From: Zootoca vivipara | Lineage: Eukaryota | DNA length: 64,000 nt | Direction: 5' to 3' | Assembly (NCBI RefSeq): GCF_963506605.1 | Contig: NC_083280.1 | Span: 36,270,001 to 36,334,000 of the forward strand | Shown: positions 1 through 64,000 of the stretch, one piece after another | How positions within the stretch are numbered: position 1 is the stretch's first letter | Layout: every line of letters starts with the position of its first letter | The notes under the pieces: generated by a model | Databases searched by the model: none | Told to the model about the DNA's origin: nothing | What the model saw: the letters and a program-made list of their open reading frames with translations, nothing else | Translations under genes and position numbers: made by a program

Positions 1-1978
1 GCATTGCTCCTTCACACTCCTGGTCCAATCCAAAGATGATTTTAAATAAAGTCCATTCAACCTAGGTCAAGGGGGGAGGGCATAATAAAACCTTGTTAAA
101 TTCCTTGTTGAGCATAAATCAAGACTCCCACCCTCTCATTTCCATGGTAACAGACAGAATAACATAGCTGTGGCTGCAGACATCTCTTTCATTTTACAGG
201 GGAGGACAAGAAGAAAAAAGACCATTTGAAAACTGTATGAAAGCACAAAGCACCTTGTCCTCCCCCTTCCTTTCCCGGCTGTTGTGAGGATTCTCAAGCT
301 TCAGGGGGAAAATTCAGATACCTTCAAAGAGCCAAGCTCAGTCCTTTTGACAGCTGGTTGATTGCAGCACATTGTCATATGTTGGTCCAGGAGCCCCTCC
401 TTATTAACGCCAATACTCCAGACTAAGGAGGAACCAACCACACATCATGCTGCCGGAGATGGAGGCTTGTCCATGACCAGTTTCATTCTCATGCTTTATC
501 CTGGACTTGCACTTCTCTACAAAAATTGCCACAGCATCCACAGAGGGCATGTATGCACTGCAGACCTTCCTTTGGGTCTTTCTAGACCATTAAAGGCACA
601 TGTATAGTCCTCTAAATGTTGCTGGGCTCCAACTCCCATCATTCCTGACCAGTAACTGTATTGGCTGGGGTTAATTGGAGTTGGGGTCTAGTAAGGGAAA
701 GAGCCTTGCTCAGGGAAAATCCTTTTTTTGAAAAAAGGACAGGGCATCGATTCCAACAGTGGAAGAGTCACTACAGTGAGAAATGCTTAAATAAACAATA
801 GGTGGGGATTTCAAATTGCCATGGGTGGGTGGGAGTGGAATTAGTGCATGATGTTCTGTATGTTTGCTGGGCTGATATTACCTGGATGTATTTGTGATAG
901 TGATATAGTCTAGAGAAGATGAGTACTGCCTTCCACTCCCCTGAAGTAGTTTGGCCATCCTTATCTTTCAATTTTTTTCTCCATTTGTTAATTTAAGCAC
1001 TCCTATATTAGCAGTACACCTTGCATCACACGTAATAATTACTATTGAGCAACTGAACTGCTGCCTAAAGAGAGTGGGTGTGTCCTAGTTCTCCTCCCAC
1101 TCCAAATTTGTCAGCTTTAAAAAATAAATCTTGCAAGTTGGGTAAGAATTGTCCATCCAACAGCCACAATCATGCCTCCCTTATATCAGCATAACTTGCA
1201 GTTTTCATGTTCTTTCCCAGTGTGACTCTTGCAATCTTGTTAGCAAATGTACAGGTTTACATGACTGTGGAAAATACGGTCAGGCAACTTTAACTCTTTG
1301 AACCACGATGACTGAGGAAGTGAGTCGCCCCAGTCTCCACTTCTGCACTCTATTGCTTTGTAAAATATAACATTCTCACACACACATGGCACATTGAAGA
1401 GGAAACATTTGCTCCTCTTTAATATAGGTACAATTTTGACCCTTATTACACAATATCTGCAGATTTCCAGATGTTTTACAATTAGTCACAATCTCAGGTT
1501 CCCCATCTGTTAAATGAGGCAAATGTTTTATAGCATGTCTTTTAAACATTTAGGGTTGTTTTCAACTAGTGCTTCTTCAGAGTAGACACAATGAAATTAA
1601 TGAACCTAAGTTGATGATGATCATTAATTGAAATGGGTCTACTCTGTGGAAACAATAGTTGATGACAACCCTTCGTTCCTTAACAAATGGTACATATGTC
1701 CACAGGTTAATGGCCAAGCATGTTTTGCATGCATAAGGTTCCAAGCAGGATTAGAAATGACCCTTGTCTATAAATCATTGATAGTCATTGCCCAACAATA
1801 TAGGCAATACCAAGCTAGGACTAATGATTTGACTCAGTCTAAGGGAGCTGAGAACAGGCAGGGGAGGCTCTGCCAGCTTCTAACAGCAGCACTGAGCGGT
1901 GTCTCCTTCCTCTCAACCCCACTATACATGTCTATAATTTTTGCACACACCTTTTAACCTAGGTAACTGTCTTGCCAA

Positions 1979-2327
1979 GGATGCGGGTGGTGCTGTGGGT
2001 TAAACCACAGAGCCTAGGACTTGCCAATCAGGAGGTCGGCAGTTCGAATCCCCGTGATGGGGTGAGCTCCCGTTGCTCGGTCCCTGCTCCTGCCAACCTA
2101 GCAGTTCGAAAGCACGAAGTGCAAGTAGATAAATAGGTACTGCTCTGGTGGGAAGGTAAACGGCGTTTCCATACGCTGCTCTAGTTCGCCAGAAGCGGCT
2201 TAGTCATGCTGGCCACATGACCTGGAAGCTGTACGCCGGCTCCCTCGGCCAATAAAGCGAGATGAACGCCGCAACCCCAGAGTTGTCCGCGAGTGGACCT
2301 AATGGTCAGGGGTCCCTTTACCTTTAC
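1979..2327 (+). mobile_element. Sauria SINE, full length
   Basis: tRNA-like head with a GTTCGAATCC B box and an (ACCTTT)n tail. TSD ctgtctt(g/c)ccaa at 1967-1978 and 2328-2339. Confidence 0.9.
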
Positions 2328-5300
2328 CTGTCTTCCCAAAGGCAAGGTGGTTCTTTTAAAATGAGATACAGAAGCAATACAAAACACACAAATGGGTGAG
2401 ATTAAATATTTTATTCTAAAACAGCAAGCAATGTATACATACCAAGCAAGCACTTCAATCTGCCACTTGGAAGCCCTCAAGAAGCGGTGAAAGGACTCCC
2501 CCAGATAGCTTCAGTTTGCATGGATCTGTAGCCCATCAGTCCGTGCACAAGCTTCAAAGAAACTCTGCCCAAACTGATTTTATAGCCACCCCCTCCCAAT
2601 GCCTCACTTTCTCAAAACAATGTCCAACATCAAAGAAGGTACCCAGCATTATCATCCACAACTGATGAGGCAGCTGGGGGGGGGGGCTGCACCTCCTCCC
2701 AATGTTCTCAAGACATCTAAGACTGTTCTCACATCATCAAAAAACTTAACAAGAGCAAGGGACTGGGGAAAAGGAACAGAGGCAGGAAGGGCTCCATGTC
2801 AGATCACTAACTCCTCAATATGTTTTGTCTGCCGGATGAATTTCCCATACAGTAACTAAATGTGAACATTGGACATCTGTTGTCAGAATGGTTGCTTCTA
2901 TAAATCCTCCACTTTCTAATGCACAGTGCATTAATCTTTGATATAAAAGAAGTCATACCTAAAAGAAATGGGGGTAGAGGCAATAATCATATTGAAATAA
3001 TTATTTGATATAGCATACGCCCACCTTTAGGAGCCAATTAAAAAAACACAAAAAACAGGACATCTTTTGAAAAACAATGCTCATGTGGACTCACCACCAC
3101 TATTTTTAAATTTTAGTTCACAGCCAAGAGTTTAACTATAGGCGTGGCTGCCACTTAAACTGTAACCCCTGGTAATGTTCACTATTTTCCCCATCCCTGC
3201 TCAGAATCACTGCCGGCCACTTGCAAGTCGTGGGGAAACAGTTATGTCACATGATCACATCACATATTTATTTACTAGAAAGTCGGCAGGCAGACACACA
3301 CAGTTAGGTCCTTGTCTCTGAAATTTTGCCTTCACAGAAAACACAATTTTTTTCTTTTGTATCCCAGGAGAACTTATTCCCTTCTAAAAATCAACAGGCT
3401 AAGAATTAGTGAAAAGGTCTGCTTTATTTCCAGGATCAAAATATTACAGTAGGAAGGGCATTTACACATATTTATAAAAATGCAGCAATTGTATATATAT
3501 ACACATATATTTATATATATGTATATCAGAGGTTGCCTTGAGTTTGGTCCTTCCCATCACAGCAAGCTGAAATCTTCTCTTCTTCCCACCCATCTTAGAA
3601 TTCTCATAATTACAAGAATTCTCATAATTACAAAGGAAACGGCTTCTACTGAAAATGTAGCAGATCAGTTTTACATAGCTTAAGCTATAAAGTTTTAAGA
3701 TTGCAACCCAACATTAAAAAGTCAACCAAATGTCTTGAAGGGTACCATAACTTTGATTATAACAGTATCCAAACCATATGCTCCCATCTTAAATAGTTTG
3801 TAATTTAACACCTCAAACCCCCCACCCTATAACCTGTCATACTATTTTTAATTTCAGAATTCTTTTTGTAATTTGCCTTTCAGTATATTTCCTATAGCGT
3901 TATTACAGTTAATCTATATTACAGTACATCTATATACATTTTGGAACATTTCCAGGTGCTATGCTTGCCATTAAAAACTAGCTTCATAATCCTTCCTTAC
4001 CTGTGTTGCATCAAAGACATCTCTCTAAGATTCAGGTTTCAGGAATGATTTGATTGTGTTGCAGTGGGTGGGGGTGGGGGGGAAGAGAAAAGGGTATCAA
4101 AAGCCTCCTACATAGACCTTTGCTTCTTCATCATAAGCTTCCATAGCAAAGCAAATCCACCAAAGGAACTGAATACGAACCTAGGGCCCTGAAATGAACT
4201 AAAGCACAGTCTTGCTAACATTGCAACATTGGAAAAGCTATTCAGGTTAACACAGTGAGGATTACCTTGTGAATAAATCTGCAGGCACCTGGAGGTAATC
4301 AAAAACTAGGTTCAAATGTACAGCACATGTTAAACAATTTGAGTCCAAATATCTTCTTGAAAAGTACATGCTGAAATACAAGGCCTGTAAGAGCACACTA
4401 TTAAGAACAGTATGGTTTAAAGTTTCAAATTGGTACGCCTTTTTATTTATAGGCTGCTTTTCTGCTCTCAAGGCACTTTTTACAGGAACACTGGTGTCAA
4501 GACCTTCTCACCCCAATACATTGCATATCTTAGAACAATTCTGTATCACATGCCTATTAAGCTTCTGAACTGCTTTAAGGATACAGTAAAACATAGGAAA
4601 GATTAAAAACCAATTCATCTGAAATACCTAGTACTTAGAAAAGGCATTTTAAACCATCAATAAGTTGCCTAAATGGTGCCTCAGAAACTCAATCTCTCCA
4701 CCCCCGTGCCCCATTCTCAGTCTCTCTTTAGAACTTGATATGTGGAAAAAGCAGTGAGTTTGCACAAATTGTCTGATCCCTAGATCTTGCAATCCATTCA
4801 GTAGGATTGATCATTCAGAAACCATGCAAGTCACTTGTTTACTTTGAAAGATGCTGCATAAGAAGTAAACTGCCAAAAGATGCCTATCTTAATGACTAAC
4901 AATGACTAAAACCAAAGGACACTTACCTAACCCATTTCAAAGCATTTTGTAAAAGCCATCTAAAAACAGTGGATTGTAATCAATGGCTTAGCAGATAGTG
5001 CTTCTTCTAGCTCGTCTGGCTACCCAGTTTTCATCAATCCTTTTACATACTGCAGGCCCCATTCTGTTCTAGAGGCTTCCCCAACCCCATAAGCAGCATC
5101 TGGGGAGACTTAGAAGGGTAGGGGCCATCAGTGAAAACCAGGTACCCCATCTTCCACAAGCACTTTTGCTAAAGCAAAGCCACCACTGGATACAAGCCAG
5201 CTTTAAATTAAATATTCTGAGGAAAGGGCCAACCTACGTGCACTGCTGGTGAAAAGAGACAGTGGGAAATGCACATAGGCTCCTTATTCTTGGTGTATTT

Positions 5301-7580
5301 AGAATGAATGCAACAATTATGGTCATTAAGAAGTGAAAGGCTCGCACTAACCAATGCCTAAAAAGTTTAGTTGGGGAATAAATAAGTTGGTGTGGACTAT
5401 GGGACGGGAGGGGGGTGAGGAGAAAGTAATGCTATTACAACTTGGGAGAATTGTATCCAACCAAGTCATACTCAGAGTAGACTCATTGAAATTAATGAAC
5501 CTAAGTTAGTCACATCTATTAATGTCAATGGGTCTACTCTAACATTAGATACAACTCATTGGACCTATTACGAGTATGACACCCAGAGACTCTTAAAAAC
5601 ACACTGACAGTTAAAAATCATGCTTCAAAATACGTATCTGGCACTTGCTATTCCTCAGAGCTAAAGTAATTGTTCATTCTGCAGGCAGCCCTTTGTAAGC
5701 AACCAATGGATTCAGTTCTCTTTCCATAATTGCACTTTGCAATCTAACCAAAGCAGTAGAGTGCAATCAGCATCTTCTCCTCAGAGCAAGAAGCACCTTA
5801 CAAATATATGGGGTGAGTGTGTGAGTCTCAGCTTCACAAACTAGTAACTAACCAGGCAATTATTTGACTTTACACTTTTAGTTTTTAACAGGTAATGTTG
5901 CCTTTCATCATTCGCTAATATCATTAACTATGCAAATCAAATGTATGCTGGCACTGGTGTTTTTTTTAAAAGAAGTTTCAGGGCTTTGTCAAAAGCTAGA
6001 TTTCTTAACCAGCACTCAAGTATGATTCCGTTAACGTACTTTATTTGTCAACTTACACACTGCCAACAGTGTGGTTCTTAACCTACAGTCAATTATGGCT
6101 TTTGTTGTCAAATATCCACCAACACCTTAGAGAAGCAAGGGGTTAATATTTTCCACTGTACAATGTAGTATAACCATTTTTAATCTGCAAGAATGATCTT
6201 TGTGGGACCACATACATGTGGCTCTATCAAGTGTGTGGCAACAATATAACAATCTTTTGAACTGGGGTTCAATTACAGCAAGTTTTACCAAGCCGAGGAA
6301 GCCATACCATACCTACCGTAATTAAATGGACAATTACAACAAACAGTGGTAAGTAGCTGTCTGAACAACTTGAGTTTCAAGAACACCAATATTACTGCTT
6401 GAAACTATCTTATTTTATGTTGTTAGCATCTTAATTTAACTAAGCGTTTTTAAATTAACAGAAGAGCACAAGAGAAAGGCTTTCATTAGAGCCGAATACC
6501 TGTACAAATACACTGAAGCCCAGTGTTGACAGAATTCCAGAAAGGTACAGTTAATGAAAACAGCTTTTGAGTTATGACAGAAGAGGTTTTAATAAGTTTT
6601 ACATTCATGGTCAGTACCTTGCCATATTCCACTGATGGTAAAATCCTGACGGAAGATGAGAATCAATCCCTCATTCCCCCCCATTTTAATTGTGACAAGG
6701 AAAGAAGAAGTCCTGAAGCTACAGACCAAGCACAGAGGGTTAGGAGCACAATGGTTAGATTATACTAGACCTAATGACTACATCACCTTCTTTTAAAGCA
6801 ACTCATCCCATCTGCAACAAAAGGAACACATACAAATAACCTCAAACCTATGTTCTAAGGTGGTTCATTTTGCAACTTTCTGGGAACTGTGCTTGTGCTG
6901 ATTCCCAAAGGGCTACAATGGGCAATGGATCTTCAGCTGTTTCCATTTTTTTCTCCACATGTGGACAAGACTTTTGACACAAGCATCTGGGCATGTGCTA
7001 ACTGTGTTGAAAGCCTGTGTACATGCCAACCTGTGGCGAGTCAGTTGTGTGCACTTGCCACCACATGCAGTATTTGGCTTTCAGCATATGTTGGTACCCC
7101 AGAAAAAACAAGCCTGTTTGTCGTTGCATGCTGAAAACCAAATCCTGCACATGGCAGGGGGAACAAAAAGCTTTTTCAATGCAGCTAGCACATGCTGAAA
7201 TGGCCTCCTAAAGAAACCCACAATATTTGGTCATATGACCGGTTGAAAAATAAAATATATTAGAAATAGTTTTTTTTCTGAGGGGAATGAGAAACTTTCC
7301 TTATTCTGGCTGTTCAATGCCCCCAGCATGCTTGATATATACAGACAGTGCTTCTGATTTTGATATAGCAAACATGCCTTCCTCCAGCATCAAAGCCAAG
7401 CAAACCTATCCTGTTGTTTCCACATGGTTCATTTGCTAAGAGTAGCATGAAAGGAGGGAGAGAAAAGAGAAGCCAGCAAACTGCTGCCTGATTTCAGCTC
7501 TGTAATCCCAGAGAGCCAACTGCACACTGGTGAGTTAATTTTGTAGGCAAAGCTAACATGGGTGGGCAAGGCTGGGAGTA

Positions 7581-7742
7581 CTAATTCCTTTCCTGCACGA
7601 AGACAGTCTCTTGAGGACAAAGACCAGCCTCCTGTAATGTGATGTCATAGTCCAGATGGGAAAGTTTCCTTCGAGGAAAGTTGGTGAGGAGTTCAAAACG
7701 TTCATTGGGGTATCCTTTCAACTGTACATGTTTGATGAGAGC
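7581..7742 (-). CDS. UBXN7: UBXN7 coding exon 11 (UBX, FPR motif, stop)
   Basis: tccag acceptor; ALIKHVQLKGYPNERFELLTNFPRRKLSHLDYDITLQEAGLCPQETVFVQERN-TAG. Confidence 0.95.
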   Translation of the reverse strand, partial: ALIKHVQLKGYPNERFELLTNFPRRKLSHLDYDITLQEAGLCPQETVFVQERN

Positions 7743-8454
7743 CTGGAGAGAAAGCAGAGACCAGTGTCTTAATGATGCAGCACCAAAATACAACAGGGTG
7801 GTATCCAATACAGTTCTTTTAGCACAAGGACTTCTGGCAATGCAGCAGAACTTACCCTCCCTCCTAAATCTGTTCTGGGGTTTCCCAACCCTAGAACTCA
7901 CCCCCAACCTCCAGAGCAGATTTGGGGTGGGTGCAGGGAGATGAGAGGGAAAGGAAGTTCCACTGCGCAAATGGAAATATTGCACTACTTTGCTGGATAC
8001 CATAGTTTTCAATGCAATATATGACAACTTATTATGGAAAGCTACTTCAGCAAAAGGGCAGCAATCATTGCTGTAGGTCTTTAACCTACAATCTGATGGC
8101 ATTGCTGTTAACACAGCATATACTGTGTTGTGAATGCCTAAGTTAGCAAAAGGTAGTATGAAGGACCATTAACCTTCCTCAATAAACAGCCCAACTTGTC
8201 TGGAGCAGGACATTTGGACAGTAGAAAAATCTAGACAAGAATTTGGGATCCAGTCTTGGATAGAGACCTGACAGAGGACTAGGCTGTTAAGAGGTGGTTA
8301 GAAGTCAAACACGAAAGGGGAAAGCATATGTTGTACTGTAAGAAGTGTAAGTGGGGGAAAACGAGGTAAACAGAAGCATGTCTGACATGCACACAGAGAA
8401 TGGAAAGGAATTAAGACCAAAAAAGCAGTGATTCTACAAATCACTTCTACTTAC

Positions 8455-8534
8455 CAGAAGCTTAGCTTGTTCGGGCAGTGAAATTTGTTCCCTCTTCCCA
8501 TCTGGATACCTTAGCATTAGCTGTGCCTTTGGTC
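8455..8534 (-). CDS. UBXN7: UBXN7 coding exon 10 (UBX)
   Basis: attag/gtaagt; PKAQLMLRYPDGKREQISLPEQAKLL; 80 nt. Confidence 0.95.
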
Positions 8535-8658
8535 CTAATAGAAGAAAATCACAAATAAAACAGAATACATGAACAAGCTTTAGCAATCTGTGTGCTGATA
8601 ATTTAGTACATATCAATGTGAAAATGTACACGTTTCAAAAAGTTTTGAGTTCATGTGA

Positions 8659-8852
8659 GGGCTCATAGCTTAGTGGTAAGCTACAAACTTTGCATTGAGA
8701 AGGTTCCAGGCTCAATCCCCAGTGAAGATACACTTAGCAGGGTTGGGAAAGGCCTTTGGCTGAAACTCAAGAGCCACTGCCAGCCAGAGTGGACAGTACT
8801 GGGCAATATGGACCAATGGTCTCACTCACTATAAAGCAGCTTCATATTTTCA
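8659..8852 (+). mobile_element. tRNA-derived SINE (Squam3-like), old
   Basis: tagcttagtggta A box and degenerate B box; ggaccaatggtctcactcactataaagcagcttc tail; related to 15031-15220. Confidence 0.6.
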
Positions 8853-8961
8853 TAACTATTCCTTCACCACCAGAATAAAAGCCCCATAATGGATTTAGCA
8901 GACTGAATATTAAACATCAGGTTTTGTTTAATGGCAGGAAACATTTAATCACCGCACTTAC

Positions 8962-9352
8962 CGTTCACATTAAGTTCCTTCACTGCTGCTTCTGGCTTAG
9001 CCCCAATCTCCTCTAGTACCCCAGAATCCATGCAAGATAGTCCTCGGTGGTTTGTTACCACCTCTGGTTCAGTCCTTGCTGTGGGCTCAGGTTGAGGCCT
9101 TTTGCCTTCCTCTTTCCTACAGCCCAAATCCTTATGTGGAGATTTCCTAGACTTGGCAGGATTCTCTGGCTCATCATCATCAGAACCACAAACAGAAATA
9201 AATTCCTCACTTCCAGAGAAAAGCTCCGATTCAGACTCTTCATCTGATCTGCTTTCTTGCTTGACTTGGTCAGAGTCAAAATGTGTCTCCTGTAAAGATG
9301 CTCTGATGGCAGCTTCCAACTGGCTATCTTCACTTGCATCAATGAGACTCTC
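8962..9352 (-). CDS. UBXN7: UBXN7 coding exon 9 (UIM and acidic linker)
   Basis: accag/gtaagt; ESLIDASEDSQLEAAIRASLQETH...; 391 nt. Confidence 0.95.
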
Positions 9353-10074
9353 CTGGTTAATATGACCATAAAGCAAAAAGGGAGACATTATATTACACTG
9401 AGAAGTAGGGCAGGGACAACAACAAAGTATTCCTCCTTTCTATGAATACTTTTGCTTACAAAGCAAAGTATTACCTTTTTTTGGATGTTAATGTGAAGCA
9501 TGTCATCATCATCATCATCATCAATTATTATGACCTGTCCTTCTTCAACAAATCCCATTAGGATATTAAACATTTCCCAAGAAGAAATTGGGACTCCCCT
9601 CCCCATTACACCACCACCGCTTGCCCACTCACCCCCCATCACCCGCTGTGGACACTTGCCTGGTTGCACCCCTTACCTGCTGCTGCCACTTGCCCACCTA
9701 ACCACCCTCCCACACCATCCCACCACTGTTCACTTGCATGCCGTCTTACTGGCTTGTGTGTATGAGTGCCTGCCACTGCATTCTACCACACACTGCCCCT
9801 CATCTTTGTGCCACTGCTGGCTGTGTGCTGCCACACACGCATGAGGAGGACCGCAGTGATGTACTTCCAGAAGTGGCGCTATACTTCAGGAAGCTTTGGT
9901 CCTCCTCATGTGTGTGTCTGTCTTTTGGTTCCGTGCTCTTTTCTGTGCTATTGGGTGAAATCTGGGAACATCCCGGGATGGAATCATAAGCCAGGGCTGC
10001 TTACATAATTCTGGGATGTCCTGGTAAAAATGGGAGAGTTGGAGGGTCTCAACGATTATAATTATTATACTCAC

Positions 10075-10202
10075 AGAACGAGAACGCTTCTGGGGAGGGC
10101 TAGTGGAATGTCCATCCAGTTGTCCATGCTCACCTAGGAACCCAGTCACTTGGTCCAAAAAAGAAGTTACATCTAGCTGGTGCCATTCGACTAGCTTCTG
10201 TC
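10075..10202 (-). CDS. UBXN7: UBXN7 coding exon 8
   Basis: aatag/gtgagt; QKLVEWHQLDVTSFLDQVTGFLGEHGQLDGHSTSPPQKRSRS; 128 nt. Confidence 0.95.
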
Positions 10203-10773
10203 CTATTTTAAATAGTAATAAACCATACCTCAATAATTGGGGTTTCAAAATATCACCAAAGTAGCAGACAGAATGAAACAAAATAGAAACACTGACTTTA
10301 CAGAATTTACATTTGCACTGCAATATGCTGCAGATTTTAACCCGTATGTGTTATTTTAAGAGGACTCCCAACATACTTGCAAAATGATTCTGCAAAGGGA
10401 ACAGCAGGATCAATTCCAGTGGCTGGAAAGTAATGAATGCTAATCTTTCTCTTAACCCCAGATATCAAATATCCAACTGTACCTAATGGACTTAAAGTAA
10501 CATGGGCAAAACAACAGTGAACAATGACCCAGCTAGATCATACTCTGGTCCTGCATTCTAAAAGCAGTCAGATGCCTCTGGAAAGATCATAAGAAAGATG
10601 AGAAAGCAAAATCCCTCCCTTATTTGAGCTAAATGGATATGTACCTTGATACATAGTAATCTTGATTACAAAGTAATCAGCTCCCAGTTTACAATCATTT
10701 CTAAAGGAAAGTGTTTAGGTATTATTTATAAAATGCCCATAGCTGCAATAGAATCAAGTGTTTCACCTCTTAC

Positions 10774-10864
10774 CTGTCCTAGGGTCCAGGATAGACACAT
10801 AAGGGAAGTCTGCTAGTTTGTAGAACTGTATGTATCGTTGTCCTTCCTCACTGTCGTGGTACAC
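10774..10864 (-). CDS. UBXN7: UBXN7 coding exon 7 (UAS domain)
   Basis: catag/gtaaga; VYHDSEEGQRYIQFYKLADFPYVSILDPRT; 91 nt. Confidence 0.95.
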
Positions 10865-11031
10865 CTATGGAACAGCCAAATTTTCCTTTTAAATGCTTGA
10901 AGAAGCAACTTCAGCATTTCACAATATAGCCCAAATTGGAGCCACAACATAGCTAAAATAAAAATTAAATGTAACCCAGATATTGGCTCTGTTACTAAGC
11001 TTTTCGTCACTGAGGAAAGCAGCCTTCCCAC

Positions 11032-11178
11032 CTGCCAGAAAATGAAGTGCTCTCTGATAAGGTTTTTCACAGCCTCGTTGCTCCAAACGTCACGGTTGAG
11101 ACACTGACAGGCAAAATCTTGCACATTCTGTATGTTTATCATGAGCCACTTGTTCTGCATCTGACCACACTCCTTGGC
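11032..11178 (-). CDS. UBXN7: UBXN7 coding exon 6 (UAS domain)
   Basis: ttcag/gtggga; AKECGQMQNKWLMINIQNVQDFACQCLNRDVWSNEAVKNLIREHFIFWQ; 147 nt. Confidence 0.95.
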
Positions 11179-14100
11179 CTGAAGACAAAAAACAACAGTA
11201 AGAACATTAGTCAAAAATGAAGGTCTAGCAAGAAACAATGCCAGCAATGACGGCTTCTACTTATTGTGCTTCACTAAAACCTCTTCGCACTGGAAGTACA
11301 ATCAGGACTCAAAAAGGTAATCTGCAAACCAGCCTGACAAGTGGTGTGCAGGATTAGAGAATTCTGCAGGTCAACTTGTCTTAGTAAAGATCACACGGTG
11401 ATTATCCCAAACTGTTGAATGTCAACATGTCAAGCATAAGAAAGTTTGGGGAGAAAGCATTTTTTTTTGGGGGGGGGGGAGGTTGAGGTGGGGAAATCCA
11501 AACCCAAGAGTGGAACCTGAATAAAACATTATGTAACGAAGAACAGGAAATGAGTTATAGTGATCTGACCGCAAGTCAATTCAAGAGCCAAAATTGTGGT
11601 GGATTGGCATTGTTGATAACTAGTAGTTCCTTGTTCCACTATTCATTCCCTCTGGTTTTCTGTCTCTATATGCTATATTTTTTATATTATTGGAGCACCA
11701 AGCACCACTTTCTGATGGTAATTCAGACTGAAAGTGGGGGAGGTTTGAAGTTTGAAGTTGCAGGAAGAGATCTTACTGGTTTGAGTCACAAAGCTGGCAT
11801 TGCCTGATTGGTTGGTTGCAAGTTAATGTAGGAGTTTGATCAAGAATGTAATTCTGATCGCTGTATTGCCATACCTGTTGAAAAAAAGAGTGCTATATCA
11901 AAATTTGGAATGCTCATATTTCCTGAATAAATAGGGCGGAAATGGTTGGGCTTCCTTAAAAGAGATTTTACTCATGGGTTTGCACCAACTGAATTCTTCA
12001 CAAGAAGGAAACAATTCCTGTTGATTTTGCCTTCTGGAAAATAAGATTTCACTTTGTAAAAGTGAAGTATCTGATCTTTTGACTACTGAGTGATCAACAG
12101 GATAAATTGTGGATTGCAGTCCCACTGTCAAATCATGCTTCATAGCTATGGTTTGCAATACTTTTGCAAGGGCCAGCAAACAAACAAGTCATTTCTCCCA
12201 ATCAAAGAAAAATGGTGTTACATACGAAAAACGTCTGGAATTTTAAAAATTACCACATTTTAAAACGAACATTTGGTACTAGATGCTCAAAAAATAAGTG
12301 TATATTAAACAATCTTTTAGTTGTATTATGTAAAAAGTATTTAAATAATTTGATACATGAACTATTTGACTGAATCCAAAGTCACATAATCCAAAGTTTG
12401 ACTCATACAGCAGGGGTTGCCCTTCCTCGTCTTCCCTCAATCTGTCTGAAGGGTCCTCAAGTCTCTGGAGCAGATTTCAGAAAGATACAGGGAGGAGAGT
12501 AAAGTCCTTTTGTGTGAGTAGAATTTGTTCCACTTGCACACAAACATCACTGAATACAACCCTTTGTTTTTAAGATTTTGTTGGCAGACAGTAGGCATTT
12601 AAGACTGAAATCTGAAATTTTGAATAGTATTCTTGGAATAGAATTACTGCTTACACCTAAACAGTGAAGCATGGACTCCTCCTGCCAACTGCTATTAAAA
12701 TGTATGTGCAATTTTCAAAACTAGTGTATCTTAGAAATTCACATGGTGCAAATTCAAAAATCTCTTTGAATGTGCAAACTTAGTGTTCACATTGTATATA
12801 ACTAGTGAATTTGCCAAATCATGAATTCAGGGTAATGTATCTTGCTTTAGGTTGCTGATTAAATTCTTAACTATACAGAGAAGTCAAAGGAAAGTTAGAA
12901 CATACCAAGCTGTTGAAGAAAAAGATGCACTCTTATTAATCACTTCTACATCACTTTGCAGTGTATAGGATGCTTTAAAACTTTTCTCAAATACTGCATA
13001 GCCTCACAACTACCTTATCAGAAAGATTAGTCTGAAGTACTGACTTGGCTCAGAGTTACCCTTTTAGCTTACTACCAAGCAAGGATTTGAAGTTCATTTT
13101 CTCATGTGTGAACATGAGAAACAATAAAAGATACTGGTTTCTTTTTGCTTTAGCTGATATACTGCCAACCCTGTCTAGATCTGGAAGAAGATAGAAGGAA
13201 AGCAACTCAAAGTAATTAATGTTAATAGAATATAAACATTCCTAAAGCTGTAATGGACAAAGGGCCTCCAAGCTCAACAAGACACCGCCACTCATGCACC
13301 GGACTACCTCTGCATTCACAGTTGTTTAGACATATGTAACTGCATAACTGTATCAATGGTGATAAAGTGCTGGGAATTTCCATCTGCTTCCTCTCTTCCC
13401 CATTCCAATACATGGAAAAACCAACTCATGCCAGTGGTCTAGCTGTGTGAGCAGTTTATGTAAAAGAGGAAACTCTTGTGAAAATGTGGCTCCTCTTATG
13501 AAGCAAGAAAACTATGAGACCATTGCATCTCATGCCAAGTTTCTTCTTCTAATTTTTATCATAAACAAAATAACAAAATGCATTATTTATTATTACATTC
13601 CTATCCCACTTCTCCTCCAAAGAGTTAAAGTGGCACATATGGCTCCTCCACATATTATCCTCAAAACAACCCTGAAAGCTGAGAGTTGGTGACCAGACAA
13701 AGATCGCCTAGTGAGCTTCATGGCTGAATGGGGATTTGTTAAAAGTACAGTACTGCTTAGAATCAGTAAAACATTTTACTCTTATTCACCTAAAATGATT
13801 TTACTCATTAAAAGGTTTAGATTCTACAAGTGCTTTCAATGCAATACTATGAGGTTCTAGCACATAACGTAGAAAGAACTGATTGGAAAACATAGAATTT
13901 TACTTTGTAAATCTGTATTATGTATATAGTAAATGGGGGGGGTAGACTCTGCCTAAAGGAACTATACAGCAAGTAAGAAACAAAATATTTTAATATAAAA
14001 GGGAATGCCAGATTAAAAAACTGAAGGAAAATTAATCAGATGCAGGTATATGAAGTTTTATGAGGAATTACTCCATTAAAGACACAGAAGTTAGAGGCAA

Positions 14101-15030
14101 ATTTTTACTCAGGGCAGAAAGAGGCATCATGACTGAGAGTAATGAATACTACCACCAATTAGAAGGAACTGGAAGAGGGTGACAGAATGTGAACCTTTGA
14201 AACCAGCTACACTATTGACCTAAGAGCAGCTTATACACAATTTGTTTAGTACGCCTTGTTTCAGGAGTACAAAGTCGGGGCAAAAAGCACAGCAGATCTT
14301 GGTAGAAAATGATTTTTGAAAGTGGTTTCAATGATATGCAGAAATGGAAGGGTTAGAAAAGTGAGTATGATGTTATTTACACATAAAAATATAGAAGTTG
14401 TTTAAGTTATGAAACTGCAACAGTAATGCTACTTGCAACCAAGGATATGAACATGACCTATTCTGCATGCCCTACAACTAATGTTCTTTGATTAACATTC
14501 AGTTTGGTTTAGTTCATATTAATGCTATATAAAATAGGAAAGGTGTTTTGTGGGCCCTCTTTAATAGGTGTAAGGTGTGTGATAAAAAAAGATTTTTATG
14601 ACAATTATTTAATGTTATCCTACTTTGTTCTTTAGCTACAGGTATGAACATACTTACTTGTAAGCAAATTCCACTGAAAACTCAATGATATAAGAAGTTA
14701 ATTGAAAACAAGAGAGATAATTTACCAATCAAGCAAACTACTGCCTACTTGTTCACAGCAGTTCTTCAGGATTTCAAGGAAAGATCCTTGCTGACCCGGC
14801 CAAACAGAGACCTTTCCCCCCAAATATGAAGTATTCAACTTATGACATTATATACTTAAAGCCTTCTCTACTTTGGACAAAACTCCAAATGTATCAAAAC
14901 AAGTGGCCGATGGAAGTATTTGACAATCCTGACAGAGAAAGAGCAACACAGTTTTCCAATGAATAGAAACAGGATTTTTCCATCAAATGGAACTACAAAT
15001 TGAGCCAGAGTATTTCCAATCCTATTGGGA

Positions 15031-15220
15031 AGGGCCACAGCACAGTGGCAGAGCATCTATCTTGCATGCAGAAGGTCACTGTTCAATCCTAGGCATCTCC
15101 AGATAGGCCTAGGAATTGTCCCCCATCTGAAACCCTGAAAAATTACTGCCAGTCAGTGTAGGCAACAGTGAGCTAGATGGACTAATGGGCCTAACTCAGT
15201 ATAAGGCACCTACTTATACC
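15031..15220 (+). mobile_element. tRNA-derived SINE (Squam3-like), old
   Basis: Same head and tail organisation as 8659-8852. Confidence 0.6.
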
Positions 15221-15543
15221 CCTCATTAGTTACAATGTACATATTGCGCAATTATGGACATCTGATTAACACATCTTAAGAAAAGGGACAGGGCGCCGAA
15301 GGGAATATAGAAGATGGCAGAGGAACACAAACGCAGAAGGGTACTTTTTCAAAAATGAATTCAATCTGCTTAATAGTTGCCTTCTGTGTCCAAGTTATAT
15401 AAATACAACTAACTCGTTGCCATCATGCTTAAGCGAATTCTTTAATCATCATATTGAAATATCAGGCTGCAAATGTACACATACTCACATGCAGCTGGGT
15501 CCAAGCTACCCCAGAGAAACTATGCCAAAGCTTAGCAACCTAC

Positions 15544-15656
15544 CGTTTCAAAACTTCCTTTATGCATCAGATCAATTGGAGGCCTGAAGAGATCTGCAAG
15601 GGTGGTGAGTTTCTTGTCTATTGCTCCTCCATTCCGCAACTCTTGTTCCTGCCGAA
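15544..15656 (-). CDS. UBXN7: UBXN7 coding exon 5
   Basis: tgcag/gtaggt; RQEQELRNGGAIDKKLTTLADLFRPPIDLMHKGSFET; 113 nt. Confidence 0.95.
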
Positions 15657-15893
15657 CTGCAGAGCCCAGAATAAAAAAAATGGGAGGTAAACAACATTTT
15701 TACTCCAACATGCTAAACTGCTTTTGGCAACTATAAACAAAACATTTGTTAAAAGTGCAGAAAGCTCGTTTTAAAATATAAAATCAGAAAGGGAGAAGAA
15801 AAGAACAAGGGGAAAGTACAGAAGTCACATTTTAACATACTAACAAAGAGTTGTGGGAAATTTGAAAGCTTGCATACCATTTTATGACACATT

Positions 15894-16246
15894 AAAGGTA
15901 AAGGTAAAGGGACCCCTGACCATTAGGTCCAGTCATGACCGACTCTGGGGTTGCGGCGCTCATCTCGCGTTATTGGCTGAGGGAGCCGGCGTACAGCTTC
16001 CAGGTCATGTGGCCAGCATGACAAAGCCGCTTCTGGGGAACCAGAGCAGCACACAGAAACGCTGTTTACCTTCCCACTGTATTTATCTTCCCACCTATTT
16101 ATCTACTTGCACTTTGCCGTGCTTTCGAACTGCTAGGTTGGCAGGAGCTGGGACCAAGCAATGGGAGCTCACACCGTCACGAGGATTCGAACTGCCGACC
16201 TTCTGATAGGCAAGCCCTAGGCTCTGTGGTCACCCACCGCTGTGGG
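15894..16246 (-). mobile_element. Sauria SINE
   Basis: Reverse complement of the 1979-2327 copy; TSD tgaca(c/t)att. Confidence 0.9.
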
Positions 16247-16864
16247 TGACATATTGGGTTGGCCCTTAAATGGACTTTTGAATTTTTCCTATGAGCCAAC
16301 ATGACTATATCATTACTCTTAGTCTGAAGTATCTATTTTATTATCCTAAAATATTCTTTTCTGCTAGGTACTCTCTCTTGATAGCCCACTATATATTTTT
16401 AAGCTTAAGTCTCACAGCACAATACTATACATTTGTTCTGAAAAGCATGCCTCACTGACCTCAATGAGACTTACTCCCATATAAGTGTCTATATAGAATC
16501 AGAGCTTAAGCATTACTGAAATGTAGTTCTTCGTCTACTGGTAAAAATGCTCTTTTTTGTTTTCCTCACTTTAGTGCTGATCATGGTTATATTTTAAAAG
16601 CTTAACTGAAAATTCTATATAAGGAGAAGTGTTAAGGGTGATTTCTTTCCAAAATAAATTTATATAATTGCCAACACACATGGACATGGGATTACATGCA
16701 CATCACCCCATTTCAACCGATCAAAATAAATATAATTTGCTACCAAGAAGTCCTCTTATGGACTTACTAAAAGGTAAGACTGATTGTAAGACTTGAGCTG
16801 ATATTGGGAAATGTGATGTTTTTGGTACCTGGGTCCCAAGCTACAGTACTTAGGGCTACTAGGA

Positions 16865-17078
16865 CAATGGACGCTCAGGTTGCGAATGTGATCCATGTGG
16901 GAGGTACGTTCGCAACCCGCAGCGCCGCATCTGCGCACACGTGGGTTGCAATTCGGCGCTTCTGGGCATGTGCGAGCACCAAAACCCGGAAGTAACCCAT
17001 TCCGGTACTTCTGGGTGTGGCGCAGTTTGTAACCTGAAAATGTATAACCTGAAGCGTCTGTAACCAGAGGTATGACTG
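16865..17078. mobile_element. Tc1/mariner (Tigger-like) MITE
   Basis: CA(A/G)TGG...GACTG termini, TA on the right; near-copy of 21664-21891. Confidence 0.75.
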
Positions 17079-17139
17079 TACTAACACCTTTAATTGGGCC
17101 CAGTAGCTCAGTGGTAGCTAGCACAGTGCTTTCAGGACT

Positions 17140-17420
17140 GGTGAACACATTGTGCCATCAGGCAGCCCACTGACCAATCTGCAGCCAAATTCTGTACTGA
17201 CTGCCATTTCTGGACCATCTTTAAGGGCAGCCCAACACAGAATGAATGGCAGTAGTCCAGACAGAAGATCACTGGAGCATAGAGTATCATGGCCATGTTA
17301 TCCCAGTCCAGGAGGAACAGCCAAAGCTGGTGAACAAGACTAAACAGGGCATAAGCAACCCTAGTCATAGAGGCCTCTTGAAACTCCAGTGACAGATTGG
17401 AATCCAGAAGTACTCCTAGG
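17140..17420 (-). mobile_element. L2-clade LINE ORF2 fragment
   Basis: Degenerate SLGVLLDSNLSL...LDYCHSFCVGLPLKMVQKWQSVQNLAA, typical of the L2 RT C-terminal region. Confidence 0.7.
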
Positions 17421-17892
17421 CTATGGACATGTGCGTAAAGCCAAAATTGTGTATAATCAAACCTCACTGGGTTCAATGGTGGGGGGGACTGCCAAAGTAG
17501 TTTCTTCTGGAACTGTGCCCCCTTTCTATTGTGTGTGTGTTTGTTTTGTCCCACACATAAAGCTGGATGTGCACAAGTTGCAGGCTTACTGTTTAAATTG
17601 AGAAGGGACAGTAAGCTCTAATACTTAGCCCACTTTGGCAACACTAAAGGTTATTTCCATTTTAAGATGAAATATTTTAATAGATAATCTGGGAGAAACA
17701 CAAATAGCAAAATCAGTCAGAATAATAAACTACAGAAGACTTGACAGAATCTGGCAATCCAAAGCGAACAGTTACATAGATGCAAATACATTTGTGACTA
17801 TGAAGCCTCGTTAAGACATTACCCTGTTAAACCTCATATTAAGCTTAAGTATGTTACTTACCTTGAATATAGCAGAAGTTGGGATGTAAACT

Positions 17893-17940
17893 AACCAACC
17901 AACCAACCAAACAAACAAACAACTAACCAACCAACCCACC
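17893..17940. repeat. (AACC)/(AAAC) microsatellite
   Basis: Read directly. Confidence 0.8.
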
Positions 17941-19846
17941 CTGAGTGTCACTTTCCTGACTTCACATGTTCATAGGCAATTTTATCTAGATACTCTAAAG
18001 AACTAAACCCACACACCAAGAGATCACTGACACCTTGTTTTAATTAACTTTTCCTTATTGAAAAGTAGGATAAAGCATTTTGAGGGATAAGGAAAAACAT
18101 TTTTGATGTTAAAATGAGGGCTGCACCTGTCACAGCTGATCCAAGAGTCATGAATATATAGGACAATTTTTTTAAAACAACAACAACAATTAATTGAAAA
18201 GTTTACTTCTAAGTAGACTAATGTAACAATACACCAAAGACCTGAATTAACAGAATCCTGATAGCTGTAGTGTTGAACTCTGAGCAATACTCAAAACTAA
18301 CTGAAGCTTAAATACCTGAACTAGTACACAAGACACCATCAAAAATGTTTAATTGGTACCACGTCTGCTGAATAAGGGTGAATGAGTTTTAACTGAGTGA
18401 GCTACCAAGATGTGTGTGCATGAAAAATGGTCTCACATACATTGATATGTATGAACTCCCCAACTGTGGTAACAAGAACAAGAAAGGGGATGGTGAACAT
18501 CTATCTGAAGAAGAGATGGAAGACAACTATGATGACTAATTTGAAAATGAACAAGACCATACATGCCCAGGACAAACTAAATAAGCATTTCACTTAACAA
18601 GTGTAATTGCGATGTTTCTTGTTAAGTTTCTATAGTTGACACTGCCTTGCACAAAAAGCAACGGGCCAGACTCAACTCTGTGGCATGTCATAGGGAACAT
18701 TCATTTCCCTGGTGGTGTGGATGTGTCATTTGGGGTGGTCTAATGCCATTTGGGGTAGCCTAATAACTATGGATCGAGGTCATTGCTCATTAATGTGCTT
18801 TGCACAAAAACAACTTTTTACCTCAGAGAATGATGATGCGTCACAAAGGGGAGTTTCTCAGTGACAGAGATGTGATGTAAACTATATTGGCTATTTATTC
18901 AGTATTTTGTTGAATAAGGAACTGGGAAACAACTTCAGTATAATAAAAAAGACAGTAATAACTGCAATGTCAACAACACCTGTTTTCCAACTACTAAGGT
19001 ATAAATCTTCCAAAATATGACATTAAACTTTATTCAGCACACTTGGCACCAATTTCAGTCCTGCCTCCAAAGAAGGCCAAAGTTATTTTATTTCCTCCAA
19101 AAGTTTGGAATTAAACTTTTGGCCAGCAATTTTCCCTTTCTTTTATTTATGCAAACACACCACAACTATTAACACAAGCTTTGATATGACAAAATATTTT
19201 TAAAGCAAGCATTGTTTTATTTATTTCTAGTAGAAAAATATACGAGGGCTGGGTCTTATTTCACTTCGTATAGGGCTTTTGCATAAGCAACATGAAGCAG
19301 CAAGAGCCCACCCAAAAAAGATACAGAGGCTTGCATGGCAATTCTTAGGAGAGTTTAGGGGACAGGCAATTTTGGGAGTGGGGACATTGTTGCCACTGGC
19401 AAAATGAAATGTAGAGTCTGGATTTAATAAATCATGCTGAAAAAGAAAGTCCACTGCTGCCATTAACTTGGTCTCAAATCTCAATCTAACTACACCATAT
19501 CTAACAACTGCATCCAAAGAGTGAACAACTTGGCTGGGTTCCATAGACTGCACTTGACCTTCCTGCCCTGATGCAGGGGGCTCTTTTTACCTAAAAATTA
19601 CAAACCTCATGTTTGCAATGCATATTTGGCTATGCTATACATATATGGCTACATGAAAAGTCCTTAGTGGGATTTTAGGTGGTTGTTTTTGTGCCTACAT
19701 AATGCAAGCCTTCTCCAGTCCCATATCAGTATGCAGCTCCTGGGTAGGGTACACAATGTGGCCCATAGGGATCCACATCATTAACCTCTATAAAGCCAGT
19801 AAACAAAGAAAATGGCATGTGAAGACAATGATTCACAGATACCTAC

Positions 19847-19912
19847 TTGTTTCTGTCTGGAAATCCCGAAAACCATCAAATATTGAACGAGCAGGTCTGC
19901 GTCTTTTTGGAG
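19847..19912 (-). CDS. UBXN7: UBXN7 coding exon 4
   Basis: ataag/gtaggt; PKRRRPARSIFDGFRDFQTET; 66 nt. Confidence 0.95.
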
Positions 19913-21663
19913 CTTATCAAGAACAGAATTTAAAACTCATATTAGTCATAAGAAACCTCTCAATGGAACTGATTTGTGATAGAAAAGGCTGAAGCTTCAA
20001 GACAGATTGGAACTCATGGTGACCAGGTCATTTGAGAATACCAATAATGCATTATGTTAATTTGTTACACACATGTGCCCATCAGGACATGATGTTCATT
20101 TTCCTGGTTATCAGGGTACTTGTAGATGTTAAATTATGTTAAATTAAAAATTATTTAAATAGGCTGCTTTTCTGCCTGAAGGCCTTTGAAACACATAAAA
20201 TCAACTAAAATACAAAAATATGCAACGAAGTATCATAGAAATAATAACACATTGAACAGTGAGATAGATCAGCAAAATGCAACATAGCAATAGAAACCAG
20301 CAGCAAAGACCCAGGCAGTAAAAAAAACCTCATCCAAGGCCAGTGGTACAGCAAAATAAAAAGTATCCCTAGCTTGGTTCCAATATGAAGCTCTAGGACA
20401 GGGATGGGGAGCCCTTTTCTATCCAAGAGTCGCATTCTTACGTTGGCAACCTTTCAGGGGCTGCATACCAGTATTGGAGGCAGAGGCAAACTGAATGGCG
20501 CAACAGATAGGAGTTTTAATATGTACAGTAGACTGTATATCAGCCATGCAAAAGTCAGAGGTTTCTACAAATATTCCTCTTCATCCAAACAAGGAAGAGA
20601 CAATATCTACTTCAAAGACATATTAAAGCCAGGCAAAAGCACTCAAGGTTGATAAGGAGCAGGTCCAGTGAAGACTATGGTTTATGGAAGGGTTGTAGCC
20701 TAGGGAGAATTCCAAGGGTCAGATAGAGAGCCATGGAGAGTAGCTCTCAGCCTCTGGGCCTGAGTGTCCTCTTCCCCTGCTGTAGGAAGATTGTGGAACA
20801 CTATCTGGGTGATAGCACTCTGGGTGCTACCCATGTAACCCCCAACTGCACTTCTGATAATGGCAAGATGCAGCATATGCTGCTTGACCTGATCTCACTA
20901 TACTTAATGGAGGAATAAAACCCAGAAAAAGGTAAAAGCATGATTTTGTCGTATTTCTTTAAGCACATGCTAATCGATAAGGCAATTTCTCAAAGTGGAA
21001 TGATTTAGGAATTAGGCTATGCTTGAAACATGACACCTTTTGTAGTAGATTATAATGCATAGCATAGCTGGTAAGCAAATGAAAGCATTTGCCAGTGCCA
21101 CACTCTTTTTGCACCCATAAATTGTGTCAAAAATGGCAGACAACACCTTTAGTTCTAATACCAATTCAATCTGCAAAGCAATGTCTTCCCATTTTTGGGG
21201 GGGGGGGGGCGGCGGCCTGTGGACACATTTCCAAACTGGAGTAATGGCACCAAACCCACATACACACCACATCATGGACTTGTAACACTGCCTATAATAT
21301 GCCTTTTAAAAATCTATTTCCAGTGGAGGAAATGCTGTAAATGCATGGGAAGGTTTCTGCTGGAACATGTGCCTGTGGTGCACCATGTGGGTGACCTTTG
21401 ACCTATGTTCTTTCATAATTTTTTTTTAAATAAATTAATTTATTTTTAACAATATTGGCTATCCCATTCAAGTGAACATTAACCAGACTGTAAGCCTGCA
21501 AGTGAACATCTATGGTCTAACTGTTGTACTTCATTTTGCTACTTTAGATGCTTTATAGCAAAGACACCTTAAATACACACTTATTATGACTTAGGCTTTT
21601 GCGTAGTAGAACCCATTTGTTGTTATCTGCAGCAGGCTAACATGGCAACTGTTCTAACATGTA

Positions 21664-21891
21664 CAGTGGACGCTCAGGTTGCAAACGTGATCTGTGTGGG
21701 AGGCATGTTTGCAACCTGCAATACCGTGTCTGCGCATGCGTGGGTTGCAATTCGGCGATTCTGTACATGCGCAAAGCGCGATTTAGTGCTTCTGTGCATG
21801 TGCTGTAACCCGTTTCGGTACTTCCAGGTTCGGCGCGGTGCGCAACCTGAAAACACGCAACCTGAAGTGTCTGTAACCCGAGGTATGACTG
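21664..21891. mobile_element. Tc1/mariner (Tigger-like) MITE
   Basis: TA|CAGTGGACGCTCAGGTTGCAAAC ... GTAACCCGAGGTATGACTG|TA. Confidence 0.8.
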
Positions 21892-22834
21892 TATTCAATA
21901 CATTACTGCAGCAAATTTATTTATGGCACTTCACCTGTAAAACGGAGGTGCATCTTATGTAATATCTTATGTGATGAATCTTATGTCAAATGCTAGTTAC
22001 CGCTCCCAAGTCATTATCTGCTGATTTCCTACAGTTGAGTAAGCAGCTTCATGTAACTTCAAGGGCTTCTCACCAGATCTTATGTTGACTTATTACTGCA
22101 ACGATACTTTTCAGTGTGTAACTTATAATTATCACATGGCTTCCAGTCATCAAACCCAACTGGCCTCTAGAAAATGCATTTCTCATTATATCCCAAAGTA
22201 GCAGCCTTTCCTTAAAGAGGCAGGCAGCATTTACTGTTAACTATTCCACTAGATTTTAAGAATACAGCTAATTGGTTTCCCATTAACTTGTTAATAGAAT
22301 GGAATCTATCAGTACATAATTTTGGAAACTATATTAAGCGGAAGCTGAAATATCATGGAAATCTTGGATTTTGGTTTCTAAAAACTCTCAACTGCAAAAT
22401 ACTCAACAGTACACATTCCATAGCTGCAATTTCTTATGAACACAGGTTAACACCGTAAATTACTATTTATTTGCAGCCCTTCAGACAGAGTATTTTATTA
22501 TAGATATTTTACTATAATATTTTATTGCAAAAAAATTACTAGAAATTGACTCAGCAGCTAGCATTGACATTTTGGCACCATTCCCTATCTAGAAAACGAG
22601 AATAGCAGCAGCAATGGGTTTTTGAAATATCATTCCTAGGAGTACCGATTATGTATGCTTAGTTGACAGTATTGGGAATATGACTTTTGTATAAATACTT
22701 CAGTATTGCAAGAGCACATGCTATAACTATAGAGCAATGGATACAAGCAACCTAGACAGAAGGCAGTTTGGCAGAGTTCTTCCTTCCTTACTACAACATT
22801 TGGAAGGGTAAACATTAAAATGAAGCTCACTTAC

Positions 22835-22902
22835 CACCAAATAAAGGCTCAGGTTCTACCAGAATTTCCTGTTTTTGAGGAATAGGTGCTCTTACTTCAT
22901 CT
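22835..22902 (-). CDS. UBXN7: UBXN7 coding exon 3
   Basis: tatag/gtaagt; DEVRAPIPQKQEILVEPEPLFG; 68 nt. Confidence 0.95.
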
Positions 22903-23168
22903 CTATAAGGATTAGAAACATAGGTTTTTGAATATGACAGCAAGAGCTATACTACATGCCCCAAATAGGACTATATTCATTTAGTTAAACCAATACTTGG
23001 GGTCTACAATGCAGTAGAGGCAGAACAGCATAGGTGCTAACTATGTTGTACAAGGTTTGAAAGTGTACTATTGGAATGGAGATATTCCTGGTAGGTATCA
23101 AAATAAAGATGTTCTTTAGTATATATAAAAAGGGATTGACAGTTAACACATTTTTGTGAGAGCCACCT

Positions 23169-23358
23169 CTTCCAGTAGCACCTTAGAGACCAACTAAGTT
23201 TGCCATTGGTATGAGCTTTCATGTGCATGCACACTTCTTCAGATGAGCACACGAAAGCTCATACCAATGACAAACTTAGTTGGTCTCTAAGGTGCTACTG
23301 GAAGGGGGGAAAAATTATTTTGTTTCGACTACACCAGACCAACACGGCTACCTACCTG
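23169..23358. mobile_element. Penelope-like element remnant (inverted pLTR fragments)
   Basis: 58-bp inverted arms at 23169-23226 and 23247-23304, followed by a cagaccaacacggctacc end; contains a CTGAAGA...GAAAGCTC motif. Confidence 0.7.
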
Positions 23359-24225
23359 TTTAACCTATAGATATGGGAATCTTTAGCTCCGATATCTAAG
23401 GAGCTGCTAACATGTCTTGTTAAATGGGTAGGACAGGTCGAGATGCTCAGAGTTGTACAAAAAAGGAGTGGGGGAGGAGGGTAGTAGTATGAGGAATATA
23501 AGAAAGGTGCACATATAATCACATATATAGGGAAAGCGTAGATGCATGTACAGGTGTTCTTGACATAGGCGGAGGGTCCGGGGTCCCACCTGCATAAGCA
23601 AAATATGCCTAAGTGGGCAGCACCCTCTAAAAAGCCTCTAAACACCATTTCCCCCTGCTCTCCTGCTCTCTTCCCTGCTCTCTCTCCACACAACTCCCTT
23701 TAACTAGAGATGAAGCTCTGGGGCTGGCTGGAGGACATGTAGGGTAGCAGCTGCTGGGCTACCACATGTGTCAGCTGTTAAGTGCGGAAGATGAGCAATC
23801 TAAGCAAAGCCCCACTATGCCTCCAGTCTCTTTGGGACTTCCTCCACCCTCACTGAAGTCTTCTTTGGGTTCTGGGGAGGGTCTCCTTGCAAGCCATGAG
23901 GACTCTCCAGCATTCTCCCACCATTTCCTGCTTTGAATCTATTTATGCCACGCATACATGCGTTCATGTGTTAGTCAATCACGCACAAGTTGGGGGACAC
24001 CTGTAATTGCAAAGGTCTTGTTGGACCCAGTCCCTATTTCTTAACCCACTATTTTGTTTGGGAATATGAATAACACATGAATTTTTTTTCTAATTTGTGT
24101 TATTTGCCTCTGTCCAAATACAAGATTTATTTTAAAAATAAAACCAACTTTTCACTTCTTGCCATATAATGCCAAAATTGCACTTCAATTTATTTATTTA
24201 GTACTGCATCTAACATTAGAGTAAA

Positions 24226-24546
24226 AGGTAAAGGTAAAGATAAAGGGACCCCTGACCGTTATTGTCCAGTTGCGGACGACTCTGGGGTTGTGGTGCTCAT
24301 CTCGGTTTACTGGCCGAGGGAGCCGGCGTTTGTCCACAGACAGCTTCCAGGTCATGTGGCCAGCATGACTAAGCTGCTGGCGAACCAGAGCAGTGCACAT
24401 AAACTCTGTTTACCTTCCCGCTGTAGCAGTACCTATTTATCTACTTGCACTTTGACAAGCTTTCAAACTGCTAGGTTGGCAGGAGCAGGGACCAAGCAAC
24501 GGGAGCTCACCCCATCACAGGATTTGAACCCTAGGCTCTGCGTCCC
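24226..24546 (-). mobile_element. Sauria SINE with internal deletions in the head
   Basis: Same family; 15-bp TSD taa(c/a)attagagtaaa at 24211-24225 and 24547-24561. Confidence 0.9.
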
Positions 24547-25157
24547 TAAAATTAGAGTAAACTTATGAAAATAATAGATGTGACTAAGTTAGGTCCATTA
24601 ATTCCAATGAGTCTACTCTTAGTTGGATACAACATTCATTCATTCATTCATTTCCTGCCCTTCCTCCTAAGGTCCTAGGGCAGGTTACAGAATTAAAACA
24701 AAGAATTTAAAACAATGTAAAACATCTTGCAATCATAAAAATAAGCTGGGTCCTAAAAACATGAACCTCAAGTGTTACATAAAAATAAATGTATTACAAG
24801 TCCCCCTATATTTAGGCAACGAGCAATGTGTTCAACTGAAACAACTTTAAAAGGTAAGTATAATAAACAGATGTAGCCTCTCTACAAGTGGGTGGGTGGG
24901 TGGGTGGGAGAACTGATTAAAGTTAGTGCTAAATTTAGCACTATATGAACTGTGTCCTGCCTGCACATTTCCCTTCCCACTTCTGACATGTGCAAATTGC
25001 AACCTGAACTAAACTGTTAGGTTTCTAGAACAAAAGTAAGATGCAAGGAATTTAGTAACTGAAACTAAGAACATCTACAGAAAAACATGTTGATACCTGC
25101 AATTTCCATATTTTAAAGCAAATTATCCATCCTATGGATATTCACAAAGTTACATAC

Positions 25158-25305
25158 TCTGTATGTGGTCGAAGGTTTGATACACTTGCAGAACTAGTGC
25201 TGGGCTCCTCTGCTATCCCTCCACCATCAAGGAACATAGTGACAGCCATTTCCAGATTATTGTTGCATGCTTCAAGCATATGCTTGCCTGCACTTTCAGT
25301 GGCAC
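25158..25305 (-). CDS. UBXN7: UBXN7 coding exon 2 (UBA-like)
   Basis: cacag acceptor, gtatgt donor; ATESAGKHMLEACNNNLEMAVTMFLDGGGIAEEPSTSS; 148 nt. Confidence 0.95.
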
Positions 25306-26281
25306 CTGTGATTCAAGGAAAAACAACATTAGTGCTCAGATCTTAAAAAGAAATTGGACAATATATGAGATCAGAAAAGTAAGCTTTTTGGTTTCTTAAA
25401 TAAAATGACATTTCATAATACATTAGCTTTGCATGTTATGTTCTTTGAAATACCCAACTGAAACAGCAGCCTACACAAATGAATGAAACAGAAATAGATT
25501 ATCTTTCCCTCTTTTTGTATCTTGGTTAGGCAAATTATTATTAATACTTATTAAAATTATTTATCACCCTTCCTCCAAAAATCACAGGGTAGTTTACAAC
25601 AAAAAACAGCATATGCTGTTCACAAATTCATATGGGCAGCCAATTTTCAGTAAGACAGTTCACAGGGCATTACGATTTACAGTGTCGAAGGCCTTAGTCA
25701 GGTCAATAAACATCATATGCAGGGGCTGGTTTTGCCCTCTGCATTTTTCTTGAAGCTTTAGAGTAGTGAAAATCATGTCCACTGAAGGTCAAAAACCATT
25801 TTGGGATTCAGGAAGGGTAGCCTAGGATATAGTTAGGAGATGGTTTGCTAAGATTCTTGCAAGAATTTTGCTGGCCGCAACTAATGAAGACATGTCTCAA
25901 TAGTTTCCGCAATCCGTTTTATCACCTTTTTTTAAAAAAGGTTGATAATTTTGGCATCCCTAAAGTCTGCTGGGATCTCCTCTCTCCCCCAGATTTTTTC
26001 AATGAGCTTGTGAAGTTGTTGTGTAAGTTCAACTCCACCCACTTTGAAGACTTCAGCAGGTATCCCATCAGGTCCGCTGGCTTTGTTGTTTTTCATTTGG
26101 TTAATAGCTGTACACAACTCTCCCAGATTGGAGATACTGCATGCTCATCTCTAATTTGTTTTTGCAGAATTTGTGAGAGGGCCTCAGCAGCTATGGGGGA
26201 GTTGCGGTTAAGGAGATGCTGGTAATGTTATTTCCAGTGCAATGCAATAGCTTCTTTATCTTGGTGTGGTACCATCTGTTG

Positions 26282-27264
26282 TTGTCTTTGTCCATGGAGT
26301 TTTCTTGGCAGGGATACGGGAGTGGCTTGCCAGTTCCTGCTCCAGGTTCAAAATTGGGAAAGGAGTACGACAAGGCTGTATATTGTCTCCCTGCTTATTT
26401 AACTTATATGCAGAATTCATCATGCGAAAGGTTGGACTGGATGAATCCCAAACCGGAATTAAGATTGCTGGAAGAAATATCAACAAACTCAGAGATCCTG
26501 ATGACACAACCTTGATGGCAGAAAGTGAGGGGGAATTAAAGAACCTTTTAAAGAGGGTAAAAGAGGAGAGCACAAAATATGGTCTGAAGCTCAACATCAA
26601 AAAAACTAATATCATGGCCACTGGTCCCATCACCTCCTGGCAAATAGAAGGGGGGGAAATGGAGGCAGTGAGAGATTTTACTTTCTTGGGTTCCATGATC
26701 ACTGTAGATGGCGACAGCAGTCATGAAATTAAAAGACGCCTGCTTCCTGGGAGAAAAGCAATGACAAACCTAGACAGCATCTTAAAAAGCAGAGACATCA
26801 CCTTGCCGACAAAGGTCTGTATAGTTAAAGCTATGGTTTTCCCAGTAGTGATGTATGGAAGTGATAGTTGGACCATAAAGAATGCTGATGGCTGAAGAAT
26901 TGATGCTTTTGAATTCTGGTGCTGGAGGAGACTCTTGAGAGTCCCATGGACTGCAAGAAACCTATCCATTCTTAGGGAAATCAGCCCTGAGTGCTCACTG
27001 GAAGGACAGATCCTGAAGCTGAGGCTCTAATACTTGGCTACCTCATGAGAAGAGAGGACTCCCTGGAAAATACCCTGATGTTGGGAAAGATTGAGGGCAC
27101 AAGGAGAAGGGGACGACAGAGGATGAGATGGTTGGACAGTGTTGTCGAAGCTACCAACATGAGTCTGACCAAACTGCAGGAGGCAGTGGAAGACAGGAGT
27201 GCCTGGCGTGCTATGGTCCATGGGGTCACGAAGAGTCGGACACTACTAAACCACTAAACAACAA
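26282..27264 (+). mobile_element. Bov-B (RTE) LINE, 5'-truncated, with a 64-bp inverted 5' segment
   Basis: RT FKIGKGVRQGCILSPCLFNLYAE...DDTTLMAESE; Bov-B 3' end ggggtcacgaagagtcggacac...aacaacaa; 11-bp TSD accatctgttg at 26271-26281 and 27265-27275. Confidence 0.92.
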
Positions 27265-27933
27265 ACCATCTGTTGAACATAGGGGGCATATGCCATGATT
27301 TATTGACCCACATTGTGAATGTCGGCTACGTGCTGGATCTCTTGAGCTTTTTTTTATCTACCAGGTGCTCTTTAGTTCTCTGGTTCTTCTTTGAACCTCA
27401 GCCTTAGCGTTGGCATAGGGTTTTTCCTTAGTGGTGCAATTTCTATCTCTTTGCCAGATCTGAAAGGCCTTCCTTTTTGTCAATAATGTGTTCAATCTCA
27501 CTTTCATTCTCATCAAACCAGTCCTGGTGTTTCTTGGTTTGGTATCCAATAGTTTGTTCACAGGCTGCAATAATGGATGTTTTTAGTCCAGTGTTCCTAG
27601 ATGTTATCAGGGAACTCCAAAAGCAGCTGGTCCTTAAGAGTCGTTTGGAAGCAATCCCACTTTAATAGGAGCTTGAAGGGCTTCATTTTGCGCCTTGTTT
27701 CCTTCCTTGGTATAATATTGATAGCCATCGTGGAACGTATTAATCAGTGATCTGTCCAGCAGTCATCAGCACTCGTCTTAGCTCTGGTAAGGAGCACATC
27801 GCGGCGATCTTTAGACAATTACATAGTCTAAGAGATGCCAGTGGTTCAACCGAGGGTGCCTCCATGATGTTTTAAATTTATTTATTTTGTTGAAAGTGTG
27901 TTGGTAATAACAAGGTTGTGCGCTGCACATATA

Positions 27934-29661
27934 CCGTGTTTCCCCCTTTTTAAGACACCGTCTTATAACTTTTTTTCCTCAAAAAAAACCACGGTGTCTT
28001 ATTTTCAGGGGATGTCTTAAGGCTTGGTGCTCTGTGCAATCACACATGACACTTTCTGGCACATGCAGATACAGATCAGCTGTAGCGCTGAAATCAGCTG
28101 TTCCTGGTTCAGGTGTAGCGCGCGCCCAGCGAAGTCAGCCCTGAGAAGGGAAAATGGCATTTAAAAATGCCATTTGAAGTGATTTTAGCCTGTCGCCCAG
28201 AACCGGCTGCTGCAGCGCGGAGCGCCCAGCAGCGCCCGGGGGGAGCGCCCAGCAACACGGACAGAGCGCTCAGCAGCACCAGGAGGAGCGTCCCACCGTG
28301 CCAGGCGGCGGGGTGGCAGGCCACCTTGGCATGGCGAGGAAGAGACGAGGCCGCTGGCTCGGGCGCTCCTGAGTCCTGACCCCAGCCGCTTCTACGCGGC
28401 AGCAGCAAAAGAGCCATGCGGCCACATGGAGAGGCTAGCGCCCGAGCGGGAGACGCGATCTCTGCAAAGCTCTGCACTCACTTCATCCGCCCGACGGGAA
28501 AGCGAAGTGGGGAAGAGAAAAAGAGAAAAAACCGAAGCGGCTCTTTTTCTCTTCCCCACTTCACTTTCCCGTCGGGCGGATGAAGTGAGTGCAGAGCTTT
28601 GCAGAGATCGCGTCTCCCGCTCGGCCACATGGAGAGGCGAGCGCCTGAGCGGGAGACGCGCTCTCTGCAAAGCTCTGCACTCACTTCATCCGCCCGACGG
28701 GAAAGCGAAGTGGGGAAGAGAAAAAGAGCCGCTTCGGTTTTTTCTCTTTTTCTCTTCCCCACTTCGCTTTCCCGTCGGGCGGATGAAGTGAGTGCAGAGC
28801 TTTGCAGAGATCGCGTCTCCCGCTCGGCCACATGGAGAGGCGAGCGCCTGAGCGGGAGACGCGCTCTCTGCAAAGCTCTGCACTCACTTCATCCGCCCGA
28901 CGGGAAAGCGAAGTGGGGAAGAGAAAAAGAGAAAAAACCGAAGCGGCTCTTTTTCTCTTCCCCACTTCGCTTTCCCGTCGGGCGGATGAAGTGAGTGCAG
29001 AGCTTTGCAGAGAGCGCGTCTCCCGCTCAGGCGCTCGCCTCTCCATGTGGCCGAGCGGGAGACGCGATCTCTGCAAAGCTCTGCACTCACTTCATCCGCC
29101 CGACGGGAAAGCGAAGTGGGGAAGAGAAAAAGAGCCGCTTCGGTTTTTTCTCTTTTTCTCTTCCCCACTTCGCTTTCCCGTCGGGCGGATGAAGTGAGTG
29201 CAGAGCTTTGCAGAGAGCGCGTCTCCCGCTCGGGCGCTCGCCTCTCCATGTGGCCGCACGTCTCTTTTGCTGCTGCCGCGTAGAAGCGGCTGGGGTCAGG
29301 ACTCAGGAGCGCCCGAGCCAGCGGCCTCGTCTCTTCCTCGCCATGCCAAGGAGGCCTGCCACCCCGCCGCCTGGCACGGTGGGACGCTCCTCCTGGTGCT
29401 GCTGAGCGCTCCGTCCGTGTTGCTGGGCGCTCCGCCCGGCGCTGCTGCGCGCTGCAGCAGCCGGTTCCAGGCGGCGGGGAGGCAAGCTGAAATCACTTCA
29501 AACGGCGTTTTTAAACGCCATTTTACCTCCTGGTTCCAGGCCCCCAGTTGGCAGGCATGGGGGTATGTCTTATTTTCAGGGTATGTCTTATATTTCTCAA
29601 ATGCTTAAAATTGTTGCCCTGGCTTACTTTTTGACTACGTATTAAAAAAGGGGAAACACGG
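27934..29661. mobile_element. Non-autonomous Tc1/mariner (Tc2-like, CCGT termini) element with palindromic cargo
   Basis: TA|CCGTGTTTCCCC...GGGGAAACACGG|TA with subterminal GTCTTATTTTC repeats. Removing it plus one TA restores the host RTE reading frame. Confidence 0.88.
28151..29524. repeat. 1.37-kb nested palindrome: 270-bp outer arms enclosing eight alternating 84-bp arms (203-bp period)
   Basis: L-Y-A X A'-Y-A X' A'-Y-A X A'-Y'-A X' A'-Y'-L', read directly from the sequence; centre at 28837/28838. Confidence 0.95.
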
Positions 29662-32600
29662 TAGTCAAAAATAAGATTCCATTCTGGTTGTTGTTGCCAA
29701 TTCCTTCTTCCCAATAGTCCCAGGCCACAGATCAAAATCTCGCCCAACTCTTGCATTAAAATCACCCAGGAGGAAAATTTTATCCTCCTTAGATGTCTCT
29801 GATAGGATGGCACCCAGCTGAGAATGAAATTTTTATTTAATGTCTTTACTGGCATCCGATCTTCGAGTTTCTTGAAGCACTGCAAAATTGAAGTATTCTC
29901 TTGCAATGGTAGCAGTCCTGCGTTTGGGACGCTCATCATCTGTGTTGTCTAATGAAGTCTGTATATTCCATGTTCCAAAATTCAATTGTCTTTTATGACC
30001 ACTGGGGAGGCAGACAATATTTACTGCACCTTTTCTAGCCCCTCCCCCTTTCTGGGGTGAGCAGAGTGGATCCTAAATAGGACTGCTATGTTGTGGATAC
30101 AGCTGCCAAGCTACTCAACCGCCTCATTCCTTGAGTCAGAACGAATGAATCTGTATCCACCACCCATCTGCCGGTTCATGACTAGTGGCTTCCAGATTTC
30201 ATAGTCCTGCCTGTTACCATTTGCCGATCGCCATGAGACTTTTTGGGGGTTTGGGATCGGTTTTTGGGTGATGCCTCTGCATAATTTGTTTTATGTGTGT
30301 AGATCAGTGCACGCTGACCAACGCAGAGTCTTCGCAGTAATGCTCTATTCTGATGGCATGAGTATCACAACAACTGGTAGATTTTTATCTGCTGCAGCCT
30401 TCATCCGCCTTCACAGCCATTCTAACATACTGCTTGTTATCTTTCGCCTGTTCTGTCGTTGAGGACTTCTACGATCATTCTTTGTCTAGTTCCTCCCTTT
30501 TGACCTTACCACCTTGGGTGACCCTGCTGGGAGTACAAGACTCCCAAGAGCTTCGCTCACAAGGGTCATAGGAATGTGCAAGCCCACTCATCACGACAAG
30601 GTGATGATCCAGTGGGGTGGATTATCATTAAACAAGGTAACTGGGGTGAAGTAACTGTGAAGTAACTGGGGTGGTCAGTTCTGCTTCACTCCCATGTAGT
30701 CCAGGCAGAAATTAAAGGAGTGAGTGAATATGGCGCCTCCCATAGATAAGATGCCTCTTTGCTGGGGTGTGAGAAGGACTCCTAGCTATATTAAAATACC
30801 CCACAAACATGGGGATCATTCAGCTCAATGCACCATCTCTCCTCTTTCCATGAGCTATAAACAGTTAAACCAATCCTAGTATGCATTCCCAACAAATAAG
30901 TTCTCCTGATTTAAGAGGACATGCTTCAAAGTAAAAGAGCTTAAGATTCCTGCCACTCTCTCTAGTTTGTACTATCTAGAACTTCAGCATAGCATTAACA
31001 TACATATCAAGGTTGCAGCTGCAAAATGTATTTTCAGCTCATACATCAGTTGAAAACAGATATTAAAAAATTATATTTGTATCTAAACAGTCTTCCATTT
31101 TACACCTCTTGTGCTTTGGATCATGTATGATGAACATTCATTTAAATCTGGCCAAATTAATCTAATTAAGAATTCATCATTAGCCCTTAAACAAATAAAA
31201 CTATTTTTGTACTTTTATTATCTCAATGGACATGAGAAAGTTGATGAACAGGATTATGCATCCCAATTAAGAACTTGTCCCAAGGGACATTTTCCCTGAC
31301 AGACTGATAACAGGGGATAAATATTTTCTTGGTATATACTAAGATACATTTGTCTCCTTTTAATAGATGATATGTACTTCCTTACATTGAAAAGAAGTTA
31401 AATAGTGAACTTGACCTTTTCCTTTTACTAAAAAGGCAGAATGATTCTGTTTTCCTCTCTTTACTTAATTCTACATTCTAAATATTTTTTAAGATGTGGA
31501 ATTTAGTAAAATAATTATTCTCAGCCACAATACTTGATGTAGGCCTGATGTATTCACTACAGAATTTAACACAGCAGCAAGTAATAACACCATAATGATT
31601 TACAACTATACAATGTAGTAATATTGTAATTTTTTGCCCCAAACACAGTAAATCTGAACTTACAATAAAATAAGTTAGAAAAAGTACAGTCAATTTTATC
31701 TTTGTTATTGAACACACTTTTAGAGATATTAGTTCCCCACTCCCACAAAGGAGGCAAACAGAAAGTTTCAATTACATCAGTCTAGCCAGTAAAAAAAACC
31801 TTCCTAACAAACAATAGCTTGCTAGGATAAAGGGAATACTCAATACTATTATGGTCACTTAGGAGTTCTGACACCACATTTCAAAGGTACATTAGCTTCC
31901 CTAGGGTAAAGTTACTTTGACGTTAAGGATTCAGTAGCACAGACCAATTAAAGCAAGGTGATTTAACTTGGTGCAACAGATTATGAAAACAAAAAACAAA
32001 GAACTGCCTCTTGCAGCACCAGTTTAAACTGCTCATGTAATCTAACAAAGTTTACATGGCAATTTTATGTATATCTACTCAGAAATAAGTGCATATAGAA
32101 TTGCAGCCTTAATTTGTCAGTGAGTCCTAGAACACATAGAGGGGGATAACTTCATCTCAGGAAAAGGCTGGAAGAAGGTTGGAGAAGACTGCTAAGTGGT
32201 GGCCTAAGAGAAATTTGTAAAATTATGAACAATATATAGACAGTATTACCAGACATTCTACTCTCTCAAGATTGGTATTCAAGATCATTAAACAAACTGA
32301 CAGACAGTAAGTTCAGGACAGAAGACGGACTTCTTTAAACAGTTCACAATTAATCTATGAAATGCCTTGTCACAAGACCGTCACTAACCTTAGAAACAAT
32401 GTGTTACCACCAGCTGCCTCCCCTCATGCCCTTAAACATCCATTGCTAGGGTCCATGTTACATTAGTAGAACTGTATTTTGTTGTCTTTATTATGTGTGT
32501 TGCCTAATTCATGCAGTTACAATTTTTCTTAAATACCCAGATATAAAGTCGCCCTGTAGAAATTCTGTTTAGTAAGTATCTGATAACAATGAATACTTCT

Positions 32601-33099
32601 GTGGGATATTCTTCCTCTCACAACTGTAGAGAGTACGTATACCAAGAGTGATCCCTTCCTTATCTCATTATCAGCCTATTAAAAATGGATTTTTGCTCTA
32701 CTGCATTACTTGTGTCAATAATGACTCAACCCAGCAGCACAGAAAGCCAAAAAAGAAGGGTCAGGAGAGGAGCTTTCATCTCAGGAAATGACATGGGACG
32801 GGCATTTCTAAGCGTCAGTTCTCGTTCTTCCCTCCAAGCCCCAAGGCAACGATCAAGCCTCAACTCCCAACTCCTTCTGGAGGATGTCACACTGCGGCCC
32901 GCTTGAGCGCTCTCGTTTTCGCTCTCTGCGAAATGCATACTCGACCCCATCTTATGCCCCCCCCCCACTTCCTCCACAAAGGAATTCCCCCTCAACTCCC
33001 CGAGGCACATCGTACTTGCCCTTACCCGTGGTAAAGCACAGCCCCGGGATCCTATTTCGGCTCCCTCCACACAACCCCATTTTCCACACGGGAACCGCC

Positions 33100-33760
33100 A
33101 CCCCCTCCCCGCACCCCCTCCCCGCTCCCTCTGGGTCTCTCTCTCATCTCTGCCTCCCGCCAACTCCGTCACAGACGTCGCCCTCCTCTCCTCTCCTCCC
33201 CCGACCTCAAGCAAAGCCCCTCTTCCCCCAGCCTTACACCCCGCCCCATAGCAGAAACGGCTCCAGCCCTCGTTTAAGCTTATTCCGGGTTTTCGCGCGC
33301 CTCACCCGTGATGGCGGTGAATTGCTGGATTAACCCCTTCAACACTGAGGCGGCAGCGGAGCCCCCGGGCGCCGCCATCTTGCCGCCTCTACCGCCGAAC
33401 AACAACACCCGCCACCTGCCGGCTGCAGTGCGCAGGCGCAGAACCACCGCACCCCAGTCTCCCCTTGCTCGCTTTCAACTTCAATAGTCAAGCTTTATTG
33501 GGAGCGCGACGCTGTAAGACACAGGGAAGAGGAAGAGGGGTTCTGTGCGCCGGTGCTCGCGCTCCTGCCGTCCGCCCCCAACAGATGGCATCCCAGTCGC
33601 CGATTGACGCCTTCTAGCGGCCGGCGGATTGCATTGCCCCCTAAACTGGCGGCGGAAGCTACTGGGAAATAAAGTGGAAACCGAGGAAGTGGCAGCGCAG
33701 TTCTCCCGCGGGACTCGGGGAAGGAAGAAGGTGCTTCGTGGCAGCTCACGCCTGTTGCCA
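33100..33760. promoter_or_regulatory. UBXN7 CpG-island promoter
   Basis: CpG-dense. NRF1-like TGCGCAGGCGCA at 33429-33440 and YY1-like GCCGCCATCTT overlapping the start codon. Confidence 0.8.
33306..33378 (-). CDS. UBXN7: UBX domain protein 7, coding exon 1 of 11
   Basis: aagATGGCGGCG start in a CpG island. Encodes MAAPGGSAAASVLKGLIQQFTAITG, 73 nt, gtgagg donor. The 11 exons join to 1467 nt = 488 aa + stop with UBA-UAS-UIM-UBX architecture. Confidence 0.95.
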
Positions 33761-33890
33761 TTCCTGGGTTGTCATTATTGACACAAGTAATGCATATAGT
33801 TTTAGGTAAGGTAAAGGTCTAGGACGGTATATTAACAACAACAACAACAACAACACCGTCAGGTGTAGTGGCGAAGTCCTGCTTCCCAGG

Positions 33891-34004
33891 CATGGGCGTA
33901 GCCAAAGGGGGCAGGGAGGGGCAGCTGCCCCCCAATTCAATAAAAACACATAGCTAGCTGAGGTTCTCTCCCGCCCCCCAAACAAAATCCTCGCTATGCC
34001 CATG
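33891..34004. mobile_element. Short MITE-like element
   Basis: Termini catgggcgtagcc ... cgctatgcccatg are imperfect inverted repeats; no clear TSD. Confidence 0.5.
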
Positions 34005-34114
34005 CCATGTTCGCTGAGGTAGATATTGGAAGCACTGCTGCATGGAACTTCCATGCAGGGTTAATTCAGTACAGCTGGTGCAGAATTTGGCGGCCAGGTT
34101 GCTCACTGGGGCAA

Positions 34115-34360
34115 GACAGTTTGAGCATCTAAAGTGCAATAAGATAAATAGGTACTGCTGAGGCGGGAATGTAAACAGCGTTTCCATGCGGTCCATCACG
34201 GTCCTCCATGTGTCAGTAGTTTAGTCATGCTGGGCACATGACCCGGAAAGCTGTCTGTGGACAAACGCTGGCTCCCTCGGCCTGAAAAGTGAAATGAGTG
34301 CCGCACCCCATAGTCGCCTTTGACTGTACTTAACTGTCCAGGGGTTCCCTTACCTTTACC
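34115..34360 (+). mobile_element. Sauria SINE, 5'-truncated
   Basis: Body and ccctttacctttacc tail match the other copies. Confidence 0.8.
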
Positions 34361-34439
34361 TCACCTAAAAATACTTAAAATACGCGCCTCCCCACCCCCC
34401 TGCATATTAACTAGCCTGGACCCTGTGATCATCAGCAGA

Positions 34440-34740
34440 GGCCCTTCTTCAGAGGCAATGCAAGAACAGGCCATTTCTTTGGTGGCTCCTCACTTGTGGA
34501 ATGCTCTCCCCCAGGAGGCTCACCTGGCACCTTCATTACTTATCTTTTGATGCCAGGCGAAAACATTTCTCTGTAACTAGGCCTTTTAAAATGTATTTAT
34601 GGGAGTGGGGTTTATTGGTTTGTTTTTTGGGGGGGTTGTTACGCATTTTCTGCTCTCATTTTGTATTTTTATGTTGTGAACTGCCCTGTCATCTTCAGAT
34701 GAAAGGTGGTATACAAATCTAATAAATAATAATTATAATA
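34440..34740 (+). mobile_element. L2 LINE 3' end, old
   Basis: gtggctcctcacttgtggaatgctctccc...tgtgaactgccctg...(taa)n tail. Confidence 0.6.
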
Positions 34741-37478
34741 AAGAATGGGCTTCATGGAAAGTAATGCACAGCTACAGAAAGTAGTGGGGCTGACATGAGC
34801 TGCCTTCGAGTGGAGTCCCCATGGCACTACCTTGAAGACAAGCCAGACACACCCTCTCCTGGTGGACCACATAAGCACTGTCGTGTCCAGCTGAGCTAGG
34901 TAGAACATCTAGAATGGAAATGATAGCAATCATTTTTGTATATCGCTTTCATGCAGTATCTGTTCTAGTATCAGTGAAGTACTTGAGTAAATGTATACGT
35001 TTGCTCCTCCTCCTGCTGGACTTGTACTTCTACATTTTTTACAATTATCGTATAAGCCATGGACAGCCAACGTGGTGCCCTCCAGATGCTGTTGGACTAA
35101 ACTCCCAGCATCCCTGACTACTGGTCACCATGACCGGGGCTGATGGGAATTGTAGTCCAACTTCTGGTTACCACTGCTGTATAGGCATCATCATATAAGG
35201 CAAGTCAGTATTTCCCACATTGCAAAAAGGACTGGTGCTTAAAGTAGTTAACTTAAGGCTATCTAGTTGATTCGTGAAGTGAGTTTTGAAGCAGGGTCAG
35301 GTCAATTTGATTCCTAGTTTAGGTTGCAATCCTAATCCATGACTGGAAGAAGTGGGAGTATGATGGAGCAGCACATCCAGCTGTGCTTGCACTAACCAGG
35401 GTAAAAGGTAGAAGTAGCAGGGAAATGGAAGGTCTTGCATGGACTCTGGAGGCCTTTGTGAGATTTTGGACAGTCCCGCAAGATCTTGTGAGACCTTCCC
35501 AGAGGCCAGTCAGAGAGCTTAAAAGGTCTTTCTGCACAGAAGAAACCCAGTGTGCAATCTGTACAATTGAGTTCTGACTGGCCACCAAGCGCATAAAGCT
35601 GTGATTGTGCAAGTTAAATGTATGCAAATTGCAAGTAAACTATGTTTCTGATGTGGAAGTGAGTTCTGTTGCTTTTATAGCCAAAACTGCACAATCCATG
35701 CACAAAATGGCGGTATCAGCATGTGGCTCTGAGGTTTGAAAATCTTAAGAGGGAAGAACCCCCCCCCCCAAATAGTCTAATGAGTACCAAACATGTTCAG
35801 TGGTCACAGAATACTGTTGATGGAAAATGGAAAAATGGGTGTGTAGGACTATCAAAAAGGGTATCATGAATTTTTAAAAAACCTATAAATAACAATTAGA
35901 ATGTCATTGAAGAGGGTATGGCTGACTGGAAAACTGAGCAGGAACACTCAACAGTTCTAATTCAGTATGATAAAATGATTAAATGCTTATAAAAAATGGT
36001 AGGCAGACCACCACGATCTCTCTGAAATGTGCAAAATTTGTTTTTAAAGTGAATTTAATCAATTAGAACTAAAGAGAGTTATTTTTAAAGTTTTCTATAA
36101 AGTGTACCTCAATCCAGTTGAATATATACAATATTGGATGTAAGTTGGCAGTGCTTCAAATTAAGAGCAAACAACTACAGGGGAATCCCCACTTATGCAG
36201 CAGTTCCATTCTGCATGCAAACAGGGATTTCCCTGTTCACCCAGCCCCCAGTACCATTTTTGGTGTGCATGTCAGTGAGAGCGTGTGTGCTGATTGTGTA
36301 CAATTGGGGAGTTGCCTGTAAATGTGATGGAGCTGCTGTACTATTCAAACAGTCTGAAATAATATGTTTGTGGAAGGAAGGAGACTGTCCAATTGTATCT
36401 TAATATTTACTACCCAGATGACCTTAACTTCTGATTAATATACTATGTGCAGCAAATATTCCAAAAAAGGAGAAAATAACTGAGAAGTCTTCTACATAAC
36501 ATTGGCTACGAAATTTTTTGAAGTAATCTTCATTTCATCAAACTAACTCTGAGGTTCAGGGAGGGGTCTTTAAGTTTCATTTTTATCAGAGCTGTAACTA
36601 GTTTACAGATTGTAAGACATTATAAAAATATTGCTCATGAGATGGTTATTATGAAATTTAGAATATGAACATAATATTCATTTATATACAGCATATTGTG
36701 GAGATTATTTAATGTCACCATGTTTTTTATGGGAAATGTATTTATTACTGTAAAAATATGAATTATTAACAAAAACAAAACATATGCACAAGCTCCATCT
36801 TCAGACATTACTTGAATATATTTTAAGATCCCCTACTGAACTGTGGAAATTCATTCAAGATAGGATAGTTTTCTCATGAAGCTTGAAAGCCATTTTAATG
36901 GATTATGTTCTAATCTAATAATTCCAAGAAATAGAAAAAACACTTGGAAAAAAATAGGAATTCTTAAGTTCAGGGCAGATATATATAGGGGAGATGTGAA
37001 GGATGACATCTGGGTCATTTACTATGTGTTCCAACAATAAAAGTGTAAGTCTGAATCAACAACATCAACAGTGTCAAGGTTATACTGACCCATCAAACTG
37101 AGTGATGTCTCAGTTCAAGCCAGGTTTACATATCTTTTCAAATTTTCTTACTATTGTTGTGGTAAGGAACTGGGAGGGTGTAATAGGAAACTGGTTTGAT
37201 TACACAATGAACACTACATGAGCTGTAGTGCATGATGGTTTTAAACAAACATCTCTCTTGACATTCAGAGCAACCTGTTACCGTGCATGTGTTAAAGAAC
37301 TGAATTGCAACAAGTAAAAGCAAGTGGGCATACAGCAGGGACTACTGGTTCCCAATCAAGTTTCACATTAATTCTGAGAGCACTTGATCCCTGAAGAAAT
37401 AATTCTTTGACTCGGTCAGCTTTTCAACAGTGCCCCTTCATTAACTCCAATCAATGTCATGAAAGTACTACTGTTCAT

Positions 37479-38183
37479 CTAGTTTGTTGCAGGCCTCTTA
37501 AACATCTGAAGAATTGTTGTTTGCTTGCTTGAAAGCACTTCTGCATCTTTTGAGTTAGAGCTGTTGACACAATTCAAAACATTTCCTCCTTTTACAGAAG
37601 GTGACTTTGCCTGGAGCTGGTTAGAGGGTTTCCAGTTCTCATTGTGGGAGTTTCTGTGTAGTTTTCGTTTATCTGTTTCAAGTGGGCTGTTTGAAGACTT
37701 TGAGTTCTTTGAAAGCCTGCTCCGTTTCCTTGCAACTGGAGATTCTTTTACTGACTGAGATGTTGTAGGACGCAAATGGTATTCATCTGGAGACCCTTTT
37801 TGGCGATTTAGCATGTTCTGCTCTTTGTACATTTCCCTCTGAAGCTTCAGAGCCAGACGTCTATCCTCTTCTTCTTGCTTTTGCCTTTCATAAAACTGCT
37901 GCTCCAAACTTATCTGCCTTTCTATATCATCCATCTCTTCTTCATCATCAGTTTGTGAGAAAATTCTTTTCCTTTTATCATTTAAGTATGAATCAGCTGC
38001 TGCTTCAGGGAAGGATTCTTGAGATGTTCTCAACTGCATGTCTGTTGTAAAACTCTCATTTTTATAGTCATAACCATCCGCACCTCTCTTTGCCTCCCTG
38101 ATTGCCTGTGGAGATAGTGTGGGCATTTCATTTTCTCTTCCCTTTTCTCTTGATGTACAGATGTTTTTAGTGTTGCTGCTCTC
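37479..38183 (-). CDS. RNF168: RNF168 coding exon 6 (MIU2, LR motif, C-terminal motif)
   Basis: ttccag acceptor; MPTLSPQ, QEEEDRRLALKLQREM, RQKGSPDEYHLR, QTTILQMFKR; TAG stop. Confidence 0.93.
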   Translation of the reverse strand, partial: ESSNTKNICTSREKGRENEMPTLSPQAIREAKRGADGYDYKNESFTTDMQLRTSQESFPEAAADSYLNDKRKRIFSQTDDEEEMDDIERQISLEQQFYERQKQEEEDRRLALKLQREMYKEQNMLNRQKGSPDEYHLRPTTSQSVKESPVARKRSRLSKNSKSSNSPLETDKRKLHRNSHNENWKPSNQLQAKSPSVKGGNVLNCVNSSNSKDAEVLSSKQTTILQMFKRPATN

Positions 38184-38414
38184 CTGGAAGAAAGAAATGT
38201 GCAAATTATAGCTGTCAAATACAGTTCACTATTCCCAAAAGATTTTGCATGCACTCATGTTATAAATATGAAAAAGAAATGGCATTCATATTAGCAATAC
38301 AGAGTACTGTATGGAAATATATGGGATATTAAAATTCACATAGATATCACATGTATTTATATGAGAATGCTGAAATCTTTATATGCCACAGGAATCGAGA
38401 TATGTATACATTAC

Positions 38415-38502
38415 CTCAGAAAAGGAGCCAGAGTGTTCTTCTTGCAATTTTTTTAAACACCTCATTGGAGGCAAGGAATTAAAGGGCTTTGGAGACAAAT
38501 AC
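38415..38502 (-). CDS. RNF168: RNF168 coding exon 5
   Basis: ttttcccttaag/gtaatg; YLSPKPFNSLPPMRCLKKLQEEHSGSFSE; 88 nt. Restores phase, and the junction gives DIKKYLSPK like mammalian DIQKYLTPK. Confidence 0.8.
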
Positions 38503-38960
38503 CTTAAGGGAAAAGGAACATAAGCATACTTTTACAGCATGTGAAGAATGAAGTCTTAAGGCAAAGTCAGAATAATTCTTAACTTAATACAATCCTATTT
38601 CTATTCAGACTAAGTCCTACTGAAGTCAGTAGGTAAGTGGGACTAAGACTGCAGTCTAAGAGCAGAGCATGTGGCAAAATGTTATAAAACTAAGCTTTTT
38701 ATATTGCCTATGCTGCCAGGAGCGATGGTGGAAAAGCATGTGGACAGAACCAGCTTGGGGAAATCCAAACCAGGCGAAGTTTTCCAAAATGAGAAAATGC
38801 ACCATCCTCATGTCGATTTTTTTTAAAAAAGCCCATCAATTGAAAACTGCCAAAATAAAGTCATATAATAAAACTCCTATTATCATACTGTTAAATTTCT
38901 CCTACCACAGTGTATATAACGAATTATGTACCAAGAAACAAATTACTGGATCCAACTTAC

Positions 38961-39070
38961 TTTTTAATGTCCACAAAACTGCAGCATTTGCTTTTTGATG
39001 TTTTGCCAGAATCAGAGGGGGAGGGCCCAGGTGACAGGCTGCTCTTCATGTGCTCCTCAGCAGAGCTGTT
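38961..39070 (-). CDS. RNF168: RNF168 coding exon 4
   Basis: tacag/gtaagt; NSSAEEHMKSSLSPGPSPSDSGKTSKSKCCSFVDIK; 110 nt, phase 0 to 2. Divergent sequence; found by splice signals and phase. Confidence 0.8.
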
Positions 39071-40885
39071 CTGTATTGACAAAAAAGCACACCAATATAA
39101 ATAAACATGCTTTTATACAGTCATTCGTCTTTTGGCATAATTTAATACAATCCTAATGCATGCAAATGATTTAAACCATTATAAACAAACTCTAATATAT
39201 CTGTACTGTTCCCAACAAAGGAAACTCTTAGAGCCCTTATTTATATCATGCAGAGTTCCCCAAGTGTTGAAATAAAATGCTATCATGAGCCCATCACCTA
39301 CCAAATCTTCCTAATAAGAGGGAGGTGTAAAAGAAGCATATGTGTGACAGAAAAGGGCAGAATCCACCCCCCTCAGATACACCTGATTGAAGAATTCAGG
39401 GACAGAACCTCTGAGTAGGCTCTAATGTAAACACCAATGAAAGAAACCACTGTTAGTGAGACCAAACCCAGGTGGAACTTTCCTCCCATCTACAATAGAA
39501 TCGAGTGGGTTTTCATTGCCACCACCTCCCATCATGGAAGAAAATGGGTTTTGGCTTTTACCTGGTTTAATATGTGCTCATTTCGCTAGGAACACTTCTA
39601 GGTTTAATCTTAAGATTCTTTCATAACAGGCACTAGATTCTTAACTAGAAGTAGGAATATTAAAGAAAAATGTTCACAAGTGAAGCCCACTAATTTAAAT
39701 TAAAAATAATGGGTTGGAATTTCCTGCATTTGTAATACAGTGTAATCTGTAGTCATTTCAAAACTTAGAATTTTTCCAAGTTACATCTTTTAATTTTTAA
39801 CACAGCTTTTTTCAATTCCAGTTTAAATATAATAGTCAAAGGAGGTAGATCTTGCGAAACCAGGGGGAAATGTTACATTGGGATAGTGAAATAAGCAGAC
39901 TACATAGAATAAATATTCAATACGTTGATAATATCTGTCTACTTTTTATGCAGAAAGCAGATAAATGTTGGCATCCATCTGCTTCAAAAGACAATGGATT
40001 ACTCCTCCAGAGGTGAAGCCAAACTGCTGGAGAATCATAGTGACTGCTGTGGCTGCAGAGAGCAGTAATTCTTAACTGCTGCCACCCACATTGTTTTTGC
40101 TGCATTAGCAACACAGAAGTGACCTCTCCAAGGTGCTAGCTTGGGCAGTATGCATGGAGGCCCTGGGCTGCCCAGATGACAAGAGGCCTCTCTCTTGGCA
40201 TCTCTGATGTGGTCCAAAGGGAAGTAGAGCAACACATTTTGTACCAGCCTGGCTGCAGGAGTTTCGAGAAAGAGGCATATAAGACACCATCCAACCGCCT
40301 TAAGGACTTCGAATTTATGTACGGTTTACTCCTTAGCCTTTTCTTCTCCCAAATATGTCCCACATAGTAGCAGGTAGAGATATTTTGCTCTGGGTTTACT
40401 CCCAAAGCCTTTCTCAGTAATGAGTATAACTGCAAGGCAACAGAGGTTTAGGATCAGTTTTCCTTCTCCTAGAATGATGAGCCCCATCTTGGGGTATATT
40501 TACGGTAGGTTCTTTAGATAAGTAACATTGAAAAGGTGCCTGGTATGTACCTTCTTCAAATATTAAGGCTCAAAGCAACATTTAAGAAAATAAACTGATG
40601 GTATTCTAAGTCACACTTTTTGGAATATTCCGTCTGCACAAGCATTACAGCTTGCCAGATGTTCTCCTTGCTCTGTGCACTGTTCTGGGGTATTCTCTTG
40701 ATCCCCTCTAAGCCAATTTCAGGAGGCAAGGGGGGGAGGGGGGATGCCTCACTACGTAAGTGAAAGCCCTTATGCAGGGCTTCAACTGATGGGGCACATT
40801 CTATCCTGAGAATTTAATTGAACTGAGTTGTCTACTACCATCAAGTTCAAGCTGCTACTTAAAATTTCATCTTGATCAAACTTAC

Positions 40886-41062
40886 CAGATCGCAACTTAG
40901 TTTCTGTGCCAATATTTCATCTAGTAGTAATTGTTCTTCCATCTGTTTTTTTCTTTCTTCTGCTAGCCTCTGCTCTTCTTCCTCTTCTGCCAATAGCCTT
41001 TGAATATACTCTTTGCTTGCATTGCTTGCTTCTTCTTCATGAGCCAGTCGTTCTGCTTCTAC
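40886..41062 (-). CDS. RNF168: RNF168 coding exon 3 (UMI/MIU1 helix)
   Basis: ttcag/gtaagt; VEAERLAHEEEASNASKEYIQRLLAEEEEEQR...DEILAQKLSCDL; 177 nt. Confidence 0.93.
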
Positions 41063-41214
41063 CTGAAGTAAGAGTTTATCATAACTTATTTCTGAATTTT
41101 TCTTGCAGTTTAGACTGAATATCTTAGCCAAAAGCTTTTTCTTTTGACTGCAGCTTTTGTGTTTTTTTCTGAAAGCTGACTATTAGTGGGTCCCGCAGAA
41201 CTTTCTAGATTTAC

Positions 41215-41291
41215 CTTGCTTATCTCTTCTTCATACTCCTGTCTTAATTCTCCAGGTTTACTTAAACAGCGCACTGGCTGATGTAGGCACA
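41215..41291 (-). CDS. RNF168: RNF168 coding exon 2
   Basis: gacag/gtaaat; CLHQPVRCLSKPGELRQEYEEEISK; 77 nt. Confidence 0.9.
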
Positions 41292-41399
41292 CTGTCCAGA
41301 AAAGAAAAGATTGGAGAAATATAGTTACAGTATTAATGAACCAATTAAGGACTGTAGTTTTCCTATAAAGAAACTTCAAGTTCCAATTTAATTTCAGTA

Positions 41400-41731
41400 C
41401 AGTGGAACCTCAGTTTATGAACACCTCGGTTTATGAATTTTCGGTTTTTACGAACGCCGCGGACCCATCTGGAACGGATTAATTCACTTTCCATTACTTT
41501 CAATGGGAAAGTTCGCTTCAGTTTATGAACGCTTCAGTTTATGAACAGACTTCCGGAACCAATTACACCCATGCTTCGGGTTAAGTACGCTTCAGGTTGA
41601 GTACTCCGCGGACCCGTCTGGAACGGATTAATCCACTTTCCATTACTTTCAATGGGAAAGTTTGCTTCAGTTTATGAACGCTTCAGTTTATGAACATACT
41701 TCCGGAACCCATTGTGTTCATAAACCGAGGT
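41400..41731. mobile_element. Tigger-like MITE with internal duplication, right TIR clipped
   Basis: TA|CAGTGGAACCTC(A/G)GTTTATGAAC left end; ...gttcataaaccgagg right end lacks the terminal ccactg; about 100-bp direct repeat at 149-bp spacing. Confidence 0.75.
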
Positions 41732-42485
41732 TATATGACAGAATACACTTCTAAAGTAACATCAAAATGTAGTTGATCACTTAAGTGCTGTTCTATCACT
41801 GACAGTTTCTGACTTCCTTGGCACTAAAGGATTAAGTAAATCTCCAATATAAATAAGTAAAAGAAGGCTTCAAAGTTTTTCAAAAGAAACTGCAATTATT
41901 TGTTTCAGCCCTTGCACTCTTTGATTTGACTTCTTTAGTAATGGACAAATTCTTGAACTATGTTCCAAAGAACTACACTAGTTCTGTGAATCCAAAAGGG
42001 CTTTAAATGCTACTGAAATAGAGGGAAGATTAAAAAAGAATTTATAATTTGGCTAATGGTCAAAGGAAACTTTTTCATTTCACTGGGCTAGGACAAGCTC
42101 TTAATATAAAACTAAATTCTGGCCCAGATGTTTCAAACCCATTCAAGTAGACAAGACTATTCTAACTCTAGTGCTCACTTTTAGCAATGGTTACTTTTCC
42201 ATATTCTATTACTTCAGCCTTGCAAATAAACCAGGAAATGCTGGTACCCACAAATGTTTTACTATCCACCTGTCCACTATCCACACTGGAAGCATGCCAA
42301 TGCCTTAGAAAAACATTCCCTAACAAAGTCTTGTTTGAGCTTTCAAATGTGTCCTTGTCTTGCCACCTGGAGGATATCCTTACTTTCTCCAGACCACAAG
42401 GTATACTTAATTTACTGTGTTCCCAAAAGCATTATTCTAATATTTGTAACATATTTATAAGGCCATATATGCCAGGTTTACTCAC

Positions 42486-42786
42486 TATCTTCTTCTATAT
42501 CCTGTCCACTAATTCTGCGTTGGCATTCTTCAGGAAAATGTTTTTGAATCTTTTCCCATAATTCCAAATTAATAAGAGTGTTATTGCGGGCATTATATCG
42601 TGCCCAAGAAGAGACTCGCCGACGACAGAAAGGGCAGTACAAGCTGCTCTTTTCCACTGTAAGCTGAAAACAGGAATTGCAGAGAGTGTGGTTGCATGGC
42701 AGTGTGACTGGTTCCAGTAAAATCTCCATGCAGATATTACAGCGACAGTCAGATAAGGACAGTGGAGCCTCCGATTTCTTCGACAT
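42486..42786 (-). CDS. RNF168: E3 ubiquitin ligase RNF168, coding exon 1 (RING)
   Basis: C3HC4 RING CNICMEILLEPVTLPCNHTLCNSC...CPFCRRRVSSWAR; 301 nt; gtgagt donor. Six exons join to 1458 nt = 485 aa + stop. Confidence 0.95.
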
Positions 42787-42992
42787 GCTGTCTAAGGGAA
42801 GGTGACTAGTGCATCATCAGCATCTGAAACCATGACACAGGATCGGCTTAGAATCATCAAAATTGCAGAAAGTTATCAGTATTAGCTCAGTTATTTGGCC
42901 CTTTACCTTACAATGTTCTCAACATCCCTCTCTGATCTAACCTTTTTATCACACCTCTCCCCTGGTGTATGTTTGATGTGCACGCTGTATAA

Positions 42993-43085
42993 CAGGGGTC
43001 AGCAAACTTTTTCCGCAGGGAGCCGGTCCACTGTCCCTCAGACCTTGTAGAGGGCTGGACTATATATTTAAAAATGAATTCCTAT
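42993..43085. mobile_element. hAT-type MITE left-end fragment
   Basis: CAGGGGTCAGCAAACTTTT terminus; no right end seen. Confidence 0.5.
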
Positions 43086-43099
43086 GCACACTGCGAGGG

Positions 43100-43550
43100 G
43101 GGTAAGTAGTCCTCCTCCCAGGCCCAGCCGCCTCCCCGGTTTGCCGCCTGCCTCATTCACCAAAGGCGGTGGTGGCGCGAAACGGGCTTCCTCCCCACCT
43201 AAAGAAGGTGCTATGCTTACCTTCCCAGGGGGTGCCGCTGCTGTCACCACCACCACCGCTTCTTGTGAAGTGGGTAAGCAGAGCAAGCTCATCCGGTCCT
43301 CTCTCTGGCCCACAGGAGCACCAGGGCGGTGGGAAGAAGAGGCCGAGCGGCGGCGGCTCTGCCAATCAAACGCCACCGAGGTAAACCAGGCGCGGCGTTT
43401 GATTGGCAGAGCGGCCTCCACTCGGCCTCTTCCTCCTGTCGCCATTGCCGGGAGTCTTGGCTTCGAAACGGGTTCCGGCTTCACAGCCCGGGCCAGATCT
43501 AGGAGCCAGGTTGGCCTGATTCGACCCGGGGCCTTAGTTTGCCGCCCCCT
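43100..43550. promoter_or_regulatory. RNF168 proximal CpG-rich promoter / probable non-coding first exon
   Basis: CpG-rich, with two opposed CCAAT boxes (43362-43366, 43402-43406) and a minus-strand donor AAG|gtaagc at about 43220. Confidence 0.65.
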
Positions 43551-45049
43551 GCTGTATAAGTTCTACATAGAGCAGCCCTATCAACTATGAGCCTGCATCA
43601 ACATATTTGGTATTCATTCAAGAGCCTGCACTTTGCTTTATTTTATGATATCCTCTGCCAATTTACAGCATGAGGTATTAGAAGTGCTGGGCTTGCATGT
43701 TCCCCTCTCTTTACAACTGGGCAGGAGGAGGACTTCTACAAAGTTTAGTTTTGCTGTTAAAGAATTGTGGCTCAGCTTTACATATGAACCAAGGATCTTT
43801 GTTTAAAACAAAATGTGGGCAGTGTCAAAACAACCAACTAGCCTTATTCGCTTCGGTCTTCTCTATGTACCGTATGTATGGAGGAACACAGCGTAAGTCC
43901 TTATCTTCACTTGTTAAATGGGATGAAAACAAGCATGTATTCATATTTTACTAACTGAAAGTGGTTGAAATGAATTGAAATACTTCTGCAGCTGCTTTTC
44001 ACATGTGCCTGTGAAGCTCAAAATTCTAATAAGAATCCTGCTTAGTATTTATTGTCAATTTCAACAATTTGTTTAACACTTAGTCATAGTCACCTTTAAT
44101 TAGAGTACAGGAGGTCCAATAAGATGAAAAATAAATGAACTCTATACAATCAGAATTCATTTAAAAAGTTTGTTGCAATAAAAGTATCTTCAGTAAGCAT
44201 GAGATCAACAGGAAGGGGGCCCAAAATACTGACAGTAAGGCTCTTTGTGTGTACAAACCATGCATCCGAGCCATGGGGCAATGGCGTGTGTTAACAGCAA
44301 CTCCCTTGATGGCCCCAGTGATTAGGAATACTGTAAAGGATCAGTCAGTCCCTGAGGTATCCCAGGTCCAAGTTGCTAAAAGCCTTGTAAATTAATAAAA
44401 AATCCTTGAACCTAGACTGGCAGCATATGGGAAGTCAATGCAAGCTTCTGAGTACTATAGTTACATGCATTTACATTGCATAAAACAGTATTTTCATTAC
44501 AAGTAGGTATCATGCTGTTTAAGATACAAGTAGGCAGGTTTTTATTAAAAGCTGCTTGCCAATTTAGGTACAAAAATGGCTTTACAAAGCAATGTGCACA
44601 GATACAGGATACTGGTGCAGGAACAACAGGTCAATTCAAAAAGCACTGATAATTTCTAAACAGAAAAATTCAGCGGGGATGACCGTGAGAGAGCACTCCC
44701 ATAAACAAAAACTTACTCAAGGTATGTAGTGTAAAACCAGTAAGAATCACCTGCCATATCCTATTCGCATTTAACCTGAAACTCACCTACATGCACCGTT
44801 TTCTGGTTCCCAACTTGTTTTAATAAGATTTTTTTTTGCCCGAAGACTACAGGTGTGTGCGCACACAACAGGAAGTTTAGCCAGAGATACCGTATGTGTG
44901 CTCAATTCCCTTCCACGAACATTTCAGTGAATAAACACGGGAAAGTGTGGGTTGCGAGTCCCTACTGTTACTGCTGTTGGTTCTCCTCTTCTTCTTCTCA
45001 CACACTTGGAGAAAAGTTCTTCTGCGTCCCCACTGTCAGGAGCGAAGGC

Positions 45050-45600
45050 CAAGAAGCCTCTCGACGTCCGCCCCACATTTCTAGGCCAGAGGCCTAGGAA
45101 ACATTCACCTCAGGGGGGCCCGGCTGACAAGTGGGAACTAAGCGGAGCCTGAGGCCGCGGGGCTTCCAGAACCGATTCACCGTTCCGACGCTTGACTTCC
45201 CGTTGCTAGGAGCCAAAATAGAGACCCCGGAAAAGGAAACCGCGCGCGAGCCCGGCGACTCGTTGTCCGCCTGTGTCGGAATTCTGACCCGCCCCTTTCC
45301 CGCCTTTCCTCGCCCCTTCCGTTCCACGCGCGCGAGAGAGCGAGCCCGCCCAACGGCTCGCTTTTATTCTGGGAAAGGACGAGGGAGCGGGAGAGGCCTC
45401 TAACCTGCCTCTGCGCGCGCAGACGACGCGCGCATGCGTGCCAGCAGATTCCTGTACAGCCGCAGCTACAAGCGTGGGCAGGGGAATCCCGCCGCTTTCT
45501 GCCTCTGCGCTAGTCCTCCTGCCGCAGGCTTCGAGCGTGGAGTAATTGGGTTGCAATACTGCACTGCTGCGGAGAGGGCCAATGAGGTTGTGTGCTGTTT
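45050..45600. promoter_or_regulatory. Second CpG island upstream of RNF168 (candidate alternative promoter)
   Basis: CpG-dense; NRF1-like GCGCATGCG near 45430; minus-strand donor GAG|gtgaat near 45108. Confidence 0.55.
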
Positions 45601-47512
45601 TATTCGCAGCACCGTAGGCTTCTGAGTACTATGGTGGGAATGCTTTTATTGAGCCACAATGTACGATATAAAATAATGAAACACCAATAACTGCAAGATT
45701 GCTGTACTCATTTTGAGAGTTTTTGTGTTTATTCTCAAGTGTTTTGTCCCCCCCCCAAAAGTGTTTATACAATTGGTTCATTCTCTTTGGGCATGCAAGG
45801 ATGTACGACTTTAGAAAGCAAACCAACCATTATTTGCTTTTTAAAGTTGCAGTTAATTATATGTTTGACAACATTTTAGCTTAAGAGGAGGTTGGAGGAC
45901 CATAAGGTCATTGGGGCGGGTGGGGTGGGGGGAAGTGGTATATAAATGCAATAAGCGACTTGGGACCAGCTTACCTGAAAGAGTGCCTTCTGTGATGGAA
46001 ATGGGCACAGAGCTCGATCCTCTTCAGAGGCATACTGTGGGTGCCTCCACCCAGGCTGGGCCAAAACATTTTGGCACCCAAGGAGCAAAAGAGGGAAGAA
46101 AAATCAACAGGATTTGCTGCCTCTGGATGCTGCCACCTGAGGCAGTTGCCTCACCGTGCCTCATGCATGGGTCAGCCCTCGCCTCTTCCAGATGAAGAAA
46201 GTTGCTTTTCAGTAGTAGTACCTAGTATGGAATGCTTTTCTCAGAGAGACCAACTTGAAGCCATCTTGGTGGGTATTTTGGTACCAACTGAATACCTTTC
46301 TGTTCTTTTAAATTATTATGCAGTCTAATTAAGAGCTGTGTGACCAGGAGGAAATTGGCTTTTCAGGGGCCCCCCAAAGTGGGAAGCCATGTTGTCATCA
46401 TCTCCCCTCTCCATTTCCCCCCTTAGTTTTTAAAATTGATATATTTCAGTTATATTAAACTAACCTATAGAGATTGTTATGTTATGGGGCAGCATATATA
46501 AATGGATATGTAAAGGATATGTAAACCCTAGGTGTTTCATAGATTACCCCTTACCCATTTTATGCTTCAAACAAAACTTAAGTAGTTTGTGCTGATGAAG
46601 AGAACACTGAAAATGGCTAATGATAAAGTGTTGCAGCCCAACCATTAGACGTGTGTGTGTATAATATTTTCTTTAAACCATGAATCACTTTATTGAGCAG
46701 TTTGTGATTTCATCAGGTGCAAACAGTACATATTAGAAGTAGAGTGTGCTCTGGTGTCAATTTGCTTTTAAATGGGGGTGAATAAGACATGGTGACTTTT
46801 AACCACATTGGTAACAGAGAAGAAATAATAACATGCAGCTATGTTTCTAAATGGCAAAAGAAAGCACAGGAACTATGAGGGTATACATAATGAACAAAAG
46901 TCATGCTAATCATGGCCAATCATAGATGGCTTAGTGCACTTGAGGTTGCAAGTAAATAAGTGTGCATTTAAAAAACTCACCTGAGGAAACGTCCTCTGCA
47001 TACTCCGCTTTTTTTACTGTGAGAAAACTGATGAACAAATTGGGAGCAGGCACTCCCTGAAGTACTGTATGCAGCAGGACCCAGCAAATATGTACATCAC
47101 ACTTGCACCAAGACATATGTTTGTGATTTATCCAATTATGCCTGCCTCTCAAGAAGGGGGTGTGTATTTTATGTGAGAAAACAAAAAATGGGAACTTCAA
47201 GATTATACTGTACTGTAGGATCTGGATGATAGATTTCAAAAGATAGGAGCAAAATGGGAGTTGTTAATAGTAGTAAATAATAATGCATAGCTTTAGTCAT
47301 GCTTCACATATGCAAACTTCATAATCCGTACAACTTCTCTGTGAATTGGGCCAGTACAGTGCAAATTTTCTCTGTTAAAGATGGGGTGAAGATTGAGAGG
47401 AAGTCTTACATAAAGCTACCGTAAGGACTTTCCAGTTATAAGCAGTTTTGGATACAATTTGTTTCTAGGTTCTTATCCTTTAGGGTGTGTCTCTTGTTAT
47501 TTGCAAGCATGT

Positions 47513-47897
47513 TCAGTTTTTTCTGTATTCCACTATGCGAATAGCAGACAGCAGACTGCGCTGAAGCAGCTGGTTCTTCACCACATTGTTTATAATGGAG
47601 CTGATGTCATTGGCATAATCTTGCCTTTGATCAGCAGGATAGTAGCAGGCATCGTGGCAATTTGTAATGAAAAATGCACAGAGGGCTTTAACATCTTCTT
47701 CTTGCAGCCCCAGTTTCTCCAGTACAGACTTCCAGGCCAGCCTAATTCTTTGGTTTCTGCCTTTTTGCCTCAGAACAGATGACAGAGTAGGAAGGGCTTT
47801 TGCCAGATCTGGTAGCATTTCTACCACTTCAGAATGTAAGCAGCGAATAGTTTCACAAATGTAGCTGTAGAAAAGATTTACCTCCACAGAAGAGAAT
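47513..47897 (-). CDS. SMCO1: SMCO1 coding exon 3
   Basis: tgcag acceptor; LFYSYICETIRCLHSEVVEMLPDLAKALPTLSSVLRQKGRNQRIRLAWKSVLEKLGLQEEDVKALCAFFI; syntenic between RNF168 and WDR53. Confidence 0.9.
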
Positions 47898-48404
47898 CTG
47901 CAAGAAGATATGGAAAAATAACCCATTTTTCAAATAACGTCAACAGGATCAGGATTTATTGCTATTCAGGTAATGAGAGATTATAAAGCTACAATCCTGA
48001 CCACACTTCTTAAGGTGTGTCTTTTATTGGACCCGTGGAAATTTAATTTGAGCCAAAAGAAACCATGTTTGTGATAATTAAGCCCAATCCTAAAATGTTT
48101 ATTTGAAGTTATTCCCAGACAAAACTAAAACTAAGGCTAAGTCAGCGTTTAGGTTTACATTTTGGACATAAAGTTGGGAAGTTTTCAAGATTTATTCAGA
48201 AGTCCTAAATGGAATTATTTCTCTCCAATACTCCATTATCATCAATTAAAATCATCAATCACTACATGCTCATGTGTTGCCCATATGTTAAACCTATCAA
48301 ATGATGGTTACAATCTTATGATACCATTATCAGGCACTTTACAGTCAAGTTAATATTATTAAAACTTTTATTAGATTTTTTTGCCTTTGATTTTGCTTTC
48401 TCAC

Positions 48405-48554
48405 CTGTCTTCTAGCAGTGATGACCACATTTCATCCTGGTTGAACTGATGCTCCATAACTGTAGTCTGAAACTCAAACTTCTCTGTTAATTTCTGGATG
48501 CTAGAGTCTAGCACTGTAAACTGACCCTCTAAAGTCTGCAGTTTGTTCTCCACT
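48405..48554 (-). CDS. SMCO1: SMCO1 coding exon 2 (coiled coil)
   Basis: aacag/gtgaga; VENKLQTLEGQFTVLDSSIQKLTEKFEFQTTVMEHQFNQDEMWSSLLED; 150 nt; resembles human VDHKLQALETQF...QDEMW. Confidence 0.88.
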
Positions 48555-49349
48555 CTGTTACGATTTAAAAGCCAGAAGTTATTAAAAGTCAGAACAAGTT
48601 AGTCAGGAGTCTCCACTTCTGTAGCATATCCCAAGACTCTTATCTACAGGTTGATTGTAATCACTTGATGAATTTAATCAGCATATGGCTCTGGAGCAAT
48701 ACACTTTCTGCATCAGGAAGCATGTTAAACTCTGTATTGCATTATGGCTGCTGCCACTGCGAAAGAACTGAACTTACGACAAAGCAAGATAATGATAGCA
48801 AGGAATATTAAAATCATACTGAGCTCACATACACTTATTTTCAAGCAAATATGTACACCATTGTGTACACAACAGTTTTTATTCACTGCCTTTTATATAT
48901 AGATTTAATGTAGAACTACAGGAGAATAAAGGACATACACTTCAGTCTCAAGTGATCAATTATTTCATAGGTATCTTAACATCAGAAGGTCCCTTTGAAA
49001 TGGAGTTAGTTTTCAGCATCACATTTCCCCCCTATTTATTCACAGACCCTTTAAGACCTAGAATTTTATTCATTGGGGTATAACCAGGTCTTTTTCTTCA
49101 GCCAGAACTCACTGGAACTCAGTTCCGCCACCTCTCAGGTGGGTGCCATTGCCATTATAAGAGAACAAGGGAGGCATTCATGCTGAGCACCAATTTTTCT
49201 AGAAAAATAGCATTGGGTACAGCAAATCAACACTAGATGGTACTCTTCAAATGGTAGCACAATGGGGACATTCCAGAGATGTGGGTCCAAAACTTACAGA
49301 GTCTTATGCATAACACAGCATGCAAGTGCATTCCAACTTAATTTGATTC

Positions 49350-49466
49350 TTAATTTGATTTTTAATGACTGATGTTTTAATGTATTTTTAATCTCTTGTT
49401 GGAAGCCGCCCAGCCAGATGGGTGGGGTATAAGTAATATATTATTATTATTATTATTATTATTATT
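49350..49466 (+). mobile_element. L2 LINE 3' end with (TTA)n tail
   Basis: gttggaagccgcccag...ggggtataa followed by (tta)n; related to 56029-56398. Confidence 0.65.
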
Positions 49467-50074
49467 GAAAAGCCAGAATCAAAGCCAAGTGGAAAGCCAT
49501 GTTTTAGTCTTGATCACAGGCTAACCACTTTTTAATCAGCATATAATATGGAAATAATTCCCTAACCTTGAATTACTGCAAAGATAATTGATGCATATTG
49601 TAACACATACAAGAACTTCAGCCCTAAATACATTTACCAAAATATCAACCCATGGACATATATATCTAAATACAGTATACGTGTGCAGGGCCCCAGTCCA
49701 AAAATAAACACCTGGTGGTGTTTAAAAGAGTAAAGAAGAAACACTGTAAACTCTGCAAACCAAGTCATTAATATTTTCATTATTTCTATAATTTCATTAG
49801 AAATAAAAGAATATGTAACAGCATATTCAACAATACAGTATTTAAGGCTTGGACAGTACATTTTCCACTATCATCCAGACATATAAAGGCAGTTACTACT
49901 GCCTGCCAAAATAATGTATTTTATATCACTTTTTGTAAGCTGCCTTGGAGATTCATCAGGCAGAAAAACTATCAATATTATAAACATCTAATCTATAAGG
50001 TGTGATTTATTTATTTATTTTGCTGTTTCTCACAATCTATCCCCAACAAAACAAATTGGTTTCCCTTTCACGAC

Positions 50075-50124
50075 CTGTTTAATGTCTTGTTCAGAGCACA
50101 CAGTGATATAGCTTCTCTGGCCAT
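50075..50124 (-). CDS. SMCO1: SMCO1 (C3orf43) coding exon 1
   Basis: aagATGG Kozak context; MAREAISLCALNKTLN(R); 50 nt, phase matches exon 2. The donor gtcgtg is weak. Confidence 0.7.
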
Positions 50125-50243
50125 CTTCAGGGAGAGAAAAAGAATCGTATGTTTAAATGCTGGTTAGCTTCTCTTTTGCAGCAGATAGAAAACATATAAC
50201 AGGAGTTCCAACTTGTGCTGAAGGTCAATTTTCACTTCAGTCT

Positions 50244-50250
50244 TTTTATA
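50244..50250 (-). promoter_or_regulatory. Candidate TATA box of SMCO1
   Basis: TATAAAA on the minus strand about 120 bp upstream of the SMCO1 ATG, in a CpG-poor promoter. Confidence 0.5.
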
Positions 50251-50919
50251 GCCAGCCAGGACATCCAAGTTTAGCTTATTAACACATGCCCACAAGCACG
50301 TTGTTTATTGAACCACAGCGGATCAGTTGTGACAGTTACTTTCACACAAACTACACTAACCTGTTAAATTACTAATTTTTATCTTATGTCTGTTTAGATT
50401 CACATTGAGTTGCTATGTGGGAGGTACAGCAGCTTACTGCTTCAATCTTTATATATTTAAAATATTAGTAACCCATGTTAAATACATCTCTTTTCATTTA
50501 CACCGTTTATGGTAAGTTGCTGCTCAGCTCCCAATACCCATCTGTAGCAATATACATGGGTCACATCAGGTACAAAGAGAACATGTATGAAGAAATTGCC
50601 ACCCCTCTCTACTTAAACATATCTATACCTACACATACACAAAACGTGAAAGGAACACATCTATTTTAAAGTATAAAAAAACTAGCTACCCGTATTTATA
50701 GATACATTTATCTCATTTGTCCTCTGGTCCTGATACAAGAGTACAAATGACTTCTGTATTTTGTTATTAGAACCAGAAGACAAAATCTGTTCCAAGAAGC
50801 AGGTACTTAACCTATTAGACATTCATTCATATTGCATGCAGAGCAGGGTCAAATATGTAGTGGTTCCAAAACTGTGCAGCAATTTGCTCAGAATATATGG
50901 CAGTTTATATCAATAAGTA

Positions 50920-51154
50920 CCCTGTTTCTCATATTTTAAGACATACCCATAAAATAAGCCATAGCAGGATTTTTAAGCATTCAAGGAATATAAGCCATAC
51001 CCCGAAAATAAGACATAGTGATAGGCGCAGCAGCAATGCCGGCTGCGGCAGGAGGAGGAGGAAAAAAATAAGACATCCCTTGAAAATAAGCCATAGTGTG
51101 TTTTTTTGAGGAAAAAATAAATATAAGACATGTCTTATAATATGAGAAACACGG
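50920..51154. mobile_element. Short (235-bp) Tc2-like MITE with the same backbone as 27934-29661, opposite orientation
   Basis: TA|CCCTGTTTCTCATATT...AATATGAGAAACACGG|TA. Shares AAAATAAG(A/C)CAT repeats, tttaagcatt and tttttttgaggaaaaaa blocks. Confidence 0.8.
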
Positions 51155-51226
51155 TAAGTAAGTAAGTAAGTAAGTACATAAGTACATACATACATACATA
51201 CATACATACAAACAAACAAACATACA
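51155..51226. repeat. Compound tetranucleotide microsatellite (TAAG)n(TACA)n(AACA)n
   Basis: Read directly; begins at the MITE's TA. Confidence 0.9.
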
Positions 51227-52555
51227 TATTTTAGGCACAGGAAATGTTTGTGTACATCTTCCCCTCAAGCTTCATTCCATGTTTGCTAAATAATCCAGAT
51301 TGAAAAACTATGCTCTTGCACTCCATACTTGAAATGCATGGCTTCCAGTTACGGTTAGCACTTACCCTCTAAACCAGAGTTTGTTGATTTGAATAGCATG
51401 GTCAATGCCTGCCTGCCATTTTAAGATACCAGTACAATTGCATACCCATACCAGTAAGTTTGGTACTGTGGCAAAAGCAAAAGTTAACACTTTTGTTTAT
51501 TGTTCTAATCATCCAAAACTTCCTACATTACAGAAAGTGACCAGAAACAATATTAGGCTCTTTTAAAAGGTTTAAATCACCATTTGTATACACAGCTTAA
51601 ATCTCAGAAAAGCTTTATCAGTTAAAGCTTTATTCTCCATAAATATGAAAATATCAAGAAGAAACCCAGGATTTTAGAGTATGCTGCTACTATCCCTTGT
51701 ACCATACAGTTCTCAGTATCTATCACACCTTCTGTTCATACAAACAAAAGTATGAGAATGAGCCAAGAATCACTATGCTATGAAAGAAAAACTGCCCTGA
51801 TAAAAGGAAAGTTGCTTTTATTGGCAGAAAATTTAGCATATTGGTTTTCTTCTTTTAAAACTTACATTTTCAGTTTGTGTAGTAAAAGTAAATTATAAGG
51901 AGTTGTGATTTAATAACAGCAAAATAATATTAATGTAAATAAACAAGGCAGAAGTATCTAAACCTGGGCATACTGATAACATTTTATGATAACAACAGTA
52001 TGTAACAATAGGTTAAAAAAATTAGGGACTCATGTTTGATTTCTTCATAGAAGAAACCTAGATTGTGCTCCATAATTTAAGACTTCAGGAGTCAGGTTTT
52101 TTTTTGATCCACAATGGACAAATTCAGGCATACTCATGCATAAATTATACATTAAAGCTCAAATCCAAATACTGGGTAGATGTAGTTCAGCTGACTTAAA
52201 TGTGCATGAAGGGATCTGGAAGATCAAAGTTAAATCATAAGCACAAGTTATTTTGAAAGTCTTCTGATGGCATTGGAACTTACTAGAGCATGTGCCAATA
52301 TGCATTTTTAATTTTTTTTTCTCCTGTCAAAAAGTTATTCACACACACACATTCACAACTGAATTTTATTTCAGACTCATCAGCAAGTTAATACCTGGTT
52401 TATCATAAGATATCCCATTACTGATACAATGAATAAACTTTATCCACTGCTAAAATAAATATTTTTAACAATATACAGAAGAGCTGCAGTTGGTTTAAAA
52501 CACATTGGGGGTAATAAGGGTGGTGTATCAGACAAACGGTTAGGCCAAGGCATGT

Positions 52556-53197
<642 letters not shown>

Positions 53198-53913
53198 TCA
53201 TGTTCCTATTTGCACACAATTTTAAGTTTCCTTTAGGTTCTATTCCTAGAGTCATAAATTGAGGTAGCTGTCACCAAGTGATGCTTCCCTGTGTCTGTTA
53301 AGCTTTGAGAAGCTTTAAACAAATTACACAAAAGATTTCTTAAGAGTACTTTTACTACATTTGTTTATTATATCCATCTACCAAGCTGAACAAATTACCT
53401 TGTGCCAAAGAAACAGAGGTTCTCAAAATGTTGCATTATCTAAGCTGTGAAAACATCATCAGCATTCCTGTGACAATATCCAGACCTCTATGTTGTATTA
53501 ATTACAATGACCAGTAACCAAAAACTGAGCAAAAATAATTCTTTCTTAAATCAGAAGCCTCATTATAGAAACTAAGAACTGAAGGATGTATACCATAATT
53601 CATTTTAAATAGTTTAATACTGCTTTTATTATAGATGGGTGTTGGTTAAAATAGAATTGGCTTGTGCAAAAACCAAACTAGACTGCAATCCTTATCTCAC
53701 TTACCTGTAAGTCCCTTTGAATTCCACAGAACTTATTTCTGAGTAGACATGGTTCAAATTGCATCATAAATTGCTTGTGTGATTCAAGACTCCCTGGTTA
53801 ATCAACCATCATGTTTCAGGTCATTAATTTGAAGATAGGGAATATGCTACAGGCTCACATTTCTTCAACTCCAAATTCCTCACCTCCTTTCTTGTGATAA
53901 CTATGGTTTAAAA

Positions 53914-54050
53914 CAGGCATCCTCAGACTTCAGCCCCCCAGATGTTTTGGACTCGCAATTCCCATCATCCCTGACCACTGGTCCTGTTAGCTATGGATCA
54001 TGGAAGCTGTAGGCCAAAACATCTGGAAGGCTGCAGTTTGGGGGTGCCTG
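53914..54050. mobile_element. hAT-type palindromic MITE
   Basis: CAGGCATCC...GGGTGCCTG termini with 8-bp TSD gtttaaaa. Confidence 0.88.
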
Positions 54051-54875
54051 GTTTAAAACAATATCAGAATCTAACAAAATACAGGTTAGCACTACCAGAT
54101 GTGCCTCCAAACACTGTGTGACAACCTGCTTCAAAATATGTTTTGGAGGAGATGCCCTGTGAGTGCTAATCTTAGTTTGCTGAATCTGAATACAGTATAA
54201 TGAATACCACAAATTGTGGAAAATAGAGGAGAATCTATGCATAATAGGGAAGCAGGGACCATGACAGCCTGCAACACATTCCCAATCTCTAGGTCACTGT
54301 TTGGAGATTGGAAACACAATATCCGATTTGAGCCTGTATAGCCATAATATTGTTGCATTTTTACCTCCCTACATGCATAATCAAGAAGTTTAATCACCAC
54401 ACTAACTTTAAGAAATTTCTCACACAGCAGACATTTAAGACGATGAACCTGGATATCTCTATAAAGAGAAATGCCAGGGCTCAACATAGCATAAAAACCC
54501 AATAATTTGGGATTTGGTCTATACTCAGTGGCATAAGGGCATTTTGCTCACCCTCAAATGTATTCTTTATTATTTAATATGTCCCCTCCGTTAAACTACT
54601 TCAGCATTTGATTTAGCTATTTAATTGATACTGGGTCTCCCTGGAAGCCAACTTTTCAAGAATGATTCCTTTTTATCTTGCCTGCTTGTTTTACTTTGGC
54701 TGGCACTCATACTGACTTTCACAAGGGACTGTCTTAATTCCTGATCAATACATATATAGGAGGATTACTTCATCTAATGCCACAGAAGGCTCATAGACAA
54801 ATTAACATATAGTAGGAGAGGAAAGAAACATGTATCAAAGATCAGTGCTGGTGTGTGCCCTACAGGAAACTTTCA

Positions 54876-55457
<582 letters not shown>

Positions 55458-56028
55458 TCATTGCATGGACAGAATGTATGTTTTAATGCCACCTTTGAAA
55501 CCATATGATCCTAGAACCAAAACAACTTTAAATACTGGTATCAGTCTGATTTTGTTTAAACGAGAGGCCATGTGTTTAGGCATGCAATATACACTCCTGT
55601 TCTCCTCAATTAATTGGTTTATAGCAAAGCTTGCCAACATGGCACTTGCTAGTGCACATGAAATCACAGGTGCCTTCCCTGGCACCACAGGATCCCCTTT
55701 TCCTAACTGACATAAGGGATTGAAAGGAACATTCTGCAGTAGCCAACAGAATACACTGTAATACGGGCACCACAACCAAGCATAAGCGGTGCCCACAACA
55801 GTCTGGTTTACTAATGTACCCATGATGAAAATGCCTATATACCTTATGGTCATATAGCACTAACAGAGAACTGCAGTCAGAAACCTGAATGGCAAAATAG
55901 GATTGAGGGAAAGTAAATCACTGACAGTAAGTTCCAAGCATGGCATTTTGGAAAACAAAGCTCTTTGAGAGAAAGTTTCTGAAAATAAATGGTATTCCTT
56001 AGTATGTATTTAACTCCCTGGAGATGAC

Positions 56029-56346
56029 CCAGTATACCTGAAGGAGTCTCTCCACCCCCATCATTCAGCCCGGACACTAAGGTCCAGCGCCGAGGGCCTT
56101 CTGGCGGTTCCCGCACTGCGAGAAGTGAGATTACAGGGAACCAAGCAGAGGGCCTTCTTGGTGGTGGTGCACACCCTCCCACCAGATGTCAAGGAAATAA
56201 ACAACTATCTGACTTTTAGAAGACATCTGGCAGCCCTGTTTAGGGAAGCTTTTAATGTTTGAAGTTTTATTCTGTTTAATATTCTGTTGGGAACCGCCCA
56301 GAGTGGCTGGGGAAACCCAGCCAGATGGATGGGGTATAAATAATAA

Positions 56347-56398
<52 letters not shown>
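56029..56398 (+). mobile_element. L2 LINE 3' end with (TTA)n tail
   Basis: ccagtatacctgaaggag...ccgcccagagtggctggggaaacccagccagatgg followed by about 17 TTA units. Confidence 0.75.
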
Positions 56399-56399
<1 letters not shown>

Positions 56400-56749
56400 T
56401 TCATAAATATGCTTAGGAACATTCTACTATACGGATTAACAGACCAGCATTTATCATCACAAGGGTGTCAAGTGGAGGCAGAGAAGTGGTTGGCAATTGA
56501 CTAGCCCACAAGGAAAGAAGTGCCTTCAAACAATACTCCGGACTAGAGAAACATTAGGCATGAAAACAGAGAGATGGGGGAGCATTCTTCATAGCTATGA
56601 GGACCAAACCAGTCAGAAACACGCCTACAGTTCAGCCCTTACAGTCCAGCCCTAATCCCGTGTACACCACTTCAGTACGATTTACTGCCAAGTAAATACG
56701 CAATAGGGTGAGAGCCTCGAGCCAAGCCACCCTACTGCTGTATTTTAAT

Positions 56750-57770
56750 ACCGAGGAGGCCAAAAAATAACCGAATTACCTCAAACAGGCTTACCCGTCC
56801 CACCGTCTCTCCATGCGACAGTGTCCTCTTCCGGCGAAGAGAAATTACGTCACCCTATTATCAAACCCCCCCCCCCTTTACATTACTGTAACAGGTGAGG
56901 TTCTCGCGCATGGGTTTAGAGAAGCCCCCTTGACAGCTCTGCCCTCACCCAACATGGTTGGCTCACCTTCAGGGCCTAGCTCTCAACCACCACCGCCACA
57001 ATAGTAGTAACAAAAGGCGAATAAAAGCTCCGCAGTCGGAGAGACCCGCGGCAGGAAACCTAGACTCGTCTCACCGCTCCTCCAATCGCGAACCGAAGAG
57101 ACAGTGGAGGGGGGAATGACAGCACTTTCTCCGACGCCTCCTCCTCAGGCCCAGCTCAGGCACAGGCTAAAGCTTTCACTTCCGCCCGCACTTGCCGGCA
57201 GCCGGTGGGAAGGACGTCGAGCGTCGGCTGCGCCGCCTTCCCTTCCTTCCCTCGCTGACGGCGTGAGCCGGATTGGCCGGTTGGCTGCCTGGTGGGTTCG
57301 CGGCCTCGCACCGCCTTTGCCTGGACCGGGGCGGTCGGTTGGCGAGACGTGCGCGCGCGCGCTGTGGGACGCGAGGACTCGGTGGTCGCCCGGAGGCTAT
57401 GGCGGCGGCTGCCGGCGGCGGAGGCGGTGGCGGAGGAGGAGCGCCGAGCTCGGTGGTTGTTGCGGCTGCTGCTGCCGCCGCCGCCGCTACGGCTGCTAAT
57501 GCGGGGGGCTGGCGACTTCCCGGGCGGGTGCTCGAGTTCGTCTTCTCCTACCTGGAGCTGCGGGAGCTGCGGAGCTGCGCGCTGGTGTGCAAGCTGTGGT
57601 GCCGCGTCCTGCACGGCGATGAGAACAGCGAGGTGTGGCGGAGCCTGGCCGCTCGCAGCCTGGCGGAGGAGGCGCTGCGCACCGACATCCTCTGCAACGT
57701 GCCCACCTACAAGGGCAAGGTCAGGATGGCCCCGCACGGGAGGGAGCGACCCTCCTTTTTGCGCGCGCGA
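56750..57770. promoter_or_regulatory. Bidirectional CpG-island promoter shared by WDR53 and FBXO45
   Basis: CpG-dense region between head-to-head genes. CCAAT boxes near 57082 and 57272, ETS-like CACTTCCG near 57177, and minus-strand donors near 56794 and 57074 for WDR53 UTR exons. Confidence 0.8.
57399..57719 (+). CDS. FBXO45: F-box/SPRY protein FBXO45, exon 1 (F-box)
   Basis: MAAAAGGG...[45 protein letters not shown]...PTYKGK; gtcagg donor; total 864 nt = 287 aa + stop. Confidence 0.95.
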
Positions 57771-57948
57771 TGAAACCCAGGAAGGAAATATAGACAGTAT
57801 ATATCATCTGGGTACCGTTCTCTGCCCCTACATCCCTTGCACGAGATAAGATACTGGGGGTGCCGTGGGTCTTGTCTCCTGTGTTTTGTGAGCCGGACCA
57901 CTTTCTTAAACCCAGATGTGCGGGGAGGAGAGGAAATTGTTCCGTGTT

Positions 57949-57959
57949 GTGTGTGTGTT

Positions 57960-58036
<77 letters not shown>
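57949..58036. repeat. (TG)n(AG)n compound microsatellite in FBXO45 intron 1
   Basis: Read directly. Confidence 0.95.
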
Positions 58037-58038
<2 letters not shown>

Positions 58039-58684
58039 CACTAACGCACATGCTCAAAAGCACTGGCTGCTTATTACTGTACTTACTTTGTTCCAAGGCA
58101 GAACTCTGGCACCGATTCTGGGCTCTTTCCTAGCTCCAGTAAAATGCAACCTGCATCATCTGTCGTCACCCCCTCCCCCCAATTGCACATGTATATATGC
58201 ATACGAGTGTTGGTGGAAACACTCACTGAGTACATGTTGTTTGGATGTGGTTCCTCTTTCCAGCTGCTGCCTATGGCCCAGATGCTTTGCATGGTAGGAG
58301 CTGCAGAAAGGTATAGTGCTCAATAAGACACCATCTCGGGAGCTGGATTGAGGACCCCCCCCCCCCCGTTGATGCCTTCCTCCACCATGCCTGGAATAGC
58401 TGGTGTTTAAATGATGCTTTTCTCCTGCTTGCTCTGATTCCAAAAGACCTTGTTTTTTATGTTGAGCCAGGTAGCCAGTACTAGCCCAGCTGGGCAGGTG
58501 GTGAGGACTGAGGTTGTGAAATCACAACGCGTTCTTACTTTGGGTGGCATTCTTTCACAGATGGGCTAATTATACATATATAAGAATAGGGTGTAGAGTT
58601 GCTGCTGCTGCTGTCTTAATAGCCTTGCCTAGTTTAGTAATCTTATCTCCAGCGTTGCTTTAAAAAAAATGCCTTCTGTTCCAG

Positions 58685-59041
58685 GTACGCGCCTTTCAGC
58701 ATGCTTTCAGCACCAATGATTGTTCTAGGAATGTCTACATTAAGAAGAATGGATTTACTTTGCATCGGAATCCCATTGCACAGAGTACAGATGGAGCAAG
58801 GACCAAGATTGGTTTCAGTGAAGGCCGTCATGCTTGGGAAGTCTGGTGGGAAGGCCCTCTTGGCACAGTGGCAGTAATTGGGATTGCTACAAAACGAGCT
58901 CCCATGCAGTGTCAGGGCTATGTGGCACTCCTGGGCAGTGATGACCAGAGCTGGGGCTGGAATTTGGTGGACAATAACTTGTTACATAATGGAGAGGTCA
59001 ATGGCAGCTTCCCCCAGTGCAACAATGCCCCCAAATATCAA
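58685..59041 (+). CDS. FBXO45: FBXO45 exon 2 (SPRY)
   Basis: tccag/gtgagt; [39 protein letters not shown]...NNAPKYQ; 357 nt. Confidence 0.97.
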
Positions 59042-60538
59042 GTGAGTGAAACCTGGAATGTATACAAGACTGTTGGATCTGTGAAGAGCTATGCCAGGGC
59101 GTTCCAACCACTTAGACCACGTACGCCTCAAGAGCACTTTGACACAGAACCCGTGGGCCACACACTGAATTAAATTTCTGTATTGTAAATTAAAGAGTAC
59201 ACAATATAGTTAATATATTTAATGTAAGCAATTAATGTATTTAATTGAATATATATAATTAAATACAATTGATAGATTGAGTCCCTGTCAGGATAAAAAG
59301 GTAGGATATAAATCAAAATAAAATAATTTTAGAAGACTTCTAATCAAAATGATTCGAGCCTCTTGTGAAGCCATTAAATAAATGCAGTCCATGGAGAAGA
59401 AGACAGCACAAGGTGTGGTGGTGGGGCAGGCAACAGCTGCCTCATCCTCCTCACCTGTCAGCCAGTCCCCACAGCCACCACCATCTATCCTGCTCCCCTC
59501 CCCGCACGGCCTCTTCAGGCTGGTTGTTGACTGAGGGGGGAGGATTCTGTAGAAGGGGACACCCAAGGGTAATGTAGCCAGACCCCTTGGAGTCCCTGGC
59601 AGGCAGTCACCCCCTCCCCACCTGTCAAACAGGGCAGCAGCAAAGCCTCCATGGCAAAGGGCAGCCCACCATTCTCATAGAGTTCCCTCCTGCTGGCTGG
59701 CCATACACCATGCCTCTACTGAGCCTGGGCTGTGTTGCGGCCTCCCTCTGGCCTGGCAGCTCTGCTCCATCTCTCACCACCATCACTATTGTTGTTCCTT
59801 CAAAGAGGCGCCAGCACCAAGCCGCACCTCCTGCTCCATGTTGCCATGCCGGCCCACCAATCAAAAGGTGCGACTTCAAACACTCGAAAATTTGGCGCCC
59901 AGCTCCCTTTCTCCCTTTCTCCCTATTGGTGGGTTTTCAAGCATCCCTCCCTATCACATATACTCTCACGTGCTCATTTGCTGCTGAGGGGAGAAGTAAC
60001 CAACCAGCAAGAGGAGGAAGTTCTTGCTCTTCAGGACAGGAAAGGCAGAAGAGTTGCTGAAGAGTAGTAACAGGTTTGAGGACAGGGGCCACTAAAAAAA
60101 AGGTCTCATAGGCCACATATTGGACCACCCTGAGCTATTCATTCCAGAATTTTGCATAGTAAACTGTGACACATTCTGTTTTAGGCACAATTCTATTCAC
60201 ATTTACTTGGAAATATGTCCTAATCTGCTCAGTGGGGCTTACTCCCTGGCAAGGCTTCCACACTAACCTCACTTACTTGGGAGTTAGCCAAGTTGAATTC
60301 AGTAAGGCATGCATCAAATTGAAGAATATTTCTGGTTAACCTGTGTAGTTCTTCAAAGCCCCATGACTGAATCTTACTTTTACCATTGATCAGCAGAAAA
60401 TGTCTTCAAAGGGTTTTCTGTATGTTAATTGTGTTAATTAATCCCCCCCCCAAGTTATTTTGTCTCAGCATCTTTTTACCTTTGTCTTGTCTTTTTTCAT
60501 TATCCCTTTTCTTCAATCAGTCTTATTTTTGTTTACAG

Positions 60539-60724
60539 ATAGGTGAGAGAATTCGTGTCATCCTGGACATGGAAGACAAGACTTTGGCTTTTGAGCGTGG
60601 CTATGAGTTTCTAGGAGTTGCATTCCGAGGACTGCCAAAGACATGTCTGTATCCAGCAGTGTCTGCTGTCTATGGAAACACTGAAGTGACATTAGTTTAT
60701 CTGGGAAAACCTTTAGATGGATGA
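60539..60724 (+). CDS. FBXO45: FBXO45 exon 3 (SPRY C-terminus)
   Basis: tacag acceptor; [64 protein letters not shown]. Confidence 0.97.
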
Positions 60725-61908
60725 CATTTTGTTTTTAACTGGGACATGAACATCAAGTTGACAATATGGAGAAACTTGCATGTGGGTTAATAGGGAAGCA
60801 TGAGTGGAGTGTGTAGATGCGTATCCAAGAAACATCAAGGAAAACCAAAATTTGCAATCCAAAAGGCCAGCTGTACGGAAGAGAGTTTTACCTTTCCTTT
60901 TTCTGCCGGACCAGAAAAATTCTCAGGGGGTTGCAGTTGGTTGAATGGGCAGCTAACCACATGCATGTTGCATAAGATTTCACTGCAAAGGTGGCAGAAT
61001 GGAATCCTGTACATACTTATGTATAGAAGTGGTTGAGGAAAGCTGACTGAGACCTGTAAGTAGTATGTTCTGTGAAAAAGACTTCATTTTTAAAATTATT
61101 TGTTTCCTTCCTGCCTTTGATCCAGTGTGTTTTACCAAAGGTAACTGAAATTGGTTGGATTTTATTTAATGTATTTTCAGTGTACTGAGGAGTACAATGT
61201 ATTGCACTTCTCCAGAGCAAAACATTGTGCAGTTATGTTAAAGCGTGCAGTTATCTTAAAGACAGTTTGTACAGAACAATTTAAAAACCAGAACAAAACA
61301 AAAGGTTGCATTTGCTTTCCCTGGGACATAATTTTATTAATTGGGGGAAAGAAACCCACTACATATCAGCTGTTTGTGTCTGTCCAGTTGAACAGCATAC
61401 ATACTAGTGCACTTCTTTTGTTGTACAACATCTCATGTGACAAAAGAAACTATGAATGTTTATTGTAAAATGCTTTAGATTTGATAGCTGAAAATTCTGT
61501 GCAGGTGGAAGGATAAAGTCAGTTTCTAATGTGAGTATTTTTGTTTTACTTAAAATGTGAGTGTGTGTTCCAAATGACCATATGTCTTTCAATCCACCTT
61601 CTAAAGTAAGACTTAAAATTAATCTTGCAAACTATGAGCCGTCCACCCAATACTGCTGCTCTTTACCCATTTTAATCAGAATTGTATTGTGGTTGTTGGG
61701 TGGCCATGCTTTGTGGGTTGTTCCCATTATGGTCTGCAGTACCCCAACCCTTCATTTTGGTCTATTACCAAATGTACTGCTCTCTTCCCAGCATAGATAT
61801 TAGATTGCAAGTATTGCATATTTAACTAAATAGTTTGAAAAATAGGTTTCCAAAGTACTACCTAAATACATACTATGTTAAAATTCCATAGAAAAACTTT
61901 TTAACATA

Positions 61909-62194
61909 CAGTAGTACCTTTGGTTACGGCAGGATCCGTTCCGGAAGCCCGGCCGTATCCCGAAAAGTCCGTAACCGGAGGCACCCTTCTGTGCATGCAC
62001 GCGGCGCGATTAAGTGCTTCTGCGCGCGCACGGAGATCGCTTCTGCGCATATGGCCAGATCGTTTCTGCGCATACGGCCAGATCGTTTCTGCGCATGTGC
62101 GTGCAGCAAAACCCGGACATATATACTGCCGTGTTTGCCGCGTTCGCAACCCAAAGATTACGTATCCAGGGATACGTAATCCGAGATACCACTG
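61909..62194. mobile_element. Tigger-like MITE with internal 22-bp tandem repeat
   Basis: TA|CAGTAGTACCTTTGGTTACG ... CGTAATCCGAGATACCACTG|TA; agatcg(c/t)ttctgcgcat x3. Confidence 0.8.
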
Positions 62195-62631
62195 TATTTC
62201 AATCTTTAGCATAAATAAATTGAACTTCAAACAGGAATCAAATTACTGACACAACTATGGAGTCTGCCCTTTCGTTATATTAATGGCTGAGAAACATTTT
62301 ACAAGGCTAATTTGTTGTGGATAAAGAAAGCACCTTCAGATGATGGAGCAACTGCATTTCCCCGTTCTTTGGCATCCATATCCTGCACAGCTTGTATGTC
62401 TTAATCGTGTAAGTCCACAGGCTGGTTCTTGGTACTAAAGTGCTATTTTGTTCTGCCTTAGACATCTATTTATTTAGTGTAGAGTGAGAAAACACTTTCA
62501 GTGCAGTCCTGGGCATTCCCCCCCCCCTAAGAAGCAAGCCCCACTATGTCCAGTGGGGTGTACTCCGAGGTAAGTATGTGTAGGATTGTGGCCTTTGGGA
62601 GGAAATGAGGTATTGTTTACATTCTTTACAT

Positions 62632-62767
62632 CAGGCACCCCCAAACTTCGGCCCTCCAGATGTTTTGGACTACAATTCCCATCTTCCCAGACCACTGGTC
62701 CTGTTAGCTAGGGATCATGGGAGTTGTAGGCCAAAACATCTGGAGGGCTGCAGTTTGGGGATGCCTG
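62632..62767. mobile_element. hAT-type palindromic MITE
   Basis: CAGGCACCCCCAAACT...AGTTTGGGGATGCCTG with 8-bp TSD ctttacat; same family as 53914-54050. Confidence 0.9.
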
Positions 62768-64000
62768 CTTTACATCATAATCATAATTATGCGGTCTCGC
62801 AGACATATAGTTCCTTAGATGTGCAAAAAGAGAACAATTCCCTTAGGCATTCTTATTTTTGTTAAAGCCGGGGAAAGCTGCTAAACACTACCTTTGTTTT
62901 TTTTTTTAATAGGCTGAAGAGTTCATTCTTGCTGCATGCAAGGTTTAAAATGGCAATCCAGTATCTTTGGTAGTGCCATCAGTCCTCAATACTTAAAAAC
63001 ATACTACATTGGTCATGCTGTGACCTTCCCAGCAACCTAGCCTTCTTGCTGTAGGCTTAGCCATCATGTTCCCTGTCCTACCATCTTGACATACTAATGC
63101 ATCTTGCTTTACTATTGTTTCCAAACCCCTCTGCTCCCTTGTAGAAGCTGCAGAAGGAAGTTACGGTGGATTATTGGTTTGGGACTGCTAGTATTCTTTG
63201 GTTGGTGGCATAGGACTGTAGTGAATGGCATCACACTAGGCAGAAAGAGGCTCTTTTATGAGGCTGCTGAAAGTGTGAAGGATAAAATGTGGATCCAAAA
63301 AAAGGGCAGTGACTTTACTGGCGGAGTCTATGTTGCATGTTCTCAGCTGTTCAGGTTTTCCTAGTTCTTCACTTCACTTTCCTTCCATGTTCAGATTCCG
63401 CAAAACTGCATTTGAGGTCTTCATGTGCGAATAAATGTTTTTAAAATATTTGTTCTATGTGTAGTATGCCGCTTAACAAGTTCATTCCTGGTCTTTCTAA
63501 AATTAAGCAAATGAATCATTTCAACACTGGTACTACGAAGAAATGAATGATTTTGGAAAGATGTATCACTTCCAGAAAACGTTGACTGTATTCTATGCTA
63601 TAAAATATATCACTACAAGATTCTATGGCATGAGCTAAAATAAAAGGAAAGAAGCTTTTGTTAGAGTAATATAGTCTCCCTGTGCAGTCTCGGATGGATT
63701 ACCCTCTGCACTTATTTATGGACTTTCGAGTAGAGAGAGCTGGTCCTAAGAACTGTGTCAGGGAAAATTTTGCTAGGTTTTACCTTCCATTTATACAGGA
63801 TGTCTTGCTCGCTTTACCCTTACATGTGGCATAGCATTCTGCTTGTGCCAAGTGGTTAAAAATTCCTTGGGGCACAGGGACAAATATGTATATAAACCTC
63901 TTATAACTTATTACCTGAAGACCAACTCCAAGCTGTACAAACAACTGAAATAAATTGTTAAAACATAAATATACTACTCTGTATTATTGTGTGTTATAAT

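Follow-up and report, generated by a model that had tools for sequence, protein, structure and literature searches.

The hairpins of parvovirus ITRs and of poxvirus genomes lie at the ends of linear replicons, where their flip and flop forms alternate between molecules via hairpin transfer. In yeast, inverted copies are seeded where inverted repeats enclose a short asymmetric loop, which becomes their non-palindromic centre, and these hairpin-mediated fold-back inversions, which include second and multiple inversions and give three to six copies, arise on a chromosome scale after breaks (PMC7467729, PMC10622511). Inverted triplications (DUP-TRP/INV-DUP, ODIRA) are attributed to forward-reverse-forward switching between inverted repeats (PMC11790251, bioRxiv 10.1101/2025.01.14.632981), a single event yielding direct-inverted-direct copies of kilobases to megabases. 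Among transposons, those of the Foldback type (Drosophila FB, Galileo and Tetris) have repeat-rich inverted interiors (PMC4079207 for Tetris; PMC4168063 for Galileo), and template switching is the proposed origin of the GC-rich cargo of Pack-TIR elements (PMC8277862), in a paper whose text mentions neither 'palindrom' nor 'hairpin'. A limited literature search returned no paper on a four-level nested palindrome in a MITE, none linking the paper-folding or dragon-curve sequence with palindromes, and nothing relevant on lacertid MITEs.

The element described here occupies positions 27934–29661 of a 64,000-nt window of the genome of the lizard Zootoca vivipara (contig NC_083280.1, positions 36,270,001 to 36,334,000, forward strand), to which all coordinates below refer. 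Like the Foldback-type transposons, it is a non-autonomous DNA transposon with an interior of inverted and tandem repeats that expand and rearrange; however, whereas the former have tandem repeats within long TIRs, the present element has 12-nt TIRs and TA, and its palindrome is an internal CpG-rich cargo of alternating arms. With Pack-TIR elements it shares TIR-transposon structure, GC-rich foreign DNA and a multi-copy cargo family, although no parental gene for the present cargo was found in the window or in protein searches. An initial annotation had likened the locus to the flip/flop isomers of parvovirus and poxvirus hairpins. While the same loop is indeed found in both orientations beside identical stems, both orientations here lie inside one integrated molecule with no nickase or Rep gene, and the analogy fails in its defining feature, as these hairpins are internal, 500–800 nt from the transposon ends, and in chromosomal DNA.

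Including the target-site duplication, the element is bordered by TA-CCGTGTTTCCCC...GGGGAAACACGG-TA (27932–29663). The 12-mer CCGTGTTTCCCC has exactly two matches in the window, at 27934 on the plus strand and at 29650–29661 on the minus strand, where about 0.08 would be expected by chance. A short relative of 240 bp (50916–51160, minus strand), which also has TA on both sides, shares with the element only the ends (27932–28019 and about 29521/29564–29663), and we therefore regard the stretch from 28020 to about 29563 as cargo. The resulting anatomy, which follows from the sequence, the repeat search and the arm comparisons described below, is as follows.

27932–27933, no strand: TA target-site duplication, 5′ copy, assigned from the sequence
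27934–28019, plus strand: 5′ end of the MITE backbone, with the TIR CCGTGTTTCCCC and subterminal (A/G)TGTCTTA motifs
28020–28150, plus strand: cargo segment without a mirror partner on the right, absent from the 240-bp relative and outside the palindrome
28151–28421, plus strand: outer inverted arm L, with a 22-bp repeat, assigned by repeat search and comparison of L with L′
28422–28441, plus strand: Y0, outer spacer with a G>T variant
28442–28525, plus strand: arm A1 (position 2 C, position 17 A)
28526–28540, plus strand: spacer X1
28541–28624, minus strand: arm A2 (C, A; one private change)
28625–28644, plus strand: internal spacer Y1, with the new A′-to-Y junction on its left side
28645–28728, plus strand: arm A3 (T, C)
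28729–28743, minus strand: spacer X2
28744–28827, minus strand: arm A4 (C, A)
28828–28847, plus strand: central spacer Yc, centre of the palindrome with 590-nt arms
28848–28931, plus strand: arm A5 (T, C)
28932–28946, plus strand: spacer X3, centre of a perfect 188-nt palindrome
28947–29030, minus strand: arm A6 (T, C)
29031–29050, minus strand: internal spacer Y3
29051–29134, plus strand: arm A7 (C, A)
29135–29149, minus strand: spacer X4
29150–29233, minus strand: arm A8 (C, C), likely the ancestral right-arm type
29234–29253, minus strand: Y4, outer spacer
29254–29524, minus strand: outer inverted arm L′
29564–29661, plus strand: 3′ end of the MITE backbone, including the TIR
29662–29663, no strand: TA target-site duplication, 3′ copy

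Depth and joints were examined in (i) two Logan contig sets, X1, which may come from the sample that was assembled, and X15, which belongs to a different study; and (ii) two raw Illumina runs from different studies, X21 and X22, of each of which about 6% was used (roughly 1x coverage). The backbone at 27906–28006 reached a raw-read depth of about 100–200 per strand, compared with about 1–3 in unique bins, which corresponds to hundreds of copies, and most reads of the family join 28019 directly to about 29564. Read depth, these joints and the 240-bp copy thus reveal many short non-coding copies with common ends, and in both the element and its 240-bp relative the TIRs are flanked by the TA duplication, as in MITEs of the Tc1/mariner type. 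Given the TA duplication, the 12-nt TIRs and the hundreds of short relatives, the element is a non-autonomous transposon of this type; the window contains no autonomous element that combines these ends with a DDE/D transposase. A reverse-transcriptase fragment is located just upstream (26266–26892), and read and contig mapping showed the flanks of the MITE to be repeated themselves, which places the MITE in or beside a LINE. In one contig of set X1, at a depth of 58, and in a single read from each of the two raw runs X21 and X22, position 27931 is joined to 29662 with only one TA left; this joint stems either from an allele that lacks the insertion or from a paralogue of the LINE-like flank, itself repeated.

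The outer cargo is also multi-copy. The depth of L is about 10–30 times that of the unique flanks, and a contig of set X15 that matches 28337–28488 without a mismatch has a depth of 430, compared with about 50 for unique contigs, so that the joint of L, Y0 with its T, and A1 belongs to a multi-copy cargo family. In other copies of the family, L′ is joined back to L (29371 to 28204, and 29478 to 28346), and joints between opposite strands are found as well, indicating that rearrangement between inverted parts recurs in this MITE family.

In composition the cargo resembles a CpG island, with a GC content of 0.55–0.68 and a CpG observed/expected ratio of 0.8–1.07 in L, core and L′; this ratio is 0.51 in the unpaired segment 28020–28150 and 0.28–0.30 in the flanks. 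No source of the cargo was found elsewhere in the window, and searches of 5.8 billion and of 1.84 billion proteins gave no relatives for a 131-aa ORF through the core or a 136-aa ORF through A8-Y4-L′; that the cargo arose from coding sequence or a gene fragment is therefore unsupported. We also rejected a derivation of L from the GC-rich centre of the MITE itself, since the CCGGC/GCTGC stretch of the 240-bp copy is only vaguely similar, too weakly for such a claim. Similarly rejected was an identity as a miRNA precursor: all 128 of 128 matches to Rfam miRNA precursor families, which fell on both strands, scored below the gathering threshold (best 129 vs 168), and sub-threshold, two-stranded matches of this kind are a generic response to a perfect hairpin.

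A base-by-base check bore out the core layout of the initial annotation, in which an 84-nt arm A occurs eight times in strictly alternating orientation (starts at 28442, 28541, 28645, 28744, 28848, 28947, 29051 and 29150); from A1 to A8, the arms have 0, 1, 2, 0, 2, 2, 0 and 1 mismatches to A1. The 15-nt spacer X (AAAAAACCGAAGCGG) is found exactly at 28526 (+), 28729 (−), 28932 (+) and 29135 (−), and the 20-nt spacer Y (CCACATGGAGAGGCGAGCGC) exactly at 28625 (+), 28828 (+), 29031 (−) and 29234 (−) and with a single G>T change at 28422 (+). Both spacers are thus present in both orientations, as had been proposed, X in the order + − + − and the internal Y copies in the order + + −. The recursive formula offered for this arrangement (S1 = AXA′, S2 = S1 + Y + rc(S1), S3 = S2 + Y + rc(S2)) describes the sequence correctly. 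A mechanical repeat search recovered palindromes at every level: 84-nt arms around each X, arms of 181 nt and 204 nt centred on the Y at 28625 and the Y at 29031, a perfect 188-nt pair centred on X3, and 590-nt arms of 98% identity around the central Y. In a computed fold, the 1374 nt form one continuous DNA hairpin (−958.7 kcal/mol). Tandem Repeats Finder described the same core as a 203-bp unit present 4.0 times at 90%, or as 406 bp present 2.0 times. These repeats are far beyond chance.

The layers of this palindrome differ in age. Of the 270-bp inverted arms that had been reported to enclose the core, only the inner approximately 180 nt are near-identical (4 differences), while the outer approximately 90 nt contain many substitutions and indels. 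Differences between mirror halves decrease from many in the outer part of L, through 4 in 180 in its inner part, to 0–2 per arm in the core, and there are none in X and Y1. As divergence declines from the outside inward, the expansion of the core is the youngest layer, and the palindrome L-Y-A-X-A′-Y′-L′ is older.

Three variable sites are informative about how the core expanded. Arm position 2, part of a CpG, is T in A3, A5 and A6 and C in the other arms; arm position 17 is A in A1, A2, A4 and A7 and C in A3, A5, A6 and A8; and position 15 of the Y spacer is T in Y0 only and G in all other copies. The arms therefore fall into three types: C,A (A1, A2, A4, A7), T,C (A3, A5, A6) and C,C (A8), with T,C a single CpG>TpG step from the right-hand outer arm A8. 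At each of the three internal Y spacers, a C,A arm stands on the side of the new junction, where A′ is joined to Y+ at CGG, and a T,C arm on the side of the original junction, and the G of these spacers is that of the right-hand Y4, unlike the T of Y0. The initial annotation had traced the three internal junctions, with their shared linked variants, to a single junction formed at a CGG microhomology, and both points stand: no difference separates the junctions for at least 24 nt to either side, and the CGG is found at the ends of both L and A′. As all three share the same asymmetric pair of variants, the central junction was copied from an older one rather than made afresh. Furthermore, a left-arm type at the new junction, combined with a right-arm type and the right-hand Y at the old one, is the configuration of a direct duplication of the block A-X-A′-Y′. 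Judged by these markers, the first junction appears to have arisen by a direct, slippage-type duplication at the right-hand end, not by fold-back.

Possible histories were enumerated by an exhaustive backward search from the observed layout, in which copied blocks of two, four or six arms were removed in either orientation, at a charge of one per event and one per label mismatch. The cheapest history has a cost of 4, comprising three single-unit duplications and one change, and starts from the ancestor Y+ a X− r′ Y−. It consists of one direct two-arm duplication and one change, followed by two mismatch-free inverted two-arm insertions, for which there are two equivalent orders, so that the number of arms passes from 2 through 4 and 6 to 8. 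A separate search under stricter token rules gave one five-event history. A single event with three template switches would also yield the final layout, written as four blocks, if the four-arm intermediate was Y+ a X+ a′ Y+ c X− r′ Y−.

On these grounds we propose, with a probability of about 0.5, that the core grew by a few events of 203-bp slippage and template switching between inverted arms, within the already palindromic cargo of a multi-copy MITE. Anatomy, marker pattern, shared junction and the multi-copy state of backbone and outer cargo are observed, and we infer the order and types of the events as well as the slippage and template-switch chemistry. The CpG-rich cargo would already have been a long palindrome, L-Y-A-X-A′-Y′-L′, whose core then lengthened by 203 bp at a time, a pair of arms with an X and a Y, through copying errors between inverted arms in the course of replication or repair. 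In the first step, the right-hand A-X-A′-Y′ block would have been duplicated directly and joined at the 3-nt microhomology CGG/CCG, the only new junction of the series; plausibly, an A-X-A′ hairpin in the nascent strand assisted by moving the 3′ CGG/CCG back over 203 nt. Next to the new junction, one CpG>TpG change would have followed. Two more 203-bp units may then have been added as inverted copies, via switches within identical arms, or, equivalently, in one complex event with three switches; in either case the junction and its linked variants would have been carried to three places, and X and Y flipped on the way.

The order of the spacers was assessed separately. The string + + − + + − − satisfies the recursion S(n+1) = S(n), s, rc(S(n)) at every level, as does regular paper folding. 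The initial annotation had cautioned that few orientations are free, and rightly so: since the first copy of X and of Y defines the sign of each, five orientations are free, of which recursion at both levels fixes four, and 2 of the 32 orientation patterns (1 in 16) are therefore recursive by chance. In a simulated null process, a junction was created once and arm pairs were then inserted at random by homology, direct or inverted, until there were eight arms; the fully recursive order arose in 6–19% of the stepwise switching histories, depending on how events were weighted. As a sign of a special process, the paper-folding order is suggestive at best; it would result from a few inverted copies and is not evidence of a doubling process or of a new mechanism.

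The process that had originally been put forward is strict iterative fold-back doubling, in which the whole structure is copied in inverted form twice (2 to 4 to 8 arms) and a Y is left at each new centre. The spacer order is exactly the one prescribed by that recursion, the entire block is palindromic (590-nt arms, 98%) and folds as one hairpin, and successive fold-back inversions are known in yeast (PMC7467729). Nevertheless, strict doubling requires two duplications plus five base changes at the two informative arm sites, at a cost of 7 compared with 4, or about 5 compared with 4 if a two-site patch is counted as one gene-conversion event. The mirror symmetry of variants expected from true doubling is not observed, since the mirror pairs A1/A8, A4/A5 and A2/A3 differ at informative sites, and the central junction repeats the asymmetry of the older one exactly, whereas a fresh fold-back would give the same arm type on both sides and a second fold-back a new centre. 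Moreover, neither L nor L′ is a recent copy of the other; no doubling, therefore, extended to the ends. The order itself arises in 6–19% of random stepwise histories, as stated above. What survives of the original proposal is that some inverted copying between arms is needed for the flipped X and Y; doubling of the whole structure is not the best fit, and we consider it unlikely. The margin against clean doubling is modest, as informative variation is limited to two sites in the arms and one in Y, and as gene conversion from arm to arm is possible and could have overwritten the actual course of events.

Rather less probable still is an ordinary tandem array of four 203-bp units that arose by duplication, with X and Y inverted afterwards by recombination between the inverted arms that flank them. 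Each spacer is indeed flanked by inverted 84-nt arms and hence able to flip, the core is readily described as 4.0 tandem units at 90%, and histories with one inversion are numerous and cost only 5; but, reasoning from the layouts, a pure four-unit array would need at least four separate flips on top of the duplications, and the perfect 188-nt palindrome at X3 is more simply explained as one inverted copy. The assembled array could also be an artefact, a true locus with fewer arms, such as one A-X-A′ hairpin, having been expanded by the assembler or by long reads. The 150-nt reads and k=31 contigs tie between identical arms, and A-X+-A′ and A-X−-A′, being reverse complements, are indistinguishable to either; none spans the array, so that the data neither confirm nor refute the eight-arm order, which is that of the assembly alone. 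Illumina depth in the core is low, very low in the interior bins, and uneven. Tied reads accumulate at a single location: the bin 28815–28915, a sequence duplicate of 28612–28712, is without contigs and has hardly any raw reads. Among the longest pieces, which are those listed, set X15 has no contig on the internal Y junctions. On the other hand, contigs of set X1 do cover the junction bins, and the mean depth of six interior bins (about 1.2 in X21 and about 2.4 in X22) is near that of unique sequence, not the quarter expected of a single hairpin spread over eight positions. Hairpins are, in addition, under-represented in short-read libraries, and read chimeras from missed adapters or fold-back produce one large palindrome at an arbitrary point, not 203-bp-periodic arms with consistent linked variants. 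We therefore regard an artefact as the least probable of these alternatives.

If growth by slippage and template switching between inverted arms is accepted, the element may be compared with rearrangements of chromosomes. As in the yeast fold-back inversions, inverted repeats with a short asymmetric loop would have seeded inverted copies, with the loop becoming a non-palindromic centre; in contrast to these chromosome-scale products of breaks, the units here are of 203 bp and lie inside a transposon, and the first junction resembles the product of direct duplication by slippage, the later junctions being its copies and not fresh fold-backs. The direct-inverted-direct outcome of a single event in inverted triplications has its counterpart in the three switches that would suffice from the four-arm intermediate, although the unit is far smaller than the kilobases to megabases of those rearrangements and neither a replication origin nor selection for amplification is evident here.

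The locus is of moderate interest as a tidy example of inverted-repeat-driven template switching and reveals no new mechanism. If the assembled order is real, it is a small-scale record, unusually legible, of how inverted repeats give rise to more of their kind: within 800 bp lie a single junction formed at a microhomology, a mutation linked to it, and later copies of this junction in either orientation. Models of template switching, commonly derived from rearrangements that are much larger and less orderly, would then have a useful natural test case in this locus. The locus also illustrates that a mobile element is able to carry a near-perfect hairpin of 1.4 kb, which would be expected to bear on replication stability and on sequencing coverage, and possibly on small-RNA production. 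A broader reading, which we think doubtful, is that the palindromic cargo of this lizard MITE family grows systematically, by hairpin-driven inverted copying tied to transposition or to the repair of excision gaps, with chains and nests of perfect hairpins as a regular, ongoing product at many loci. Were this true, these elements would be mobile sources of kilobase-long hairpin DNA or RNA.

The MITE, a TA-flanked element at 27934-29661 that carries the eight-arm nested palindrome as CpG-rich cargo, lies within or adjoining a LINE, and an ORF encoding a reverse-transcriptase domain ends approximately 1 kb upstream of it. The features in question are:

26266-26892, plus strand: 209-aa ORF matching the reverse-transcriptase domain RVT_1 at E=1.3e-14
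28161-28185 and 29494-29520, on the outer margins of the two L arms: small secondary hairpin, AAATGGCATTTAAAAATGCCATTT with a diverged mirror copy
28215-28260 (in L) and 29385-29453 (in L'): tandem repeat of a 22-bp unit (consensus CGCTCCGCCCGGTGCTGCTGAG) in roughly 3 copies
50916-51160, minus strand: cargo-free relative of the MITE, 240 bp, with TA on either side and ends ~80% identical to those of the MITE

A direct flank-to-flank joint, 27931/29662, which leaves a single TA, was found in one Logan contig (set X1, depth 58) and in one read from each of the raw Illumina runs X21 and X22. This joint reflects either a polymorphic insertion or the same sequence in a paralogue of a repeated flank. 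Reads and contigs contain further joints at the MITE edge, 27932>29665 with CA between and 27932>29708 (a>b denoting window position a joined directly to b), and the flank of the MITE is therefore a multi-copy repeat.

The 240-bp relative also contains the repeated (A/G)TGTCTTA subterminal motifs, and its middle is a short GC-rich stretch, CCTCCTGCCGCAGCCGGC....

Three other palindromes were noted in the window. One, at 23166-23307 (61-nt arms, 95%; 20-nt loop), is simple, AT-moderate and unrelated, resembling a small hairpin repeat. Another (43325-43443; 50-nt arms, 86%) lies within a GC-rich block at ~43080-43540 and has an inverted CCAAT-box-like motif on each arm (GCCAATCAAACGCC / GGCGTTTGATTGGC). 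The third, at 62627-62772 (62-nt arms, 85%), is located near a 23-bp tandem repeat of 2.7 copies (62034-62096).

Within the cargo, the majority of the indels that separate the outer inverted arms L (28151-28421) and L' (29254-29524) fall in the 22-bp tandem repeat, and the secondary hairpins gave weak, sub-threshold matches to the histone stem-loop in Rfam. Other copies of the cargo family, the multi-copy genomic relatives of the GC-rich interior, contain deletions between L and L', joints leading from L' back to L across 9-10 nt of filler, and strand switches, the joints being 28233>29307, 29371>28204, 29478>28346 and, between opposite strands, 28090>29530. Structural instability appears to be general in the cargo family.
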